Positions 1-64,000 of a DNA stretch of 64,000 nt are shown piece by piece. The stretch lies in contig CBDATS010000008.1 of assembly GCA_965200245.1 (NCBI GenBank), positions 224,001 to 288,000 of the forward strand. The letters run 5' to 3'. Both the position numbers and the translations under genes were made by a program. Under the pieces are notes generated by a model. It did no database searches. It was not told the DNA's origin and was given only the letters and a program-made list of their open reading frames with translations. Position 1 is the first letter of the stretch; every line of letters begins with the position of its first letter. The stretch comes from a bacterium. GTDB lineage: Bacteria; UBA8248.

Positions 1-708
1 GACAAGAGAAACCTTTCGTAGTATGCGCATCTGGAGCCATGTCAACACATAAGATGAAAGGCCGACTGCAATGGTCAATCCGAGCACGATGCCGATCCAG
101 TCATCCTGCGCATCGCCGATAACATGGTCTACGAAGGCGGATAGCAATATTGGCAGGGCGAGCCCAGACAGCACCAAGAGCAGGCCGCAGATGATGGCGT
201 AGGCGAGAGCCGGACGCACGGGGTTCAGCCATGGCCAGAACTGTTTGAGCACTCCGGGAGGTGGTTCACTGGTCTCAAAGGATGGTCCCGGCTCCATTTC
301 CATGGCAACGCCGGTAAAGCATCGGTCGAATTCGTCTTCACTGATAATACGGTGTCCCACCGCTGGATCGTTCACATAGTAACGGCCGTTTTCAACCCCC
401 TCTAGGACGACAAAATGCCGGAACTCCCAGAACAGGATGAGTGGGATTTTCATTGGTGGCAGTTGGTGAAGTTCCTTGCGCCATGCCGAAGGTTGCAGAC
501 CGTAGACGCGGGCCGCCTTGACAATGTCGGCGGCGCTGGCACCATCGCGTCCGACGGCGCAAGCCTCGCGTAACTCCTGTAGCGGAACCCATTTTCCCAG
601 ATACGCGAGGATAATGCCGAGGCAAGCTGCACCGCATTCCGTGTTTTCGAGTTGCAAAAGTATAGGGGTGCGAACGCGAGCGCCGGACCTGCGTCTGAAC
701 AAGGCCAT
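1..708 (-). CDS. NHLP-type peptidase-containing ABC transporter (C39 peptidase + start of TM domain), truncated by window edge
   Basis: Not in ORF track; manual translation from ATG at 708: MALFRRRSGARVRTPILLQLENTECGAACLGIILAY...WEFRHFVVLEG...VNDPAVG. QxxxxECG, HFVV and DP C39 motifs, then hydrophobic helices; open to base 1; TAATG overlap with upstream gene. Confidence 0.9.
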   Translation of the reverse strand, partial: MALFRRRSGARVRTPILLQLENTECGAACLGIILAYLGKWVPLQELREACAVGRDGASAADIVKAARVYGLQPSAWRKELHQLPPMKIPLILFWEFRHFVVLEGVENGRYYVNDPAVGHRIISEDEFDRCFTGVAMEMEPGPSFETSEPPPGVLKQFWPWLNPVRPALAYAIICGLLLVLSGLALPILLSAFVDHVIGDAQDDWIGIVLGLTIAVGLSSYVLTWLQMRILRKVSLV

Positions 709-1625
709 TACCGAGAGGATGGTCCCGTATTGGCCAGAAGGGCCAGTGGCGATACCGTCTCCAGAATGATATGGATCCGGCAGGGCGCGGCATCTGACGG
801 TACCGTATTTGGTTGTCCAAGCATGATTAGGCGCACCATATGTAGAGGCATTCTTTCTTTCCTCTCACCTTCTGCCAAAGCTATGCGGGACAACCACGCG
901 GGTGGTAGTGACGCTCTGGGGGCTACTGTTTTTACCTCGGCAGGCACGGACTGCTGGTTGCGCAGATTGTCGATGATGACGCGCGCCCTCATACTCTTTC
1001 GCAGTTTCTGCGCCCGCGCCGGCGGAAGAAATGCCAAGATTTCCAGACCATCGTCTCCGCCTCTGCGCAGATCCGATACTGGCGTGCCGACATCCACGGC
1101 TTGTCCGACATGAAGATGAAACGCCGACACTACGCCCGAATAGGGAGCGACAATCGCGCTCGCAGCTCGGTGTGCGAGCAGTCCTACCAGCTCTTGGCGG
1201 GCCACCGCCAGAAGCCCGCCGTCGAAATTGGTACCTGGTCCGTCTTGACTGGCCTCGCGCTCCAACAAGGCGATTCTCTTCCGCAGAACGGTCAGTTGTG
1301 TATCGAGTTCTGGCAACCGAAGGCGAGCAATCGGCTGGCCCTCGGCAACTTCGTCGTTCACTCGAACCAGAATTTCCGACACGGTGCCCGTCGTTCCGGA
1401 CAGTATGGTATGACGCTCTCCCGAACGCAGGATGAAGCCGTTCGCGGTCATGCTTCGTTCCAGGCTGCCAAACGCCAACCAGACGCAAGCGGCGGCGAAT
1501 GCGATAAGAAAACCGGTCAGGATGAGCCATTCATGCGGCGCCGTAATGCGCAGCAAATCATCCAGAGGATCCGGATTTGATTGCCTGAGAATGGCACGTT
1601 CCCGAAAGAGCCCTAGCGTAAACAT
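708..1625 (-). CDS. NHLP bacteriocin system secretion protein (HlyD-like membrane fusion protein)
   Basis: N-terminal FRERA..PDPLDDLLRIT..W pattern, single TM helix, lipoyl-like hairpins (GTVSEILV..VAEGQPIA; IVAPYSGVV); coupled to C39 transporter. Confidence 0.85.
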   Translation of the reverse strand: MFTLGLFRERAILRQSNPDPLDDLLRITAPHEWLILTGFLIAFAAACVWLAFGSLERSMTANGFILRSGERHTILSGTTGTVSEILVRVNDEVAEGQPIARLRLPELDTQLTVLRKRIALLEREASQDGPGTNFDGGLLAVARQELVGLLAHRAASAIVAPYSGVVSAFHLHVGQAVDVGTPVSDLRRGGDDGLEILAFLPPARAQKLRKSMRARVIIDNLRNQQSVPAEVKTVAPRASLPPAWLSRIALAEGERKERMPLHMVRLIMLGQPNTVPSDAAPCRIHIILETVSPLALLANTGPSSR

Positions 1626-1956
1626 TGTCAGGCAAACCCGCTTTCATACATCTAGTTAGGCAGAAGTAACTATATCAAAGGATAAACTTAACAAAAAAAA
1701 AACCAATGTCAATACCGCACCATGAGTGGCTGCCAGCCATTTCCCGGTGAAAGGAGGAAAGAAGAGCCAGTCCCCATTGATTCCATAACCTTGGGAAGAT
1801 CGACGAGAATCAAGCCGCCTCCGAGAAACTCATTTCCCGGTAGAACCAAACGCCGCCTTTCTGTTGCAATTCTCTGTCCCGCCCTCTAGGATATTCTGAG
1901 TTTCCGCGAATCCGTTCCAGGAACTGTCACCCATCCAAAACCGCGAGGATACAGGC

Positions 1957-3654
1957 GTGAAATCCACATTCATTCTCACCATTGCTATCTTTACCTTATT
2001 CACAGCGAATGCGGCCCATTTTGCACGCGGCGCAGATGGGCATCTGCGCATCATTTACTGGCAGGCACCTTCCACCATGAACCCCTATCTCTCGGGCGGC
2101 ACCAAGGAGATAGAGGCCGCATCGCTGGTTCTGGAGCCCCTCGCGCGTTACGACCAAAACGGGAACATGGGGCCCTGGCTCGCCGAGCGGGTTCCCACGC
2201 TGGAAAACGGCGGTGTCTCGAAGGATTTGCGCACCATCACTTGGAAGCTCAAGAGCGGTCTCAAGTGGGCCGACGGAACAGCGGTGACAGCGAAGGACGT
2301 GGTGTTTACTTGGAAATACTGCACGCATCCCCAAGGGGGGTGTTCGCAGAGCGAGAAATACAACGATGTGAAGAACGTCGAGGCCTTGGACGCGCTCACA
2401 ATGCGTGTGACCTTCGGTATCCCAAAACCTTTTCCCTACGGGCCGTTTGTCGGCGCGCAGGCGCCTATCATCAAGGCGGCACAGTTCGCCGACTGCTTGG
2501 GCGCCAAGGCACCGCGTTGTACCGACGCCAATTTCAAGCCCGTGGGCACGGGTCCTTTCTCCGTAGCAGAGTTTCGTCCGAACGACGTCATCTCTTTCGT
2601 GGCCAACCCCAACTACCGCGACCCGGCAAAGCCGGCCTTCGCGCGTGTGACCTTCAAGGGAGGTGGCGACGCAGCGGCGGCGGCCCGATCGGTCCTGGAG
2701 ACTGGCGAGTTTGACTACGCCTGGAACTTGCAACTTGCCCCCGACGTGCTGGCGAACATGAAAAAGGCGGGCAAGGGAGTGGTCATATCCTCGTTCGGTA
2801 CGCTGGTCGAGCGCATCGTCGTGAACCTGACGAATCCCGATTCCAAACTCGGCAAGGAGCGCTCCACTGTCAAGCACCCGCATCCTTTCCTTTCTGACCC
2901 AAGCGTGCGTAAGGCGCTTTCGATGGCCATCGATAGAAAACTGCTCGTGGAAATCGGCTATGGACCCGCCGGCAGGCCGATTTGCAACATTCTCCCCGCC
3001 CCCATCATCTATAAGTCTACTGCCAACGACGGTTGCCTCAAGCAAGACATTCCCGGCGCGAACAAGTTACTGGATAAGGTGGGTTGGAAGCGCGGGCCGG
3101 ACGGCGTGCGGCGCAAAAACGGTGTGAAACTCTCGATTCTCTACCAGACTTCCACCAACGCCGTACGACAGGATTTCCAGGCTCTCATCAAGCAGTGGTG
3201 GTCCAAAATCGGTGTAGAGACAGAACTTCGCAACATCAGTGCCTCGGTGTTCTTTGGTGGCGATCCAGCAAGCGGCGACACCTTTCAGAAATTCCAGGCA
3301 GATGTGGAGATGTACGCCAACAACTTCGACGGCACGGATCCGGAATCCTACATGGCGAACTGGGCGTGCAAGGAAGTACCGAGTCCCGCTACACAGTGGC
3401 AAGGCAACAACGTGCCGCGCTACTGTGATCCTGCCTACGACGTGCTCGTCTCCAGGATGGCGCGCGCGGGCGCGCTGAAAGAACGCGCCCGCCTCGCCAA
3501 GGCCATGAACGACAAGCTAATGCAAGCTTACGTGCTCATACCGCTAGTCGACCGCGGGCGCGTATCGGCCCATTCGAAAAAGTTGAGCGGCGTGGTTCTG
3601 AACACCTGGGACTCGGAACTGTGGAACATCGCCGACTGGCGCCGCGTCAAATAG
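1957..3654 (+). CDS. Peptide ABC transporter substrate-binding protein (family 5)
   Basis: Signal peptide, LKWADGTAVTAKDVVFTW, PVGTGPF, VRKALSMAIDR motifs. Confidence 0.92.
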   Translation: MKSTFILTIAIFTLFTANAAHFARGADGHLRIIYWQAPSTMNPYLSGGTKEIEAASLVLEPLARYDQNGNMGPWLAERVPTLENGGVSKDLRTITWKLKSGLKWADGTAVTAKDVVFTWKYCTHPQGGCSQSEKYNDVKNVEALDALTMRVTFGIPKPFPYGPFVGAQAPIIKAAQFADCLGAKAPRCTDANFKPVGTGPFSVAEFRPNDVISFVANPNYRDPAKPAFARVTFKGGGDAAAAARSVLETGEFDYAWNLQLAPDVLANMKKAGKGVVISSFGTLVERIVVNLTNPDSKLGKERSTVKHPHPFLSDPSVRKALSMAIDRKLLVEIGYGPAGRPICNILPAPIIYKSTANDGCLKQDIPGANKLLDKVGWKRGPDGVRRKNGVKLSILYQTSTNAVRQDFQALIKQWWSKIGVETELRNISASVFFGGDPASGDTFQKFQADVEMYANNFDGTDPESYMANWACKEVPSPATQWQGNNVPRYCDPAYDVLVSRMARAGALKERARLAKAMNDKLMQAYVLIPLVDRGRVSAHSKKLSGVVLNTWDSELWNIADWRRVK

Positions 3655-3698
3655 GCCCGCGCGCCGCATAAGGACACAGCGAGCGAAGCGTCCGAGCG

Positions 3699-4706
3699 AT
3701 GGCGACCTACACGTTGAGGCGGTTGGTTTTCGCCGTTCCTACGCTGTCTTTCATCAGTCTTGTCATATTTCTGTTGCTCGACTTGGCGCCAAGCGACCCG
3801 ACGGCGAGTCTGCCGCTTACGATTCCGCCCGAGGTGCGCCAGAAAATCCGCGAGTCCCTGGGCTTGGGACAGCCCATCCACATCCGATATCTGTTGTGGT
3901 GCAAACAGTTTTTCATCAACGAGCCGCTGAACGTTATAGATGCACTGCTCGGCGTCTCGGGCGACTCCGGGCGGCTCCGTGTACTGAGCTGGCAGACGCG
4001 CTCCCCGGTTGTGGACTTGATAATCGAGCGCCTGCCGCAAACCCTTTGGGTCGTGGGGCTTTCCTACGTGCTTGGCGTCTTGATTGCGATACCCCTCGGC
4101 ATCGTCTCGGCATACAGGCAATACAGTTGGTTCGATCAGATAAGCACTTTCGTTTCCACCGTAGGGTTTTCGGTGCCGACGTTCTTTACCGGCGTGTTGA
4201 TGATCGTGGTGTTCTCCGTCAGCCTCGGCTGGTTTCCATCCATCTATGACACCACACATCGCGTGGTGGACTGGAGCAGCTTTCTCGTGCAGGCGCGTCA
4301 AATGGCGATGCCGGTATTCGTGCTCGCCCTCTATAACGCAGCCCAGATCGCTCGCTTCATGCGTGCTTCCATGCTTGAGAACTTAGGCCAAGACTATGTA
4401 CGCACCGCCAGAGGCAAGGGCTTGCATGAGCGATGGATTCTCTTTGTCCACGTCCTGCGCAACTCGATGATTCCCGTTGTCACCGTCATCGCACTCGGTG
4501 TGCCCCAGGTCTTTGGAGGGGCCATCATCACCGAGCAGATTTTCAAAGTGAACGGGCTGGGGCAGTTGCTCATTGTCGCCATCCAGGGGGGAGACTTGCC
4601 GACCGTACAGACACTGACTTTCATCTTCGCGGGGCTGATCGTGGGGTTCAACCTCGTGGCCGACATCCTCTACGGGGTTCTGGACCCCACCATTCGCTAT
4701 GATTAG
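3699..4706 (+). CDS. Peptide ABC transporter permease (OppB/DppB type)
   Basis: ERLPQTL, QDYVRTARGKGL EAA loop, VADILYGVLDPTIR. Confidence 0.92.
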   Translation: MATYTLRRLVFAVPTLSFISLVIFLLLDLAPSDPTASLPLTIPPEVRQKIRESLGLGQPIHIRYLLWCKQFFINEPLNVIDALLGVSGDSGRLRVLSWQTRSPVVDLIIERLPQTLWVVGLSYVLGVLIAIPLGIVSAYRQYSWFDQISTFVSTVGFSVPTFFTGVLMIVVFSVSLGWFPSIYDTTHRVVDWSSFLVQARQMAMPVFVLALYNAAQIARFMRASMLENLGQDYVRTARGKGLHERWILFVHVLRNSMIPVVTVIALGVPQVFGGAIITEQIFKVNGLGQLLIVAIQGGDLPTVQTLTFIFAGLIVGFNLVADILYGVLDPTIRYD

Positions 4707-5571
4707 CGCAAGACGCGGTGCATGGGCGCAGTTCCGCACCCACCGGGGGGCGATGATAGGGGCGGGGATTCTGATCGTTGCGGCGCTGGCTGTCACTCTC
4801 GGCCCGCTCCTTTGGACCATCGATCCGCACCTCATCGACATACGCGCTCGCAACAGGGGAATCAGTCTGGCACATCCACTCGGAGCCGACCGCCTCGGCC
4901 GCGACACCTTGGCGCGCATGCTTGCGGGCGGGCGCGTTTCACTCGCGGTGGCGGGCGCCGCCATGGGCCTGGCCCTCTCAGTGGGCGCCGTGATCGGGGT
5001 GGTTTCTGGCTACTTCAGGCGGCTGGATGGCCCGCTCATGCGTCTTGCTGACCTTTTTCTGGCGCTGCCGCTTCTGCCGCTTCTGCTCGTGATCATCGCT
5101 CTGTTTCGCGACGCCCTGCGCACTGCCTTCGGGCCCGAGACCGGTATCTTCATCCTTATCGCCTCGGTGATCGGCCTGACTTCTTGGATGAAGACCGCCC
5201 GCATCGTGCGCGGCGAGGTGCTCGCCCTCAAGGAGCGCGAGTTCGTGCTCGCTTCAGGCGCGCTTGGGGCGTCCACGGGACGCATCATCTTCCGCCACAT
5301 CCTGCTAGGCGTCGTCTCGTCCATTATGATCTCGGCAGCCTTGGGCGTAGGCGACGCCATCATCACCGAATCGGCTCTCTCCTTCTTGGGACTGGGTTTT
5401 CCGCCGGACTTTCCCACTTGGGGGAGGCTGCTCTATGACTCGACCGATTATCTCCAGCAATACCCCGAGCGCGTCCTTTGGCCCGGCCTCGCGATTTCGC
5501 TCACCGTGTTGAGCATCAACTACGTGGGCGATGGGCTGCGCGACGCGCTCGACCCCCGATCGCGGGCATGA
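4699..5571 (+). CDS. Peptide ABC transporter permease (OppC/DppC type)
   Basis: HPLGADRLGRD, EREFVLASGALGAS, GDGLRDALDPR. Confidence 0.92.
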   Translation: MISARRGAWAQFRTHRGAMIGAGILIVAALAVTLGPLLWTIDPHLIDIRARNRGISLAHPLGADRLGRDTLARMLAGGRVSLAVAGAAMGLALSVGAVIGVVSGYFRRLDGPLMRLADLFLALPLLPLLLVIIALFRDALRTAFGPETGIFILIASVIGLTSWMKTARIVRGEVLALKEREFVLASGALGASTGRIIFRHILLGVVSSIMISAALGVGDAIITESALSFLGLGFPPDFPTWGRLLYDSTDYLQQYPERVLWPGLAISLTVLSINYVGDGLRDALDPRSRA

Positions 5572-5738
5572 TCGCAGCCCGCCCGAAGCACCTTTCCGGG
5601 CGAACCTGGATGCGCTTTCATCCTTGCGCAGACGAGTGAGCTCTGGCACGATTCATCCTCGGTAGAATACTCTCAAGACATGGCAATACGCCGGTTCGAA
5701 TGTTCTGACCGGCGCCCCTTTGTACAGGAACGACCGAC

Positions 5739-6191
5739 ATGGCCGATAATCAGAACGTCACCTTCATTTGCCCCGCGTGTGGGAAGAACGAACTGCCTCT
5801 TGAGGGCGCAGGCGATCCAAACGAAATCCTCTACATCGAACTCGCGGAAATGGATACCTGCGACGAGGCGCAGACGGCGCGCTTCGTCTTTGGCGATTCG
5901 TTCACCAAAGGTTTCGGAGGCGTGGTGCGCGACGTGGACGCGGAAGGAGAGGAACGCGTGCGCTGGGTTCCCCCGAGGGCGGTGGTGGCGTATCACTTCG
6001 CGAGAAACGAAGAGCGAATCGGCTATGCAGAGCCGATGAACGACTTCTACCCCCAGCCGCTCTACCGCAATCTCTCAAAGGGCGGAGACGTGGAGAATGT
6101 ATTCGTCGCCATGGCGTTTCTACCCCACAACGAGTCCATGACGTCCCAGATGCGTGCACGGGGAGAGGCGCTTGCCAAAGCTCTGGGGTAA
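5739..6191 (+). CDS. Hypothetical protein with N-terminal CxxC
   Basis: AGGA RBS, protein-like composition, FICPACG; family not recognised. Confidence 0.55.
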   Translation: MADNQNVTFICPACGKNELPLEGAGDPNEILYIELAEMDTCDEAQTARFVFGDSFTKGFGGVVRDVDAEGEERVRWVPPRAVVAYHFARNEERIGYAEPMNDFYPQPLYRNLSKGGDVENVFVAMAFLPHNESMTSQMRARGEALAKALG

Positions 6192-6845
6192 AGAGTCGCT
6201 GAAAAAACGCTGATTTCGATAGACCCAACCGGGAAGAAGGTCCATAGCGGATAGGCTCCTGTGCCTGTCCGAGTTGCAACCTGAGGGACAGCCCCGAGGA
6301 GGGGTTGTCACTACCAAGCAGTTCAGCCTTGTTCGTCTTAGGAACGCAAGAAGTGGTCGACGCTTGGTGTCATCCTCGAACAGATTGTTATCTATTGAGT
6401 TACATGATATTTCGAACTCTCATCTAATCTCCTGGTCTCAACATGAAATCAAAACGAAAGCGGATTCATTGCAAGTGTCGCATATCACCTTGTGCCCGAG
6501 TCGGGCAAACATTCTTCCGGCCGTGACGATAGTGACAGCAACGGCTCGTTATCCTGTTCGAACACGGCAGACCCGATTCGGTGTTTTCGCGACTCGACCC
6601 AGGTGATGCAGTAGTCCCCTCTGTCATTGCCCGGACAAACAATTCCCGTGCCGGCAAGATGATGAGAAGGATGGACTCTCCCGACAAAATCACACTGGAA
6701 CAAGAAGATAAAGCATACCGCCTGGCACGATGGGTTGCCGATGTAACAGGTCCACATCATCGACCTTGAGCCTGGCAGGGTTTTCCACTCCATTTGAGGA
6801 AAAACGCTCTGCACTCCCAATCCGTTGGACGAGAAAGCAATCATC

Positions 6846-6887
6846 TGGAACGAGAGGACGGACAAGTGGAACGAGAGGACGGACAAG
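6846..6887 (+). repeat. 21-bp perfect tandem duplication TGGAACGAGAGGACGGACAAG x2
   Basis: Seen directly; encodes WNERTDK twice in a short degraded ORF. Confidence 0.9.
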
Positions 6888-7311
6888 AAAATGCAGCAAG
6901 CCCGGAAGTGGCGCAAACGGATGATCGAGCTATTGACTCACCGCATTTTCAATTCATCGGGCAAGAGAACCTCCTTCGAGTCTGTGGTACATTTGCGCCG
7001 CCACTCTGGCACCTAATCGCGTGACCATTGACAGGAGTGGTTACGTTGAAAGAGAATCACCGGCTAGATAGGTTCGTATCTGCACTGGAGAATACTCCTT
7101 GCGGAACACGAATTGATGGCAAGGCATCTGACACCGCCCGGTTTCCGGAGAAAATCGATGGCCGAAGCATATCTCCAGCGGCTTCTCGATTACGGTACCG
7201 TAAAGCACGGTTCACAGATGTTTCCAAAGCTTTATGAGGGTGGATGAGAACTGACCCATAGAAAACCAGGGGTGACGAGTTATATCCTTGCGTATAAATG
7301 GAGTGGGAAAG

Positions 7312-8164
7312 ATGAAAAACTTGCTGACCGCAGTGCTGGTTACCTTGTTGGCAACCGGAATGGCTCAAGCGCAGCAACCCGATCCCGACAAGCCCGTGAT
7401 GACCAAAGTCACTGAGGGAGTCTATCACTATTTCCACCACCACTACTCGAGCCTCGTCGTAGTTACCGACGAAGGCGTAATCGTCACCGACCCTTCAGGT
7501 GCAGCGCGGGCAGCGGTGATGCGCAAGGAAATCCGCAAGCTCACCGACCTGCCGGTGAAGAAGGTGATCTATTCGCATGATCATTTCGATCATTCGCGAG
7601 GTGGCCAGATATTCAAGGACGAGGGAGCAGAATTCATCGCTCATGAAAAATGCATTGAACTGATGAGCCGGGACCTGGAAAAACAGGTGGTTCTGCCCGA
7701 CGTAACCTATAGCGACAAGATGAGTGTGCAACTCGGCGGCAAGACCGTGAATCTACACTATTACGGCCCCAATGACGGCGACTGTATGAGCGTGATCCAC
7801 ATGCCAAGGGAAAAGTTCTGGTTGCCGTGGACTGGCATCTATAAGGCTACGTGAACGAACCCTATCGCCTCAACACGCACAACTATATCGCTATCCTCAA
7901 TACCATGAAGCGGGTCCGCAAGGAACTGGATTTTGACTTCGTGATTTCGGGGCACATGCCAAAGTCGTCGCCGGAGCAGTTCGAAGAAGATTTCCGCTTC
8001 AACTAGGCTCTGTTCAACGCCGTATGGAAAGGCAGGCAGGCAAATCGGTGGCGGAACTGAAGTGATCTGTCAAGCTGCCCGAGTTTAGCCACTGGCGTGG
8101 GTATGAACGGAATCTGCCCGCTCACGTCGAACGAATGGCCTATTCGATCTGGCATGGAAATTGA
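7312..8164 (+). pseudogene. Secreted MBL-fold metallo-hydrolase, disrupted
   Basis: Signal peptide, YSHDHFDH motif; frameshift near 7810, then continuation (..DFDFVISGH..LPEFSHWRGYERNL) with stops TAA 7842, TAG 8004, TGA 8063 and a second frameshift. Confidence 0.8.
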
Positions 8165-8709
8165 GTTTGAACGCTGGGGAGTGCGTGTACAGACGAATCG
8201 CCCGGAACTTCTCACTAAACCGATACTGAAAATCGAAGTTGGAGTCGTGCGGATATCGTGGGCGCATTTCGCCTTGTTGAGACAGGCGATCACTGATGGA
8301 GGTCAAGTCTCCTGCTCAATCTTCTGTTCAGTCCATGGAATCATGGAACATCCACATTAGGAATATTACTGCCAGAAACACCACCAGGTTATCGTTACGC
8401 ATGCTTCTCGGACCCTCCATGCCATCGCTTGTTTTGTTTGATTATCCTGGCTGAATCCTGCCATACCTTGGTAGGCGATGCTTTCTGGAACATGAGCATG
8501 GGATTTCAAAGTGACACTACGCTTCTTTGCGTGCGTGCGGGAAGTAACGTGCTCAGGACCCTGGGACTCTGGACTGGATCACGCAGGACTTCCGGCCCGT
8601 GGCGTCCGTGCCCCGAGGCCAGCCAGGTTCTGGTCTCAGAACAGATTGTTATTTCCCCGAACTTCCAAGGTGTTGATCACGCGCTTGGTGAGTCTATAGC
8701 TTTCTATGG

Positions 8710-10158
8710 TCAGTTCCCCAGTTTTTCCCGGAGTATTTCCTGTAAGGCCTTGGGGTTTGCCTTGCCTTGCGTGGCTTTCATGGCTTGGCCCACGAAAAAG
8801 CCCATAAGCTTCGTTTTCCCGCCCCGGTAGGCTTCGACTTCATCCGGGTTCGATGCGAGTACCCCTTCCACGACGCTCTCGATAGCACCCGTGTCGGTAA
8901 TCTGCCGAAGGCCCTTCTCCTCCACAATGGTCTCGGGGTCCTTTCCGCCCTCTGCCATTTCGTCAAACACGGATTTTGCGATTTTCCCGCTGATGACGCT
9001 GTCCGTAATGAGCGCAATCATCCCGGCCAGCCGCTCGGGGGATATGGGGCATTCCTCAATACCGATCTTTCGTTCGTTCAACAGGCGCAAGACGTCGCCC
9101 ATCACCCAGTTGCTCGCCGCCTTTGCTTGTTCCTTTCCGGTAACCGCGACGACCCTGTCGAAATAAGCCGCCAGTTCCTTCTCCGCCGTGAGTACTTCCG
9201 CGTCGTAGCGGGGGAGACCGAACTCCTCTCGAAAGCGTATGCTTTTTGCGTCGGGCAGTTCCGGCATTAGCGCACGAATCTCATCGATCCATCTCGCGTC
9301 CACAGTCAAGGGGACCAGATCGGGGTCGGGGAAATAACGGTAATCATGCGCGTATTCCTTTGAGCGCATGCCACGCGTCACGCCTGTGGACTCGTCCCAA
9401 AGTCTGGTCTCCTGATGAATGGCCCCGCCCGCATCCAGGATTCCGCGCTGGCGCTCCTCTTCGTATTCGAGAGCGTGCCGGAGGTTCCGGAAAGAGTTCA
9501 TGTTCTTGATTTCCACCTTTTCGCCGAATTTTTCGGACCCTGATGGCCTCAGCGAAATGTTGGCATCGCAGCGCAGGCTGCCTTCTTGCATGTTGCCGTC
9601 AGATATCCCCAGATAGCGCACCAGAGTCCTTAGTTTTCTCATGTAGGATTCCGCGTCTGCGGGGTTTCTGAGTTCGGGCTCGGAGACGATTTCCAGAAGC
9701 GGCACTCCGGCGCGGTTAAGATCGGAATAGGAATGGTTCGGGTCTCCCAGTTCGTCTCCATGAATCAGCTTGCCGGCGTCTTCTTCCATATGGATTCTCG
9801 TGAGGTTGACGCGCATTTCCCGTCCGTCATTGGTTACGAAATGAACGCTTCCCCCCACACAGATGGGATCTTCGTACTGGCTGATTTGATAGCCCTTGGG
9901 CAGATCTGGATAGAAATAATGCTTTCTGGCGAACCGGCATACCGGCGCAATGTCCGCCCCCACGGCCAGCCCGAGTTTCAGGGTGAATTCCACGACCTCG
10001 CGGTTCAGAACGGGCAACACGCCGGGCAGCCCGAGGTCCACCGTGCAAGTGTGCTCGTTCGGGTTGCCCCCGAACGCGGTGCTCGAACCGCAGAATATCT
10101 TGCTTTTCGTGTTCAACTGGGCGTGCACTTCGAGGCCGATCACTGTTTCGTATTCCAT
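8710..10158 (-). CDS. gatB: Asp/Glu-tRNA amidotransferase subunit B
   Basis: MEYETVIGLEVHAQL, YFYPDLPKGYQISQY, HMEEDAGK, GSLRCDANIS, YRYFPDPDL. Confidence 0.97.
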   Translation of the reverse strand: MEYETVIGLEVHAQLNTKSKIFCGSSTAFGGNPNEHTCTVDLGLPGVLPVLNREVVEFTLKLGLAVGADIAPVCRFARKHYFYPDLPKGYQISQYEDPICVGGSVHFVTNDGREMRVNLTRIHMEEDAGKLIHGDELGDPNHSYSDLNRAGVPLLEIVSEPELRNPADAESYMRKLRTLVRYLGISDGNMQEGSLRCDANISLRPSGSEKFGEKVEIKNMNSFRNLRHALEYEEERQRGILDAGGAIHQETRLWDESTGVTRGMRSKEYAHDYRYFPDPDLVPLTVDARWIDEIRALMPELPDAKSIRFREEFGLPRYDAEVLTAEKELAAYFDRVVAVTGKEQAKAASNWVMGDVLRLLNERKIGIEECPISPERLAGMIALITDSVISGKIAKSVFDEMAEGGKDPETIVEEKGLRQITDTGAIESVVEGVLASNPDEVEAYRGGKTKLMGFFVGQAMKATQGKANPKALQEILREKLGN

Positions 10159-10183
10159 CGTCTCCCTCAATCGAAAATATAGT

Positions 10184-11662
10184 TCACAGTGGCGGTAGCG
10201 CTTCGTGGTGTGTTGTCGCGTTTTCGAACGCCGCCGCCGCTTGAAGGATGGTTTGTTCCGCAAAAGGTTTTCCCGTCAATTGAAGCCCTATCGGCAATCC
10301 TCCTGAGGTAAATCCACAGGGCACGCTGATACCGGGAAGACCGGCCAGATTACAGGGAATGGTCAGGATGTCGGAGAGGTACATGCTAATGGGGTCGTCG
10401 AGGCGTTCACCGATCTCGAACGCGGGAGTTGGCGTCGTGGCCGACAGCACGGCATCCACTTCGTCGAATACGGCCTTGAAATCCCGGCAAACCAGCGTGC
10501 GGACTTTTTGCGCTTTCGTGTAGAAGGCGTCGTAATACCCCGAAGAGAGCGCATAGGTGCCCAGCATGATGCGGCGTTTCACCTCATCGCCGAAGCCGTT
10601 TTCCCGACTCGTCGCGTACATGCCAAACAGGGAGCCGTATGCGGATTCCCCTTGCTTTCGTACTCCGAAGCGCACCCCATCGTAACGCGCGAGGTTGCTG
10701 CTCGCCTCCGCGGGAGCGAGGATGTAATAGACTGGCAGGGCGTATTCAGTGTGGGGGAGGGAGATATCGAGAATTTCCGCTCCTTGCTCCTCGAATACGA
10801 TGATTGCCTCTCGAACCGCTGTCTCGACCTCGGGGTCCATCCCCTCGATGAAGTATTCTTTGGGTATGCCGATCCTGAATCCCCGAACCCCGGCGTCGAT
10901 GCCTTTCGTGTAGTCGAACACGGGTGCATCGGCTGAAGTTGAATCTCGATAGTCGTGGCCGCTCACGGCACTCAGTAAAACGGCGGCGTCCCGGACGTTT
11001 TTCGCGAACGGACCGATTTGGTCCAGAGAACTGGCGAAGGCGATGAGTCCGTAGCGCGAAATGCGTCCGTAGGTGGGTTTCATACCCACCACGCCGCAGC
11101 ACGCGGCCGGCTGGCGTATGGAACCCCCGGTATCCGAACCCAGGGAAACGACGCAGGATCGCGCCGCGACTGCGGCAGCGGACCCACCGCTGCTGCCTCC
11201 AGGAATGGTGTTCAGATTCCATGGGTTGCGTGTCGGCCCGAATGCGCTTTGCTCGCAGGATGAGCCCATGGCGAATTCATCCATGTTCAATTTGCCGAGG
11301 ATGACCGCGCCCGCCTCTTTGAGCCGGCCCACGACAGTGGCGTCATACGGTGCTTCGAAATTTTCCAGAAACCGGGAAGCGCATGTGGTCTTCGTACCTT
11401 TCATGCAAAGGAGGTCCTTAATGGCCACGGGAACTCCCAGAAGGGGAGAACTGTGGTCACCAGCGCCGATTATTGCATCGGCGGCGCGGGCGGCGGCGAT
11501 AGCATCTTCTTCGAGAACGCTCAAGTAGACGTGCACTCTCTCTTCCGTCTCGTCGATGCGTTCGAGATAGATTCTGGTCAACTCTTCCGCGCTGAATTCC
11601 CTGGCTCTCAGGCTCTTCGCGATTTCCGTGATGCCGAGATGAAGTAGTTCGTTCATTTCCAC
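10184..11662 (-). CDS. gatA: Asp/Glu-tRNA amidotransferase subunit A
   Basis: Amidase signature [50 protein letters not shown]. Confidence 0.97.
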
Positions 11663-11776
11663 CCCTTGTCGATTTGTTCGTCAATACGCCTCGAATCGAG
11701 AGAAAACGCCAGAAACGGCCCGCTCGTCAAACTCTAGCTGCCGGAACTTTTCGCGGGCCCAACCGTTCGGTTTCCC

Positions 11777-12529
11777 TCATGGCCGGCGCAGCAAAAAAGT
11801 GGCGTAGCCGAGAAGCTGCTTCCCGCCGCCGTCGTGGTAGATTTCGAGGTCTTGCTGCCATCTGTCCAGCACGTCCTGGGCTTCGCGTGAATCCGCATAC
11901 TCAAGCCGGTTTTCGATAATGGAGCGCGCTTGGGGAGCCAGGAAAGATTCCCAGGCGTTTTCCGATTCATGTTCCACGAATTCCACGTTATATCCCTGCT
12001 CGGTAAGTTGACCGTAGAACTCTTCCACGTCAATCGGCTCGCAGGGAAGGTAGGCGTCGAGCCATCTTGCCAATCGCTTGGAGTCGATGTCTTCATCTTC
12101 TGGTTTCCAGACCAGGCCCGAGAAGGTGATCCATCCCCCGGGTTTCACGATGCGGCCCAGGCTTTCCAGTTTGTCCTCGGCGTTCGAGGGGTGGGCGGGA
12201 CCACATAATAGCGCCAAGTCGAAGTAATCATCGTCGAAGGGGAAATCATCGCTCGAATGGATCAGCAAATCGACGAGATGGGACAGATCTTCGAAGAGGA
12301 TGCGCCGCCTTCCGTCTTCCACGAACTCGGGCCGAACATCCATTCCAATCGCCGCACAGCCGAACATCTGCGCGAGTGCAATGATGCTACCCGCCTTGCC
12401 GCACGATGCGTCGAACACCAGAATATCCGCCGACAAGCCGATGTGTTCGCCAATCTTTTTCAGTGTATCTACCGATATGGGGACGAGGAATTGATTGTGT
12501 TTGAATCGCTCGAATCGGTCGGGTTGCAT
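11777..12529 (-). CDS. Class I SAM-dependent methyltransferase
   Basis: VFDASCGKAG motif I variant, FPFDDDYFD, RIVKPGG. Confidence 0.8.
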   Translation of the reverse strand: MQPDRFERFKHNQFLVPISVDTLKKIGEHIGLSADILVFDASCGKAGSIIALAQMFGCAAIGMDVRPEFVEDGRRRILFEDLSHLVDLLIHSSDDFPFDDDYFDLALLCGPAHPSNAEDKLESLGRIVKPGGWITFSGLVWKPEDEDIDSKRLARWLDAYLPCEPIDVEEFYGQLTEQGYNVEFVEHESENAWESFLAPQARSIIENRLEYADSREAQDVLDRWQQDLEIYHDGGGKQLLGYATFLLRRP

Positions 12530-12550
12530 GAAACGGGTTATGGATCAGTC

Positions 12551-12658
12551 TTAAAAAATCGAGAGACCGATTAAATCGAGCATCAGAATAATCGTGCTCA
12601 GCCCCAGTATTCCACCGATGATGAGGGCTACCAAACCGAAAAGTTTTCCGTACACCAT
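12551..12658 (-). CDS. 35-aa hydrophobic small membrane protein
   Basis: MVYGKLFGLVALIIGGILGLSTIILMLDLIGLSIF; GGGAGA RBS; fills an operon gap on the same strand. Confidence 0.6.
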   Translation of the reverse strand: MVYGKLFGLVALIIGGILGLSTIILMLDLIGLSIF

Positions 12659-12689
12659 GATTGCTTTCTCCCGACGATATGTGCACCGG

Positions 12690-13607
12690 CTATTTCTTTT
12701 TTCCTTTTCTCGTTGCTGCGGCAGGCTGAGATTTGCTGATCTGCATGAATACCTTGCCGTCCTTGAGCACCGTAACGCTGCCCGTGGACTCGCTGATGGC
12801 GAACGACAAGGCGCTGCTCACTTCCGTTATACCCGCTCCGGCCATGTGACGCGAACCCAATCCGGGGGGCAGGTCGTTTTCCGCCGCCGCGTTCAGGTGT
12901 CTGCCAGCGGCTTCGACTATACCATCTCCGCGAATGATGAACGCACCGTCGATGGCACTGAATTCCTTGATGGTCTCGCGCAGGGCCGGGTCCATGATGT
13001 TTCTTTGCTCTTCCGGGTAGCCATGGAAGGGGTTGATGACGAGTTGGCGCGAATATTGAAGCACGAGATCATGGTCTCCGAGAACGAAGAGTGCGCCGCG
13101 GGGCTTTCCTTCCCGCCCTTCGGCGCCGAGTTCAAGAGCGAGTGATAGAACCGTTTCGAACACCTTCGGGTCGACGCCCTCGACAGCGCTTTGCGTTTCC
13201 GACGTTTGGAGCATTTCCTTTTCACGGTCTAAATGAAAGACCATAAGGGTGTCAATTTCTTCGTTCTCGGGCAAGCCAGAGAGGCAGACCACGGTGTCGT
13301 TCTGCGTGATGGAACCTTCACTCAAGGCGATGACGACCCCCATTTTGATGATATCGATCCGGTTCAGGGACAAGGCGGGCAATTGCATGACCTTGCAACC
13401 CCGTTTTTCCAGTTCTTTGTAAAGGTTGGGAGAACAGGTAGTGGTGAAATGCTCCAAGCCGGCGGGGAGGTCCATCAAGGCGTCCAGATCCTTCATCGCG
13501 TCCGCGTGAATGAATATGGCCTTGGCCTCCAGTGCATCGCAGATATGAGATGCTGCGGCGATGATGCTCTCGCTGAGGCCTGTTTGTTTTTCCGCCGTTC
13601 CGGTCAC
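12690..13607 (-). CDS. Diadenylate cyclase, DacZ/CdaZ type (N-terminal pyruvate-kinase-C-like domain + DAC domain)
   Basis: EGREGKPRGALFVLGD, KEFSAIDGA, GLGSRH, ISESTG DAC motifs. Confidence 0.88.
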   Translation of the reverse strand: MTGTAEKQTGLSESIIAAASHICDALEAKAIFIHADAMKDLDALMDLPAGLEHFTTTCSPNLYKELEKRGCKVMQLPALSLNRIDIIKMGVVIALSEGSITQNDTVVCLSGLPENEEIDTLMVFHLDREKEMLQTSETQSAVEGVDPKVFETVLSLALELGAEGREGKPRGALFVLGDHDLVLQYSRQLVINPFHGYPEEQRNIMDPALRETIKEFSAIDGAFIIRGDGIVEAAGRHLNAAAENDLPPGLGSRHMAGAGITEVSSALSFAISESTGSVTVLKDGKVFMQISKSQPAAATRKGKKK

Positions 13608-13609
13608 CT

Positions 13610-15076
13610 TTACCCCTTTCCTTCCAGCACCACGTAGAAAGTTGAACCCTGCCGCTCGACTACCAGCAGGTTCCCCTTGTTTTCTCTTTTTTTCAGCGCT
13701 TCTCGCAACTGCTCCGTGTCGCCGACCTCCTTGCGGTTGGCTTCCACGATGACGTCGCCCCGGCGAAGGCCGGCGGCCGCCGCAGGACTGTCTGGCAATA
13801 TGTTGGTGATGACGACGCCTTTTTCCACTTTCGCCCCGATTTGCTTTCTGAGTTCAGGGGTCAGGTTTTGTCCCTCGATGCCCAGATGTTTTTTGAGTGC
13901 GGGTTTTGCTTTAGCGATTTTTGTGGAACTGGGCAACTGGGCAACTGTCAGCTTGAACACGCGCTTGTCGCCGTCGCGTATAATGCCGACTTCGGCGGTG
14001 GAGCCCGGCTTCAGGTCGGCCGCTGCGTTGGAGAGTTGACGGGGGTTTTCGATTTTTTTCTCGTTGATGCTTATGATCAGGTCGCCTCTTTTAATGCCGG
14101 CTTTTTCCGCAGGCGCGTTCTCGACCACGTTGGTGACAAGGGCGCCCTGGGTTTCCTTGAGACCCAATTGTTTTGCCAGGCTCTCATTGACGGGTTGAAT
14201 GGACACGCCCAGAAAACCGCGGGTCACCACTCCCGTGCGAAGTTGGGGAAGCAGCTTTTTCGCCATGTTGATTGGTATTGCGAAACCGATGCCGATATTG
14301 CCACCGCCTCTGCTGAAAATGGCGGTGTTGATTCCCACAACATTTCCGTTCAAATCGAAGAGCGGCCCGCCGCTGTTTCCCGGATTGATGGAGGCGTCGG
14401 TCTGGATGAAATTGTCGAATCGGCTTGAGCCAATGACGCGCGCCTTGGCGCTCACGATTCCCGCCGTCACCGTGTGGGACAATCCGAACGGATTGCCGAT
14501 GGCCATCACCCAGTCGCCCACGCGAAGTTTTTCGCTGTCGCCGAGTTTCACCATGGTGAACGTATCTCCGGGTTTCGTTTCCACTTCCAGCAGCGCGATG
14601 TCGGTTTGGGGGTCCCGGCCAACGACCTTCGCTTTTCGTGTTTTTTGATCCTTGAAGCGGACCGTAATTTTCGATGCGTTTTCGATTACGTGATTATTCG
14701 TGATGATCAACCCCTTCTCGCTCACGATGAACCCCGAGCCCAGGTTTTGCCGTTTGGGTCGTGGCTGTGAACGGCCACGAGGATCGGGGCCGAAGGGCCC
14801 TTCAAAGAAATACCGGAAGAATTCGTTCCATCTGTCATCGGGAAATCTGGGGAACCCGCCCCGTGAACTCGCTCTAGCCTCGCTTTCCGTACTGATGTTC
14901 ACTACCGAGGGGCTTAGTTTTTCAGCCAGCCCGGCAAGGGAAGGCAGCTTTCCCGCGCTGACTGTGGACTGGGCACTTGAGGGTGCGAAAAACAGGGTCA
15001 GGCACAGGAATACAGTAATGAGGGCCGAGGTTGAACTCAGAGATTTGAGTTTTGGAAAGTGGGGAGAATTCCGCAT
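13610..15076 (-). CDS. degP: DegP/HtrA (Do-type) serine endoprotease with two PDZ domains
   Basis: GSGFIV, TNNHVI, QTDASINPGNSGGPL; true start near 15076, the ORF-track N-terminal extension is spurious. Confidence 0.93.
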   Translation of the reverse strand: MRNSPHFPKLKSLSSTSALITVFLCLTLFFAPSSAQSTVSAGKLPSLAGLAEKLSPSVVNISTESEARASSRGGFPRFPDDRWNEFFRYFFEGPFGPDPRGRSQPRPKRQNLGSGFIVSEKGLIITNNHVIENASKITVRFKDQKTRKAKVVGRDPQTDIALLEVETKPGDTFTMVKLGDSEKLRVGDWVMAIGNPFGLSHTVTAGIVSAKARVIGSSRFDNFIQTDASINPGNSGGPLFDLNGNVVGINTAIFSRGGGNIGIGFAIPINMAKKLLPQLRTGVVTRGFLGVSIQPVNESLAKQLGLKETQGALVTNVVENAPAEKAGIKRGDLIISINEKKIENPRQLSNAAADLKPGSTAEVGIIRDGDKRVFKLTVAQLPSSTKIAKAKPALKKHLGIEGQNLTPELRKQIGAKVEKGVVITNILPDSPAAAAGLRRGDVIVEANRKEVGDTEQLREALKKRENKGNLLVVERQGSTFYVVLEGKG

Positions 15077-15343
15077 TTTTTTCCCTTCTATAAGAATCAG
15101 ACATGTTGGCGGCAAAGAACACCACAACACCGTTTTAGATATACCAAAGTTCCATCGATGTGAAAAATCGACAAATACCTGAGAACAAGATAGATTATCG
15201 CTTTGGTTTCGCTTCGCGCGATTGGTGAGGTGAAGTTCACGGCTGTACGCATCGACGCGAGGCGGGAGGAGGGATATTCTCTCCCTCGTCCGTTCGAGAA
15301 CCGCTCCAGCGTCACCCGGGAGAGTTTTTTCAGTGATGCGCGC

Positions 15344-16219
15344 ATGAGCCCAGAATCCCAAACCATTCTGCTCGCCATTTCGGCGGCTTTCGTCAGCGCA
15401 GCGACGAACATCACCTTCACGCCCGCTCTGCGTCAGATGGGTTCGTTCGCCCTCGCCCAGTTCAACAACCTGGGTAATACCATCATGCTGGGGGCCATCG
15501 GTTTCTGGTTCTATGCGCCGGGGAGTTTTCGCTGGGAGGCGTTTGCCTGGTTCGGCGTTTTGGGCGTGATGAACTACAGCATCAACCGCTGGGTCTTCTA
15601 CACGGGCATGAACATCGTCGGACCCTCGCGCCATATCACCATCAGGAGCATGGTTCCGCTTCCCAGCCTGATTCTGGCCGTCATCTTCCTGGGAGAAGAA
15701 CCCAGCCGGTGGGTTACGCTCGGCACGGTTCTCGTCGTCTTTGGAATTGCCGCCGTGAGTTATGAACCCTCGGGCGGAAGATGGTTCCGCGTTGGGATAG
15801 GCTGGTCGCTCATGAGCATGTTCATGCTGGTCGCAAGTGCTTTCATGCGCAAGCAGGGAATGTCGTATATGGCGGCACCGGCACTGCTCACGGCATGGTC
15901 GGCCCTGGTCGCGATTCCGACTTCCGAGGCCTTCCGGCATTTTCTACCGAAGCGGTATTTCGAGTGGGGCTCGAAGCGCTACATTCCGTTGCTCGTTTTC
16001 GGAACAACAATCAACGGGCTGATGCAGATACTCATCAACCTCTCGCTCAAGGGAAAACTCTCGCTTGCGGTTCCCATCCTGAGCAGCACGCCGATTTTCG
16101 CCTTGTGTCTTTCCGCGTTGTTCCTGCGCGACATCGAACGCTTGAACGCGCGCGTGGTGTTCGGCATTTTTATCGCCGTTCTGGGCATCGTGGCCGTGAG
16201 CATCGGTAGGCACGGCTAA
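15344..16219 (+). CDS. DMT/EamA family transporter
   Basis: About 10 TM helices, LAVIFLGEEP, duplicated EamA halves. Confidence 0.85.
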   Translation: MSPESQTILLAISAAFVSAATNITFTPALRQMGSFALAQFNNLGNTIMLGAIGFWFYAPGSFRWEAFAWFGVLGVMNYSINRWVFYTGMNIVGPSRHITIRSMVPLPSLILAVIFLGEEPSRWVTLGTVLVVFGIAAVSYEPSGGRWFRVGIGWSLMSMFMLVASAFMRKQGMSYMAAPALLTAWSALVAIPTSEAFRHFLPKRYFEWGSKRYIPLLVFGTTINGLMQILINLSLKGKLSLAVPILSSTPIFALCLSALFLRDIERLNARVVFGIFIAVLGIVAVSIGRHG

Positions 16220-16226
16220 GCTGGCC

Positions 16227-17096
16227 ATGGACAACACGATGGGAGTCGTCTGGGCGCTGGCCGCCGCTGTCATGGCGGCGTTCACGGGGGTTCTCGCCGC
16301 GCGGCCCCTGCGGAACATGGGTCTGATGTCCGCCACCCTGCTCACAAACGTCTTCAACATGCTCGTTCTGGCCCTTTTCGGCTGGTGGGAATATAAGGCA
16401 GAAGATGTCACGCTCGAAGGCATGCTCTGGTTTGCCCTGCTGGGCGTCACCGCCTACAGCTACGGGCGTCTGGTCTATTACAAGGCGATAGACTCCATCG
16501 GTCCGCCCAGGCTGATGACGCTCATGAGCACTTCCCCTTTGCTGAGCTTGCTGTTGGCTGTTCTGTTCCTGGGCGAAGAGCCCGGCATGGCCATTCTGGC
16601 GGGCACGGGCCTCGTGGTGGCGGGTGTCATTCTGGTGAGCTACGAACCCGCCAGGGGGCGCTGGTTCCAGCCTGGGATTCTCTGGGGTTTCGCCAGTGCC
16701 ATCTCGCTGGGCGTGAGCGTGTTCATCAGAAAGAAAGGCCTCGACGCCATGCCAAGTATCGCGCTTACAGTGGCGTGGTCGAACATGGTGAGCATCCCCA
16801 TCATCTATGGGCTCAGGTTTTTCACACCTCCCGCACTGTTCGACTGGGGGCCACGCTGGGCGGTTGCAATGATCATACTGGTTGGCGTGCTGAACTCAGG
16901 CAACCAGCTTCTCTACAATCTCGCTATCATCAACGCAGAGGTCAGCGTGGTCGGCCCCATCATCGCTTCGATGCCGATATTCTCCGTTTTTTTCACGGTC
17001 CTGATGCTACGTGACATGACGCGTGTGCGGCCCAGGCTCGTGGTGGGCGTATGCGTGACGGTGACAGGCATGACTGCTGTCGCCCTGGGCCGCTGA
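16227..17096 (+). CDS. DMT/EamA family transporter (tandem paralog)
   Basis: LAVLFLGEEP and SYEPxxGRWF shared with the upstream paralog. Confidence 0.85.
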   Translation: MDNTMGVVWALAAAVMAAFTGVLAARPLRNMGLMSATLLTNVFNMLVLALFGWWEYKAEDVTLEGMLWFALLGVTAYSYGRLVYYKAIDSIGPPRLMTLMSTSPLLSLLLAVLFLGEEPGMAILAGTGLVVAGVILVSYEPARGRWFQPGILWGFASAISLGVSVFIRKKGLDAMPSIALTVAWSNMVSIPIIYGLRFFTPPALFDWGPRWAVAMIILVGVLNSGNQLLYNLAIINAEVSVVGPIIASMPIFSVFFTVLMLRDMTRVRPRLVVGVCVTVTGMTAVALGR

Positions 17097-17228
17097 TGAA
17101 CCGGTTTTACACGCGAGAAGCTCCGCCGCCCCGCATTGACACCATTCTACTCGCGTGAAAGGATCGGGGAATACATCGTTAACCCAGCGGGCGTTTGCCG
17201 CCTCCCGCCTTTATACAAGGAGAGACAT

Positions 17229-17822
17229 TTGGCTCGGTGTATAAGTCTTTGTGTTATGGCGTGTCTGGCGGTTTTTCCGGCTCTCGCTTCTTTCTCGCAT
17301 CAGGCGCAAGCCGCGGGAGAAGATGTCGTTTTCATCAAGGCGTTTTATCCCCTCGATGAGCCGAGGTTTCACTGTGTCGACATTCCCGGACACCGGGACC
17401 GCGTGAGAACCGACGCCGCCCTCCTCGTCCACACCTGCAAGGAGGGTATCTGGAATCTGGACGAGCGCTTCGACCCCGCTGCCGTCAGGAAGGGCAGTCT
17501 CCGGATGCCCGAATACAATCTGTGCGTCGCCGCCGTTTCCGCTGCAGAAGGTGCCAAACTCATGCTTAGAAAATGCGACGGTTCAGCCCTTCAGAACTGG
17601 CACTTTTCGAACTACCGCATAACCCTCAAGGCGCACCCTAATGTGTGTCTCACCATTGGCCCTGAGCCCTCGCGCCTTACGCGGGGCGGACGCAGGCTGC
17701 CGAGCCGTCACATGGCGCGCTCGCTGGCTCTCGAGGCGTGTTCAGAAGAAGCGCTCGAAAGACAGCTCTGGCGGATGGAGAAACCCATGGAACGCACCGG
17801 CTCCATTATGCCGTTCAAGTGA
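17229..17822 (+). CDS. Secreted ricin-B (beta-trefoil) lectin-like protein
   Basis: AAGGAG RBS before TTG, signal peptide, repeated C-x-D/LC..C..QxW units (CDGSALQNW, CSEEALERQLW). Confidence 0.7.
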   Translation: MARCISLCVMACLAVFPALASFSHQAQAAGEDVVFIKAFYPLDEPRFHCVDIPGHRDRVRTDAALLVHTCKEGIWNLDERFDPAAVRKGSLRMPEYNLCVAAVSAAEGAKLMLRKCDGSALQNWHFSNYRITLKAHPNVCLTIGPEPSRLTRGGRRLPSRHMARSLALEACSEEALERQLWRMEKPMERTGSIMPFK

Positions 17823-17919
17823 GACGCTTCCGATTTAGCGAAAAATTTCTCTTAGCTACTAGTTCTGTTTGGTATGTCTTGACTGTGCCCTTGGCGCAGG
17901 GACCTGCTCGTGGCGGATA

Positions 17920-18802
17920 ATGCGTCCTCGTCGTACGAGGCGTGGCTTGCGCGCTTTGGGCGCGGGTCTCACACCCACACAGAAAGCAGGTCTTCGCTAC
18001 GGCAGGAGCGACGCCGAGACGGGAGGCAGTGTAGAAGTAGGCGGTGGGCTACGCCATTTTCTGGCTTAGGCGGCTAGCGATCATGAGGAATGAACGCAAA
18101 TGGCTTGATGTGCCTCGCGCTGGGAGAGGGGGGGGACGTGGTTTGTCCATGCGGTTGGGTTCTTCCCTGGGGATCTCGTTGGACAGGGTGGAGAGTCTCT
18201 GGAATGAGCGCAATGCGGCGGGCCTGTTCAAAAGCGGGGCATTCGATCCTGACGCGCGTTTCGACGCGAAGCTTGGCTACGGTCTGGACGGGATAAGTAG
18301 CCTTCTCACTCCCTACGGCGGCATGGACGATCAATTCCGTTCCTCGAAAGCGCATCACATGGATATTGTTAGGGTAGTGGATTTTCTGGTGAGCGAGGGC
18401 GTGCGCGAGGTGTTTCTCATCGGCACGAGCAGGGGAACGGTGTCCGTTGGCTATCTGGCTTCGGTAATGAAACATGCAAATGTCAAGGGCTACGTCCTCA
18501 CGGCCAGCATGGCGGACATCGTCTTTTATGCGGAGAAGATCGAAAACCCCGCCTTGATGGTACATCACACAGACGATGAGTGTAGAGTTACAGGCTATAC
18601 CGATGCGGTGGCTTCATACCGCACCATCACGAGAAGTCACCGAAAAAGTTTTGTCACCGTGAGCGGAGGAGACACGCCGCAGGTCAGCAACCCGTGCCGT
18701 GCGCTGACCGCGCACGGGTTCTTGGGCGTGGAGCGCGAGACGGTAGCCGCCATCGTCGACTGGATGAACGGGAAAGCGCCACCTAGGCACGTGAATCGGT
18801 AG
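17920..18802 (+). pseudogene. Chimeric remnant: autotransporter beta-barrel fragments joined to the C-terminal part of an alpha/beta hydrolase
   Basis: GLRYGRSDAETGGSVEVGGGLR and RFDAKLGYGL..LLTPYGG (autotransporter-like), then from about 18323 FLIGTSRG..HHTDDEC..HGFLG (hydrolase). Confidence 0.6.
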
Positions 18803-18817
18803 CTTCTAGCGTCCGCA

Positions 18818-19642
18818 CTACTTCTTCCTTGCGGAGATGAGCCTCGCCTGCATGGGTACCGCGATGATTCCATCATTATCGTATTCGCGCAGCATCGAGG
18901 CGAGGGCTTCACGTATCTTTTCCCTGGCTTCCAGGGTTTGCGAGGCGAGGCGAGAGGCCGTACGAACGGTGGACTTCTCGAACACCTCGATAATGCGAGC
19001 AGGTTCTTCCGCTCTCATGTAGAGGGTAAATCCTGAAATCTCGGGTGTGGTGAAGCCCGCCGCTTCCATCACATACGTGCATTTGTCATCGTCTTCTAGG
19101 AAGGGCTTGGGCGGGCCAGCCACCAGGGGGACGTCCGTGTCCCCGTATTCTGTAATGGCCCGCATCATGAGCGAGCGGTGGCCCGCGTCGTGCGTCCAGG
19201 CAGTGAAGGCGAGTTTTCCTTCCGGTTTCAACACCCTTGTGGCCTCGGCCAGCGCTACTTCCGGATACGGGAAGTGGAGAAAACCGAAGTTGCTTGCCAC
19301 GGCGTCGAAGCGTCCGTCTTCAAAGGGCAGATCCTCCGCGTCGCAGTGCCGGAACTCGGCCCCCGGCCAGCGTCGCGACGCCTCGGCAATCATGTCCGGT
19401 GCGAAATCAGCCCCCACCACCGTACAGCCGCGCATGAGTGCGCCCGCCGAGACGACACCTGTTCCGCAGGCGAGATCAAGCAGGTGCGTTCCGAAGCGCG
19501 CGTCCGCAGCATCCAGCAACGTCGGGACCGCCTGCGCGGTGACAACGCCGAACAGATCGTTGTATTCACCCGCCGCACCGTTCCAGCCCGTGCGCTCGAA
19601 CTCGCGGAAAGCTTCGGGGTCGTACCCGGGTGTCTCACTCAT
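18818..19642 (-). CDS. Class I SAM-dependent methyltransferase
   Basis: LLDLACGTG, DAEDLPFEDGRFD, RVLKPEG. Confidence 0.9.
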   Translation of the reverse strand: MSETPGYDPEAFREFERTGWNGAAGEYNDLFGVVTAQAVPTLLDAADARFGTHLLDLACGTGVVSAGALMRGCTVVGADFAPDMIAEASRRWPGAEFRHCDAEDLPFEDGRFDAVASNFGFLHFPYPEVALAEATRVLKPEGKLAFTAWTHDAGHRSLMMRAITEYGDTDVPLVAGPPKPFLEDDDKCTYVMEAAGFTTPEISGFTLYMRAEEPARIIEVFEKSTVRTASRLASQTLEAREKIREALASMLREYDNDGIIAVPMQARLISARKK

Positions 19643-20043
19643 GCTCTCTCCTTGGTCTGGTTTCAGTTTGCCGAAACGCCGTGCGCGATGAGGTTTACGC
19701 CATACATCTCTTACTGACCTCCCCGCTATTCACTTCAGGGTCCCGCGTGCGTCCACCATTTCGAATTCCGGGTGTTCGAACACACTGCCCTCGGCATCCA
19801 CGACCACCATTAGTGGGGGCTGGTTTTTGCCTCCACAAAAGAGGAGTGTACCCGAGAGTCTTCGCTTTGTTCTGCACTCCTCGAACCAAGGTGATAACCT
19901 AGCAGAACTCGACCTCTCGTCGCCAGCTTGCAGACCTTGCCAGCAGCCTTTGGTTTCGCAATACTTGCAGTTTCTCCCCGTACATGGGATGGGGTTTCTT
20001 TTTGCAAAACGAATCGTGATCGCACAAAACGGAGGACGCCCAC

Positions 20044-20874
20044 GTGAGTCCCGAAGAACAACTTTCTAGAGTCGCTTTGGTGATATCGGAAACCCAGCGC
20101 CTCTCTGCTTTATGGCGAGCTTTTTCGGACGTACGCTGGGAAATGGATACGTTCTGCCCCGGCTGGCGGGCGCGCCATGCGGTCTCCCATCTGGTGACTG
20201 GAGGCGATTTCTACGCGAACTCTATTCGCCGGGCACTGGAAGGTCTGCCGCCCGAACCTCCCTATGGGAGCAACGTGAAGGAATTTTTCGCCATCCGCGC
20301 CGCCAAGGGCGAGGAACTCATGGCCCTGCCCAGGGACGAGATGATGGATGCTTTCGACGTCTCGGCCGCGAAAGTGAACGACGCGCTTTCGGGCATCACC
20401 GCCAGCGATCTCGGCAAGCTCGGTTTCCATCCCCGGGGCCTCACGCGGCTCGATGCCTGGATCGGGCTGCGCCTCGTCGAACTCGTGGCGCACGACTGGG
20501 ACGTCCGCTATGGTGAAGACGCGGAGGCCTGCGTTTCCGCTGAGGGCGTGGAGGGGATCATGACCTTCTTGCCGGAGAGCCAGAGCCGCCTTTTCGGCGT
20601 CCGTGAGAACCCGCCGTTCGATGGGCGTTTCCTCTTCCGCTCCAAAATGCCCGATCGCACCTGGACGCTCACTGTCGCCGGTGAGAAGGCGGAAGAATCC
20701 GCTCACACGTCCGGTACGCACGACGCCATAATCACGACGGACGGCGAGGCGCACTTCCTTTTGCTTTACGGGCGCGCAAAGCGCGATGCCATGGAAGCCG
20801 CAGGCCGCCTGACGATAGAAGGCGACGCGGAACTGGCGAGCCAACTTTTGTGCGTTTTGTATACGAATTATTGA
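20044..20874 (+). CDS. Maleylpyruvate isomerase-like (MDMPI/DinB superfamily) thiol-dependent enzyme with C-terminal SCP2-like domain
   Basis: TFCPGWRARHAVSHL, RLVELVAHDWDV, LLLLYGR..GRLTIEGD. Confidence 0.8.
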   Translation: MSPEEQLSRVALVISETQRLSALWRAFSDVRWEMDTFCPGWRARHAVSHLVTGGDFYANSIRRALEGLPPEPPYGSNVKEFFAIRAAKGEELMALPRDEMMDAFDVSAAKVNDALSGITASDLGKLGFHPRGLTRLDAWIGLRLVELVAHDWDVRYGEDAEACVSAEGVEGIMTFLPESQSRLFGVRENPPFDGRFLFRSKMPDRTWTLTVAGEKAEESAHTSGTHDAIITTDGEAHFLLLYGRAKRDAMEAAGRLTIEGDAELASQLLCVLYTNY

Positions 20875-20896
20875 TTCGAAGAGGAGAAAGACTCCA

Positions 20897-21790
20897 ATGT
20901 CGCCGATAGCGAAAGTCGATGGTTACGTCTATTATCCGGGGAGCCAGACGCGTATCGACGCCATGCGCCCCGCCGATCCGGAGAAAACCCCTTGGACGCC
21001 GTTGCCGAAGCCGCTCTCTGAATGTAAGGTCACCCTCGTTTCCACGGCAGGTATACTCATGAAGGGAGATGTCTCCTTCGACTACGAGCGTGAGTGGCGC
21101 GAGCCGCACTGGGGGGACCCCACCCACCGCGAGATTCCCAAAACGGCCGCTCAGGATGATTGCGAATACTCGCACCTGCACATCAATACCGAGTATTTGA
21201 AAAAAGACAGAAACGTGGCGTTCCCGGTGGATATTTTCTTGGGCTACGAGCGCGAAGGGAAAATCGGCGCGCTGGCCGACACCCTCTACTCCACGATGGG
21301 CTATACGCCCAACTTCCATCCCCTGCTCAAGAAGACGGCTCCTCTCATGGCTGAGAAGATGCATTCAGAAGGCGTGGATGCTGCGTTACTCATCCCCGTC
21401 TGACCGCTTTGCATGCGGTCCGTGAGCCTGCTGCAAAGAAAACTTGAAGAATTGGGAATTGCCACCGTCTCGATATGCAACCAGCCGGAAGTCTCGGAGA
21501 AGGTCTGCGTGCCGAGAGCGGTCTTTATCCAGTATCCCTTCGGGCGCATGCTGGGAGACGTGGGTGACAGAGGCGGCCAGCGCGCGGTTTGCGATGACAT
21601 GTGCGCACATTTGCAAGAAGCCACCGGTCCGAACGCTTACCGGCATCTCTCGCACGAGTGGCCCGAACCGCCCGAGGAAACCCAGTGGAAACCGCTTACG
21701 CCAGCACCCATGCATGTCCTGCGTAACAACGGCACGGCGCCCAAAGGACTCGCCCACTATCAAGACGATGAGCGCCCTGATTTGACTTAA
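20897..21790 (+). CDS. PrdB/GrdB-family selenoprotein (Sec at TGA 21401-21403, UPLC)
   Basis: ORFs 20897-21403 and 21413-21790 are in one frame, joined by TGA-CCG-CTT-TGC; TPWTPLPKPLSECKVTLVSTAG, DRNVAFP, VDAALLIPV-U-PLC..EELGIATV..VPRA..PFG match the reductase selenoprotein B family. Confidence 0.88.
21407..21438 (+). promoter_or_regulatory. Candidate bacterial SECIS hairpin
   Basis: CTTTGCA (21407-13) pairs with TGCAAAG (21432-38); inner stem with a GUG-containing loop about 18 nt after UGA. Confidence 0.6.
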
Positions 21791-21853
21791 GCGTTCCGTA
21801 TCGGTTCCGGCGCGGACCATGTTGTAAGGGCAGGTTGTGAACTGTCTCTATGA

Positions 21854-22189
21854 CTAGAACAAACGACCGCCGATGCGCGCGCCCTTGTCGTCGGGTGCGA
21901 TGAGCACTACCTCGCCCCGCTCATCCGGAACACCGAGAGTCAGGACTTCGGACATGAACGGCCCGATCTGTCTCGGCGGAAAGTTCACCACGGCGAGTAC
22001 GAGTTTTCCTTCGAGTTCTTCTTTCGTGTAGAGCGCGACAATCTGCGCGGAGGATTTCCTGATTCCCAACTCTTCGCCGAAATCGATCCAAAGCTTATAG
22101 GCCGGTTTTCTCGCCTCGGGAAAATCCGCCGCCTTAATGACGCGCCCCAGGCGGACATCCAGCTTGTCGAAATCCTCCATCGTCGCCAC
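21854..22189 (-). CDS. csaA: CsaA tRNA-binding/export chaperone
   Basis: FPEARKPAYKLWIDFG, SSAQI, VVNFPPRQIGPFMSEVLTLG. Confidence 0.93.
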   Translation of the reverse strand: MATMEDFDKLDVRLGRVIKAADFPEARKPAYKLWIDFGEELGIRKSSAQIVALYTKEELEGKLVLAVVNFPPRQIGPFMSEVLTLGVPDERGEVVLIAPDDKGARIGGRLF

Positions 22190-22231
22190 TTTCGTTTTTC
22201 TCCTTGGTCGTCGTGTGTCGGAGTACTCTGG

Positions 22232-23125
22232 TTAATCTATTGGCTCTCCTTGTGTTCTTTCCATCTCCAGAATTTCTGCGCGCAACTTTTGCGTGATGGG
22301 GCCGGGGGCGGGAATGCTCCGCCCGTCCACCTCGGCTACCGCGTGCACCCGGCTGAAGGATGAGGTGAGAAAACATTCATCCGCCGTGTAGAGGTCATAG
22401 AGCGTTAGGTCGGCCTCTTCTGCAGGGAGCCCCACTTCGGAGGCGATTTCGAGCACGACTTTTCGGGTGATTCCGTCGAGCACGTTGTGAGCCTTGGGCG
22501 TCTTGAGCATGCCGTCTTTTCCGATGAAGATGTTTTCTCCTGGCGCTTCCGCCACGAAGCCACGAATGTCGAGCAGAATCGCCTCATCGAAACCCGATTC
22601 CACGGCTTCTATTCTTGCCATTACGTTGTTCAGGTAGTTGAGCGATTTCACGCGCGCCTCGAAGGATTCCGAGGGTACCTTGCGAACGCCCGCCGTCTTG
22701 AGGCGAAGGCCCGCTCCCTTCGCCCTGTAGCTCGAACCTGTTTCCGCCGGCGGTGCAGGGTCGTGCAAAAGCACGGCGAGCGTCGCTTTCTCCGTCACTC
22801 TCGGGTCGAGCAGGGGATAACCTGCACCGCGTGAAATGACGACGCGAAGATACACGTCATCCACGCCGGAGCGCTGGACGCATTCCTTAACGACGCCTGC
22901 GATTCGTTCGCGCGATTCGGGCAGTTCCAGCTTAAGGGCGCGCGCCGAGCGTTCCATGCGGTCCAGGTGATCCTGAAACCGGAAGATGCGCCGGTTCGTC
23001 ACCGTCATCGACTCGAACAGGCCGTCCCCGTAGAGAAACCCGTGGTCGAAGGCGGAAACCTTGGCCTCATCTGTTACGGTAAATTTGCCGTTCACGTAGC
23101 AGATATAGGACACGGTGTTACCCAT
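22232..23125 (-). CDS. Class IV aminotransferase (IlvE-like)
   Basis: DHGFLYGDGLFE, KSLNYLNN, EAPGENIF, LDGITR. Confidence 0.9.
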   Translation of the reverse strand: MGNTVSYICYVNGKFTVTDEAKVSAFDHGFLYGDGLFESMTVTNRRIFRFQDHLDRMERSARALKLELPESRERIAGVVKECVQRSGVDDVYLRVVISRGAGYPLLDPRVTEKATLAVLLHDPAPPAETGSSYRAKGAGLRLKTAGVRKVPSESFEARVKSLNYLNNVMARIEAVESGFDEAILLDIRGFVAEAPGENIFIGKDGMLKTPKAHNVLDGITRKVVLEIASEVGLPAEEADLTLYDLYTADECFLTSSFSRVHAVAEVDGRSIPAPGPITQKLRAEILEMERTQGEPID

Positions 23126-24014
23126 CCCTTTTCGCGACTTCAAGAATAGCGGCGGCGAAAGTTTCCGGCTTCTCTCGCTGGACGAAGTGCCCAGCGCCCT
23201 CCACCAGAACCCTATGGTATCCACCGGTGAAATACTGCTCTTTACCCTCGGAACTCTCCGGCCGTGACGCCCCGTCCTCGGCACCTTGAATAAGAACTGT
23301 CGGCACCGATATGTCCGGCAGGCCCGTCATGAAGCTTTCCGCGTCCTCATACCTGGGATCGGGCGTTTCATACCCCCAGCGGTAGCGATAGGAGTGCAGC
23401 ACGACCTCCACGAAGTCCGGGTTTTCGAAAGAACGCGCGGTGGCTGCATATTCCGCATCTGAAAAATCCCAGCCCGGCGACCATGTCCTCCAGAGTTCGC
23501 GGCAAAAACCGGCGGCATCCTCCTCAAGCGCATCGCGGCCCCTGTCGGTGCAGAAAAACCACTGGTACCAGTATGCGCGCACCTGATCGATCGGCATCCG
23601 CTGCTGGGGGCGTCCCGTGCCGTAGCCTGCGGGACTTACGATGAGAGCATTCAGACGCTTGGGACGCATGGCGGCTACGCAGTAAGAAGCCCGTGCGCCC
23701 CAGTCGTGCCCCACGAGGGTGAAGCGATCGAGTTCCAGCGCGTCGGCGAAAGCGGTGATGTCGGAGGCAAGCGCCGTGTACTGTGCGCTTCTCGGTGTGG
23801 TGGGATCAAGGAAACGCGTAGGGCCGAATCCCCGCACATAGGGACAAAGCGTCCTGAAGCCCGCGTCGTTCAAGATGGGAGTGATGCGGTCCCACGTCCG
23901 AATGTCGTCCGGGAAGCCGTGCACCAGAATGGCGGGCGAGGCTGTCTCGTCGCCCACCTCTTCATAGCCGATTTCGAGCGCAGGAATCTGAATCGATTTG
24001 AGCGCACCTGGCAT
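23118..24014 (-). CDS. Alpha/beta hydrolase (epoxide hydrolase-like)
   Basis: HGFPD, GHDWGA, GAGHFVQREKP. Confidence 0.9.
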   Translation of the reverse strand: MPGALKSIQIPALEIGYEEVGDETASPAILVHGFPDDIRTWDRITPILNDAGFRTLCPYVRGFGPTRFLDPTTPRSAQYTALASDITAFADALELDRFTLVGHDWGARASYCVAAMRPKRLNALIVSPAGYGTGRPQQRMPIDQVRAYWYQWFFCTDRGRDALEEDAAGFCRELWRTWSPGWDFSDAEYAATARSFENPDFVEVVLHSYRYRWGYETPDPRYEDAESFMTGLPDISVPTVLIQGAEDGASRPESSEGKEQYFTGGYHRVLVEGAGHFVQREKPETFAAAILEVAKRDG

Positions 24015-24034
24015 CTCGGTTTTTCAACCCTCAC

Positions 24035-24778
24035 TCAGATTGCGCACCAACCGTCGTCCACGATCAGGTCGAGGCCGTGCACCGCGCTTGCGTCGTCAGA
24101 CGCAAGGAACAACGCAGCACCTGCCATCTCCGCCGTGGTGATATAGGCCCGGCCTGTGGGCGTGTAGCTCGCCATGAGCTTCACGAATTCCGGGTCGTCC
24201 TGCAGGTGCTGGTTGAGTGGCGTGGCCGTGTTGCCCGGCGAGATGCAGTTCACGTTGATGCCGCACTTGGATATCTCCGCCGCCAGTGCGCGCGTGATCA
24301 TGTAGACCCCGCCCTTGCTCGCGCAGTAGGGGACCGCGTTGGGAAAGGCATGCGTCGCGGCGATGGAGGCCATAAAGATGATCTTTCCGTATTTCTTCTC
24401 TTTCATGATGGGCACGATGGCCTGCGAGAGCAGGAAATTGCCTTTGAGGTTGATGTCGATGATGTCGTCCCATTCCTGTTCGCTGTAACCCTCGAGTTCC
24501 TTGTTGATCATGATGCCGTGGTTACCGACAAGTATGTCTACAGTACCGAACGTGCTCACCACGTCCGCCACCATAACGTCAACCGCCGACTTGACCGACA
24601 CATCGCACGGAAACGCCTGGGCCGTATCGCCTATCTCCGCCGCCAGAGCTTCTCCTTTTTCCGCCGTGCGGTTCACGATGGCGACCCTCGCGCCTTCTTC
24701 CGCGAAGCGGCGGCAGATAGCCTCGCCGATTCCCTGCGAGCCGCCCGTGACGATGGCGACCTTGTCCTTTAGCTTCAT
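24035..24778 (-). CDS. SDR family oxidoreductase
   Basis: TGGSQGIG, YCASKGG, VNCISPG; GGAGG RBS. Confidence 0.93.
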   Translation of the reverse strand: MKLKDKVAIVTGGSQGIGEAICRRFAEEGARVAIVNRTAEKGEALAAEIGDTAQAFPCDVSVKSAVDVMVADVVSTFGTVDILVGNHGIMINKELEGYSEQEWDDIIDINLKGNFLLSQAIVPIMKEKKYGKIIFMASIAATHAFPNAVPYCASKGGVYMITRALAAEISKCGINVNCISPGNTATPLNQHLQDDPEFVKLMASYTPTGRAYITTAEMAGAALFLASDDASAVHGLDLIVDDGWCAI

Positions 24779-25074
24779 GGGCGTCACCTCCCTTAACGCA
24801 ACGAAAAAAGAAAAAATATTTACCGCTCATGATACCGCCGTTTTGGTAGAGAGGAAAGAGGTGCCTCTGGAGGGGTGGGATTTTTGGGATGGAGATAAAC
24901 TGAATTTTGGAAAGTCTCTTTTTGGAGGCACTATTCATATATATGCCACTAAAAAAAGGATTAAATACTTTTTAATTACAGCAAAATGTATCTTGTGACA
25001 TTTATTTTTAGGACATATATTGATTGTATTGGTGTTTCGATTTGGTGAAGGCGAGCATTGAAGGAGGTATTGGT

Positions 25075-26061
25075 ATGAGGACCGTGCATCCGGAAACTTT
25101 GAAAATCTTGCGTAAGAAGATGGGCTTGAGTCAGGAGGGGTTGGCAGAGGCATCGAAGGTCTCGAAAAAGACGATTGCCCGCATTGAAACCAGAAAAGGA
25201 GGGAAAACGCGGGCAAGTACAGTGGATGAACTTGCCAAGGCTCTGCGCGTCAAGCCCGAAAAATTGGGAAAGGAACCAGACCACGAAGCGATGCATAATG
25301 AGGAACTCCGAATAAAGTATGGTTGGGGCGTAGTAAACATTAGGCTCGATGGTGAAACCCTGATCGCTTACGACTTGGTAGCGGCACAGTATGGGGTTCA
25401 CATGCTGAACGTCATCAATGCGGCGCCGTTGCTCTTCACACTTCTTGCGGAGATGAGCTTGGCCGAACGCCGCCGCCGCTCTCAAGAAGTAAAGCTGGCT
25501 TTGGAAGACTTTTCGCCAGCTCTTGTGGAGTTCTATTCAAACACCGACAAATATCTTGAAGATTATATTACCGAGTATGAGGACAGTACCAGTTTCGATG
25601 TCGTCATGCCTGCTCTGCTCGACGATTTACAGCGCTCGGGTTTAAATCGTCGTTTCGACCTGTTTTCGTATGGCATGGACGGAATGTTTGAAAATTATAT
25701 TGAAGGCAACCCTTTTGAGAATTTCTTAAAGCGATTAGCCAAGGAAGTGGGTTCCAACAATGACGCGCTTAATCCCGAAGAAATCGAGTTCGACCTCAAT
25801 ACCTATCATAGTAGCACCTCTCTTTTTGCAACATTTCGAAAAAACCTCACAGGCCGTTCTAGGCGTGCTGATTTCGCATTGTCCAGAGGATATGTCCGCA
25901 TCCATCAAATTCCCAAAGATCTATTAGGCGATGACGCCGAGCCCGAGCGCGTGAAATGGCTGGAGGCAAAAGTGCCTGATGGAGATTGGGATGAATATGA
26001 GAAAGTGAAGACAGTTATCGATACCCTTAGATCTCGTATGAAAGGAGACGGAAATGTTTGA
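25075..26061 (+). CDS. XRE-family HTH protein with large C-terminal domain
   Basis: LKILRKKMGLSQEGLAEASKVSKKTIARIE; AAGGAGG RBS; lower GC. Confidence 0.85.
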   Translation: MRTVHPETLKILRKKMGLSQEGLAEASKVSKKTIARIETRKGGKTRASTVDELAKALRVKPEKLGKEPDHEAMHNEELRIKYGWGVVNIRLDGETLIAYDLVAAQYGVHMLNVINAAPLLFTLLAEMSLAERRRRSQEVKLALEDFSPALVEFYSNTDKYLEDYITEYEDSTSFDVVMPALLDDLQRSGLNRRFDLFSYGMDGMFENYIEGNPFENFLKRLAKEVGSNNDALNPEEIEFDLNTYHSSTSLFATFRKNLTGRSRRADFALSRGYVRIHQIPKDLLGDDAEPERVKWLEAKVPDGDWDEYEKVKTVIDTLRSRMKGDGNV

Positions 26062-26422
26062 ATACGAGATATCCAAACATGCTATGACCCGCATGAGCCA
26101 GCGAGGGGTTCAGGATGAGGACATCGAGTTGGTCCTGATGTGCGGGACGCAAATCGGCCCCGACGAGTGGCTAATGAAGCAGAAGGATGCGAATCGCGAA
26201 ATCGCCAAACGTGAGCGCGTGATCCAGCGGCTGAAAAAGGAATTTTCAAGGGTGCGGGCCATAGATCGCCGGATTGTCGATATCAAGCGCGAGATACAGA
26301 AGATTGAAAGGCTGAGCCGCAAGCAACTCAAAGTCGTCACTATAGGCGGCATGATTCTCACCTGCTATTCGTCCAGCCGCGCGGACCTGAGGCGGACGCT
26401 GTTCAGAAGGAGGGCTTCGTAA
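26054..26422 (+). CDS. DUF4258-like protein (possible toxin/RNase) with coiled-coil insert
   Basis: ISKHAMTRMSQRGV..IELVL..G pattern, C-terminal VV..ILTCY. Confidence 0.6.
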   Translation: MFEYEISKHAMTRMSQRGVQDEDIELVLMCGTQIGPDEWLMKQKDANREIAKRERVIQRLKKEFSRVRAIDRRIVDIKREIQKIERLSRKQLKVVTIGGMILTCYSSSRADLRRTLFRRRAS

Positions 26423-26619
26423 TGGCTGTGAAAACACTATTGGTGATAACTCTATTAGCAGTTGGTGCACTGTTCAATGAAATGCTAATGACCTTCATCA
26501 TTCAGGCAGTCGTCGGTATCCTTTGCGCTGTCGGAGTGTTCGCCGCTCTAGCTATCCTTCAAGTTGTTGCGGACTGGAGTTATAAGTACTTCAGAGGTAA
26601 GGAGTACGAAAGGAGATAG
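26422..26619 (+). CDS. Small two-TM membrane protein
   Basis: Hydrophobic 65 aa, TAATG coupling to the upstream gene. Confidence 0.55.
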   Translation: MAVKTLLVITLLAVGALFNEMLMTFIIQAVVGILCAVGVFAALAILQVVADWSYKYFRGKEYERR

Positions 26620-26727
26620 AAGGTTAACTCCACCCTTTCCAGAAATTGTAACGAGTGGCTCTTAAAACTACATGTTGACTCCAGTGAATGGAGTTTCTAA
26701 TTCTCGTTTGCTTTTCACAGAGAGAAA

Positions 26728-27219
26728 ATGTTCGTGCCCCTCAGCGAAGAGACGGTCGCCGAGCTTGTGAAGCGGCGGAAATCGCCAGAAGAGTCCCTGG
26801 ACCATATCATATCGAGGCTTCTTGCGAATTCGGAACCGGAAGAAGCCGTGGAAGCGGTTACGCCTCCGCCTTCCCGGAAACTGCGCCTTGTCGAGAAATA
26901 CACGGTCGAGATCCTTGACTATCCGGTTGGGGCAAACAGCCTCGGCAAGCTGCAGGCAAACGTGGTTGATGCGGTTTGTGAACTCGACCCCGATGTGGTG
27001 GAGAGGTTGGCGACCATGAAGGCGCGGGAACGGAGATATGTGGCGCGATCGCGCGATGGTGTTCACCTGAGCAGCCCGCACCTTCCAGTGCTCAGGACGC
27101 ATTCGGGATGGTACGTAAGCAAGAATGTTGGCCGAGAGGACGTAAAGCGCTTTCTCAAGGCGTTGTGTGTGGCCACGGGCCTTGAATTTGGCACCGACAT
27201 CCGTTTCGGTACAATCTAG
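26728..27219 (+). CDS. SeqA-like DNA-binding protein (RHH-like N-terminus + SeqA_C-like domain)
   Basis: ESLDHIISRLL resembles SeqA ESASDILRRML; RRYVARS..GWYVSKN..LC..TGLEFG resembles SeqA_C-like domains. Confidence 0.5.
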   Translation: MFVPLSEETVAELVKRRKSPEESLDHIISRLLANSEPEEAVEAVTPPPSRKLRLVEKYTVEILDYPVGANSLGKLQANVVDAVCELDPDVVERLATMKARERRYVARSRDGVHLSSPHLPVLRTHSGWYVSKNVGREDVKRFLKALCVATGLEFGTDIRFGTI

Positions 27220-27266
27220 GATTGGATTCAGGGAGGGTATCTCACGCGGCGTTCGAGGATATTCCC

Positions 27267-29069
27267 CTAGGCTCCCCTCAACTCTTCGCGGCGAGCCACC
27301 GTGGCCACATCGTCCACCTCGCCGTTCTCGTTGAGGGCGACGCCGTAGATATCGAAGGCGCGCTCTTTGGTGATCCACTTCTCCTCCACATCCTCGCGCA
27401 CCTTCTCAACGGGCCTCTCGTGCGGCGGGCCGTAACCGCCCCCGCCCGTGCAGTAAGACGCCACGTTCTCGCCGGGTTTCAGGATGATGTCCGCACAGGC
27501 GGGGAGATCTTCCAGTGAGCCGTCCTCGCGCATGAGGAAGTTCTGGCAGACAGCTCCGTTCAGCCCGCCCAGGGTTCCCTTCGAGGCGTTTATCGCGCCG
27601 TCCGACACGTAGACGACTTCGAGGTTTCCCCCGCCCACGGGGCCGTATTCGCAATAGCCTGAAGGCGCGCCTGTCGTCCTGCCGGCGCCCTCGGTGTCGG
27701 GCATGAGACGTCTCGTCTTGATGTAGATGGGGAAGTGAAGTTCGTCCAGTTCGATGCTGTCCACGAAGCACATGCCCGCGTTGCCCGCGTGGAGGATGGT
27801 GAGCCAGGCGTCGGTCTTGCCGGCGCCCGCGCCGCCGGTAACCATCAGAAAGAGATGGTTCACGAAGGGTTCGTTGTCGTTTCTCGGGTCGAAGCCCGAG
27901 ATGACGCCCATCGAGGCAGGAAAAATCGGCCCGCATTCCGCGAGGCCGATGCCGTCCTGAATCTTCGAGAACGCGCGCTGCACGGGATTCGTCACGCGGT
28001 CGGCGAGGTTGGTGGTGGCCACGGACATCGAAGTGGGGTGCTTGCCGCCTCCCGCAACGGAACCCTCTCGAATCAGTACGTTGATACGCCGGAAACTGCC
28101 CGCGTTCGTGGGCACGATATCGTCGATGCTGTTGAACACACCTATCATCGCGCCGGTGCGCGCGCAGGCCTCGCTCAGGTTCAAGCCACAGGGCATGGCG
28201 TCCGGATTGTCGCGCAAGTCCACCTCGATGGTGGCCTTCTTGTTGTCGATCCGCACGTGCGCGGCAATGGGAATTCCCTCTTCCGGCGTACCGGGCACGG
28301 GATCGTGCGTGCTGTGGGCAGTGGCCTCGCCAGTGGGGAGTTTTTTGATGGCGGAGATCATGAGCTTCTCGCTGTAGTCGAACCATTCTTTCGAGAAATC
28401 GTGAAGCGTCTCCCAGCCGTATTCATCCCCCATGGCGAGTACCTCGCGCTCGCCGATTCGGGCAGCGCCGATCATGGCGAGGTAATCGCCGTACCACTGC
28501 TCGGGCACGCGGATGCGCATCCGGCAGAAGTTGATGAAGTCCTCGTTGTCCTTGCAGTTCTCCTGTACCTTGGTGGGCGGGAAGATGAGTGCACCTTCTT
28601 CATACACGTCGCGCGCGTGGCCCATGTAGGTTGTGGGTTGACTGCATCCGCAATCCGCTTGGTGAGCCTTCACCCACACGGTGAACTGATGTTCTCCCTT
28701 CTTGTCGATGACGGGCACGAGGATGGTATGATCCGCCGGGTGCGAGCAGCCGTGGTAGGGCGAGTTGTGAAGATACGCATCGCCGCGTTTCAGGTTGGGG
28801 TGCAGGTCCATCATTGAGCGGGCCATCAGGTCCGCCCCGCTCAGGTGGTGAATGGGCAGGGATTCCGCACCCGTTAGCAGTTCACATTCGCGCGTCACGA
28901 CAGAAGTGGAAAAATCGCGTGCCAGGTTCAGCACACCGGAACGGCCCGTACGCAGGAGCGTGTTCGCCATTTTGGTGGTCACGGCGTCGAAGCGCTTGTG
29001 CAGTACCGCGAGGGTGATGGGGTCTAATTTCGGTTTTCGTTTCGCGCGTCTCGTTTTTGCTCTCGCCAT
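27267..29069 (-). CDS. Hydantoinase B/oxoprolinase family protein
   Basis: LDPITLAV, ARDFS, NSPYHGCSHPAD, KAHQADCG, TGGGGYGPP. Confidence 0.92.
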   Translation of the reverse strand: MARAKTRRAKRKPKLDPITLAVLHKRFDAVTTKMANTLLRTGRSGVLNLARDFSTSVVTRECELLTGAESLPIHHLSGADLMARSMMDLHPNLKRGDAYLHNSPYHGCSHPADHTILVPVIDKKGEHQFTVWVKAHQADCGCSQPTTYMGHARDVYEEGALIFPPTKVQENCKDNEDFINFCRMRIRVPEQWYGDYLAMIGAARIGEREVLAMGDEYGWETLHDFSKEWFDYSEKLMISAIKKLPTGEATAHSTHDPVPGTPEEGIPIAAHVRIDNKKATIEVDLRDNPDAMPCGLNLSEACARTGAMIGVFNSIDDIVPTNAGSFRRINVLIREGSVAGGGKHPTSMSVATTNLADRVTNPVQRAFSKIQDGIGLAECGPIFPASMGVISGFDPRNDNEPFVNHLFLMVTGGAGAGKTDAWLTILHAGNAGMCFVDSIELDELHFPIYIKTRRLMPDTEGAGRTTGAPSGYCEYGPVGGGNLEVVYVSDGAINASKGTLGGLNGAVCQNFLMREDGSLEDLPACADIILKPGENVASYCTGGGGYGPPHERPVEKVREDVEEKWITKERAFDIYGVALNENGEVDDVATVARREELRGA

Positions 29070-29080
29070 ATCCTGTGCTC

Positions 29081-31147
29081 CTAGAGCGTGATGAACAGAC
29101 TGCCGCTTTCCGTGCGCTTGGCCTTGGCGCCGGGGTCGATGACCACCGTCGTGAACGGAGACTCGATGATGGCCGGTCCGCGCATCACCTCTCCCCGTTT
29201 CATGGAATCGAACGCCGCCACACGCGCGTTCACGAGTCCCTTGCTTGGGAAGTAGGCCTTTCGCCTTTTGGGGAGCGTTGTTTCGTGAATCGCCTCGCGG
29301 ACGAGTCTGCCGAAGTGGCCCTCCCTCAGCTTGCACCGCGCCACGGCGCGCCAGCCGACGAACTCGACTTCAGAAGAAGGATCACGGAAGGCAAAGACCT
29401 CCTCGTGCACGTCATCGAACGTCGCCCGAGTGCGTGCCACGTCTTTTTTCGAGCGAAAGCGTTTGATGGGAAGCCCCAGGTCGATTTCCCATATCTGGTG
29501 CTTGTAGCGTGCCTCAACGTAGAATTCCGTCGCGCTCTCCACCGCGCCCTTGCCGGGTCCGCGAATGAAAGCGCGGCAACGCTCGCCGAGCGATTTCAGT
29601 GTCGCGTTAGCGCCACTGAAGTCAAAACGGTCCGTCACGGTGAAGAACATCGAACGGTAATCGGCGTGCAGGTCGCTCATCATCGCACCCGCGGCGGAAA
29701 GCGCGGCGCCCACTTCAGGGATGACGAGGCCCTGGCAACCCAACCGCTTGGCGATGGCGACCGAGTTCAGGCCTGCCGCGCCGCCTCCGCCGATCAATAC
29801 CGCGCCTCTGGGGTCGATTCCCTGGTGGATGGTGATCTCCTCGATCGCACCAACCATGTTCTCCGTCGCGAGACGCAGGATGGCCGAAGCCGCCTCTTGA
29901 AGAGAAAGCCCGAGTGGATCGGCCACATTTTGGGAGATTGCCTTCTCGGCTTCGGCGGGGTTGAGCGTCATTGCCCCGCCGAGGAAATAATCGGGGTCGA
30001 TGTGGCCGAGGACCAAAGAGGCGTCCGTCAAGGTGGGCCGCGTTCCACCCCGGCCATAGCAGGCGGGTCCCGGTTCAGCACCCGCGCTCTGCGGCCCCAC
30101 GTGAAGGAGTCCGCCCTCATCCACCCAGGCGATGCTGCCACCGCCTGCGCCGATACTCTTCACGTCCACGGACGGGAATCCCAGTATGTGGCCCCGGTAA
30201 CGCTGGCCGAGCCAGGTTTCCGGCGTCATGGGTATCTCACCCCGGCGCACGAGGCTCACGTCGTAGGTGGTGCCGCCCGTATCAGCCACAATCGCCGTAG
30301 CCGCCTTGGCGTCGATCTGTGAGAAGTGCCTGCCCGCGATAGGCGCCATCGAAGGCCCCGAACCTACCGAGTGGATGGGTGCTTGGGCGAGTTCTCCTGC
30401 GTCCATCACGCCACCTTTGGAAGTAAGCATCAGGAGCCGACCGGAGAATCCCGCCACCTTGAGCCGTTCCTGAAGGCCGCCGATGTAGCGCGACATCAGG
30501 GGTTTCAGGGAGGCGTCGATGCAGGCGGAAGACGCCCGGCGGTACTCGCGAAGAATCGGGTTCAGAACGTGCGAGAGGGTGAAGGGCACGCCATTCAGGT
30601 GTTTTTCAAGCAGGCGCCCCACACCGATCTCATGCACCGGGTTCACGGTGGACCACAGCAGGGAGACGGCCACCGCCTCCACTTCCTTTTCTTTTAGCGC
30701 TTTGATGATTCCGAGAACTCCCGTTTCGTCGAGTGGTTCGTACACGCTGCCGTCAGCACCGATGCGTTCTGGCACCTCGTAGGTGAGCGCTCGCGGAATG
30801 TAGGGCTTGGGGAATGGCACCAAAAAGTTGAACGGCTCCATGCGCCCGCCCTCGCGCAGCACGAGAATGTCGGGGTGCCCTTTGGTAGTCAGAAAAGCGG
30901 TTCTGGCCGTGTTGCCCGTCACAATGGCGTTGGTGGCGTGGGTGGTGCCGTGGATGAAGAGTTCGCCCTGGGCGAGGAGTTTCTCGGTGCTCGTCGAGAG
31001 CGCCTCGGCCGCCGCCTCTATCGCTGCGAGAATACCCTCCACGGGATCCTGCGGCGTCGTGGGGGCCTTGAACATGTGGAGGCGGCCCCCCTTGTCCTCA
31101 AGTACCAAGTCGGTGAAGGTCCCGCCCGTATCGACTGCGAATCGCAT
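29081..31147 (-). CDS. Hydantoinase A/oxoprolinase family protein
   Basis: DTGGTFTD, HGTTHATNA, SIGAGGGSIA, GPACYGRGG. Confidence 0.94.
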   Translation of the reverse strand: MRFAVDTGGTFTDLVLEDKGGRLHMFKAPTTPQDPVEGILAAIEAAAEALSTSTEKLLAQGELFIHGTTHATNAIVTGNTARTAFLTTKGHPDILVLREGGRMEPFNFLVPFPKPYIPRALTYEVPERIGADGSVYEPLDETGVLGIIKALKEKEVEAVAVSLLWSTVNPVHEIGVGRLLEKHLNGVPFTLSHVLNPILREYRRASSACIDASLKPLMSRYIGGLQERLKVAGFSGRLLMLTSKGGVMDAGELAQAPIHSVGSGPSMAPIAGRHFSQIDAKAATAIVADTGGTTYDVSLVRRGEIPMTPETWLGQRYRGHILGFPSVDVKSIGAGGGSIAWVDEGGLLHVGPQSAGAEPGPACYGRGGTRPTLTDASLVLGHIDPDYFLGGAMTLNPAEAEKAISQNVADPLGLSLQEAASAILRLATENMVGAIEEITIHQGIDPRGAVLIGGGGAAGLNSVAIAKRLGCQGLVIPEVGAALSAAGAMMSDLHADYRSMFFTVTDRFDFSGANATLKSLGERCRAFIRGPGKGAVESATEFYVEARYKHQIWEIDLGLPIKRFRSKKDVARTRATFDDVHEEVFAFRDPSSEVEFVGWRAVARCKLREGHFGRLVREAIHETTLPKRRKAYFPSKGLVNARVAAFDSMKRGEVMRGPAIIESPFTTVVIDPGAKAKRTESGSLFITL

Positions 31148-31290
31148 TCCTCGCCTCCCGCCGTCAACCGCGCCATGGCCGGCGCGGTTGAGGTTTGTAA
31201 ATCGCTATCTGCGCAGAAATGATGAATTCACGCACAATATATCACTTTTCAGGTGGTGGGGCGAAAGGAGCTATGCCGAAAATGTGCGCA

Positions 31291-31974
31291 TCAAGCGTCG
31301 CGCACATGCGCGTAATAACGGGCGAGACGATCGGCGGAAACGCCCAGTGCAAAAAGGATACTCAGTCCCCACCAGATCGTGAGGCACTTGGGCTTGCCCC
31401 AGACGTCGATGCGCCGCCCGCTGGTGACGACCGGCGTCTTGATGACGGCCAACCGCCCGAAAGCCCTCATTCTCCGGCTCAGGTCCGAGTCCTCGAACAG
31501 GGGCATGTCGGCGTAGCCGCCCATGCGATCGAAAACGTCGTGCCGGATGAAGATGCACTGATCGCCTAAGAAGAGTTTTGCCATCTTTGCGCGCGTGTTG
31601 GCGCTGAAGCTGATAAAGCGGCTGAAGCGGTCTTCGCGATCAAAACTGTGGAGAAAGCCCCCGCCCGCCACGTCGCCCGCGTACATGATGTCCTCGATAT
31701 CCCGCAAGGCCCCCGGCGGCAGGAGAGTGTCGCAGTGAAGAAACAGGATTGTCTCCCCCTCCGCGTGTGCAGCACCGGCATTCATCTGGCGCGCGCGGCC
31801 GGGCTCGGATTCGACGATGAGAGCACGCCCTTCCGCCATGGCATGGGTATCGTCCGTGCTTCCCCCGTCTGCGAGGATGATCTGCTTGTCCCCCGGTTGG
31901 GCGTCGAGCATCTCGAACATACCCGGCAGGCGCGGTGCTTCGTTCAGAACTGGCGCGACGATGGAGATCATCAC
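31291..31974 (-). CDS. GT2 glycosyltransferase, TIGR04283-like
   Basis: DGGSTD, GRARQMNAGA, FLHCDT, GDQCIF, FEDSDL, TSGRR. Confidence 0.85.
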   Translation of the reverse strand: MMISIVAPVLNEAPRLPGMFEMLDAQPGDKQIILADGGSTDDTHAMAEGRALIVESEPGRARQMNAGAAHAEGETILFLHCDTLLPPGALRDIEDIMYAGDVAGGGFLHSFDREDRFSRFISFSANTRAKMAKLFLGDQCIFIRHDVFDRMGGYADMPLFEDSDLSRRMRAFGRLAVIKTPVVTSGRRIDVWGKPKCLTIWWGLSILFALGVSADRLARYYAHVRDA

Positions 31975-32080
31975 GGAATCCTTCTTCGGAACCGGTCGTT
32001 CTCAAAAAGGCGTTGGGGCGATACATTCCAAAGACTGTGGTATCATGCCCCGTAGGAAGCCATCCGGTGAACCCTAACCA

Positions 32081-33685
32081 TTGGAACGGCTTATGTCGAT
32101 AGGACGCATTCTTGTTTCCCGATTTCTCCGAGCGCGTGCAGCAGACTACTTGCGCCTGAAGCACCTTGCGATATGCATGGTTCTTTCGGCAGCGGTGCTC
32201 TCGACGAGCCTCGTCTTTTCGCTTTCGGATGATCAGGAAGAGGCCATCGCCCTTCTGTATGAGGTTATGCAGAAAGTGGACGATAGCTATGCACTGACCC
32301 CCGATTTCAGAAAAATGTACATCGCGGGACTGAAGGGCCTCAAGAAAGCGTCCGGCGAGGGACGTTTCGATTTCGAGGAGAAAGCGGGCGGCGAGGTGCT
32401 ACTCAGGGCGGGTGAGAAGGAATTGCTCGTCCGTCTCAGAGGAGACACCGACGGCGGACTGGGCGGGTTCGAGCGCGCCTATCGGTTCGTGGCGGAAAGC
32501 GTCAGGGCTTCGGAGAAGTCGGAGAAGAAAAAAGAAAAGGGTGAACTTGACGTCATGTACGCGACGCTCGCTTCCATGCTGCGTTCTCTTGATCCGTTCA
32601 GCACATTCGTTTCACCCGAGGCCTACAAACAGATGCAGGTGGAGCACACGGGGCGCTACGGCGGGGTAGGCGTCATCATCACGGTGCGGGAGAAGAAACT
32701 CACCATCGTATCGCCGATCGAGGACACGCCGGCCTACCGCGCCGGCCTGAAGTCCGAAGACATTGTTCTGGAAATCGACGGCGCCTCCACAGCGGACATG
32801 CCGCTGTTCGAGGTGGTGCGCCGCATGAGAGGACCTGCGGGCAAGACTGTCGATTTGCTGATTTCACGCGCCGCTTGGTCCCAACCTCGCAAGGTGACGC
32901 TGCACCGCGCCATCATCAGCATACGCAGCGTGAAGACGGAGGTGAAAGAGGGCGGAATCGGTTACCTGCGCGTTACGGCCTTCCATGGCCGCACAACGCA
33001 GGAACTGGATGCAGGGCTCAGCGAGTTGATTCGCAAGAAGGTGCTTGGAATCGTGCTGGACCTGCGTGACAACCCGGGCGGTTTTCTTCGTCAGTCCGTC
33101 CAGGTCTCGGAAAGATTTCTGTCCGATGGAAACATGGTCGTCTTCACTCGGGGGCGGAGGCGAAAAGAGACGGTGTATTTTCGATCTCGCGGCACCGGCG
33201 TCTGGGCGGGCAAGCCCTTGGTCGTATTGATCAACAAGGGCAGTGCGAGCGCGTCCGAGATCGTGGCCGGCGCCCTGCAAGACTTGGGTAGCGCCCTGAT
33301 TATCGGCAGAACCAGCTTCGGCAAGGGTTCGGTTCAGGCCATCATTCCAACGAGGGGCAAGGCGGCGATCAGGCTCACGACAGCGAAATACTACACACCG
33401 CTCGGTCGACTGATTCACGAGAAGGGTATTCAGCCCGACATCGAAGCGGGTCCCCGAGCGCTCACGAAAAATGAGATCCGCGAACGAAGAAAACAGATGA
33501 AGACTTCGCTCTACCAGAAAGAGGAAAAGACGAAAGAGCAGAAAAAAGACCCCGTCCTCGAGCTAGCGGTCACCGCCTTGAAAAACACCCAAAGCGCGGA
33601 CGCGGAGGCGCTTCGCCAGGCGACGCTTATCGCGCAGCGCAAGATGCGAAGCGCCGGGACAGTATCGTCTGCAACCTCCCCCTAG
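32081..33685 (+). CDS. S41 carboxyl-terminal processing protease (CtpA-like)
   Basis: LDPFS, PDZ domain, LDLRDNPGG, SASASEIVAGALQD, SFGKGSVQ. Confidence 0.93.
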   Translation: MERLMSIGRILVSRFLRARAADYLRLKHLAICMVLSAAVLSTSLVFSLSDDQEEAIALLYEVMQKVDDSYALTPDFRKMYIAGLKGLKKASGEGRFDFEEKAGGEVLLRAGEKELLVRLRGDTDGGLGGFERAYRFVAESVRASEKSEKKKEKGELDVMYATLASMLRSLDPFSTFVSPEAYKQMQVEHTGRYGGVGVIITVREKKLTIVSPIEDTPAYRAGLKSEDIVLEIDGASTADMPLFEVVRRMRGPAGKTVDLLISRAAWSQPRKVTLHRAIISIRSVKTEVKEGGIGYLRVTAFHGRTTQELDAGLSELIRKKVLGIVLDLRDNPGGFLRQSVQVSERFLSDGNMVVFTRGRRRKETVYFRSRGTGVWAGKPLVVLINKGSASASEIVAGALQDLGSALIIGRTSFGKGSVQAIIPTRGKAAIRLTTAKYYTPLGRLIHEKGIQPDIEAGPRALTKNEIRERRKQMKTSLYQKEEKTKEQKKDPVLELAVTALKNTQSADAEALRQATLIAQRKMRSAGTVSSATSP

Positions 33686-33746
33686 TCCCGAGTGCGCGGC
33701 ACCTACCACTATTCCGCCGGGATAAAGATTTCGTTGATTTTCCGTG

Positions 33747-34595
33747 TTACGGAGTGAAGGCGAAGATGGTTCCTGCCGCTGCGGCCAGCCCTAGGAACTT
33801 TCGCATAGTTATCTTTTCCGACAGCCGCCAACTGGCCAGGATTGTGGTCACGATAAAACTGAATTGCATGATCGGCGAGACGATGGAGGCTTCTCCTTCC
33901 CTGAGTGCGGCCAGCAGTGAGGTGATGCCGAATATGAAGCAGGTGGCGGTTACGCATCCGTGCGCCCATCCTTTTTTCGAAAACTGCGGCCCTCCCTGCA
34001 CGATGAACGAGTAGATAAAAGCGATGGTGATGAAAAAAACTGCTTGGCTGTGCAGGAACATGATCGGTGCCACCCCACCCGAGACGCCGAGCTTGTAGAT
34101 GAAGCTTACGAGTCCGACAGCCACCATCGCCGCCATTGCCAGGAGGATGGAGGCGAGCTTGTGGGCGGAAAAGCTCCCCCGGTGAAAATCGGAGAACAGG
34201 AAGATGGCGCAGCCAGTAAGGATGAGGCCCACGATTTTGGAGAGTGTGATGGATTCATTCAAAAACCAGATGGCGAGCATGGCGGTGACGACAAAACTCA
34301 TCCGGTAGATAGGTGTGCTCACGCTCGTCTCTCCGAGTTCCACGCTTTTCATGAAGCACCAAAAACCGATGAATATAAAAAAAGCCGCGCCGATTCCGAG
34401 GAAAGAGGCGGGTGTCCAGGCGTAGCTGCCCTCGTATAGTGCCCAGAGCCACGTGATGGGAACGACGATGCTCGACTGCGAAACCGTTATTGTGCCTGGC
34501 AGTATCCGGTTTCTTACCGCACGTCCGTACACGTAGTCCGCCACGCCAATCAGAAACGATGCGAATAGCGCGAGTATGATGAATCTGGGAAGCAA
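33747..34595 (-). CDS. DMT/EamA family transporter
   Basis: Ten hydrophobic helices, LAIWFLNESIT, GEASIVSPI. Confidence 0.85.
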   Translation of the reverse strand: MLPRFIILALFASFLIGVADYVYGRAVRNRILPGTITVSQSSIVVPITWLWALYEGSYAWTPASFLGIGAAFFIFIGFWCFMKSVELGETSVSTPIYRMSFVVTAMLAIWFLNESITLSKIVGLILTGCAIFLFSDFHRGSFSAHKLASILLAMAAMVAVGLVSFIYKLGVSGGVAPIMFLHSQAVFFITIAFIYSFIVQGGPQFSKKGWAHGCVTATCFIFGITSLLAALREGEASIVSPIMQFSFIVTTILASWRLSEKITMRKFLGLAAAAGTIFAFTP

Positions 34596-34846
34596 GTCGA
34601 ATCTCTCCCGGGAAAAATGATGCAGCCTGAAACCGTTCAGGCGTCAGAATCTTTTTCTGTGTACGCGTGTTGTCGGCATATGAAGATTACGCCAAAACAA
34701 GTCTCGATTCATATCGTCAACGCCCGGTCGTTCGTGTGAGCATGCATTCCCGTTCCATCCTTGTGGTTGATTGCCAAGGCGTGCAATTGCAGTTCTGAAC
34801 GGAACGGGGCTGCTGTTTTCCTTAGTTGTATGAACGAAATGCTTCC

Positions 34847-34865
34847 TGTATATTGCAAATATACA
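34847..34865. promoter_or_regulatory. Palindromic operator candidate TGTATATT-GCA-AATATACA
   Basis: Perfect 8-bp inverted repeat in the divergent intergenic region upstream of the Liv-type operon. Confidence 0.55.
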
Positions 34866-35008
34866 TCTCGTCATGCTGCTTGCGTGAACCGCACCGGAAT
34901 TGTTCCGGAGGAGAGATATAGTCTTTCTTCTTTGTACATGCGGAAACGGGCAAGTCCCTGTATCCGCACTCTGAGTCCACGGAATCGGAAGACAGGGAGG
35001 AACACGTA

Positions 35009-36265
35009 ATGGTAACGAGATCGCCGTATGCTCCAAATAGATGGCTCAGCGTTTCTCGTCCGGCGGTGATGGTTGCGGCGTTGTCTTTCGCGCTCGTCGC
35101 CACCTTCGGCTCTACCGCCATTGCCGCCCAGAAAGGTCCCATTAAAATCGGGGTGTTGTCGTTTCTGAGCGGAAAACTGAAACCAATCGGGGACGAGATC
35201 ACCACGGGTATCCAGACGGCCGTGAAGATGCACGGGCCTGTCATGGGCCGATCCATAGAGTTGATCCTGGAAGACAGTCTGGTGAATGCGCAGGTGGCGG
35301 TCACCAAGGCGACCAAGCTCGTCCAGAAAAACCGCGTCACGGCGATACTGGGAACGAGCACGCTGGAAGCCTTGGCGTTATTGCCCGTGGCGAACCGCCT
35401 GCGCGTACCGATTATCACCTCGAACAGCGGCTCGGCCGTCATCACTGGCGAAAAGTGCAACTACTGGGTGTTTCAGACGAACCCCACTCCCCAGATGGCC
35501 GTCGTGGCGATGGACTCGCTCATCAACGATAACCCGAAGTTCAAGACTGCGAAGTGGTTCACAATGGGCCACGACTATCCCTGGAGCCGCCGGGTCGCGC
35601 GTTCGGTCAAGATCGTAAAGGGCGTGAAATACGTTGGCGAGGCGTTCGCGCCGCTGGACACCACGGACTGGGCGCCATTTATTGCCAAGGTCCGCGCTTC
35701 GGGCGCGACGGCGGTAGTCATCCCTGTCACACTGGGCACGCCGCTCGTGCAGTTTATCCAGCAGGCCAACGAGTTCGGCCTGACCAAGCAGGCGACTCTG
35801 GTGGCGCCCATTGGTCTGCCGGACTGGCTCATCGCCAAACTGGGTGAATTATCGACTCATATCGTCTCGGCGGGCGCGTGGAGCGCGTGGCGCCTTGAGG
35901 ACACGGTGCCCACGACCAAGAAGTTCAACGAACTCTACTACAAGATGCACGGTCGCGTAGCAGGCATGCAGGCCATCCAGGCGGGCACGGCGGCCCAACT
36001 TCTGTTCAACGCCATCCAAAAGGCGGGTTCGACGGACGGCAAGGCCATCGTCGCGGCGCTTGAGAAGCTCGATGTAGAGGCTCCTGCGGGAAGGATGCGT
36101 TTCCAGAAAGACGGACGTATGGCGGAGGTCCCTCTGATTCTCGGGAGGATCGAGAAGCTTCAGAAGCCGAAATACGGTGCGAAGTATGCGCAGTCGGTCA
36201 CGGCGCTTCCGGCATCCAGGACACTTGAGCTGGCGAAGAAGCTCGGCTGCAATTTGAAGAAATAG
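35009..36265 (+). CDS. Branched-chain amino acid-type ABC substrate-binding protein
   Basis: Signal peptide, PIKIGVL, DYPWS, DWAPFIAK. Confidence 0.88.
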   Translation: MVTRSPYAPNRWLSVSRPAVMVAALSFALVATFGSTAIAAQKGPIKIGVLSFLSGKLKPIGDEITTGIQTAVKMHGPVMGRSIELILEDSLVNAQVAVTKATKLVQKNRVTAILGTSTLEALALLPVANRLRVPIITSNSGSAVITGEKCNYWVFQTNPTPQMAVVAMDSLINDNPKFKTAKWFTMGHDYPWSRRVARSVKIVKGVKYVGEAFAPLDTTDWAPFIAKVRASGATAVVIPVTLGTPLVQFIQQANEFGLTKQATLVAPIGLPDWLIAKLGELSTHIVSAGAWSAWRLEDTVPTTKKFNELYYKMHGRVAGMQAIQAGTAAQLLFNAIQKAGSTDGKAIVAALEKLDVEAPAGRMRFQKDGRMAEVPLILGRIEKLQKPKYGAKYAQSVTALPASRTLELAKKLGCNLKK

Positions 36266-36273
36266 CCATTGGG

Positions 36274-37140
36274 ATGGATTGGAATTTTTTGTTCGTCAAT
36301 TCACTGAACGGGATCATCTACGGCTCGTTCCTCGCGTTGACGAGTCTCGGCCTGAGCCTGGTGTTCGGCTTGGGCCGGGTCGTCAACTTCGCCCATGGCG
36401 TGCTCTACGCCCTGGGGGGATATTTTTTCATCATCCTTCTGCCGTCGATGGGATGGTGGGCGATGGTGTTCTCCCCCCTTGTGGTCGTGCCCTTGGCCAT
36501 CGCCATGGAATGGCTCATGATTGCCCCCATCCGTAATCGGGATGAAATCTACACCCTGCTCGTGACCTTCGGCCTCTCGTTCATGCTCATAGGCGCAATA
36601 GAGTATCTCTGGGGCACTGAGACTACCCTCATCAAGCCGCCCGTCATCTTTCAGGGCACTGTGGACATCCTCGGCAACCAGTTCCCCGTGTACAGGCTCT
36701 TTGCGTCGGCACTATCGTTGGTAGTGACGGGGCTGGTCTTCGTCTTTATCCAGTTTACGCCGATGGGTCTCCAGATTCGCGCCATCACGGATGACAACGA
36801 GATGGCGGAAGCCATCGGCATCAACACGCGCTGGCTGCTCACGAGTATATTCGGCGGCGCTGCCGGGTTTGCGGCGTTCGCGGGTGCGCTGGGCGCTCCC
36901 ATTTTTTCCGTCGAACCGGAAATGGGGATGGGTATCATCATCGACTCGTTCCTGGCGGTGATCCTGGGTGGCCTCGGCCATCTGCCCGGCACAGCCGTGG
37001 GGGCGTTCATCGTGGCACTGGCGAAATCCATCGGCGGGGGTTACATCGCGGAGTGGGCCATTGCAGTGCTTTTCCTGATCGTGGCCGCGATCATGGTTCT
37101 GCGGCCCAGAGGAGTCTTCGGTCGTGGCCGAATCGCCTGA
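36274..37140 (+). CDS. LivH-type ABC permease
   Basis: LGLSLVFGLGRVVNFAHG, VILGGLG, RPRGVFG. Confidence 0.92.
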   Translation: MDWNFLFVNSLNGIIYGSFLALTSLGLSLVFGLGRVVNFAHGVLYALGGYFFIILLPSMGWWAMVFSPLVVVPLAIAMEWLMIAPIRNRDEIYTLLVTFGLSFMLIGAIEYLWGTETTLIKPPVIFQGTVDILGNQFPVYRLFASALSLVVTGLVFVFIQFTPMGLQIRAITDDNEMAEAIGINTRWLLTSIFGGAAGFAAFAGALGAPIFSVEPEMGMGIIIDSFLAVILGGLGHLPGTAVGAFIVALAKSIGGGYIAEWAIAVLFLIVAAIMVLRPRGVFGRGRIA

Positions 37141-38128
37141 TGCGGGAAACAGGGTGCAAGACATCTCCATGAGCCGCTCGAGGGTGGTCGCGACGAAGGC
37201 GATGCTCGCGGGCTTTGCGTTCTTGCTCCTAGCGGTTCCGTTCCTGAACGCAAGTCCTTTTTTCATCACACTGCTCACCGAAGCCCTGATCTTCGGCATA
37301 TGGGCGATGAGTCTCGATTTACTGGTAGGTTATACGGGCCTTGTCTCGTTTGGCCACGCCGCGAGTTTCGGCTTCGCGACCTACGCCGCGGGGCTTTTCG
37401 CCCAAAACATATCTGCGGACTTTTTTCTCTCGACAATCGTGGCCGTAATCGCCGCTGCAGGAGTGGCGTTTCTCACGGGCCTCGTCGTAACACGTCTCTC
37501 AGGCATCGCCTTCGCCATACTCACCCTGTGCATCTGCCAGGTTTTGTTCCAGATATCCGTGGTGTGGCGCTCGTTCACCGGTGGGCTTGACGGCCTCATC
37601 GGTGTTCCGCTACCCACGCTTTTCGGCCGGGAGGTGGAACCGGGCAAGGAGTTCTATCTCCTCACAGCCGTTACTCTCATCCTCTGCTATCTTCTTTTGA
37701 GGAGGCTGGTGGAGTCTCCCTTCGGGAAAACCCTGCTGGCGATTCGTGCGAACGAAGACAGGGCAGCAGCCATCGGTATCGACGTGAGGCGGCACAAGCT
37801 GGTGATTCTCATCCTCTCCTGGATGGCGGGTGGCGTGGCGGGAACGCTCTTCGTATTCCTGAAGGCGGGCGCAAACCCGATGACGCTCTACTGGGTCGAG
37901 TCGGGCAACATTCTGGCCATCACGATTTTAGGCGGCATCGGGACGCTGTTCGGTCCGATTATCGGCTCGATCGGTTTCATCTTCATACGTGATCAGGTAA
38001 CGACGATGTACCGGGCGTGGCAGTTTTCCTTCGGGCTCGCCTTCGTGCTCGCTGTCTTGTTCATGCCCTCGGGGATCGCAGGGGTCGCCGAGAGAATCTG
38101 GAGACGGATGTGGCCGGCGCGTTCATAG
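37124..38128 (+). CDS. LivM-type ABC permease (start uncertain)
   Basis: GYTGLVSFGHA, SPFGKTLLAIRANE, GGIGTLFGP. Confidence 0.9.
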   Translation: MAESPDAGNRVQDISMSRSRVVATKAMLAGFAFLLLAVPFLNASPFFITLLTEALIFGIWAMSLDLLVGYTGLVSFGHAASFGFATYAAGLFAQNISADFFLSTIVAVIAAAGVAFLTGLVVTRLSGIAFAILTLCICQVLFQISVVWRSFTGGLDGLIGVPLPTLFGREVEPGKEFYLLTAVTLILCYLLLRRLVESPFGKTLLAIRANEDRAAAIGIDVRRHKLVILILSWMAGGVAGTLFVFLKAGANPMTLYWVESGNILAITILGGIGTLFGPIIGSIGFIFIRDQVTTMYRAWQFSFGLAFVLAVLFMPSGIAGVAERIWRRMWPARS

Positions 38129-38868
38129 TAGAGGGCCTTCATAAGTCCTTTGGCGCACTGCACGCCGTGAACGACGTGTCTCTTGAAATAGAGCCTGGTC
38201 AGGTACACTCGCTCATCGGCCCGAACGGCGCGGGCAAGACGACGCTGTTCAACTGTATCACAGGGTTTTCAAGGCCCGACGCCGGAAGGGTGCTTCTCAA
38301 CGGCAGCGACGTCACCCAACTGCCGTCCCACAAGCTGGTGAAGAAGGGTATCGTCCGCACGTTTCAGATCACCCAGGTCTTTGGTGAATTGAGCGCGCGC
38401 GAAAACGTCGAGCTCGCTGCTCGCTCCCGTGAGGGGCTGAATTTCGATTTCTTCCGAAAGGCGAGCGCCTGCCGGGAAGCCTGTGAGGACGCAGAAGAGT
38501 CACTGGAGGTGGTTGGGCTAATCGAAAAGGCCCATCTGCGGCCTGAAGAACTGGGCCACGGGGACAAGCGCGTGCTCGAAGTGGCCATAGGGCTTGCGCT
38601 CAAGCCCGAAGTCTTGTTGCTCGATGAGCCGACGGCGGGCATGTCTCGAACAGAAACCGAACGCATCGCTCGCCTGGTGTGTCAGATTACGGACCGCACG
38701 AGCGTCCTCCTCGTTGAGCACGACACAGAGGTGGTTCTCGCGATTTCGAATACAATCACCGTGATGACGCAGGGGAGGGTGATCGCCCAGGGTCCACCCG
38801 ATCTGGTCAGCAAAGACCCCCAAGTGCAGGATGTCTACCTGGGTGCTATCAAAGTGGAGGAAGATTGA
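38110..38868 (+). CDS. LivG-type ABC ATPase
   Basis: GPNGAGKTT, RTFQ, LLDEPTAG, VEHD. Confidence 0.92.
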   Translation: MAGAFIVEGLHKSFGALHAVNDVSLEIEPGQVHSLIGPNGAGKTTLFNCITGFSRPDAGRVLLNGSDVTQLPSHKLVKKGIVRTFQITQVFGELSARENVELAARSREGLNFDFFRKASACREACEDAEESLEVVGLIEKAHLRPEELGHGDKRVLEVAIGLALKPEVLLLDEPTAGMSRTETERIARLVCQITDRTSVLLVEHDTEVVLAISNTITVMTQGRVIAQGPPDLVSKDPQVQDVYLGAIKVEED

Positions 38869-39599
38869 TGCTTCAGGTTTCCTCCCTTCACGTTCACTAT
38901 GGAACAGCCCATATTCTCCATGGCGTGAACCTGGTAGCGGAGGCCGGTAAAATCGCTTGCCTCATCGGGCGCAATGGCGCGGGCAAGAGCACGACTCTCA
39001 AAGCCATCATGGGCCTTGCACCGACCACTTCAGGCCAAATCCATTTTGAGGATCAGCGAATCGACGTCATGGCGGCCCACCGGATTGCCCGTATGGGAGT
39101 GGCCTACGTGCCCGAGGACAGACGACCTTTCGGTTCTCTGAGTGTGGAAGAGAATATCCGCGTCGCTGCGCAAGCCAGTTCGCACTCGGATGCGAACGGC
39201 GTCAGCAAGGCGTTATCGTTTTTTCCCGTCTTGGAGGAGCGCGCGGGTCAACTGGCGGGAAGCCTTAGTGGCGGCGAGCAACAAATGCTCGTGATCGCAC
39301 GTGCGCTGGTGGCACGGCCACGGCTGATTCTGCTTGATGAGCCGACTGAAGGTCTCGCGCCGAACCTCGTCCGCTCCATCAGAGACGGAATTATGAAGAC
39401 GCGCAGTCACGGCCTCTCCATTCTGCTCGTGGAGCAGAACCTCTCCCTTGCGCTGGAGGTGGGCGATTACTTCTATGTGCTGAGTCGTGGTTTCGTCGCT
39501 TTCGAGGGAACGAGCGAAGAACTGCTTGCACGAGAGGACGTGATCACCGAACATCTGGGGGTCGGCCGCATGAGGGAAGCCCTCCGGTCTCGTAAATGA
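38865..39599 (+). CDS. LivF-type ABC ATPase
   Basis: GRNGAGKST, LSGGEQQML, LDEPTEGLAP, VEQN. Confidence 0.93.
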   Translation: MMLQVSSLHVHYGTAHILHGVNLVAEAGKIACLIGRNGAGKSTTLKAIMGLAPTTSGQIHFEDQRIDVMAAHRIARMGVAYVPEDRRPFGSLSVEENIRVAAQASSHSDANGVSKALSFFPVLEERAGQLAGSLSGGEQQMLVIARALVARPRLILLDEPTEGLAPNLVRSIRDGIMKTRSHGLSILLVEQNLSLALEVGDYFYVLSRGFVAFEGTSEELLAREDVITEHLGVGRMREALRSRK

Positions 39600-40151
39600 G
39601 CCGTTACAACGCAAGCCATCCGGGTCGACAGAAACGAAAAGAGAACACTCAATGCCTGTCTGTGCGCTTAAGGAAAACGCCCTCTCCTTGAAGGAAATCG
39701 CGATGATCGCTCCTTTGGAGGTTTCCGCTAGGAATGATCCAGTTATGCTACGAGGGGCAGAAGTGGCTCATCGTGGTCGAGGACACGGGCCTTGCAGAGG
39801 GATTTTCGCTCGTCGTATTGAAGACGAAGCCTCAAGGCGTTCTCGTACTCAAGGGCATGGCGGCTTTCGGGACATGCCTGAGTCTATCCTGAATCGTGGT
39901 AGGTGAAATCACGGCCCTCAGTTCGCATTGCAGGTCTTTCGCAACAGTGACTCGGGCACTTGAGGAGGGTGTCATCCGCACGTCAGCGATGATTCATAGT
40001 TTCTTCGACTTGCGAAACGCGTATGAGGCTCTTTGAAAGAGCTTGCAAAAAAGGCATAATAAAGTGTTGATCCTGTACTGGGGGTTGTTTTTTTGGTGTA
40101 AATGGAGAATCTACATTACTTGATGGGATGGTGCTCGTTAAGGAGCAAGCG

Positions 40152-41045
40152 ATGAGAGGCCTCATAGGGACGGCCTTGATTTTGTGTTTCCTTTTTTCGG
40201 CATGGAGTATGGAGGCCTCTGCGGCCACACCGGAGACGCCCCGGGTGATAGAAGAAAGACGTATTTCCCGTCTTGTCTCCCATCTCAAGCGGCTAGAGAA
40301 GCCCGAGGACTGGTTGCTGGTCCGCAAGTTTTTCTCCTCGGACGCCAACGTGCAACTCAACGCACTGTCGAACTGCCCCCTCCCTGAAAACGAATGGCCT
40401 TGGTATCTCTCCTCCAGTCATCTCAAGAACTACGCTTTCACGGTGGATTTCATCCCGCTCAACATGGATGCGGACAAACGCCTTGAGACCCTGGTAGTCA
40501 TCCAGTCGGATCACGCCAAGAATCACTACATTACCTTTTGCCTCATGGATGACGACATGAACGCCCGTAAGCCGCTTGCCTCCTACAGCGACTTGAGCCA
40601 GGGGCGGGAGATCACCTACCAGATCGCCGATTTGACGGGAGACGGATCCCATGAATTGATAGTCAATATCCGCGAGAATTCAAACGGCCGCTATTCCGAC
40701 GCCGTACGGGTCATCAAGCCAACCCAAAAGCGTCGTTTCGAACTGGTATGGTTCGCGCACCTTCAAGAGGAGTTGAGGTGGCCGAGAGCGAATTTGAACG
40801 GTGCGGGAACCCGAGTTGTCCAGAGAAGCGAAGATTTGAGTGCAACGGTTCGATTCCGCTTCAACGGGCCGGGCAACCCGGCCACCCTGATCCTCAAGGG
40901 GGTCAGAAAATACGAGGAGCAACTCTTCAACCTCGAAAACGGGCAAGAGAAAAAAGAAGTCTTGGTCGATCGGTTCCCCTTCGAGGAATTTTGGCGCTGG
41001 GATAAGAAGAAGCTGCAATTCGTCCGCGTTTTCGACTCCAGATAA
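40152..41045 (+). CDS. Hypothetical exported protein with FG-GAP-like Ca-binding motifs
   Basis: Signal peptide, NMDADKRLE and DLTGDGSHELIV; AAGGAG RBS. Confidence 0.65.
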   Translation: MRGLIGTALILCFLFSAWSMEASAATPETPRVIEERRISRLVSHLKRLEKPEDWLLVRKFFSSDANVQLNALSNCPLPENEWPWYLSSSHLKNYAFTVDFIPLNMDADKRLETLVVIQSDHAKNHYITFCLMDDDMNARKPLASYSDLSQGREITYQIADLTGDGSHELIVNIRENSNGRYSDAVRVIKPTQKRRFELVWFAHLQEELRWPRANLNGAGTRVVQRSEDLSATVRFRFNGPGNPATLILKGVRKYEEQLFNLENGQEKKEVLVDRFPFEEFWRWDKKKLQFVRVFDSR

Positions 41046-41081
41046 CAGAAAAAGCATATCCGTCTTTCCGGAAAGGTCGTT

Positions 41082-42629
41082 GTGAACCCCTTGAACTTCC
41101 CGCGCCCCGTTATGCTCATCGTCCTGGATGGCTGGGGATTATCCGGTGCGCATGACCACAACGCCGTTGCGCTGGCCGATACCCCGACCATGGACACCCT
41201 GATAACTCACCGTCCCCACACCCGTCTCCTCACTTCGGGACGTGCCGTGGGGCTTCCCGACGGGCAAATGGGTAATTCCGAAGTGGGGCATTTGAACCTG
41301 GGCGCGGGCCGAGTGGTAAATCAGGATATCGTCCGAATCAGTCACTCTATCGAGAGCGGCGATTTCTTCGGACTCTCCCCGCTGGCCGAAAACATTCAGA
41401 AAGCGAAAAAAAAAGCCGGCGCGCTGCACATACTGGGTCTGGTGTCTGACGGCGGCGTGCACAGCCTCCAGGATCACGGAGTCGCGTTGGCGCGGCTGGG
41501 GAGAAAAATCGGGATCGAGCGCATCTTCGCGCACGCTTTCACGGACGGGAGGGATACGCCGCCCCGATCGGGCCTGGAATTCGTCAGACGCTACGAGGAG
41601 GACCTGCGTCGCGAGACTGGGGCCGAACTCGCCACTGTCATCGGACGCTACTATGCGATGGATCGCGACAGGCGATGGGAGAGGACCGAACGCGCCTACC
41701 GGGCCATGACGGCGGGGGAAGGCATTCACGCCCCGAGCGCAACAGAGGCCATAAAAAAATCTTATACGCAGGGTGTGACGGATGAATTCATCGAACCAGT
41801 CGTTCTCGTTGGACATGGATGTCCGGTGGGCCTGATTCGTGACGGCGACGCCGTGATTTGCATGAACTTCCGCTCGGACAGGGTGAGGCAGATCACTCGC
41901 GCCTTCACAGACGAGCGTTTTGACGGTTTCGATAACTCTGGCGGCCCTGCTGTTCATTATGCCTGTATGACGGAGTACGACGAGCGTTTCACACTTCCCG
42001 TCGCCTTTCCTCCCTTACGTATGGAGGGGTTGTTCTGCCACGCTGTTGCGGAGGCGGGAAAAACTTGCCTGAGAGTTGCCGAGACGGAGAAGTACCCCCA
42101 CGTCACGTATTTCTTTAACGGCGGCGAGGAAGAGCCACGTCTCGGCGAGAGGCGCCACATGGTTCCGTCGCCCAAGGTGCCCACCTACGAACTCAAGCCC
42201 GAGATGAGTGCGGGCGAGGTGACGCAAATCGTCCTCAATGCAATCGCGCAAGGCGAGGATGACGCGATTGTATTGAACTACGCCAATCCGGACATGGTGG
42301 GGCATACGGGCGTGGAAAAAGCCGCCGTACGGGCCGTTGGTTTCGTAGACAAGTGTCTCGGGCACGTTCTCGAGTCACTGGAGAGCGTGGGCGGGGCGGC
42401 GGTGGTGACAGCGGACCATGGCAATTGCGAGACGATGTGGGATGCTGAGAACGACTGTCCACACACGGCGCACACGCTGAATGAGACGCCCTGTATCGTC
42501 GCGGCACCCGGTTTTGACGGTCCCTTGAGATCAGGCGGCGCGCTTTGCGACGTGGCCCCCACCCTGTTGGGATTGATGGGTATCTCACCCCCACCGGAGA
42601 TGACGGGGAAGGATTTGCGGTTTCTCTGA
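41082..42629 (+). CDS. gpmI: 2,3-bisphosphoglycerate-independent phosphoglycerate mutase
   Basis: LDGWG, GQMGNSEVGH, GRYYAMDRD, AETEKYPHVT, DMVGHTG, TADHGN. Confidence 0.97.
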   Translation: MNPLNFPRPVMLIVLDGWGLSGAHDHNAVALADTPTMDTLITHRPHTRLLTSGRAVGLPDGQMGNSEVGHLNLGAGRVVNQDIVRISHSIESGDFFGLSPLAENIQKAKKKAGALHILGLVSDGGVHSLQDHGVALARLGRKIGIERIFAHAFTDGRDTPPRSGLEFVRRYEEDLRRETGAELATVIGRYYAMDRDRRWERTERAYRAMTAGEGIHAPSATEAIKKSYTQGVTDEFIEPVVLVGHGCPVGLIRDGDAVICMNFRSDRVRQITRAFTDERFDGFDNSGGPAVHYACMTEYDERFTLPVAFPPLRMEGLFCHAVAEAGKTCLRVAETEKYPHVTYFFNGGEEEPRLGERRHMVPSPKVPTYELKPEMSAGEVTQIVLNAIAQGEDDAIVLNYANPDMVGHTGVEKAAVRAVGFVDKCLGHVLESLESVGGAAVVTADHGNCETMWDAENDCPHTAHTLNETPCIVAAPGFDGPLRSGGALCDVAPTLLGLMGISPPPEMTGKDLRFL

Positions 42630-42729
42630 CGCTTGGCGTTGTGTGTTTCGTTGCGTTCGGCGAATATCTGGTGTGAGCGAAGATTCGAGACTTGATGATG
42701 ACTGGACATTCACCCGCAAGGAGACGGAC

Positions 42730-43410
42730 ATGAACGAGGGAGTCCCTGATTTTCAGGTGTTGCGCGAGATGTATCACCAGGAGGTGGAGGGACTTACCGA
42801 CGCCCAACTCGACTGGGAAGACCCATCCGAGGAATGGTCGCGCTGGAGTATCAGGAGACAGGTAAGCCACGTGGCGCTCGCCTATTTCTTCTGGTGGGTG
42901 AAGATGTGGGGCAAGACCCTCTGGCCGGAGAACCCGCCCGAAGACCCTGTGGATTTCGCCAAGGCGGCGTCCAATCAATACGACCGGAGACTGGATGAGG
43001 AGAAATTCTGGCGGCTTGGGGATTTGCTCCCCAAGTTCGATGAGGCGATTCATTTTGCCGAGCGTGCAGCGGAGGAAAAGAGCACGGATGATTTGAACTC
43101 ACTGGTCCTCACCCGCTCTTTCAAGCCCGAGTTGCTGATGGGAGATACGGATCCCCCCGTGTATCGGTTCTGGATGCACGTCTCCACCTTTCATGACGAG
43201 GGACTCACCCAGGATGCGGAAGATGAGACGAAATTCACGTTTACACTGGGTGGCATGCTCCGGCAACTCTACTGGGAGGCGCTCGTACACCTGCGGACGA
43301 TTCATCGCCTGAAGATCAAACAAGGCCTCACGCCCGTTACGCAGATTCCGAGGGAGGGTTTGTTGCTCGATCCGTTCTTCTGGGGACCCGAGAATGAACC
43401 GAAGATGTGA
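42730..43410 (+). CDS. DinB-superfamily protein
   Basis: LTDAQLDW..WSIRRQVSHVA, C-terminal EALVHLRTI. Confidence 0.6.
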   Translation: MNEGVPDFQVLREMYHQEVEGLTDAQLDWEDPSEEWSRWSIRRQVSHVALAYFFWWVKMWGKTLWPENPPEDPVDFAKAASNQYDRRLDEEKFWRLGDLLPKFDEAIHFAERAAEEKSTDDLNSLVLTRSFKPELLMGDTDPPVYRFWMHVSTFHDEGLTQDAEDETKFTFTLGGMLRQLYWEALVHLRTIHRLKIKQGLTPVTQIPREGLLLDPFFWGPENEPKM

Positions 43411-43445
43411 GGCCATGCGCCGCCCACTTTTCTGAGGATGTTCCA

Positions 43446-44249
43446 ATGCCGTTCGTAGCGCCTAACTCGGACATAGACATATTCTATGAGGCCCAGGGAG
43501 AAGGGCATCCCCTTCTGCTGGTGAGCGGAACGGGACATGATCACACCTTCTGGTCGGCGCAGCTTCCCTTGCTGAGTGCGGATTACCACTGCATCGTTTT
43601 CGACAACCGGGGAGTGGGCAAGAGCACGGCACCGGCGCCGGGGTATTCCTTGGCGGACATGGCGGATGACGCCGCAGGTGTTCTTGATGCCGTCGGTGTA
43701 GAGCGCGCCCACGTGATGGGTTTTTCGATGGGGGGTCACATTTCCACCGAGCTCACGCTTCGCCATCCCGAGCGCGTTGTCAGCTTGGGGCTGCATCATA
43801 CATGGGCGAGGAACTGCGCGCGCCTGGGGTCTTTTCAGCGTGTCCGCATGCGCCTCGCAGCGCGTGGCGAGCGAGAGGCGCTCGTGGAACTAAGCCTTCT
43901 GGGGCTTTACTCTCATGAATTTTACGACGCGAACGCCGATCTACTGGAGCAGAAAAGGAAGTGGCTCACTGAACAATCCGGCGTCGACCTGGGCTGGGAG
44001 GGGCAACTGCGCGCCTGTCTGGAGGGGGATACCCTCGCTCGGCTTCATCAGATACAGGTTCCCACGCTCATTACGTGTTCGGATCGGGACTTGATCGTCG
44101 ACCCCCATCACGCGAGGGAGATTCATGCTCGCATCGCAGGCTCCAAACTGATCGTCATGGAGGGAACGGGCCACGTGGCGCTCATCGAGCGACCTGACGC
44201 GTTCGCACGCATCTGCCATAAATTTCTGACTTCTCTGCCGCCGGGGTAA
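43446..44249 (+). CDS. Alpha/beta hydrolase
   Basis: FDNRGVGKS, GFSMGG, GTGHVALIERP. Confidence 0.9.
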   Translation: MPFVAPNSDIDIFYEAQGEGHPLLLVSGTGHDHTFWSAQLPLLSADYHCIVFDNRGVGKSTAPAPGYSLADMADDAAGVLDAVGVERAHVMGFSMGGHISTELTLRHPERVVSLGLHHTWARNCARLGSFQRVRMRLAARGEREALVELSLLGLYSHEFYDANADLLEQKRKWLTEQSGVDLGWEGQLRACLEGDTLARLHQIQVPTLITCSDRDLIVDPHHAREIHARIAGSKLIVMEGTGHVALIERPDAFARICHKFLTSLPPG

Positions 44250-44636
44250 GGATACGACTCGCGCCGCCCGTTCGGACGAGTGAACCCCGATTCCCGGAAG
44301 GCCCCTGAACTACCGTACGATTTCACTTTCCCCATGGGAGTGATGGTCAAGAAAATGGACGACAGTGCCCAGAAAACAGAACAGATACAGCCCTTCTTCC
44401 GGCCCTCCTGGACAGTGTCCATGGGCCTGATACCGGAACTTGCTCTGAAAATAGGCATGCCCTACACTTAGCAAAGCGTTGATTTCAAGGGTGGCTGGCT
44501 CCATTGAGGACAGGATATGCATCATCCGGGCTCTTGAGTGCTTGGTGAAGGGGTGGTTGTTCGGTCCAATCGAGACTTCGGACCTCATATAATAACCATG
44601 ACTTCTCACCGGATCTCGCGCAAGGAGGATGCAGCC

Positions 44637-45533
44637 GTGTCGGAAACCTACACCCATCACACCAATCCCGATTACCTGGTAGTGACCACATGGAATGACA
44701 GGATATATGAATCTCATGGCGTGAATTTCGACAAAACATATAACTGGCCATTTCCGCGCATTGCATACAATGAAGACAGGGACATGTTCGACATAATTCC
44801 CGAATGCAAGAGATTCGTAGAAAATGCCAGGAAAAGAGGCATGACCGACGAGGAGAAACTCAAGCTCAGACAAAAAAACATGGTATCAGCTACGCCCAAG
44901 GACTGGCATTTCGATGTAATCAGATTCTCCTACAAGGTTTACGCCTATACACATGCCGTCCTGAATGACATGGCCAAAAGGGGTATCATGTACTTTGATG
45001 CCGACTTCGTGTTCAAGGATGGACCTCCCGTAGACGAGAAGTGGATATCGGATAATGTACACAGGGACCATGCCCCCGTATCCTACTTGTCCAGCACAGG
45101 CGAGATCATGGCAGAATCGGGATTTGTATACTTCAACATGGAACATCCAGAGACCAGAAACCTGGTAGCCGAGATAAGAAACTGCTACGATTCAGGTTCG
45201 GTATTCAATATGGACAGGTGGGATGATGGCTATGTGCTGGGCTGGGTACTGAGAGATTTCGAGAACAGGAATGGAATCAGGAATCACAATATGACGATCG
45301 ACATGGACACATCCATTGTCAACTGCGTAATGGATAGCCCACTGGCCAGCGTGGTCGAACATCATCTTGGATACAAGACATACCCGTCGTATAGCAGGGA
45401 GTTTTTCGAGAATGACCTCATGGCTGAATTGAAACTATCCCTGATAACAGAACTGAGAGACAAGAAACTGTCCCGAATAATCGAACGAAGAAACAGAATG
45501 TCATCTCCCCAACGCACAGATTCAGAATCATGA
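44637..45533 (+). CDS. Low-GC putative GT-A-fold glycosyltransferase
   Basis: FDVIRFSYKVYA, YFDAD (DxD), ESGFVYFN, WDDGYV; AAGGAGG RBS before GTG; AT-richer codon use. Confidence 0.55.
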   Translation: MSETYTHHTNPDYLVVTTWNDRIYESHGVNFDKTYNWPFPRIAYNEDRDMFDIIPECKRFVENARKRGMTDEEKLKLRQKNMVSATPKDWHFDVIRFSYKVYAYTHAVLNDMAKRGIMYFDADFVFKDGPPVDEKWISDNVHRDHAPVSYLSSTGEIMAESGFVYFNMEHPETRNLVAEIRNCYDSGSVFNMDRWDDGYVLGWVLRDFENRNGIRNHNMTIDMDTSIVNCVMDSPLASVVEHHLGYKTYPSYSREFFENDLMAELKLSLITELRDKKLSRIIERRNRMSSPQRTDSES

Positions 45534-45782
45534 CATCAAGCAAAACCGTTGGATGAGCTTCTGAAGACGGGAATTCAGGTTCAATCCCCCAAATCCGGGT
45601 ATGCGGTATATAAGGCAATGGAAAAAACGAAAAAGAACTCTCTGGAATCGTTTTATCAACCTTTGCCAAAATAAACCTGTGCCATTCTGTATGTTGGCCC
45701 GCCCTGGTATTACAACGGGAAACCACCGCCGGTTTGACAAAGGCCCTGGGCTTGGGGCAAGAAAAAATCGGTTTCATTCTCT

Positions 45783-46481
45783 TTGTCCATCGAACCGAAC
45801 GGTCTGGATATTCGGAAAGTGAGGTGTGCCATCCTCAGGAAGATTTTCGGCTGGTTCACTCGAAGGAACAACCTCTCACCGGGGAGTCGTTCACCTGCTT
45901 CAGGCGGCGGTTTCGGCCTGCCGATGGTGCCGGATCAGGCAGAACAGGAAGCCCTTTTTGCCGAGAAAATCGAAGCCCATGGCAAGTGGCTGCAAAGTTC
46001 GGGAGCGCGAGGAGAACGTGCGAACTTTGCGGGCTCGAATCTGGAAAGCATCAGTTTATTCATGGCGAACCTCTCCAAGGCAGATTTGCGCGAGGCGTGC
46101 CTGTTCCATGCCAACGCGCAATGGGCGAACTTGGATGGGGCTGATCTCACGGGTGCCAATCTCGAAGGAGCCGATCTGTTTCAGTCAAGCCTTGAGGGGG
46201 CGAATCTCAGCGGCGCGCGGATGGCCGGGGCCAACATGATGTCCGCTGCTCTCAAATTCGCTGATTTGACGGACGTAGACCTCACGGGAGCCGACCTGCG
46301 CGGGACCTCGCTCCAGCGGACAAAACTCTCAGGCGCGAATCTTCTGGATGCTCTCATCGACAATGCCGATCTGGAACTCGCCGACATCCGTGGTGTCGAC
46401 CTCTCGGGCGTGAAGGGCCTCACACCCGAGCAGGCTGAAGGCGCGCTCAAGGACGGGGAGACACTTTTTCCAGATGTGTGA
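45783..46481 (+). CDS. Pentapeptide repeat protein (start uncertain)
   Basis: HGKWL..GERANF followed by many A(D/N)Lxx repeats. Confidence 0.88.
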   Translation: MSIEPNGLDIRKVRCAILRKIFGWFTRRNNLSPGSRSPASGGGFGLPMVPDQAEQEALFAEKIEAHGKWLQSSGARGERANFAGSNLESISLFMANLSKADLREACLFHANAQWANLDGADLTGANLEGADLFQSSLEGANLSGARMAGANMMSAALKFADLTDVDLTGADLRGTSLQRTKLSGANLLDALIDNADLELADIRGVDLSGVKGLTPEQAEGALKDGETLFPDV

Positions 46482-46590
46482 GGCCTGTCTCCGGGATATT
46501 TTTTGGGTGCCTTCCCTGTGTCTTTTTCTTTGGCGGGATTCGGTTTATGATGAGTTTTTGTCGAGATTCAACGAGCAGGAGTAACGCCCC

Positions 46591-47685
46591 ATGGCACAGA
46601 CGACACGGATGTTGGACCACGAAGTCGATTTGGTGGAGTACTACTACGAACAGGGTTTCACGGACGGGCTTCCCGTCGTACCGCCCACGCCGGAGAAGAT
46701 AGATGCAACCGTCGCGGCACTGGGAGGTGATAAGGACTTCATCGAATGCCGCGTGCCCCCACGCTGGGGCAACCTCACGAGAGAGGTGCTTGCGATCAAC
46801 ATGGTGATGGCGGGCTGCAAGGTGGAATACGCGTCCATTGTTCGTGCGGCGATGCTCGCGCTTTGCGACCCGCACTTCAACCTGAACGGCGTGCAAGCCA
46901 CCACCCACATGGCATGTCCGCTCATCGTGGTGAACGGACCGATTCGAAACGAGGTCGGCATGAACGCGGGCTGCAACGTGTTCGGCTCGGGCAACCGCGC
47001 GAACGCGACGATAGGCCGCGCGGTACGGATGATTCTCCTGAACGTGGGCGGTGCGTGGCCAGGCGATCTTGACAAGAGTACGCTGGGCTGTCCCACAAAA
47101 TACACCTACTGCATCGCGGAGAACGAAGAGGCGAGCCCTTGGGCGCCCTATCACGTGGAACAAGGCTACGCGCCCGAGGATTCCACCGTCTTTGCCATCG
47201 CTGCCGAGGCACCGCACAGTGTGACGAACCACATCGCGGACGATCCCGAGGGAATCCTCGACAGTATCTGCTCGGCGATGAGCACGATTGCGCACAACAA
47301 TTCAGTGAGCAGCGGATCGTGCGCCGTCGTCATTAGCCCAGAACATGGGGCGACCATCAGTGCCAGGAACTGGACGCGAAACGACGTGAAAAGCTACCTC
47401 TGGATGCATACCAGGAACACGTTTGCCGATATCTCGTTCAACCACCGTTACGGCAAGGTTTACAACCGCAACATTCCCAAGTGGTACAGACGCGCGCCGG
47501 AGGAGAGAATTCCCATCGTGCCGAGCCCCGAGAATATCCACCTGTTCGTAGCGGGCGGGGATGCGGGTCGTTTTTCGGCCTTCATCCCCGGCTGGGGCCA
47601 CATGACAAATCCGGTGCTCCGGGCAATCGACGGCAAGGTGCTCGAAGGCGGCCCCGTCTGCGTGGACGGCACCTGTCTGCTTTAG
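46591..47685 (+). CDS. UGSC-associated conserved protein (large partner)
   Basis: GFTDGLPVVPPT, AINMVMAGC, NRANATIGRA, IAENEEASPW; this family is typically next to or fused with UGSC domains. Confidence 0.8.
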   Translation: MAQTTRMLDHEVDLVEYYYEQGFTDGLPVVPPTPEKIDATVAALGGDKDFIECRVPPRWGNLTREVLAINMVMAGCKVEYASIVRAAMLALCDPHFNLNGVQATTHMACPLIVVNGPIRNEVGMNAGCNVFGSGNRANATIGRAVRMILLNVGGAWPGDLDKSTLGCPTKYTYCIAENEEASPWAPYHVEQGYAPEDSTVFAIAAEAPHSVTNHIADDPEGILDSICSAMSTIAHNNSVSSGSCAVVISPEHGATISARNWTRNDVKSYLWMHTRNTFADISFNHRYGKVYNRNIPKWYRRAPEERIPIVPSPENIHLFVAGGDAGRFSAFIPGWGHMTNPVLRAIDGKVLEGGPVCVDGTCLL

Positions 47686-47712
47686 AATTTTGAGAAGAAC
47701 GGGAGAAAACCA

Positions 47713-48255
47713 ATGAGTGAAGTCATCACGGGTCAGATCGTCTATGACCCCCGGGGGGTGGTAGAGGCAGAAACCCAGCCCACCGCCGAGCGTGTCGGGG
47801 ACCTGAAGGGCTTGAAACTCGGCGTCCTGGATAACACGAAGTGGAACGGGCGCAAGCTGCTCGAGAAGACCACGGCGCTGATGGAGGCGGAGGGCCCCTT
47901 CGCCGAGGTGCGCTACTACAAGAAAGAGAGCTTTTCGAAGAACGCGGCACCCGATTTGATTGCGCAAATCGTGGAGGAGAACGATGTCGTCCTGACGGCG
48001 ATTGGCGACTGAGGCTCCTGCACATCGTGCTGTATGCACGATGCGGTCTCCCTGGAGGAAAAGGGTGTCCCCACCGCCGTTATAGTGACCGAGGTGTTCC
48101 TCCACGAAGCCCGCGTGCAAAGGGCGGCTCTGGGGATGAACGACCTGACCCCGGTGGTTATCCAGCACCCCCTGAGCACGCTCTCGGAAGAGGAAATCTC
48201 CGCGCGCGCGGGTGATGCGGCCCGCCAAGCGGTGAAGGTTCTGCTCAAAGGCTAG
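47713..48255 (+). CDS. UGSC-family selenoprotein (Sec at TGA 48010-48012)
   Basis: ORFs 47713-48012 and 48034-48255 are in one frame: ..LTAIGD-U-GSCTSCCMHDAVSLEEKGVPTAVIVT..IQHPL. Confidence 0.9.
48023..48043 (+). promoter_or_regulatory. Candidate bacterial SECIS hairpin
   Basis: Perfect stem CATCGTGC/GCACGATG with loop TGTAT starting about 19 nt after UGA. Confidence 0.7.
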
Positions 48256-48266
48256 TACATCTATTT

Positions 48267-49499
48267 ATGACAAAGCCCTTGGAAGGTATCCGCGTCCTCG
48301 ACCTGACGCAGTTTCTCTCGGGTCCGCAGGCCACACTTTTCTTGGCGGGCCTGGGAGCCGAGGTCATCCGAATCGACAATCCTGCCACTGGCGACCCGGT
48401 GGCCTATTCCCCTCCCTTCATCGGCGAGAAGGGCGTCTCTTACCATCCCCAAACGGATGAGGACATGGGGATGGCCTATTTGAAGCGTACGCGCCAGAAA
48501 AAGGCGGTCACCCTGAACATCAAGGATCCACGCGGCCTCGAGATGTTCTATGGCCTCGTCGCTCGATCCGACATCTTGGTGGAGAACTTCTCCGTCGGCG
48601 TCACGAAAAGGCTCAAAATCGACTACGAGACGCTTCACGCCCGAAAACCCTCCTTGGTGTATTGTTCCATCACGGGTTATGGACAGACGGGACCTGACTC
48701 CGGCCTGAAGGGTTACGACGCTGTCTCCCAGGCCGCTTCGGGCCTGATGAACCTCACGGGCTTTCCCGACGGTCCGCCCACCAAGGCGGGTTCGGCCCTT
48801 GGCGACAGTATGGGAGGCACGTTCGCCTTCGGCGCCATCATGACTGCGCTCTTTCACCGTGAGCGCACAGGCAAAGGTCAGCATATTGACATTTCGATGA
48901 TCGACTGCATCTTCTCGCTCATCTTCGATGAGCCGATGGATTGTTACGAACGGCTGGGCCTCCCGCCGCGTATCGGCAACCGCATCATGCGGCTCGCGCC
49001 GTTCAATGCCTACGAGACGAAAGACGGCTGGGTAATCGTCGCTTCGGGCACCAACGCGCATTGGCACAACATACTGCACGGCATCGAACGCACCGACCTG
49101 ATAGGCGATGAACGATACGAGGACATGAGCCGGCGCGTGAGCAAGGTAGAGGAAGTCGACGCAATCATCAACGAATGGACTAGGCGGCGCGAGACGAAAG
49201 AGGCAGTCTCCTCACTGCGTGCGCACGACGTTATCTGCGGGCCGGTGAACAACATCGACGACATCCTCGCATGGCCCCATATGCAAGAGCGCGAGATGAT
49301 TGTCGATCTCGAACACCCCACCCTGGGGACGCTCGCCGGTGCGAAAGCCCCCGGTTTTCCCTTCAAATTCAGCGAAATCAAGGGTAGCTACGAGGCCTCC
49401 GCCCCGCTCGTGGGGCAGCACAACGCGGAAATCCTGGGCGGATTGCTCGGCGTGTCCGACGCAGAATTGAAGGGACTGGAAGACGCAGGTGTAATCTAG
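48267..49499 (+). CDS. CoA-transferase family III (CaiB/BaiF)
   Basis: PLEGIRVLDLT, LVENF, CSITGYGQTGP, GYDAVSQA, TGKGQHIDISM. Confidence 0.93.
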   Translation: MTKPLEGIRVLDLTQFLSGPQATLFLAGLGAEVIRIDNPATGDPVAYSPPFIGEKGVSYHPQTDEDMGMAYLKRTRQKKAVTLNIKDPRGLEMFYGLVARSDILVENFSVGVTKRLKIDYETLHARKPSLVYCSITGYGQTGPDSGLKGYDAVSQAASGLMNLTGFPDGPPTKAGSALGDSMGGTFAFGAIMTALFHRERTGKGQHIDISMIDCIFSLIFDEPMDCYERLGLPPRIGNRIMRLAPFNAYETKDGWVIVASGTNAHWHNILHGIERTDLIGDERYEDMSRRVSKVEEVDAIINEWTRRRETKEAVSSLRAHDVICGPVNNIDDILAWPHMQEREMIVDLEHPTLGTLAGAKAPGFPFKFSEIKGSYEASAPLVGQHNAEILGGLLGVSDAELKGLEDAGVI

Positions 49500-49534
49500 G
49501 CACCCTCCCTGGAGGAATCTGCAGGGTTTCTTCC

Positions 49535-50368
49535 ATGAGACGCGGTATCTTCATGCTGATGATGGTTTGTTTCCTCCTTTTGGGGTGCGCCGGAGAAGTC
49601 AACCTCTCGGGAGGGATCAATCCCAAAACGCTCGATCTGGCCGAAGAGGCGCGACGCACGTTCGATGCCGCCTACGTCATGCTCGAGATAAATGGCGAGT
49701 TCATCGGTGGCAGGATGGATGAGAGGTTCGTCCAGGTAAAACTCGCGGGATTAAAGAAAAAACGCCGCACCGTGATTTTCATTCACGGCTGCTCGGGACT
49801 AGGACGCGGGAACTTGCACTATATGCGGATTCTCGCACGGGCGGGCTACGCTGTCATTGCGCCAGACAGCTTCGCACGCCGCTACCGGCCTGAGACGTGC
49901 GATCCTGCGCGACATCGAGGCATAGAAGGTGCGCCGCACAGGCGCGTGGGGCGGATGCGCCAGAAGGAGATTCATCACGCGGCGTACCGGGTTCGGCATA
50001 TCCGATGGGTGGACAGGCAAAACCTCTTTCTGATGGGGCACAGCCAGGGAGGAACCGCAGCCGCTTCCTATGGGGGAGATGAGTTCGGTGCTCACGTCAT
50101 CTCGGGTTCCACTTGCGGGCGCGGCGTTCGAGTGCCTAAAGCGATTCCTGTTCTTGTGCTGTACTCGAAAGGGGATCCCTGGCGGCGTGGGAGGCCCGCC
50201 GATAGATGCCTGCGCAAGGCGAAAGAACGTGGTGTGAACATGGAGTTTCATCTCTTCGAGGGTCGCGCGCACAACTTCTCACGCAACAGGCGAGCCCGTC
50301 GGCTGATTCTCGATTTTTTGAAGCGATACCGCAGAGCGGAAACGATAATGATACAGAGCGCGCTCTAG
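49535..50368 (+). CDS. Dienelactone hydrolase-like alpha/beta hydrolase, probable lipoprotein
   Basis: LLLGC lipobox, HGCSG, GHSQGG, C-terminal His. Confidence 0.8.
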   Translation: MRRGIFMLMMVCFLLLGCAGEVNLSGGINPKTLDLAEEARRTFDAAYVMLEINGEFIGGRMDERFVQVKLAGLKKKRRTVIFIHGCSGLGRGNLHYMRILARAGYAVIAPDSFARRYRPETCDPARHRGIEGAPHRRVGRMRQKEIHHAAYRVRHIRWVDRQNLFLMGHSQGGTAAASYGGDEFGAHVISGSTCGRGVRVPKAIPVLVLYSKGDPWRRGRPADRCLRKAKERGVNMEFHLFEGRAHNFSRNRRARRLILDFLKRYRRAETIMIQSAL

Positions 50369-50461
50369 AAAAATTCCGTTTCGCCCGGTCTTCACGACAA
50401 AGCCGCGCCCCTGTGGTAGGATTCGCCATATCGCATACATGAACTCTGGAGGTTCACCCTC

Positions 50462-51448
50462 ATGCGAATCTGTACGATCAGTCTGGGAGGTGAGGCGCGC
50501 ATCGGCGTCTTGTTCGGGGAGAAAATCGCCGATCTCAAGCTGGCCTATGCCTTGTCGCTGGATGAGGTATCCGCTGCCGAGGCTATTGACCGCGTCGAGG
50601 CCGAGGTTCCCGATGATTGTGAGGAGTTTATCGAGGACCTCGAGTTGAATCGCCCCTTGGCGGAGGAAGCTCTTCAAGTGCTCGAAAATCATGGAAACAA
50701 GCAAGAACCGGTTCGCTTCGACGGGATGCAGGTGGTTTATGAACCCGGTGAAGTCGAAATCCTTCCTCCGGTCGTCCCGGGCACGCTGTTCTGCATGGCG
50801 AGGAACTACGTGGCGCATGCCGCCGAGATGGCGCGCACTCAGGTGGACGACTTTAAGGAAGAACTTCCGCTCTATTGTTTCCTGAAACCTGCGACGTGCG
50901 TGAGTGGCCCCTATGACGATGTGCCTGTCTATCCCTCGATGGAAAAACTCGACTATGAACTCGAACTCGGCGTGCTCATCGGGCAGGGTGGCAAGAACAT
51001 TCCCGTGGAGCGCGCCATGGACCATGTGGGCGGCTACACCTTGTTCAACGACATGAGCGATCGTACGACGCTCAATATGGGCAAGTTCATCGACTGGTAT
51101 GCCATGAAGGCTCCCGACGGTTTCGGCCCCATCGGCCCCTATATCCTCTTGCCCGAAGAAGGGCTCGACCCCCACGATTTACGGCTCAAGCTCTGGGTGA
51201 ACGGCGAACTTAGGCAAGACGCGACCACGGGTGATATGGTCTGGCGCATCGTCGAGCAGGTGTCCTATCTATCGAGTATCACAACACTGCGAACGGGCGA
51301 CATCATCGGCACCGGATCGCCTGCAGGCAATGCCGCTTCTTGGGGAGAATATCTCCAGCCAGGGGATCTGATAGAGGGTGAAATCGAAAGCATCGGACGC
51401 CAAGCTTTCCGCATCAGGATCGAGAACCCCGAGTATGTCCCGGGCTAG
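50462..51448 (+). CDS. Fumarylacetoacetate hydrolase family protein
   Basis: NYVAH, LDYELELGV, FNDMSDR, GDIIGTGSPAG. Confidence 0.92.
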   Translation: MRICTISLGGEARIGVLFGEKIADLKLAYALSLDEVSAAEAIDRVEAEVPDDCEEFIEDLELNRPLAEEALQVLENHGNKQEPVRFDGMQVVYEPGEVEILPPVVPGTLFCMARNYVAHAAEMARTQVDDFKEELPLYCFLKPATCVSGPYDDVPVYPSMEKLDYELELGVLIGQGGKNIPVERAMDHVGGYTLFNDMSDRTTLNMGKFIDWYAMKAPDGFGPIGPYILLPEEGLDPHDLRLKLWVNGELRQDATTGDMVWRIVEQVSYLSSITTLRTGDIIGTGSPAGNAASWGEYLQPGDLIEGEIESIGRQAFRIRIENPEYVPG

Positions 51449-51542
51449 ATTTTCCGGTGGTTGATCCCTGACAGTCCGGGGATTAAGATTTTCTCGGTGC
51501 ACGAGGTGCTCCCGAGCCGCTGAAAACCGAAAGGGGAAACCC

Positions 51543-52910
51543 ATGAACTCACCAATGGCCGAAGCCGAATCACTCCGTATGATGGACAAGGAGCACGTCT
51601 GGCATCCGCTCTTGAACCATTTCGGAATGGAGGAGAATCCCCTCGATGTCGTGGTCAAGGCCGAAGGATCAACCATCCAGGACGCTTCCGGCAGGGAATA
51701 CATTGACGCCATGGCCGGGCTTTGGTGCGTGAACATCGGTTACGGGCGCGACGAGGTGGCCCGTGCGGCCTACGAGCAGATGCTCGAGTTGTCCTACTAT
51801 CCGCTCACGCAGGTAAACCCGCCGGCTGCCAGACTCGCCGAGCGTCTTGCCTCCTTGCTGCCCAAGGGAGTCGAGCGTGTCTGGTTCGTTAACTCGGGTT
51901 CCGAGGCGGTGGATACCGCTATCAAGATAGCCCGTGCCTATGGACGTCTGAACGGCGGGAAGCGGTACAAGATCATCGCCCGCCACCAGGGATATCATGG
52001 AGCGACAATTGGCGGGGCGAGCCTCACCGGACAGACGCTCAGGCGCGCGATGTTCGAACCGCTCCTGCCGGGCGTGATTCACGTAAGTGCACCCTATTTC
52101 TACCGCAGCAACGCAGATACTGAAGAAGAACTCGCCTCCCGCTGCGCGGACGAGCTGGATGAGGTCATCCGCTATGAGGATCCCGGGACTGTGGCGGCGT
52201 TCATCGCGGAGCCTGTCATCGGTGGCGGCGGGGTGATTCCGCCTCCCGCGGATTACCTGAAACGCATGCGTGAGGTATGCAGAAACCACGGCGTGTTGTT
52301 CATCGCCGATGAGGTTATCACCGGCTTCGGGCGCACGGGAGTGCTGTTCGCTTCCGACTTGTATGAGATCGAACCGGATATCATGACGATGGCCAAGGGG
52401 CTGAGCAGCGCCTATCTGCCTATCGGGGCGACGGCGACCACGAGCGAAATTTTCGAGGCCCTGAACGCCGAGGGCGATTCAGGCTTCCTGCAAATCAACA
52501 CTTACGGAGGACACCCCGCGGCCTGTGCAGCGTCGCTCAAGAATCTGGAAATCATGATGGATGAGGAGTTGCCCGCGCGAGGTGCCAAGGTGGGCACTTA
52601 TCTCGGCGGGCTATTGAAGAAACTTTCCGACATTCCACTGGTGGGCGACGTGCGGGGGGTGGGCCTCATCTGGGGCGTCGAGTTGGTAGAAGAGAGTGGT
52701 GCGCCGCTTCCCACGGCGGCCACGGCGAAGGTGCTGGCCTACGCGAAAGAAGCGGGTGTCATTTTCGGCAAGAACGCAGGTATCGCAGCGGGCCCCTCGA
52801 ACACCGTAACCATCAGCCCGCCGCTGGTCTTTACAGAAGAAGAAGCCGAGCGCGCTGCCTCCGCTCTCGACGGTGCCCTGCGCCGCGTCCAGGCGGAGAG
52901 TGGCGTGTGA
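51543..52910 (+). CDS. Class III PLP aminotransferase (omega-amino acid/taurine-type)
   Basis: DAMAGLWCVNIGYGR, NSGSEA, FIADEVITGFGRTG, MAKGL, TYGGHP. Confidence 0.93.
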   Translation: MNSPMAEAESLRMMDKEHVWHPLLNHFGMEENPLDVVVKAEGSTIQDASGREYIDAMAGLWCVNIGYGRDEVARAAYEQMLELSYYPLTQVNPPAARLAERLASLLPKGVERVWFVNSGSEAVDTAIKIARAYGRLNGGKRYKIIARHQGYHGATIGGASLTGQTLRRAMFEPLLPGVIHVSAPYFYRSNADTEEELASRCADELDEVIRYEDPGTVAAFIAEPVIGGGGVIPPPADYLKRMREVCRNHGVLFIADEVITGFGRTGVLFASDLYEIEPDIMTMAKGLSSAYLPIGATATTSEIFEALNAEGDSGFLQINTYGGHPAACAASLKNLEIMMDEELPARGAKVGTYLGGLLKKLSDIPLVGDVRGVGLIWGVELVEESGAPLPTAATAKVLAYAKEAGVIFGKNAGIAAGPSNTVTISPPLVFTEEEAERAASALDGALRRVQAESGV

Positions 52911-52962
52911 AACGATAGCTGATAATCCAATCTTATTCATCATCCTGTAGGGAGGTTGTAAT

Positions 52963-53625
52963 ATGTCCAACATCACTATGCTCGACATCGAGGACCTGAA
53001 AAAGACGAAACTCGCTCCTTTCCTCAACAAGGCGCTAAAACACCGAGCGCCCGACCCTGCCTTTCACGCCATGCAGGGCCACAACGAGGATCTGGCGAAG
53101 TCGATGTATCTCGCCTGGGGAACGGTATTCAACACCGGTGTCATCGACCACAGGCTCAAGGAAATCATCCGCGTTCAGCTATCGCGCCGGGCCTTTTGCA
53201 ACTACTGAGGGAACGTACGCTCTGCTTCGGCGAAGCAGGCAGGTTTGACCGAGGAGATGATTGACGAGGGTATCGATAACTGGCGCGAGAGCGATCTTTT
53301 CACCGAAGCTGAGAAACTGGTCTTGGAATACAGCGAACTCATGGATTCGGAACCCGAGAAAATTGATGAGGCCTTCTATGCGAGGCTGCGTGAATGTTAC
53401 TCGGATGAGGAAATCGTGGAACTCGGCTCTTTCATCGGCTTCAACGTGGGCTACCATACCTTTTTCCGGACGCTCGATTTCTATCCCATGTTCTCCCCCG
53501 ACGGCAGGCTCGTGAGTCAGGAGGAATCGCGCCGCATCTACGGCGATTGCCCCGTCTCGCACTTGAGCGGTCCGCTGGCGCGCGCGATCGAAGAGGGTGA
53601 GGCGCAACAGACCAACGGCAGCTAG
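52963..53625 (+). CDS. AhpD/carboxymuconolactone decarboxylase-like selenoprotein (CxxU, Sec at TGA 53206-53208)
   Basis: ORFs 52963-53208 and 53245-53625 are in one frame: LKEIIRVQLSRRAF-CNYU-GNVRSASAKQAGLTEE..YSDEEIVEL; aligns end to end with the uninterrupted downstream paralog. Confidence 0.9.
53219..53240 (+). promoter_or_regulatory. Candidate bacterial SECIS hairpin
   Basis: GC-(bulged T)-CTGCTTC/GAAGCAG-GC stem with a GGC loop about 21 nt after UGA. Confidence 0.7.
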
Positions 53626-53634
53626 GAGGACGCC

Positions 53635-54240
53635 ATGCCGATCATCGAGCCGCTCGAACCCGAAGGAATTGAAGAGAAGGACTGGAAACGTATTATGGAG
53701 CGCACCACCGAGACGCAGGCACCCGATGCGCTCTTCTCGCGCATCATGGCCCATGCACCCGGCTACGCCGGCCCCCTGCACGACGCCATGCACCGTTCCC
53801 ATGTCATGGGCGGGGTGGATCACAAACTCAAGGAGATGATCCGCATTCAACTCGCCAGGACCGCGCAGGATACCTACTTCTCCAACCTGCGCTCCGAGCA
53901 GGCGAAAAAAGAGGGCCTGACGGAGGAGCGCATCGAAGCTGCCTGCGGGAATTTCGAGAACGACGCACAGTTCACCGACGCCGAGAAATGGGCACTCCGG
54001 TTTTCCTGCTGGATGTATCGCGACGCCGCGAGGCTGGACAGGGAATTCTACGATGAGGGCAAAAAACACTTCACAGAGGCCCAGATCATGGAGATCGGCG
54101 CGATGGTGGCACTTCACTACGGCCTTCAGGTTTTCATGCGCACGCTCAAGGCCTATCCCTTACATGACCCCGAGGGCAACCCCGTATCACAGGAACAATC
54201 TGAGCAGATTTACGGAAAAGACGTGCCTACACCCTCATGA
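53635..54240 (+). CDS. AhpD/CMD-like protein lacking the CxxC/U motif
   Basis: VDHKLKEMIRIQLARTAQ-DTYF-SNLRS..FTEAQIMEI; paralog of the upstream gene; GGAGG RBS. Confidence 0.85.
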   Translation: MPIIEPLEPEGIEEKDWKRIMERTTETQAPDALFSRIMAHAPGYAGPLHDAMHRSHVMGGVDHKLKEMIRIQLARTAQDTYFSNLRSEQAKKEGLTEERIEAACGNFENDAQFTDAEKWALRFSCWMYRDAARLDREFYDEGKKHFTEAQIMEIGAMVALHYGLQVFMRTLKAYPLHDPEGNPVSQEQSEQIYGKDVPTPS

Positions 54241-54279
54241 GTTTCGCCGTCGGTTCAGAAGCGTCCGCTTTGCAGGAAC

Positions 54280-54690
54280 TTGTTCGGGATGTTCTTTTCC
54301 CGGCTGTGAGGCTATCGACCTGTCGCTCGCGGAGTTGGAGACGCTGGTGCGAAATGACAGGCCGGACTGGAAAGGTGTGCTTGAGTGCGTCAAAGGTGTT
54401 TATTTGATCATGGACACGAAAGCGGGAAACGCTATGTCGGCTCTGCCTGTGACGATCAAGGAGTGCAGTCACGGTGGCGTGAATATATTGAGCGCGCCAA
54501 TGGGGGAAACACCGAACTGAACGCGTGGCCCGACGACCAAGGGGGGATGGATTATTGCCGGGTTCATTTTCGGTTCACGCTGTTGGAGTATTGAACTGGT
54601 CGAACGCCCGAGTATCTTTTCCTTGAACGCGAGGAATCCTGGAAACGGATACTCATGACGCGCGGCAGGCAGGGGTTGAATCTCGGTTGA
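54280..54690 (+). pseudogene. GIY-YIG nuclease fragment
   Basis: FPG..IDLS..WKGVLECVKGVYLIMDTK, frameshift, KRYVGSA..SRWREY..GGN..FRFTLLE, stop, EREESWKRIL.TR..GLN. Confidence 0.75.
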
Positions 54691-54966
54691 TGGGTTGTTT
54701 TTCGCGTTGAGTACAGGGCGGCGTGGTGAAAAAATCCTTGAATTACTTCCTCTCCCCATGTTCTAATGAATTTACAATCATCACAAAAGCGAATGCCCAT
54801 GTTTGGAGGCGCTTACGTCAACTCACCATTCGCCTTGAACTGGCAGGAATATGGCCTCTCTTTGCCTTGCCTGTTTCTCTGGGAGTCGTTGCATGCTGTC
54901 TATATGCGCAATCTTTTCGGGAACAAACGAATTTCAACCGGATTTCACAACAATGGGAATGAGATC

Positions 54967-56373
54967 ATGAAAAACCATCAACAGACTTCTCTTCCATGGT
55001 TTGCTATGTGGGGAGTGTTTCTCGCCTTCGTTGCTCTTGCGTTCACGGCGAGCGGGGCGGAGGCGGCAGTGGCCGTCGAGGGCCGGGTCGCAAATGACAA
55101 ATACATATTCAACACCTTCTTTTTGCTGATCTGTGGCGTGCTCATCATGTGGATGTGCGCGGGCTTCACAATGCTCGAGTCGGGTTCGGTACGCACGAAG
55201 AACGCCTCGGTGATTTGCCTGAAGAACATCGGCCTCTACGCCATCGCGGGGATCATGTTCTACATCATCGGCTATAACCTGATGTTTGTGGACGTTGGCG
55301 GCTGGATAGGCTCCGTCAAACTCTTGTTCCGGCCTTCTGGCGATGAGGTCGCCCTCTTGGCCGGGAATGAAAAGGCGGGCACCGCCATAATCGGGACCGA
55401 CTATGCCAGCATATCCTTCTGGTTTTTTCAGATGACTTTCGTGGCGACTACCGCTTCCATCGTCTCTGGTGCCCTCGCCGAGCGTGTGAAGCTGTGGACA
55501 TTCTTTGTTTTCATTGCAATCCTCACCGGCATCATCTATCCGCTGGTGGGTGCCTGGACGTGGGGCGGGGGCTGGCTCACCAAACTGGGTTTCAGCGATT
55601 TCGCTGGTTCCACTATCGTTCACTCGACCGGAGGATGGGCGGCGCTCGCGGGAGTCATCGTGGTAGGCGCGCGTCGCGGGAAGTTTCGCGAGGATGGGAG
55701 CGTCAAGCCCACGCCGCCCTCGAACGTCCCGCTGGTCACTCTCGGGGCCTTCATCCTTTGGTTTGGCTGGTTCGGGTTCAATGGCGGCTCCATGCTGGTG
55801 CTCAAGGGATCGGTCGATGCGTTGACGATGAGCAACGTGCTGGTCAGCACCAACCTCGCAGCTGCGGCAGGTTGCGTCGCCGTCTTGTTCACCGCAAATT
55901 CCATCTTCGGGCGTGTGGACTTACTCGCGGTGCTGAACGGCGCTATCGGCGGCCTCGTCGCCATCACGGCCGGACCGAACATCGTTGAATACCATTGGGC
56001 AGTCATCATAGGTGCCATTGGCGGCTTGGTGTGCGCGTACGGTTTGAAGATATTGGAGAACCTGAAGATAGATGACGTCGTGGGCGCGATTCCCGCGCAC
56101 CTGTTCGCTGGAATCTGGGGGACACTTGCGGTCTGTATCGCAGCGGGCGGTAGCCTCTCCGCGCAAATAATCGGCATTGTGGCGATTGGCTTGTTCGTGT
56201 TCGTGATCTCCTACGTCGTATGGTTGGTTCTGGACAAGACGATGGGCGTGCGGGTGACGGCTTCCGCGGAGGACCATGGGCAGGATTCGGCAGAACTCGG
56301 CATCGAGGCCTATCCCGAATTCGTGCTCATGCCCGATGAGGACGACGCGCACTTGGCAAAAGGAACTCGATAG
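54967..56373 (+). CDS. amtB: Ammonium transporter
   Basis: GFTMLESG, SGALAER, DFAGSTIVH, WFGWFGFNGGS, IDDVVGAIPAH; both pore His present. Confidence 0.95.
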   Translation: MKNHQQTSLPWFAMWGVFLAFVALAFTASGAEAAVAVEGRVANDKYIFNTFFLLICGVLIMWMCAGFTMLESGSVRTKNASVICLKNIGLYAIAGIMFYIIGYNLMFVDVGGWIGSVKLLFRPSGDEVALLAGNEKAGTAIIGTDYASISFWFFQMTFVATTASIVSGALAERVKLWTFFVFIAILTGIIYPLVGAWTWGGGWLTKLGFSDFAGSTIVHSTGGWAALAGVIVVGARRGKFREDGSVKPTPPSNVPLVTLGAFILWFGWFGFNGGSMLVLKGSVDALTMSNVLVSTNLAAAAGCVAVLFTANSIFGRVDLLAVLNGAIGGLVAITAGPNIVEYHWAVIIGAIGGLVCAYGLKILENLKIDDVVGAIPAHLFAGIWGTLAVCIAAGGSLSAQIIGIVAIGLFVFVISYVVWLVLDKTMGVRVTASAEDHGQDSAELGIEAYPEFVLMPDEDDAHLAKGTR

Positions 56374-56440
56374 ACCGGGCGAGAAAGCCTTCCGGCAGGA
56401 TTGTTCGGAGGGATTAAAGCCCGGCGTGCGTTTTTTCGCG

Positions 56441-57193
56441 TCACGCCGGCCCGAAATACGCCTTGATGCGTCTGGCCGCCTCCTTAGAGACGCCGCTCAT
56501 CACCTCTGTCACGCGTTTGGGTGAGGTGTCCTCAATTACGCCGTACCATCCCGATTCATACATCTCTCGCACATCTTTCGGGATGTAGTAGACTGCCGGG
56601 TCGCGCCGGGCGGCGTCGCTCTTCGCTCCGTGATCCATGGGGGATGCGTCCGTGGCGAGTTCGAGGTGAGCGAGTTCGGGCCTGTCGGCGAGGACAGGCA
56701 GGACCTCGAGTTCTCCACCGTGGGTGAGGCCCACCTTCTGGCCGTAGAGGTTCTTGGCAATGAAGTGCGCGTGCACGATGAGGATTCGCAAACCCTCGTG
56801 TGCGTTCTGGGCGTCTTCGGCGGCGATCTCCATCGCCGGCAGGTTGCGCTCGTGCCAGTTCAGGAACACGATTTTTCTCGCACCGTGCTGATGGAGGCTG
56901 CCGACGACATCGCGCATCAGGCGGGTCATAGTCTCAGAGCGCAGTGACACCGTTCCACCGAAGCCCATGTGCAGGGGCGTAACACCGAAGGGGCAGAAGT
57001 CCACGAGCAACCCGCCGGTGATAGCCACGACCCGCCTCGCGAACGATTCAGCCGCGTAGTAGTCTGTACCCATCGGCAGGTGGGAGCCGTGTTGCTCCAC
57101 ACTGCCGATGGGAATGATGGCTAGGGCAGTTTCCTCCAATATCTTTTCGGCTTCGGGGTTCGTCATTTCCATCAGTGTGCGCGCTTTTCCCAT
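56441..57193 (-). CDS. Creatininase family amidohydrolase
   Basis: PIGSVEQHGSHLPMGTD, NWH..N, HGGELE. Confidence 0.9.
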   Translation of the reverse strand: MGKARTLMEMTNPEAEKILEETALAIIPIGSVEQHGSHLPMGTDYYAAESFARRVVAITGGLLVDFCPFGVTPLHMGFGGTVSLRSETMTRLMRDVVGSLHQHGARKIVFLNWHERNLPAMEIAAEDAQNAHEGLRILIVHAHFIAKNLYGQKVGLTHGGELEVLPVLADRPELAHLELATDASPMDHGAKSDAARRDPAVYYIPKDVREMYESGWYGVIEDTSPKRVTEVMSGVSKEAARRIKAYFGPA

Positions 57194-57197
57194 CGTT

Positions 57198-57572
57198 CTA
57201 TGACTCCTCGTCTTGATCTTGATCCGTCGCGGGAATCGGTCCTTTGATTTCCATGAGTTCTATTACCACGCCGTCGGGCCCCTTGAGGTAGAGGTATTTG
57301 AGATGCGGCATATCGTCCTCTTCAATGATGGGGACGCTGTGTTCGTTGAGCATCGCACGGGCGGCGTCGAGTTCTCCCTTGCCTACGTAGAAGCCGATGT
57401 GGTCGACGCCCCGTACGATGATCATCCCTCCTCCGGCCATGAGTTTGGTCTGGGGCGCGCCTTTGCGCTCGCGCGAGTCGACGACGCGTGCCCCCAGGAT
57501 TTCCTGGTAGAAGCGCACTGCTTCGTCGTGATCCGTATGGAGAATGTGCGTATGTTCGTAGGTGAGTTTCAT
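57198..57572 (-). CDS. VOC (glyoxalase) family protein
   Basis: HTH..AVRFYQEILG, DHIGF, GPDGVVIEL. Confidence 0.82.
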   Translation of the reverse strand: MKLTYEHTHILHTDHDEAVRFYQEILGARVVDSRERKGAPQTKLMAGGGMIIVRGVDHIGFYVGKGELDAARAMLNEHSVPIIEEDDMPHLKYLYLKGPDGVVIELMEIKGPIPATDQDQDEES

Positions 57573-57870
57573 GGCACATCTTTTTTCGGTCGTGCCCGGT
57601 GAAGGTGGCTCGAAAAAATTCCTTTCCCATATATCGCAGAGCGGGACGTTCCATATTCATTCTGGCGCAAAAGGATTCCTTTTTGAAGTGTGCCGCGAAA
57701 TTTCGTCTCTGACGATAAGGAAGGTCTTCCGGTGAGCAAGAAGATGCAAGCCGCTATGACCCCGCGGATACTTTGCAAATCGGGACGAATCATTGTATAC
57801 ACAATCTCCCTGACCCAACTCGTCTGCCATCGCGGGACGGCTCGACAAAGAGCCGGGCGGAGGAGTCTGG

Positions 57871-58698
57871 ATGATCAACATCCCGCTGGAGGCAATTCCT
57901 GTGGCGCAAGCAGTATGCAACGGAGTCCAGATTTCCTACGATGATAACGGCATGAACACCCCGACACCCCCCATCGTCTTTATACATGGGCACGGCTTGA
58001 ATCGCTCGATGTGGGAGCGCCAGAAACTCGCGCTCCGGGGTACGCACCGTGTCCTCACGTATGACCTGAGAGGACATGGTCGATCGGAGAACCCCCCCAC
58101 GGGCTACAGCCGGGACGAAGAGGTCGCGGACCTCCTCGACTTGCTCGAACACACCCGTATCACCAGAGCCCACCTCGTGGGTCTGAGCCGCGGCGCCGGA
58201 ATCGCGCTCGGCTTCGCCGCGGCGCACCCGGACAAAACGGCGTCGGTCATCGCGATGGGCCCGGGTTACGACTACCCCCGCCTGATGCCCGAGTTTGCTG
58301 ACCAAAGGCTCCAGACCATGGCCACCCTGAGGGCCGAGGGACTGCGAGCGGCCAAGGACTACTGGGCAGATTTGCCCATCTTCGCCTCTGTGCGGGAAAA
58401 CGAGGACGCCGCCGATTGGGCAGAGGACATGCTCCTGACTTACACAGGCGCGCATTGGCTCGACCAGAATCCTCCACAGGACACGTCGCTCGCGAACATC
58501 GCCGCAAAGATCACAGCCCCCACACTCCTCCTGGTGGGCGAGAAGGATTTGCCTGGCTTCCATGAATGTGTGGACGAACTGGCGGCGAAGATTGAAGGCG
58601 CAGAGAAAATGGTGGTCTCTGGTGTGGGACAACTGATGGCGATCGAGGACATCGATACGGTGACGGAGCACATCTCCGCGTTTTTGGCGAAGCAATAA
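57871..58698 (+). CDS. Alpha/beta hydrolase-fold protein
   Basis: FIHGHG, YDLRGHGRS, GLSRG, PTLLLVGEKD. Confidence 0.88.
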   Translation: MINIPLEAIPVAQAVCNGVQISYDDNGMNTPTPPIVFIHGHGLNRSMWERQKLALRGTHRVLTYDLRGHGRSENPPTGYSRDEEVADLLDLLEHTRITRAHLVGLSRGAGIALGFAAAHPDKTASVIAMGPGYDYPRLMPEFADQRLQTMATLRAEGLRAAKDYWADLPIFASVRENEDAADWAEDMLLTYTGAHWLDQNPPQDTSLANIAAKITAPTLLLVGEKDLPGFHECVDELAAKIEGAEKMVVSGVGQLMAIEDIDTVTEHISAFLAKQ

Positions 58699-58775
58699 AG
58701 GAAGATTCCGAGTCGCGCGCGTTCAGCGTCTTATGGTTTCTTGTACGGGTCCGCGCGTGAATATCCGAGAACGGG

Positions 58776-60623
58776 ATGCGGCGGAGATCGGTATTGAATC
58801 CCTTTTCCGAAGTCAGAAAAATCGAGGCGGATGTGCTCATCATCGGCGGCGGCGTCGCCGGAATGATGGCGGCGGTGGGCTGCATTCGCTCGGGCGTCCA
58901 GCCTATTCTCATCACGAAGGCCACGTTTCCCTCGGGCAGTTCATCCATGGCGCGCGGCGGCTACACCGCGGCAATGGGCCACTCCGAGCCCACCGACAGG
59001 CCTGAATTCCTTTATGAGGATTCCATCGAGGCGAGTTACGGAATCTGTAACCACCGCCTGATGCGGATCATGAGCGAAGAGGCCATCGACAGGACAATCG
59101 AGCTTGACGCCTGGGGACTGGGCCTCGTGAGGATGGAAAACGGCAACTATCACCAGAAGAAAAGTGCCTCGCATCGATTTCCGCGCCTGCTTCACTGTGG
59201 AAAGCTGATGGGCAAGCCACTCATGCAATCTCTCGCACGGAAGATGCGCGAATGGGGCGTGAAGACGATACAGCATGCTGTCTTCGTGGACCTCATGAAA
59301 GTTGGGGAGCGCGTTGTCGGAGCGTGGGGGTTCATGTACAGAGAGGGGGTACCCATCGTTGTGCACGCACGTTCGACCATCATGGCGACGGGCGGCGCCC
59401 CGCAACTCCATGAGGTGAACGACTCGCCTCCCTATATCTCGGGCGACGGCTATGCCATGGCGCTGCGCGCAGGGGCCGAACTCATCGACATGGAGTTCAT
59501 CGACTATCAGCTACTCGCCGCAGCACCGCTCAATATCCGGGGCTATCCGCCCCACACGAGCGGTTTCATCAACGCGGGCGCCTTTCTCTATAACAACAAC
59601 GGTGAGCGCTTCATGTGGAACTATGACCCCGAGCGCGGCGAGCGTGCTACACGCGCCGTGGTGAACCGGGGCGTGGGCATGGAGATTTTCGAGGGACGCG
59701 GCACGGAGAATCACGGCATCTATCTCGATGCGCGCCACGTAATCGAGGAGGTGAACGACGGCGCCACGGCGGACATCATTCGCGTATTCAAAACCCAGGG
59801 TGTGGACATGGCGGAATCGCCCATTGAGGTGGCGAGCGGTCCGCACACCTATCTGGGTGGTATACGGATAGACGAATGGGGCCGCACGAACCTGCTTGGT
59901 TTCTACGCGGGTGGCGAGGCTGCCGGTGGTGTCCACGGTGCGAACCGAACGGGTGGCGCGGCTTTGGCAGACAGCTACGTCTTCGGGCTTCGCTCGGGCA
60001 TCGGCGCAGCTTGTGAGGGAACGCGTCTTGAAAGGCCCGATCCCGAAAGCGGCGGTTGGCAAGAGGGAATCGAGAAGCTGCGCGAGATCGAGGCGAGGAC
60101 GCACGGATCGGACGACAAGCAACTACGCCTTGAGGTGCAGCAGGTAGGTGTAGAAGGCATCGGGCAGATTCGTGAGGAAGCGAGACTTGAGAAAGCTCTC
60201 TCGCGGCTCGATGAACTAGAGGCCGAGAACGCTTTGGCCGTGGTGGCCGGCGATGCGTACCGCAAGCGCTTTGATTGCATGAGGAGGATTCAGGAGAATC
60301 ACAACCTCATTGGCGTGGCGCGCATGCTTGCCGTGGCGGCCCTCGCGCGAAAGGAAAGCCGGGGCGGGCATTTCCGCATCGACTACCCCGAGATCGACGA
60401 GGCTTGGCGATGTAACCTTGTGCTCTCGCTTGAGGACGGGAAGGTGATGCCAAGACGCCAGGAAGTGGTGGAAGCAAGCGATTCAGCACTCGTGCCCGGG
60501 GAAACGCCCACCACGGCAGCACTCGTGGAACAAGGTGGAATCGGCCAGAAAAATTCCCAGCATTTTCCCCCTGCCATTCTTCCAATGCGGAATGATCAAT
60601 TAAAGCCCAATAATAACAAATAG
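58776..60623 (+). CDS. SdhA/NadB-family FAD-dependent oxidoreductase (stand-alone)
   Basis: IIGGGVAG, MATGG, SGDG, DMEF, AGGVHGANR, RKESRGGHFRIDYP. Confidence 0.88.
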   Translation: MRRRSVLNPFSEVRKIEADVLIIGGGVAGMMAAVGCIRSGVQPILITKATFPSGSSSMARGGYTAAMGHSEPTDRPEFLYEDSIEASYGICNHRLMRIMSEEAIDRTIELDAWGLGLVRMENGNYHQKKSASHRFPRLLHCGKLMGKPLMQSLARKMREWGVKTIQHAVFVDLMKVGERVVGAWGFMYREGVPIVVHARSTIMATGGAPQLHEVNDSPPYISGDGYAMALRAGAELIDMEFIDYQLLAAAPLNIRGYPPHTSGFINAGAFLYNNNGERFMWNYDPERGERATRAVVNRGVGMEIFEGRGTENHGIYLDARHVIEEVNDGATADIIRVFKTQGVDMAESPIEVASGPHTYLGGIRIDEWGRTNLLGFYAGGEAAGGVHGANRTGGAALADSYVFGLRSGIGAACEGTRLERPDPESGGWQEGIEKLREIEARTHGSDDKQLRLEVQQVGVEGIGQIREEARLEKALSRLDELEAENALAVVAGDAYRKRFDCMRRIQENHNLIGVARMLAVAALARKESRGGHFRIDYPEIDEAWRCNLVLSLEDGKVMPRRQEVVEASDSALVPGETPTTAALVEQGGIGQKNSQHFPPAILPMRNDQLKPNNNK

Positions 60624-60676
60624 ATATGAATGCCGACCGGCGCTTCTAAAAAAGCGAAAAAAATCGGGTTTTTTCT

Positions 60677-60705
60677 TTGACAAACTCATCCCGAACCACT
60701 ATATT
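60677..60705 (+). promoter_or_regulatory. Sigma70 promoter of the rRNA operon
   Basis: TTGACA-17 nt-TATATT with an A/T-tract UP-like element just upstream. Confidence 0.75.
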
Positions 60706-60890
60706 TCGCCAGCCTGAACGGCCAAGAAGACTACAAGCAATACGCAGAGGTGGCGTCGAGAAGTTCTTGTGCCTCCGACGAATGGGAACAGACATTCCCT
60801 GTGCTTTTTCATGCGTACTCAGGCTTTGTGGGTTGACACGTACTGTCAATCATTGGTAATCTGTGTTTTCCTTCTTGTTTCAGGAAGATA

Positions 60891-60903
60891 TGATCTTTGA
60901 AAA
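60891..60903 (+). promoter_or_regulatory. rrn leader boxA antiterminator
   Basis: TGATCTTTGAAAA; second copy TGATCTTTGACAA at 63261-63273. Confidence 0.7.
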
Positions 60904-61023
60904 AAGAATAGGATATGTGACGGACCTGAACGGGCTCAGTAGTACAATTCCCAATTGAATCCAAAGGGATGGGAATCCTCCGGGAAACCGGTGAGGTGCA
61001 TTTTCCCTTTGGCAACGAAATAT

Positions 61024-62584
<1,561 letters not shown>

Positions 62585-62898
62585 TGCTGAATGATTCGTT
62601 TTCAGAAAGCACGGGAGGGGGGGAGGGCGTTTTCGCTGTCCGGTGGAAACGAATCGCTTTCCTGCCTGAAGATCGTGCGACGCCGCCTTGCACCTATGGG
62701 GCATGGCAGGATGATTGCAAAACGAATCGGCGCTTCAAGGTCGACTGCCCGTCTCGGGCCGTCCATATCCTGTTCTTGAAAATTACGCCACAGCGGGTAT
62801 GCGGATTGTTCCGAATTCGGTCAGTTATGAATTTGGGCTGAATGTCTGGGTGAATCCCGACGCGGAAGCTTGGTTTGAAGTCGCGCGGGCGAGGTCGC

Positions 62899-62975
62899 GG
62901 GCCTATAGCTCAGTTGGTCAGAGCGCGCGCCTGATAAGCGCGAGGTCCCTGGTTCAAATCCAGGTAGGCCCACCA
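62899..62975 (+). tRNA. tRNA-Ile (GAT)
   Basis: GGGCCTA acceptor stem, CTGATAA anticodon loop, TTC T-loop, CCA end. Confidence 0.97.
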
Positions 62976-63113
62976 TACCGGAATTCCGGAATTGACAGAA
63001 ACGAAACGCATGGCATGAAACGCCTGGAAGTGATGGCGTGGATGGACCGTTGAGCGGAGCCGTGCAGGCTCATCGTCGTCGCGGGTCGTTCCCTGAAGCG
63101 AAATCTGAGATAT

Positions 63114-63189
63114 GGGGATGTAGCTCAGTCGGGAGAGCGCCTGGTTTGCAACCAGGAGGTCGGCGGTTCGAGCCCGCTCATCTCCACCA
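63114..63189 (+). tRNA. tRNA-Ala (TGC)
   Basis: G3:U70 pair, TTTGCAA anticodon loop, CCA end. Confidence 0.97.
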
Positions 63190-63344
63190 TTTGCATTGGC
63201 GGCTGTGGGTGATGAATTTGAATTCTCTGGCAGTTTCGGGCGGGAGTTTCTTCCGTCTTTTGATCTTTGACAATCGAATCGCATGAATTGGCATGTTCAT
63301 TGAAGGCTCTCAGTAATGGCTGGGAATCTGAAATCTCAAGATTC

Positions 63345-64000
<656 letters not shown>

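Follow-up and report, generated by a model that had tools for sequence, protein, structure and literature searches.

A UGSC-family selenoprotein gene and its large upstream partner as candidate subunits of a thiol-driven selenoenzyme

The DNA considered here, ‘the window’, is a stretch of 64,000 nucleotides from bacterial contig CBDATS010000008.1, with positions counted from its first letter. Within it lie, in succession, a gene for a large protein of an unnamed family (the ‘partner’), a UGSC-family gene with an in-frame TGA, and a gene for a family III CoA-transferase, followed by three further genes (Table 1). A preliminary description, made from the letters of this DNA, had pointed to the TGA and the GSCTSCC codons following it, to a perfect 8-bp hairpin thereafter, to a partner gene ending in CVDGTC, and to a CoA-transferase gene beginning 11 nt past the UGSC stop. 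All of these are present, with the partner translation ending in GPVCVDGTCLL and the ATG of the CoA-transferase found at 48267.

Table 1. Positions within the window of the genes, codons and RNA feature discussed in the text.
Feature	Position	Strand	Basis
Partner gene, 364 aa, unnamed family	46591..47685	+	ORF; motifs DGLPVVPPT, MAGC, RANATIGR, ENE
Cys76 codon (MAGC), family-wide Cys of partner	46816..46818	+	C in 80/81 orthologs, 58/60 diverse members
Cys174 codon (YCIAENE), second family-wide Cys	47110..47112	+	C in 75/81 orthologs, 55/60 diverse members
Cys244 codon, particular to tail-bearing partners	47320..47322	+	C in 81/81 orthologs
C-terminal tail C357-VDGT-C362-LL, proposed mobile dithiol arm	47659..47682	+	pattern in 81/81 orthologs
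UGSC-family selenoprotein gene	47713..48255	+	180 aa with TGA read through
Sec codon TGA (U100)	48010..48012	+	ortholog TGA, Cys homologs, genome Sec machinery
Motif U-G-S-C-T-S-C-C	48010..48033	+	read-through translation and ortholog alignment
SECIS-like hairpin	48023..48043	+	8-bp stem, loop UGUAU, begins 10 nt past UGA
Family III CoA-transferase gene	48267..49499	+	PF02515 379 bits, positions 1-366 of 366
Dienelactone-hydrolase-like, FAH-family and class III aminotransferase genes	49535..52910	+	Pfam matches

Read from 47713, the frame of the UGSC gene holds a single in-frame TGA and ends at a TAG (48253-48255), with read-through translation about the TGA giving TAIGD-U-GSCTSCCMHD, where GD-U-GSC is residues 98-103. 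The read-through protein is matched by PF24696 from residue 10 to residue 178 of 180, i.e., across the TGA, with 199.6 bits against a cut-off of 25, and by NF041046 with 157 bits (cut-off 125), which bears out the family identity initially proposed. Every one of the 76 orthologous UGSC genes covering the site has the TGA. Among 19 full-length homologs the residue at the TGA position is Cys in 18 and Trp in one; that is, the Cys-aligned homologs upon which the preliminary description had made its reading depend do exist. In the source genome exactly one TGA is found in each of the seven UGSC paralogs, and in all 12 genomes of the same genus, which have 3-9 such genes each, there is one TGA in every UGSC match listed. 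The source genome also possesses selA (572.7 bits), selB (391.9) and selD (338.6), all above cut-offs and with selD containing a TGA of its own, along with a tRNA-Sec (C8:357340-357436).

The hairpin pairs CATCGTGC (48023-48030) with GCACGATG (48036-48043) about the loop TGTAT, a structure which we take to fit the bSECISearch rules. Folded as a single sequence it has z = -1.29, with 22 of 200 shuffles folding equally well, and so it is not significant alone; a search of Rfam over positions 46000-49000 at E<=10 returned two chance-level matches and no SECIS family. Among orthologs, comparison of 71 distinct downstream sequences shows each of the six core stem pairs retained in 69-71 of them, with one compensatory change, G-C to A-T. 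Of these 71, 70 use TCG for the Ser within the stem, whereas for the Ser outside of it the codon varies freely (TCC 46, TCG 19, TCT 5, TCA 1). All seven paralogs of the source genome have a hairpin at the same place, with a C-G to G-C swap distinguishing TGC from TGG types. The comparative evidence that this is a real recoding hairpin is, in short, strong. Given the HMM scores, the TGA retained throughout the orthologs, the Cys homologs, the conserved hairpin, and the complete Sec machinery, the gene as judged from these comparisons is a genuine selenocysteine gene of the UGSC family. That the TGA should be instead an ordinary stop, resulting in a 99-residue protein plus a separate ORF or else in a broken gene, is barely credible, for although genetic code table 11 divides the frame in two (ORFs of 99 and 73 aa), and the 99-residue piece is found in public gene calls (P0126), the single Pfam match crosses the TGA, the frame downstream is conserved along with the TGA itself among the 76 orthologs, and Cys homologs, hairpin and Sec machinery are all in place.

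A separate observation concerns RNA. Contigs from two RNA libraries, which may contain DNA, span without differences both the junction of partner and UGSC (47628-48185) and that of UGSC and CoA-transferase (47976-48399). These contigs cross the TGA, and bear on the RNA level rather than on protein read-through.

The UGSC family (PF24696, NF041046) has the same motif, with TGA at U and with Cys-form homologs, and is abundant in environmental bacteria. In the available portions of ocean selenoproteome surveys a ‘UGSC-containing protein’ is catalogued without function (PMC2398784, PMC13188914, PMC9312934), and the literature searched yielded catalogue listings of UGSC only, with neither a function of nor an experiment on any member found. 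For a family that is without function in that literature, the present locus supplies three concrete handles: the partner, an electron path and a CoA-transferase clade. This ortholog group adds to the motif of the family at large an invariant Cys at U+6. UGSCTSC, including that third Cys, is invariant in all 76 orthologs, but the eighth residue of the motif varies (C 55, S 20, I 1). Of the seven paralogs in the same genome, Trp occupies U+6 in four, and one, reading UGSS, lacks the resolving Cys; in Cys-form relatives the third Cys is shifted to U+7. As to the earlier suggestion that Sec plus three Cys within eight residues could form a metal site or a redox relay, all four residues are present here and the third Cys is kept throughout the orthologs, but the fourth Cys is found in just 55 of these and, given also the Trp at U+6 of four paralogs, ‘Sec plus three Cys’ is not a feature of the family.

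The partner, at 364 residues, has no family match in Pfam or NCBIfam, and 19 partner sequences searched against Pfam at E<=10 gave two single chance matches only. An Atlas search using the partner returned unnamed clusters of the same family only, one of them auto-named ‘Thioredoxin family protein’. That family nevertheless is large, at 4,852 representative clusters (E<=1e-3), with orthologs of the present partner, 70-94% identical, found at 80 loci in many phyla. Conserved family-wide are D25, C76, R136, N138, R143, C174 and E177. What is gained with recognition of the partner is the definition, as an obligate companion, of a several-thousand-cluster family which no database names.

Particular to the ortholog group is the C-terminal tail, i.e., Cx4C plus exactly two residues to the end in 81 of 81 partner orthologs. 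In 81 sequences the 8-residue linker preceding it takes 70 different forms, its length varying as well, and in the partner model pLDDT is <50 at residues 354-358 and 360-364. Cys244 goes with this tail: all 10 rows with Cys244 also have the tail, and of 46 tail-less rows none has Cys244, a co-occurrence behind which stand approximately two lineages, as related rows are not independent. A similar coupling of the tail to the Cys at U+6 was considered and ruled out, as two tail-less loci in the same genome have that Cys. Compared across the sequences, it is the invariant UGSCTSC, the Cx4C-x2 tail on its variable linker, and the extra Cys244 that are the marks of this ortholog group.

A precedent for such a tail is the alpha subunit of ribonucleotide reductase (RNR), for which C754/C759 of the E. 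coli class Ia enzyme are described, in the part of the source available, as relaying thioredoxin electrons to the active-site pair (bioRxiv 10.1101/2021.07.31.454598). RNR alpha and the partner both have Cx4C close to the very C-terminus but have no sequence or fold relation; functional likeness between them is analogy only. By that analogy the partner tail may be an RNR-like electron arm.

UGSC gene and partner gene go together. In 76 of 80 orthologous loci the partner gene has, <=1.2 kb downstream of it and on the same strand, a UGSC gene with TGA. The source genome has seven UGSC genes and 13 partner paralogs, with six of the seven UGSC genes adjacent or fused to a partner paralog. Of 67 family representatives of at least 400 aa, 39 have a fused UGSC domain, N-terminally in 35 and C-terminally in four, the latter stopping exactly one residue before the TGA; in the partner tree the nearest row beyond the orthologs and P0249 is a partner::UGSC fusion (P0245, 55% identity). 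The 2008 Global Ocean Sampling (GOS) paper (PMC2398784, Figure S1A) had already noted a UGSC protein joined to an unknown but conserved domain, ‘Unknown_1’, which has conserved Cys and which may correspond to the partner family, 39 such fusions being seen here. The accessible text of that paper is without gene-neighbourhood, donor-fusion or subfamily analysis, which is where the present analysis differs. Gene order and natural fusions, taken at the level of genes, show UGSC and partner to be one unit, in agreement with the two-part enzyme, including a large upstream protein, that had been put forward initially. Other fusions among the 67 long representatives involve AhpC/redoxin (five), the beta chain of ferredoxin:thioredoxin reductase (two), and a thioredoxin-reductase-like flavoprotein (one), and these donor domains suggest that the enzyme would be thiol-driven.

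It is from the pairing, from fusions in both orders, and from the redox-domain fusions that a single thiol-driven selenoenzyme is proposed. That is, the two gene products may be the subunits of a single redox enzyme, selenium-dependent and driven by thiols, that most likely is a reductase; to this reading we assign a probability of roughly 0.5. The partner would be the substrate-binding, catalytic subunit, and UGSC a flavodoxin-like module with Sec100 at a helix N-terminus and Cys103 one turn on. Sec100 would attack a substrate held by the partner, Cys103 would resolve the resulting adduct to give a selenenylsulfide, and this would be re-reduced by way of Cys106 and partner Cys244, with a general thioredoxin or glutaredoxin supplying the flexible Cys357/Cys362 arm with electrons. 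The substrate, in what is the weakest step of the scheme, might be a carboxylic acid presented as a CoA thioester through the downstream family III CoA-transferase. As one paralog is UGSS and four have Trp at U+6, any relay beyond Sec cannot be uniform family-wide. For the present proteins the path is a testable one: from a thioredoxin-type donor to the C-terminal Cys pair, from there to Cys244 plus Cys106, and finally to Sec100/Cys103.

The AlphaFold2 model of UGSC (pLDDT 89.3) is flavodoxin-like, a parallel beta-alpha-beta sandwich, with azoreductases and flavodoxins as best matches (E 2.6e-5, TM 0.40-0.50) and with thioredoxin absent among the structural matches listed for this predicted model. 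In this it appears to depart from the published suggestion of a ‘likely Trx-like fold’ for UGSC, as worded in the available part of PMC2398784. Sequence searches of solved structures found nothing for the partner and, for UGSC, only matches at E>=0.16. The best Foldseek match to the partner model is the class I fumarate hydratase of Leishmania (E 5e-4, probability 0.87, ~340 columns), the comparison having TM 0.26, rmsd ~18 A and 8-9% identity. With VIA the partner reaches a best Z of 6.5, for one domain only, where the notes of the tool advise trust from Z 8; the alpha subunit of M. jannaschii fumarate hydratase gives Z 5.7 over residues 206-339 only, a Toblerone-fold enzyme Z 4.9 over 162 residues, and CyuA, a [4Fe-4S] hydro-lyase, Z 4.5-4.8. 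The likeness of the model to Toblerone-fold cyclic amide hydrolases thus is weak, below the trusted Z of 8, and class I fumarate hydratase has three cluster-binding cysteines which are without a counterpart set in the partner, with its two family-wide Cys. The partner being without a confident structural relative, its chemistry is not readable from its fold.

These weak whole-chain matches to [4Fe-4S] hydro-lyases, i.e., class I fumarate hydratase and CyuA, are among the reasons for considering that C106 (plus C107 where present), C244, C357/C362, and possibly Sec100/C103 might together bind a metal or iron-sulfur cluster at the subunit interface, as a structural or catalytic site. The spacing of U100-x2-C103-x2-C106 is of the CxxCxxC type, and the four extra cysteines are invariant in the ortholog group alone. 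Such a site seems unlikely, however. The family core consists of Sec, C103, C76 and C174 only, with U+6 and even the UGSC cysteine replaced among paralogs as noted and with the third Cys displaced in Cys-form relatives; the tail, on a variable linker of low model confidence, fits a mobile arm better than it does a fixed ligand; and the structural matches fall under the level indicating kinship.

Returning to the proposed reductase, its possible substrate is approached by way of the CoA-transferase. The best NCBIfam equivalogs for this protein fall far below their cut-offs (282.8 vs 750 and 280.2 vs 700). A CoA-transferase gene directly follows UGSC in 22 of 80 loci, and is missing in 58, with a dedicated clade of such transferases following the pair in 21 loci of three lineages. 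Upon tree construction, 11 of 12 UGSC-linked transferases are found in one clade (support 100/99), a clade spanning Nitrospinota-like, alphaproteobacterial and Burkholderiales loci, and all but one of the other transferases of the source genome lie outside of it. The UGSC-linked label changes three times on that tree as compared with a mean of 10.2 upon shuffling, and in none of 500 shuffles as few times. The lone paralog from within the clade (C4:920565) has as neighbours two Pfam-less ORFs, TctABC and DJ-1, among which no relation to genes of the window nor functional clue was found. At other pair loci of the source genome an acyl-CoA dehydrogenase, enoyl-CoA hydratase or HpcH-lyase gene adjoins. 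In other lineages the gene after the pair is LarA-like (10 loci), an amidase (three), or else unrelated, with MaoC, FlK thioesterase and methylmalonyl-CoA mutase each beside the pair at one locus. The acyl-CoA-linked substrate envisaged in the preliminary description accordingly is favored by one transferase clade recurring in 21 of 80 loci but disfavored by the LarA-like, amidase and unrelated genes found elsewhere; as that clade nonetheless reaches across three lineages, an acyl-CoA link of the pair is plausible, just not universal. Co-inheritance of this clade makes carboxylic acids, or the CoA esters of these, the compounds among which a substrate is to be sought.

The same neighbours could be read another way, as family III CoA-transferases, LarA-like racemase homologs in 10 loci, MaoC, FlK thioesterase and methylmalonyl-CoA mutase all point to redox-neutral acid chemistry. 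The family III CoA-transferase family includes racemases. Sec100 then would be a nucleophile acting on a CoA thioester or 2-substituted acid, as in an isomerase, racemase, lyase or group-transfer enzyme, with the cysteines serving only to protect or regenerate the selenol. Consistent with this, no dedicated electron donor gene was found in the window, nor any thioredoxin or thioredoxin reductase gene there near the pair, and genes of this kind seldom adjoin the ortholog group, a scan of 46 upstream ORFs having turned up one redoxin and two AhpD-like CMD proteins. We nevertheless regard a redox-neutral role as improbable, given that the redoxin, ferredoxin:thioredoxin-reductase and thioredoxin-reductase-like fusions, 8 of the 67 long representatives in all, point to electron input and that the UxxC motif, along with the only detectable relatives (GrdB/PrdB), belongs to reductases.

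Other neighbours are less informative. The hydrolase, FAH and aminotransferase genes are all found at 8 of the 12 closest loci (L016-L027), the remaining four each being short of one or two; a partial set recurs at L028, L032 and L034, and the 65 loci left have none of the three. A substrate as read from these local genes was dropped, as they are kept in closest relatives only. Upstream of the pair in other lineages the genes vary, and include MpaB/Lcp-like oxygenase (six), glycosyltransferase (five), ABC transporter parts (five), LysR (three), UbiD (two) and sel genes (two), among which no common theme was found. Scanning for promoters and terminators gave fewer sites than in shuffles, the sole plausible terminator-like site being at 51461-51486.

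Concerning those detectable relatives, a distant resemblance of UGSC to GrdB/PrdB had been suggested, and this holds. Three NCBIfam models (GrdB, PrdB, GrdF) match the Sec region of UGSC at E 0.006-0.008, and the GrdB-like protein of the same genome is matched by hhalign at E 0.01 and a probability of 4%, Sec aligned to Sec. The scores are well below family cut-offs (TIGR01917, 15.6 vs 602 bits; TIGR04483, 15.8 vs 300), and PF07355 does not match UGSC. The enzymes to which selenoprotein B belongs, i.e., glycine/sarcosine/betaine reductase (GrdB, GrdF, GrdH) and D-proline reductase (PrdB), likewise are two-subunit, their Sec lying in a UxxC-type motif where a helix begins after a beta strand. 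UGSC, though, is only as large as the C-terminal Sec region, and its partner shows no relation to GrdE/PrdA or to the N-terminal portion of GrdB. It is very unlikely that UGSC and partner make up a Stickland-type reductase in miniature, with the partner as GrdE/PrdA-like pyruvoyl proprotein, UGSC as GrdB/PrdB, and amino-acid C-N cleavage as the reaction. The weak matches across the Sec region, the class III aminotransferase in the local operon, and the two-subunit Prd, in which Sec attacks the substrate carbon, i.e., C-alpha (PMC11229817, the portion available), would be in keeping with that. For PrdB, the same source gives the form with U replaced by C as inactive. A separate GrdE-like/GrdB-like pair exists in the source genome, however, and the partner aligns with that GrdE-like (PF09338) protein at an hhalign E of 0.49 and with the GrdB-like protein at 0.66. 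Neither PF09338 nor PF07355 is matched by any of 19 partner sequences even at E 10, UGSC reaches only 15.6 bits against the GrdB cut-off of 602, and no pyruvoyl precursor signature was found. On these grounds the partner does not qualify as a GrdE/PrdA-like protein.

Beyond the proposed two-subunit reductase, a joint reading of these results is possible, though we consider it doubtful. UGSC and partner may represent a class of selenoenzymes, driven by thiols, that is large and as yet undescribed, with paralogs as substrate-diversified reductases of CoA-activated organic acids, i.e., an aerobic, pyruvoyl-free counterpart to the Stickland reductases. In this subfamily a C-terminal dithiol arm like that of RNR would replace the usual fused thioredoxin domain, and the enzyme would have a CoA-transferase clade of its own. 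The ortholog group occurs also in what are, by their titles, cultured-type strains (e.g., Reyranella sp. and Vineibacter terrae), and with orthologs 70-94% identical across phyla as well as present in such strains, both genetics and biochemistry are feasible.

Partner, UGSC, and CoA-transferase genes form a tight run, with 27 nt between the partner gene and the UGSC frame and 11 nt between the UGSC stop and the CoA-transferase (see table). Read through its TGA, i.e., with LTAIGD-U-GSCTSCCMHDA around the selenocysteine (Sec), the UGSC protein matches Pfam family PF24696 (UGSC) over residues 10-178 at 199.6 bits versus a cut-off of 25, and NCBIfam NF041046 at 157 bits versus a cut-off of 125. 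Beyond these, it matches in the two databases only the GrdB, PrdB, and GrdF models, in their Sec regions and at E 0.006-0.008. The partner has no match in either Pfam or NCBIfam, and 19 members of its family likewise have no Pfam match at E ≤ 10 beyond two single chance hits. The CoA-transferase scores far under all NCBIfam equivalog cut-offs. Upstream, the 331-aa ORF lacks Pfam and NCBIfam matches, and none of the 80 loci at which orthologs of the partner are found yielded a relative.

Features of the locus (window positions) and of the genome that holds it (G000; contigs C2, C4, C5, and C8), along with those of other genomic loci (L numbers)
Feature	Position	Strand	Remarks
PrdB-like gene	20897-21790	+	297 aa; TGA 21401-21403; motif V-U-P-L-C
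331-aa ORF	44538-45533	+	between alpha/beta hydrolase and pentapeptide-repeat genes
Pentapeptide-repeat gene			upstream of partner (Pfam)
Partner ORF	46591-47685	+	364 aa; C-terminal end GPVCVDGTCLL
UGSC gene	47713-48255	+	one in-frame TGA, 48010-48012; stop TAG 48253-48255; 180 aa read through
Hairpin	48023-48030 / 48036-48043		perfect 8-bp stem; loop UGUAU; begins 10 nt past UGA
Family III CoA-transferase ORF	48267-49499	+	PF02515, 379 bits
Dienelactone-hydrolase-like, FAH-family, and class III aminotransferase genes			downstream of CoA-transferase (Pfam)
Solitary partner paralog	C2:258810-259835 (L008: 5810-6835)	+	TGA in PGW motif (..VIPG*NETS..)
UGSC gene nearest to array	C4:1226987-1227529		
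Array of four tandem partner paralogs	C4:1230157-1234696 (L011: 8157-12696)	-	without own UGSC genes
UGSC + partner fusion	C4:1246524-1248233	-	one frame, one TGA
GrdE-like, then full-length GrdB-like gene	C5:575848-579882 (L099: 43-1452, 1477-2805)	+	PF09338, 350 bits; PF07355, 397 bits
selD	C8:72779-73741	-	own in-frame TGA
selB	L065: 1257-3185	+	before partner
NADH-dehydrogenase-like::SelD-like fusion	L065: 5157-7379	+	after UGSC
selA	L086: 1606-3063	-	before partner

We take the reading of TGA 48010 as Sec to be settled short of protein chemistry. The preliminary description had proposed a UGSC selenoprotein here, a claim that a lack of Cys-aligned homologs would have refuted. Such homologs do exist, with Cys at the Sec column in 18 of 19 full-length database homologs (Trp in the other), and this refutation thus fails. 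TGA occupies the site in all 76 of the UGSC genes covering it among the 80 orthologous loci, loci which had been fetched by means of the partner protein. The genome possesses the machinery as well, that is, selA (572.7 bits), selB (391.9 bits), selD (338.6 bits), and tRNA-Sec, along with seven UGSC genes having exactly one TGA apiece. Within the genus, 12 of 12 further genomes have 3-9 UGSC matches apiece, with one TGA in every match listed, while none is found in 7 genomes from two other families.

Folded alone, the hairpin stretch is not more stable than shuffled sequence (z = -1.29, with 22 of 200 shuffles equal), and the argument for a recoding signal is therefore a comparative one. Particularly, the six core stem pairs are retained in 69-71 of 71 distinct downstream sequences, with one change compensatory (G-C to A-T), and the loop G-U is seen in 70 of the 71. 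Likewise, 70 of the 71 have TCG as the in-stem Ser codon, the one beyond the stem being free to vary; this tying of codon evidence to the stem is added here as evidence for a SECIS. All seven UGSC paralogs of the genome display a hairpin at the equal position, with stems of either TGC...(A/G)TG or TGG...(A/G)TC type, i.e., a C-G pair exchanged for G-C. Rfam holds no family matching the hairpin.

The residue six positions after Sec (U+6) varies with gene order among these seven loci, being Cys in 3 of 3 with the partner first and Trp in 4 of 4 with UGSC first. Trp is also found there in four parsed Cys-form UGSC::partner fusions (database proteins P0314, P0315, P0357, and P0373). As the U+6 codon, TGC or TGG, base-pairs in the SECIS stem with the third base two codons on (ATG/GTG versus ATC/GTC), this position is under entangled constraints of RNA and protein. 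Cys at U+6 as a mark of tail-bearing pairs only, where tail refers to the C-terminal Cx4C-x2 of the partner, was rejected since two tail-less loci of the genome carry Cys there.

The partner family is large: at E ≤ 1e-3, phmmer returns 4,852 clusters from 1.84 billion representatives, of which 1,230 also reach E ≤ 1e-30. A word-indexed search scored 7,675 hits of 8,000 candidates, the best 120 of which, the query's own entry excepted, are of 72-93% identity, with named sources being Nitrospinota, SAR324, Entotheonella, Rhodospirillaceae, Burkholderiales, and Vineibacter. The pair is obligate: a same-strand UGSC gene lies within 1.2 kb downstream of the partner in 76 of 80 orthologous loci and 5.7 kb away in another (L080), with none found in L031, L063, and L073, the L063 sequence ending 937 nt past the partner. 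Among the genome's seven UGSC genes, six adjoin (in either order) or are fused to one of its 13 partner paralogs, and the seventh is ~2.6 kb from four tandem partner genes.

Fusions are seen among 67 listed partner-family representatives of at least 400 aa. The UGSC domain is N-terminal in 15 as a full domain and in 20 as its post-TGA half, these being Sec forms cut by gene callers, with 4 ending C-terminally in the pre-TGA half, the last residue of which is the one before U. Partner relatives are fused as well to thiol-disulfide donors, namely AhpC/redoxin (5) and the ferredoxin:thioredoxin reductase beta chain (2, one also among the 20), and in one case to a Pyr_redox_2 flavoprotein. The 21 others lack a Pfam domain, six of these, of ~710-740 aa, resembling tandem partners. 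A quick partner tree places the window's group in a clade (SH-aLRT 95) with one tail-bearing protein and P0245, a partner::UGSC fusion of 55% identity to the window's partner. A 2008 paper (PMC2398784) mentions fusion of UGSC with a conserved domain termed 'Unknown_1'; otherwise the searched literature offers on the UGSC family catalogue entries only, with no function given.

The ortholog group has marks of its own. UGSCTSC is present in 76 of 76 orthologs, with an eighth residue of C (55), S (20), or I (1), and the partner's C244, C357, and C362 are each found in 81 of 81 orthologs (C76 in 80, C174 in 75). Across 60 diverse members of the family, the family-wide cysteines are limited to C76 (58) and C174 (55), to which may be added D25, G26, P28, P32, T33, R136, N138, G142, R143, and E177 as other family-wide residues. 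Every ortholog ends in Cx4C plus two residues (CVDGTC in 58 of 81), preceded by eight residues occurring in 70 versions, and the spacing from the GWG motif ranges from 22 to 26 residues. Cys244 occurs in 10 of the 60 rows, all 10 of which have a Cx4C tail, versus 0 of 46 tail-less rows, and P0325 (40% identity) carries both from outside of the ortholog group. C-terminal Cys pairs are found in 9 of 150 representatives, one of the 9 being a false positive. Both this co-occurrence and the subfamily definition, that is, UGSCTSC plus Cys244 plus Cx4C-x2 tail, are contributed by this analysis.

The pair is unlikely to be a variant of GrdE/PrdA and GrdB/PrdB, i.e., the pyruvoyl proprotein and selenoprotein B of Stickland-type reductases. 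The genome also encodes a true GrdE-like and GrdB-like (Sec) pair, and the UGSC protein aligns with that GrdB-like protein Sec to Sec, yet only at E 0.01 (hhalign). The partner itself, as compared with the genome's own GrdE- and GrdB-like proteins, reaches but E 0.49 and 0.66, and was rejected as either; its lack of relation to GrdE and GrdB is a further contribution of this analysis. The partner model (19 input sequences; pLDDT 83.6, pTM 0.85, tail below 50) has no confident structural relative by Foldseek or VIA, all matches being under the tool's trust level. These include class I fumarate hydratase as top Foldseek match (E 5e-4, TM 0.26, rmsd ~18 Å), a peak Z of 6.5 over residues 206-339 only in a full VIA search, and, upon a second VIA look, chorismate-mutase/RidA-like units (Z ~6) and Toblerone-fold enzymes (Z 4.9 over 162 residues). 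The UGSC protein (pLDDT 89.3) is predicted to be a flavodoxin-like alpha/beta sandwich, rather than to have the thioredoxin fold suggested in the 2008 paper, with Sec opening helix 101-116, after strand 92-98. Sequence search of solved structures found no relative of either protein.

The GrdB-like gene has one TGA, in A-T-U-G-T-G, with no Cys at U+3. The window's PrdB-like gene is its second likely selenoprotein gene, reaching 117 bits against TIGR04483 (cut-off 300) and matching PF07355 positions 215-344 directly before its TGA.

The Sec gene is genuine. We put at roughly 85% the probability that the pair is a two-subunit enzyme, and consider it somewhat probable that its net activity is thiol-driven reduction. 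The partner would be the substrate binder, with two invariant arginines that would suit a carboxylate. Sec100 would attack the substrate and the adduct would be resolved by Cys103, giving a selenenylsulfide, with oxidising equivalents passing onward via Cys106 and Cys244 to a Cys357/Cys362 C-terminal arm for which the reductant would be a general thioredoxin or glutaredoxin. By analogy to class Ia ribonucleotide reductase, in which the pair C754/C759 is reduced likewise, the tail may tentatively be viewed as an electron arm. The acid would be supplied or removed as a thioester by the CoA-transferase, a CoA ester or carboxylate as substrate being a somewhat more doubtful proposition still. Among two-subunit Sec reductases, the closest studied precedent is D-proline reductase (Prd), the U151C variant of which was inactive (PMC11229817).

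A CoA-transferase starts within ~80 nt past UGSC in 22 of 80 loci, at least 3 loci ending too early to judge. The genome has 21 PF02515 matches, its other full-length transferases sharing no more than 37% identity with that of the window except for C4:920565 (66%), and UGSC-linked transferases of other lineages are 45-70% identical. In an IQ-TREE analysis of 35 rows, excluding ten near-copies (L017-L026) and any hit shorter than 330 aa, 11 of 12 linked transferases (Nitrospinota-like, alphaproteobacterial, and Burkholderiales) form with C4:920565 a single clade (support 100/99), likewise a contribution of this analysis. The linked label requires 3 changes on the tree; shuffling gave 10.2 on average, and none of 500 shuffles came as low. 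The twelfth (L094) groups with transferases from four other loci, in which they lie 0.7-4 kb downstream of the pair.

A crude ORF caller picked 60 ORFs following UGSC in L028-L095, of which 8, more than 1.2 kb away, were dropped. The 52 scanned encode LarA-like proteins (10), CoA-transferases (5), amidases (3), PQQ dehydrogenases (3), TctC (2), and one each of acyl-CoA dehydrogenase, methylmalonyl-CoA mutase, FlK thioesterase, and MaoC, with the remainder unrelated. Upstream genes (46 scanned of 64 picked) are also variable. The genome's other pair loci adjoin two acyl-CoA dehydrogenases, an enoyl-CoA hydratase plus another CoA-transferase, or an HpcH-type lyase. Given such varied neighbours, along with acyl-CoA genes at several loci, the acyl-CoA theme is recurrent but not universal, these being counts without statistical control.

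In two RNA-library runs of one study, ~60% of sampled words of 46500-49600 are present. Their contigs span partner end, gap, UGSC start, TGA, and hairpin (47628-48185) as well as the TGA through to the CoA-transferase (47976-48399), with no differences. RNA contigs of neither run cover 46300-46440, whereas DNA runs cover the whole stretch, and one RNA contig opens at 46475 with adapter letters at its start. For 46441-46590, this is consistent with, and a weak hint of, a single transcript whose start lies in the gap of 109 nt ahead of the partner, contigs being no proof of it and RNA libraries being capable of holding DNA.

Between the four-partner array and its nearest UGSC gene is an opposite-strand molybdenum-hydroxylase gene, with acyl-CoA dehydrogenase and enoyl-CoA hydratase genes nearby. 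The solitary paralog directly follows an HpcH/citrate-lyase-like gene and a 2-oxoacid dehydrogenase E1/E2 set; its TGA, which replaces a conserved Trp, may reflect disruption of the gene, a misassembly, or another cause. Selenophosphate synthetase, as judged by the TGA of selD, is itself a selenoprotein in this genome, and two proteobacterial loci, L065 and L086, have Sec-machinery genes beside the pair.

Follow-up and report, generated by a model that had tools for sequence, protein, structure and literature searches.

A selenocysteine-containing AhpD/CMD-fold protein and its adjacent redox-less paralog: a gene pair conserved across bacterial phyla

Introduction

In AhpD, catalysis depends on a relay formed by a Glu, a CxxC centre and a His. 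AhpD-like proteins with a CxxU motif, in which selenocysteine (Sec, U) takes the second position, are to our knowledge among the most abundant marine selenoproteins, and we know of none with an assigned substrate. They have been catalogued since 2005 (Zhang, Gladyshev and co-workers, 2005–2008, and later catalogues), and the COG2128/YciW-type forms of marine metagenomes are covered in PMC1088965, PMC2398784, PMC9312934 and PMC13188914. According to the parts of these papers available to us, they have the CMD/AhpD fold, Sec as the second residue of CxxU, a hairpin just 3' of the Sec codon with a G in its loop and a mainly marine distribution, and the product of gene A described here shares all of these features. 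The loop guanosines of bacterial SECIS elements are noted in a figure legend of PMC1088965. Two points set gene A apart from the catalogued proteins. For the family AhpD-like 1, the GOS table in PMC2398784 gives 299 Sec forms against 902 Cys forms, whereas no Cys ortholog was found in the gene A clade. Furthermore, the catalogue descriptions, in the passages at hand, mention no redox-dead partner paralog or fusion, whereas such a paralog, gene B, is present at every assessable gene A locus. In our literature search, no account was found of a Sec-containing CMD protein accompanied by a redox-dead paralog.

Several solved structures allow a closer comparison. Mycobacterium-type AhpD and PA0269 resemble gene A in their helical CMD fold, in a CxxC-type centre and in a Glu that precedes the first Cys by 12 residues. 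In particular, the motif of PA0269 is C-A-Y-C, with a Tyr at the same place as in the C-N-Y-U of gene A. Both proteins carry a His after the motif, whereas gene A has Arg86 at this site. Both are also homo-oligomers with identical chains in each entry, unlike a pair of active and inactive paralogs, and CMD-family relatives in structure entries are multi-chain homo-oligomers of 2, 6, 9 or 12 chains. The closest solved chain found with a combined A+B profile is the tetrabromopyrrole debrominase Bmp8 (PDB entries 6ohi and 6ohj; E 4.4e-13), a protein of similar length (195 aa) with two Cys aligned with positions 79 and 82 and with two chains per entry. Bmp8 is described as a CMD homolog which dehalogenates with oxidation of its Cys to a disulfide (PMC5577590 and PMC7918430, in the sections accessible to us). 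It differs from gene A in having Cys instead of Sec and a His at +3, in belonging to a biosynthetic cluster for halogenated natural products and in being a single gene product. PA0269 scores nearly equally against the same profile (1.2e-12) and outscores Bmp8 against the Cys relative P0168; thus, the scores do not suggest a specific kinship of A and B to Bmp8.

Results

The two genes lie in a window of 64,000 nucleotides, the whole stretch of DNA that was analysed (Table 1). A sequence-only reading of the window had proposed that gene A reads through TGA 53206 in a CNYU motif with a hairpin just 3', and that the next gene, 9 nt away, is a tandem paralog which aligns over its full length and has DTYF in place of CxxU. 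All of these sequence facts are borne out. The first open reading frame (52963–53208) halts at the TGA and continues in frame to the TAG at 53623–53625. With the TGA translated as U, the product has the motif C79-N-Y-U82-G-N-V-R86-S, and Glu67 is found 12 residues N-terminal of Cys79, the same spacing as in PA0269.

Table 1. Features of the gene pair and its surroundings; positions are those of the window.
Feature	Position	Strand	Description	Basis
CoA-transferase III	48267–49499	+	upstream of gene A	
dienelactone-hydrolase-like gene	49535–50368	+	upstream of gene A	
FAA-hydrolase family gene	50462–51448	+	upstream of gene A	
class III aminotransferase	51543–52910	+	nearest upstream gene of gene A	
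ribosome-binding site of gene A, GGGAGG	52950–52955	+	7 nt 5' of the ATG	read from sequence
gene A	52963–53625	+	220-aa CMD/AhpD-fold selenoprotein, one TGA read through	ORF translation; orthologs with the same single TGA
redox codons of gene A, TGC-AAC-TAC-TGA	53197–53208	+	C79-N-Y-U82; Sec codon TGA at 53206–53208	
SECIS-type hairpin, CTGCTTC-GGC-GAAGCAG	53222–53238	+	7-bp stem, GGC loop, 13 nt after the TGA	covariation; frozen synonymous sites; alignment
ribosome-binding site of gene B, AGGAGG	53624–53629	+	overlaps the TAG stop of gene A (53623–53625)	read from sequence
gene B	53635–54240	+	201-aa CMD-fold paralog, redox residues lost	translation; Pfam; alignment to gene A
former redox site of gene B	53869–53880	+	D79-T-Y-F82	translation; alignment of B proteins
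ammonium transporter	54766–56373	+	525 nt 3' of gene B; neighbour in this lineage only	

Judged by comparison across genomes, the TGA at 53206–53208 is a genuine Sec codon, whose read-through is directed by the hairpin at 53222–53238. All 29 A orthologs from 41 related genomes retain the TGA, as do all 80 related loci, at the same codon, and all 43 A-type matches from a 51-genome phylum sample; the three sets overlap one another. The 80 loci are the A-type records examined out of 399 related loci, and they carry the labels Nitrospinota, Tectomicrobia, Rhodospirillales, Acidimicrobiia, SAR324, Chloroflexota and others. All 80 show the motif C[NR]YUGNVRS, and Cys79 and U82 are invariant in the 30 aligned A proteins. 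Orthologs from different phyla are 66–97% identical and the dN/dS of gene A is 0.056. The sel machinery, one of the points which the sequence-only reading had left to be looked up, is present: selA, selB, selD and tRNA-Sec are all found in the genome, and selD itself carries a TGA. The same reading had looked to Cys at the U position in homologs, and this holds for part of the family. Among more distant relatives, Cys is aligned with U82 in 52 of 114 motif-covering domains (from the best 150 cluster representatives), all 52 of them outside the A clade, while among A orthologs (the 80 loci and database proteins) no Cys form was found. No protein longer than 385 aa was found either, which is weak evidence against a Cys-containing full-length A-B fusion.

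The hairpin is supported by comparative data, since single-sequence folding energy does not separate it from shuffles (z of -0.3 and -0.7). Its pairing is kept in 98.9% of cells over 65 distinct sequences. Two pairs show compensatory changes: pair 18–32 is UA in 43 of these, CG in 21 and UG in one, and pair 23–27 is CG in 64 and UA in one. The third positions of codons 88–91 are identical in all 80 loci, whereas none of 55 other invariant residues has a third-position entropy below 0.1 bit (median 1.35). The 13 nt between the TGA and the hairpin agree with the spacing expected for bacterial SECIS elements. A search of Rfam at E <= 10 returned chance-level matches only and no SECIS family.

Taking the TGA as a real stop, with gene A either broken or really two small genes (81 and about 137 aa), or as an ordinary amino acid codon, is extremely improbable. 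Such readings can point to the missing Rfam match and to public gene calls, which split gene A into 'hypothetical protein' pieces of 81 and about 137 aa or, on short contigs, place W at the site. This W is seen in the seven database proteins which have an A-type motif and cover the site; their cluster also holds 81-aa pieces which end at the TGA, so the W is a gene call that reads TGA as a sense codon. These readings are contradicted by the same TGA in every ortholog, the strong purifying selection on both halves, the conserved hairpin and the full Sec machinery, as well as by gene B and the aminotransferase, which both terminate in TGA, and by the only tRNA with a tca anticodon in the genome, which is tRNA-Sec. 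In one study, moreover, contigs of four RNA libraries run across the TGA and across the A/B junction without a single difference, which is not proof of transcription.

Gene A and gene B align end to end with 35% identity (E 2e-41). The motif region of gene B reads D79-T-Y-F82-S-N-L-R86-S; all 23 aligned B proteins have Asp79 and Tyr81, and at least 90% of them keep Phe82. Lys66, Glu67, Arg70, Tyr81, Arg86 and Ser87 are common to both proteins. The dN/dS of gene B is 0.136, which indicates purifying selection. In a quick tree, with its root on three long-branch paralogs, A and B together form one clade inside the CxxU relatives, and each of them is monophyletic with matching sub-clades. Protein comparison shows gene B to be an ancient duplicate of a Sec- or Cys-bearing ancestor, in which Cys and Sec were replaced by Asp and Phe.

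The pairing with the DTYF paralog, whose conservation the sequence-only reading had put up for checking, is conserved. Gene B lies directly 3' of gene A in 77 of 80 loci and the three misses are contig ends, so that the pair is adjacent in 77 of 77 assessable loci. The gap from the A stop to the B start ranges from -4 to 49 nt, including overlaps of -1 and -4 nt. Fusions are also found, always ordered A then B. One SAR324 record holds a 426-aa open reading frame of A, linker and B with U82, and of 13 long database proteins (297 aa or more), the 11 that were retrieved each consist of a C-terminal part of A, a linker and a D-x-x-F B domain. Two distant relatives (L033 and L034) keep the TGA with no B at all, so the fold can work without the partner. 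To be noted, two enzymes acting in sequence would also fit the adjacency and fusion.

Both proteins are placed in the CMD family by Pfam (PF02627, gathering threshold 23), gene A with 29.5 bits and gene B, marginally, with 23.8 bits. Neither matches the AhpD core model TIGR00778 at E <= 0.01. The best-scoring curated model for A, B and the Cys relatives is NF053654 (YciW-related (seleno)protein), and with 68.5 and 31.8 bits against a cut-off of 310, A and B are far from being members. For TIGR01926 (peroxidase-related enzyme), gene A reaches 38.8 against a cut-off of 81.8. No curated model covers A or B, and the nearest NCBIfam models are peroxidase-related. A search of the ESM Atlas with gene B returned only unnamed CMD clusters.

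At the site of the AhpD His, A and B have Arg86 at +4 and Val or Leu85 at +3, which confirms the earlier remark that no His follows the motif in GNVRS and SNLRS. The seven other TGA-containing CMD paralogs in the genome show C-x-x-U-x-x-H-N. Arg at this site is common to 40 of 52 CxxC relatives; in these alignments it marks a wider CxxC...R subfamily and is not peculiar to the A-B pair. The proposal that the pair is not a plain peroxidase is therefore plausible in that the relay His is missing, but the Arg in its place is not special to the pair.

The upstream block at 48267–52910 is kept only in related lineages. A class III aminotransferase adjoins gene A in 21 of the 80 loci, where 71 of the 80 include 1.5 kb or more on the upstream side; the 21 are Nitrospinota/Tectomicrobia-type records and three others. 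In other lineages, the A-B cassette stands on the same strand in differing catabolic operons. No common neighbour gene besides B and no peroxiredoxin as a regular neighbour were found in 81 tabulated contexts, and no halogenase or bmp-type neighbours in the contexts examined. Since the neighbours vary among lineages, the context gives no substrate. The sequence-only reading had assigned the pair to amine catabolism with the aminotransferase; this fits some lineages, but the neighbour analysis does not bear it out as a general rule. Judged by gene order, the aminotransferase is a local neighbour and not a fixed partner of the cassette. Promoter and terminator scans gave results at or below chance, and there is no GC anomaly at the cassette.

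Discussion

We consider it likely that genes A and B form a two-gene cassette which encodes the two subunits of one AhpD/CMD-fold selenoenzyme. Genomic evidence supports an A:B 1:1 heteromer well, though only indirectly, through adjacency, stop/start overlaps, fusions and the purifying selection on B. The two subunits would assemble 1:1 as a pseudo-symmetric dimer, or as a ring of such dimers, similar to the homo-oligomers of their relatives, and of the two pockets in each dimer one would be redox-active and the other redox-dead. The attacking selenolate would be U82, and Cys79 would resolve the intermediate to a selenenylsulfide, which a cellular thiol system could then reduce again. Glu67 would be found at the place of the AhpD relay Glu, with Arg86 in place of the relay His, and the invariant basic residues may indicate that the substrate or partner is an anionic small molecule. 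From lineage to lineage, the cassette is inserted into differing catabolic operons.

In another reading, A and B are separate homo-oligomers, A a redox selenoenzyme and B either a binding protein or a non-redox CMD enzyme such as a decarboxylase or isomerase, which act in sequence or independently and are joined by tandem duplication alone. The homo-oligomeric entries of the CMD relatives, the two distant Sec relatives without B and the strongly conserved D-x-Y-F site of B itself all agree with this. We nevertheless find it unlikely, because A and B stay adjacent at every assessable locus across phyla while all other neighbours vary, and because overlaps and fusions recur in one fixed order; sequential enzymes may become fused, but paralogs of an oligomeric fold would be a less usual case of this. 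It is likewise improbable that A and B make up a conventional antioxidant module of the AhpD type, for peroxiredoxin re-reduction or peroxide scavenging, to which the catabolic neighbours are incidental. The fold, the CxxC/U motif with its relay Glu and the peroxidase-related nearest models would suit such a role, and the gene directly upstream at one locus from Acidimicrobiia encodes a peroxiredoxin/ResA-like domain. Prx-like and AhpD-like selenoprotein genes are also given as neighbours in the available parts of PMC2398784 and PMC13188914. On the other hand, the relay His and any TIGR00778 match are missing, a peroxiredoxin is not a regular neighbour and the cassette lies in catabolic operons on the same strand. 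Moreover, gene A has no Cys form among its orthologs, whereas the antioxidant selenoprotein families of the GOS table, in the part available, usually have many.

The pair could also be imagined as a reductive bond-cleaving enzyme, its selenolate attacking a halogen or another heteroatom on a small metabolite, much as in the mechanisms put forward for Sec-dependent deiodinases and for Bmp8, a debrominase of the CMD fold. Bmp8 (6ohi), with Cys at positions 79 and 82 and its Cys-to-disulfide dehalogenation (PMC5577590, PMC7918430, as accessible), would be the precedent; Sec is strictly kept, and many of the genomes that carry the pair are, by their labels, MAGs from marine or similar environments. 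We regard this as very unlikely, given that PA0269 scores nearly the same as Bmp8 and better against P0168, that halogenase and bmp-type neighbours are missing from the contexts examined and that gene A lacks the His at +3 of Bmp8. The most far-reaching form of the two-subunit reading is, in our estimate, quite unlikely. It takes A and B as an obligate heterodimer in which the redox-dead pseudo-subunit completes or gates a single Sec site, and Sec as irreplaceable by Cys because the reaction, on an anionic metabolite, is a reductive cleavage of a bond between carbon and a heteroatom such as a halogen, sulfur or nitrogen. The pair would then be a bacterial AhpD-fold counterpart of deiodinase or Bmp8 catalysis, a mobile cassette that has spread between catabolic operons of marine bacteria.

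Returning to the preferred reading of two subunits of one selenoenzyme, the enzyme class as such is known, and what appears to be new here is the obligate redox-dead partner and the lack of any ortholog with Cys among those found. If A and B are one enzyme, this would be the first heteromer of an active and an inactive paralog that we know of in this fold, and would offer a defined two-gene target for expression, structure determination and substrate screening. The A clade is an unusually clean handle, with Sec in every ortholog found, conservation across phyla and a partner paralog that is conserved and sometimes fused. In public annotation, gene A appears as two separate 'hypothetical proteins' or with W at the TGA, and curated models name neither A nor B, which leaves the family invisible in current annotations. 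Homologs are named 'alkylhydroperoxidase family enzyme' by JGI, and gene A itself has the CxxU motif and CMD homology.

Gene A and its redox-dead paralog

We re-derived the ORFs, motifs and alignment of the putative selenoprotein gene A and its downstream paralog B, and all statements of the sequence-only reading on their sequences are correct. With the TGA read as selenocysteine (Sec), A carries C79-N-Y-U82-G-N-V-R86-S, and B has D79-T-Y-F82-S-N-L-R86-S at the matching site. The two proteins align end to end (35% identity, E 2e-41). Both pass the Pfam threshold for carboxymuconolactone decarboxylase (CMD/AhpD), B barely. An AGGAGG shortly before the ATG of B overlaps the stop codon of A. No curated NCBIfam model attains its cut-off for A or B; the best, NF053654 'YciW-related (seleno)protein', gives 68.5 bits for A and 31.8 for B (cut-off 310).

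Coordinates of the genes, hairpin and loci discussed (C, contigs of the window's own genome; L, related loci in other genomes)
Feature	Location	Strand	Remarks
Gene A	52963-53625	+	ATG 52963 to TAG 53623-53625; in-frame TGA 53206-53208; 220 aa with TGA as Sec
Gene B	53635-54240	+	ATG 53635; 201 aa; opens 9 nt past the stop of A
Hairpin	53222-53238	+	3' of the TGA of A
Ammonium transporter ORF	54766-56373	+	535 aa; Pfam domain from residue 119
ORF, 308 aa	47302-48228	-	no Pfam match at E <= 1e-4
ORF, 301 aa	57790-58695	-	no Pfam match at E <= 1e-4; a + strand alpha/beta-hydrolase ORF overlaps it
selD	C8:72779-73741	-	outside the window; one in-frame TGA
Further CMD ORFs with TGA	C5:15142-15615, C5:562980-563273, C5:510386-510772, C5:686717-687106, C4:461460-461771, C4:1107409-1107612, C2:110802-111326		outside the window
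Eighth TGA-containing CMD match	C8:206041-206349		
Aminotransferase-bearing loci	L037-L057, L097, L107, L113		
Cassette with molybdopterin reductase	L085:3922-7938		Acidimicrobiia-labelled
DUF1989 gene adjoining the cassette	L030:6957-7625, L032:10959-11561, L034:8644-9246		another family in the phylum

Selenocysteine at the TGA

The genome (3.68 Mb, 15 contigs) contains the whole sel machinery whose presence had been left to check: selA adjoining selB, one tRNA-Sec, and a selD with its own in-frame TGA, which makes this selenophosphate synthetase a selenoprotein too. A one-genome-per-species scan gave 399 related stretches; the best 80 were analysed, and their labels are Nitrospinota, Tectomicrobia, Rhodospirillales, Acidimicrobiia, SAR324, Chloroflexota, Anaerolineales, Chthoniobacterales and Hyphomicrobiales. 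In three overlapping and thus not independent sets, exactly one TGA is found in each of 29 A orthologs (41 related genomes, identity down to 46%), C[NR]YUGNVRS with the TGA at the same codon in 80/80 of these best loci, and one TGA in 43/43 A-type matches among 51 genomes sampled from the window's phylum. In one study, contigs of four RNA libraries span the TGA and the A/B junction with zero differences. The TGA is thus not an assembly error; these contigs are not proof of transcription. A is almost certainly a selenoprotein.

The comparative evidence for the predicted hairpin after the TGA is strong. Among 65 distinct sequences, 98.9% of the stem cells are paired; pair 18-32 is U-A in 43, C-G in 21 and U-G in one, and pair 23-27 shows a single C-G to U-A change. 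The stem and loop codons GCT TCG GCG AAG are identical in all of the best 80 loci, and a third-position entropy below 0.1 bit is reached by 0/55 other invariant residues (median 1.35). Its folding energy is unremarkable (z -0.3 and -0.7), and Rfam gave no match.

Public gene calls treat the codon differently. Seven of 21 fetched database proteins span the A-type motif, and all seven have W at the TGA position. The cluster of one W-bearing protein also holds ten 81-aa members ending at the TGA, which indicates that W arose because gene calls took the TGA as a sense codon. That the TGA is a true stop, as the 81-aa calls would have it, is scarcely credible. In the databases A is split into an 81-aa piece and a 121-151-aa 'hypothetical protein' (cluster of P0004; P0011-P0122), and on short contigs it stands full-length with W for the TGA.

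Cys was expected at the U position in homologs. This holds for more distant relatives and not for A orthologs, where the best 80 loci all have TGA. Among the 150 best cluster representatives from a B-profile search, the motif is covered by 114 domains, with CxxC in 52, DxxF in 40 and CxxW in 3.

Selenoproteins of the CxxU AhpD-like (COG2128/YciW) and CMD-domain types have been known since 2005, when they were described from the Sargasso Sea, and few marine selenoproteins are commoner (PMC1088965, PMC2398784, PMC9312934, PMC13188914); the selenoprotein as such is therefore of a known kind. MAGs placed in GTDB UBA8248 under Nitrospinota or Nitrospinaceae labels are named among the bacteria richest in selenoprotein genes, with 48-54 (PMC13326102). 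The accessible portions of this literature did not show the elements that appear new here, namely the constant pairing with a redox-dead paralog, the fusion to it and, likewise, the absence of Cys orthologs; the clade might already be in supplementary sequence lists.

Pairing, fusion and origin of B

The predicted conservation of the pair in other genomes was borne out. Of the best 80 loci, 77 have B directly downstream of A; the remaining three are cut off by a contig end about 260 nt or less past the stop of A. From A stop to B start the spacing ranges from -4 to 49 nt, and several pairs overlap. Furthermore, a SAR324 record has A and B joined in a single 426-aa ORF: U82 is present, and a linker of about 50 residues leads to a G-D-P-Y-F domain. 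Proteins of 297-371 aa make up 13 of the 120 database matches listed; all 11 long proteins fetched consist of the post-TGA part of A, a low-complexity linker and a DxxF B-type domain, and source names of the fusions include Betaproteobacteria and SAR324. The database search found no matching protein above 385 aa, which fits, as weak evidence, with every fusion carrying the TGA. To be noted, P0064 (181 aa, 10.9-kb contig) is a single ORF that is A-like over its first ~70 residues and B-like, with G-D-S-Y-F, from LKEIIR on; it could be a recombinant of tandem paralogs with the Sec site removed or an assembly chimera.

In a quick maximum-likelihood tree (28 A and 23 B rows; three Sec paralogs of the same genome as outgroup), made with the search unfinished and long outgroup branches, support is 96 for the A clade, 100 for B and 94 for A+B. 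The A sub-clades mirror the B sub-clades, and the Sec-bearing single-copy relatives L033 and L034 fall outside A+B. This topology therefore points to a single ancient duplication of a gene that carried Sec or Cys; B would have lost both redox residues afterwards and then travelled with A. Within the genus, B has a dN/dS of 0.136 and A one of 0.056. All 23 B proteins compared share D79 and Y81, and >=90% have F82. By these measures B is not decaying.

Comparison with AhpD, PA0269 and Bmp8

K66, E67, R70, Y81, R86 and S87 are kept in both A and B. E67 stands 12 residues ahead of position 79, the same spacing as the Glu of PA0269, an AhpD-like alkylhydroperoxidase; in AhpD this is the site of the proton-relay Glu. 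The AhpD His after the motif is indeed missing in A and B, whereas PA0269-type proteins have it at +4, and the CMD-fold debrominase Bmp8 and seven other Sec-containing CMD paralogs of the window's genome at +3. Among the 150 best representatives, +4 is Arg in 40/52 CxxC and 38/40 DxxF relatives and His in only 4/52 CxxC relatives. This places A and B in a wider C-x-[YF]-[CU]-x-x-x-R-S subfamily, and the missing His is, by these counts, not peculiar to the pair. No close solved structure was found for this subfamily; the best for a Cys relative, P0168, is PA0269 (1e-10).

Outside the window, the same genome has at least seven further CMD-family ORFs with in-frame TGA and C-x-x-U-x-x-H-N. Related genomes have 8-13 CMD matches each, the majority with TGA. 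The CMD fold has, judging from such ORFs, expanded as a selenoprotein family within the lineage.

Proposed mechanism

At the level of sequence, the CxxU centre, the conserved redox-dead paralog, their co-inheritance and their fusion are established, and A and B probably form a heteromer. The observation behind the sequence-only reading is confirmed, and its interpretation, a hetero-oligomer acting in amine catabolism, is partly supported. A 1:1 A:B assembly would take the place of the relatives' homo-oligomers (solved entries have 2 to 12 identical chains). The U82 selenolate would attack an oxidised or electrophilic substrate, and C79 would resolve the intermediate as a selenenylsulfide, which a thiol system would recycle. 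B may provide a second, non-catalytic pocket or a scaffold. The invariant Lys/Arg cluster hints at an anionic substrate; the odds of any particular substrate are low.

Independent A and B homo-oligomers working in sequence are an unlikely arrangement, and we give no better prospect to an ordinary AhpD module reducing a peroxiredoxin; the AhpD core model TIGR00778 matched neither A nor B. A Bmp8-like reductive dehalogenase seems more doubtful still. Bmp8 is the top solved-structure match (6ohi, E 4.4e-13), but PA0269 scores equally, so Bmp8 is only a lead.

Gene context

The same-strand genes ahead of A and B in the window encode CoA-transferase III, a dienelactone-hydrolase-like protein, an FAA-hydrolase family protein and a class III aminotransferase; A and B close the run. 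The aminotransferase lies adjacent upstream of the cassette in 21/80 loci and within 2.2 kb in three more. Rhodospirillales-labelled loci instead have an SDR, an isopropylmalate/homocitrate-synthase-like HMGL, a cupin, A, B and a lactate/oxalate-type MFS transporter. Further contexts include an Abhydrolase_3 esterase, a distant CoA-transferase III, a zinc alcohol dehydrogenase with an amine-oxidase-like flavoprotein, and, in other loci, a creatinase-like peptidase, a hydantoinase and DUF1989. In L085 the genes ahead of the cassette encode a bisC-family molybdopterin S/N-oxide reductase and a 465-aa peroxiredoxin/ResA-like-domain protein, a redox-flavoured context compared with the catabolic ones elsewhere. 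The sole constant is A with B. The pair thus seems to behave as a cassette inserted in varied small-molecule catabolic operons, so the proposed tie to the aminotransferase and amine catabolism stands as adjacency in some lineages and gives way to different operons in others.

The DUF1989 protein resembles urea-amidolyase-associated proteins and part of the trimethylamine N-oxide demethylase model; one of its three adjoining loci is one of the two single-copy relatives. The ammonium transporter gene lies 525 nt beyond B; its N-terminal extension could be genuine, or its start codon may have been set too far upstream. The 301-aa minus-strand ORF is probably not a gene.
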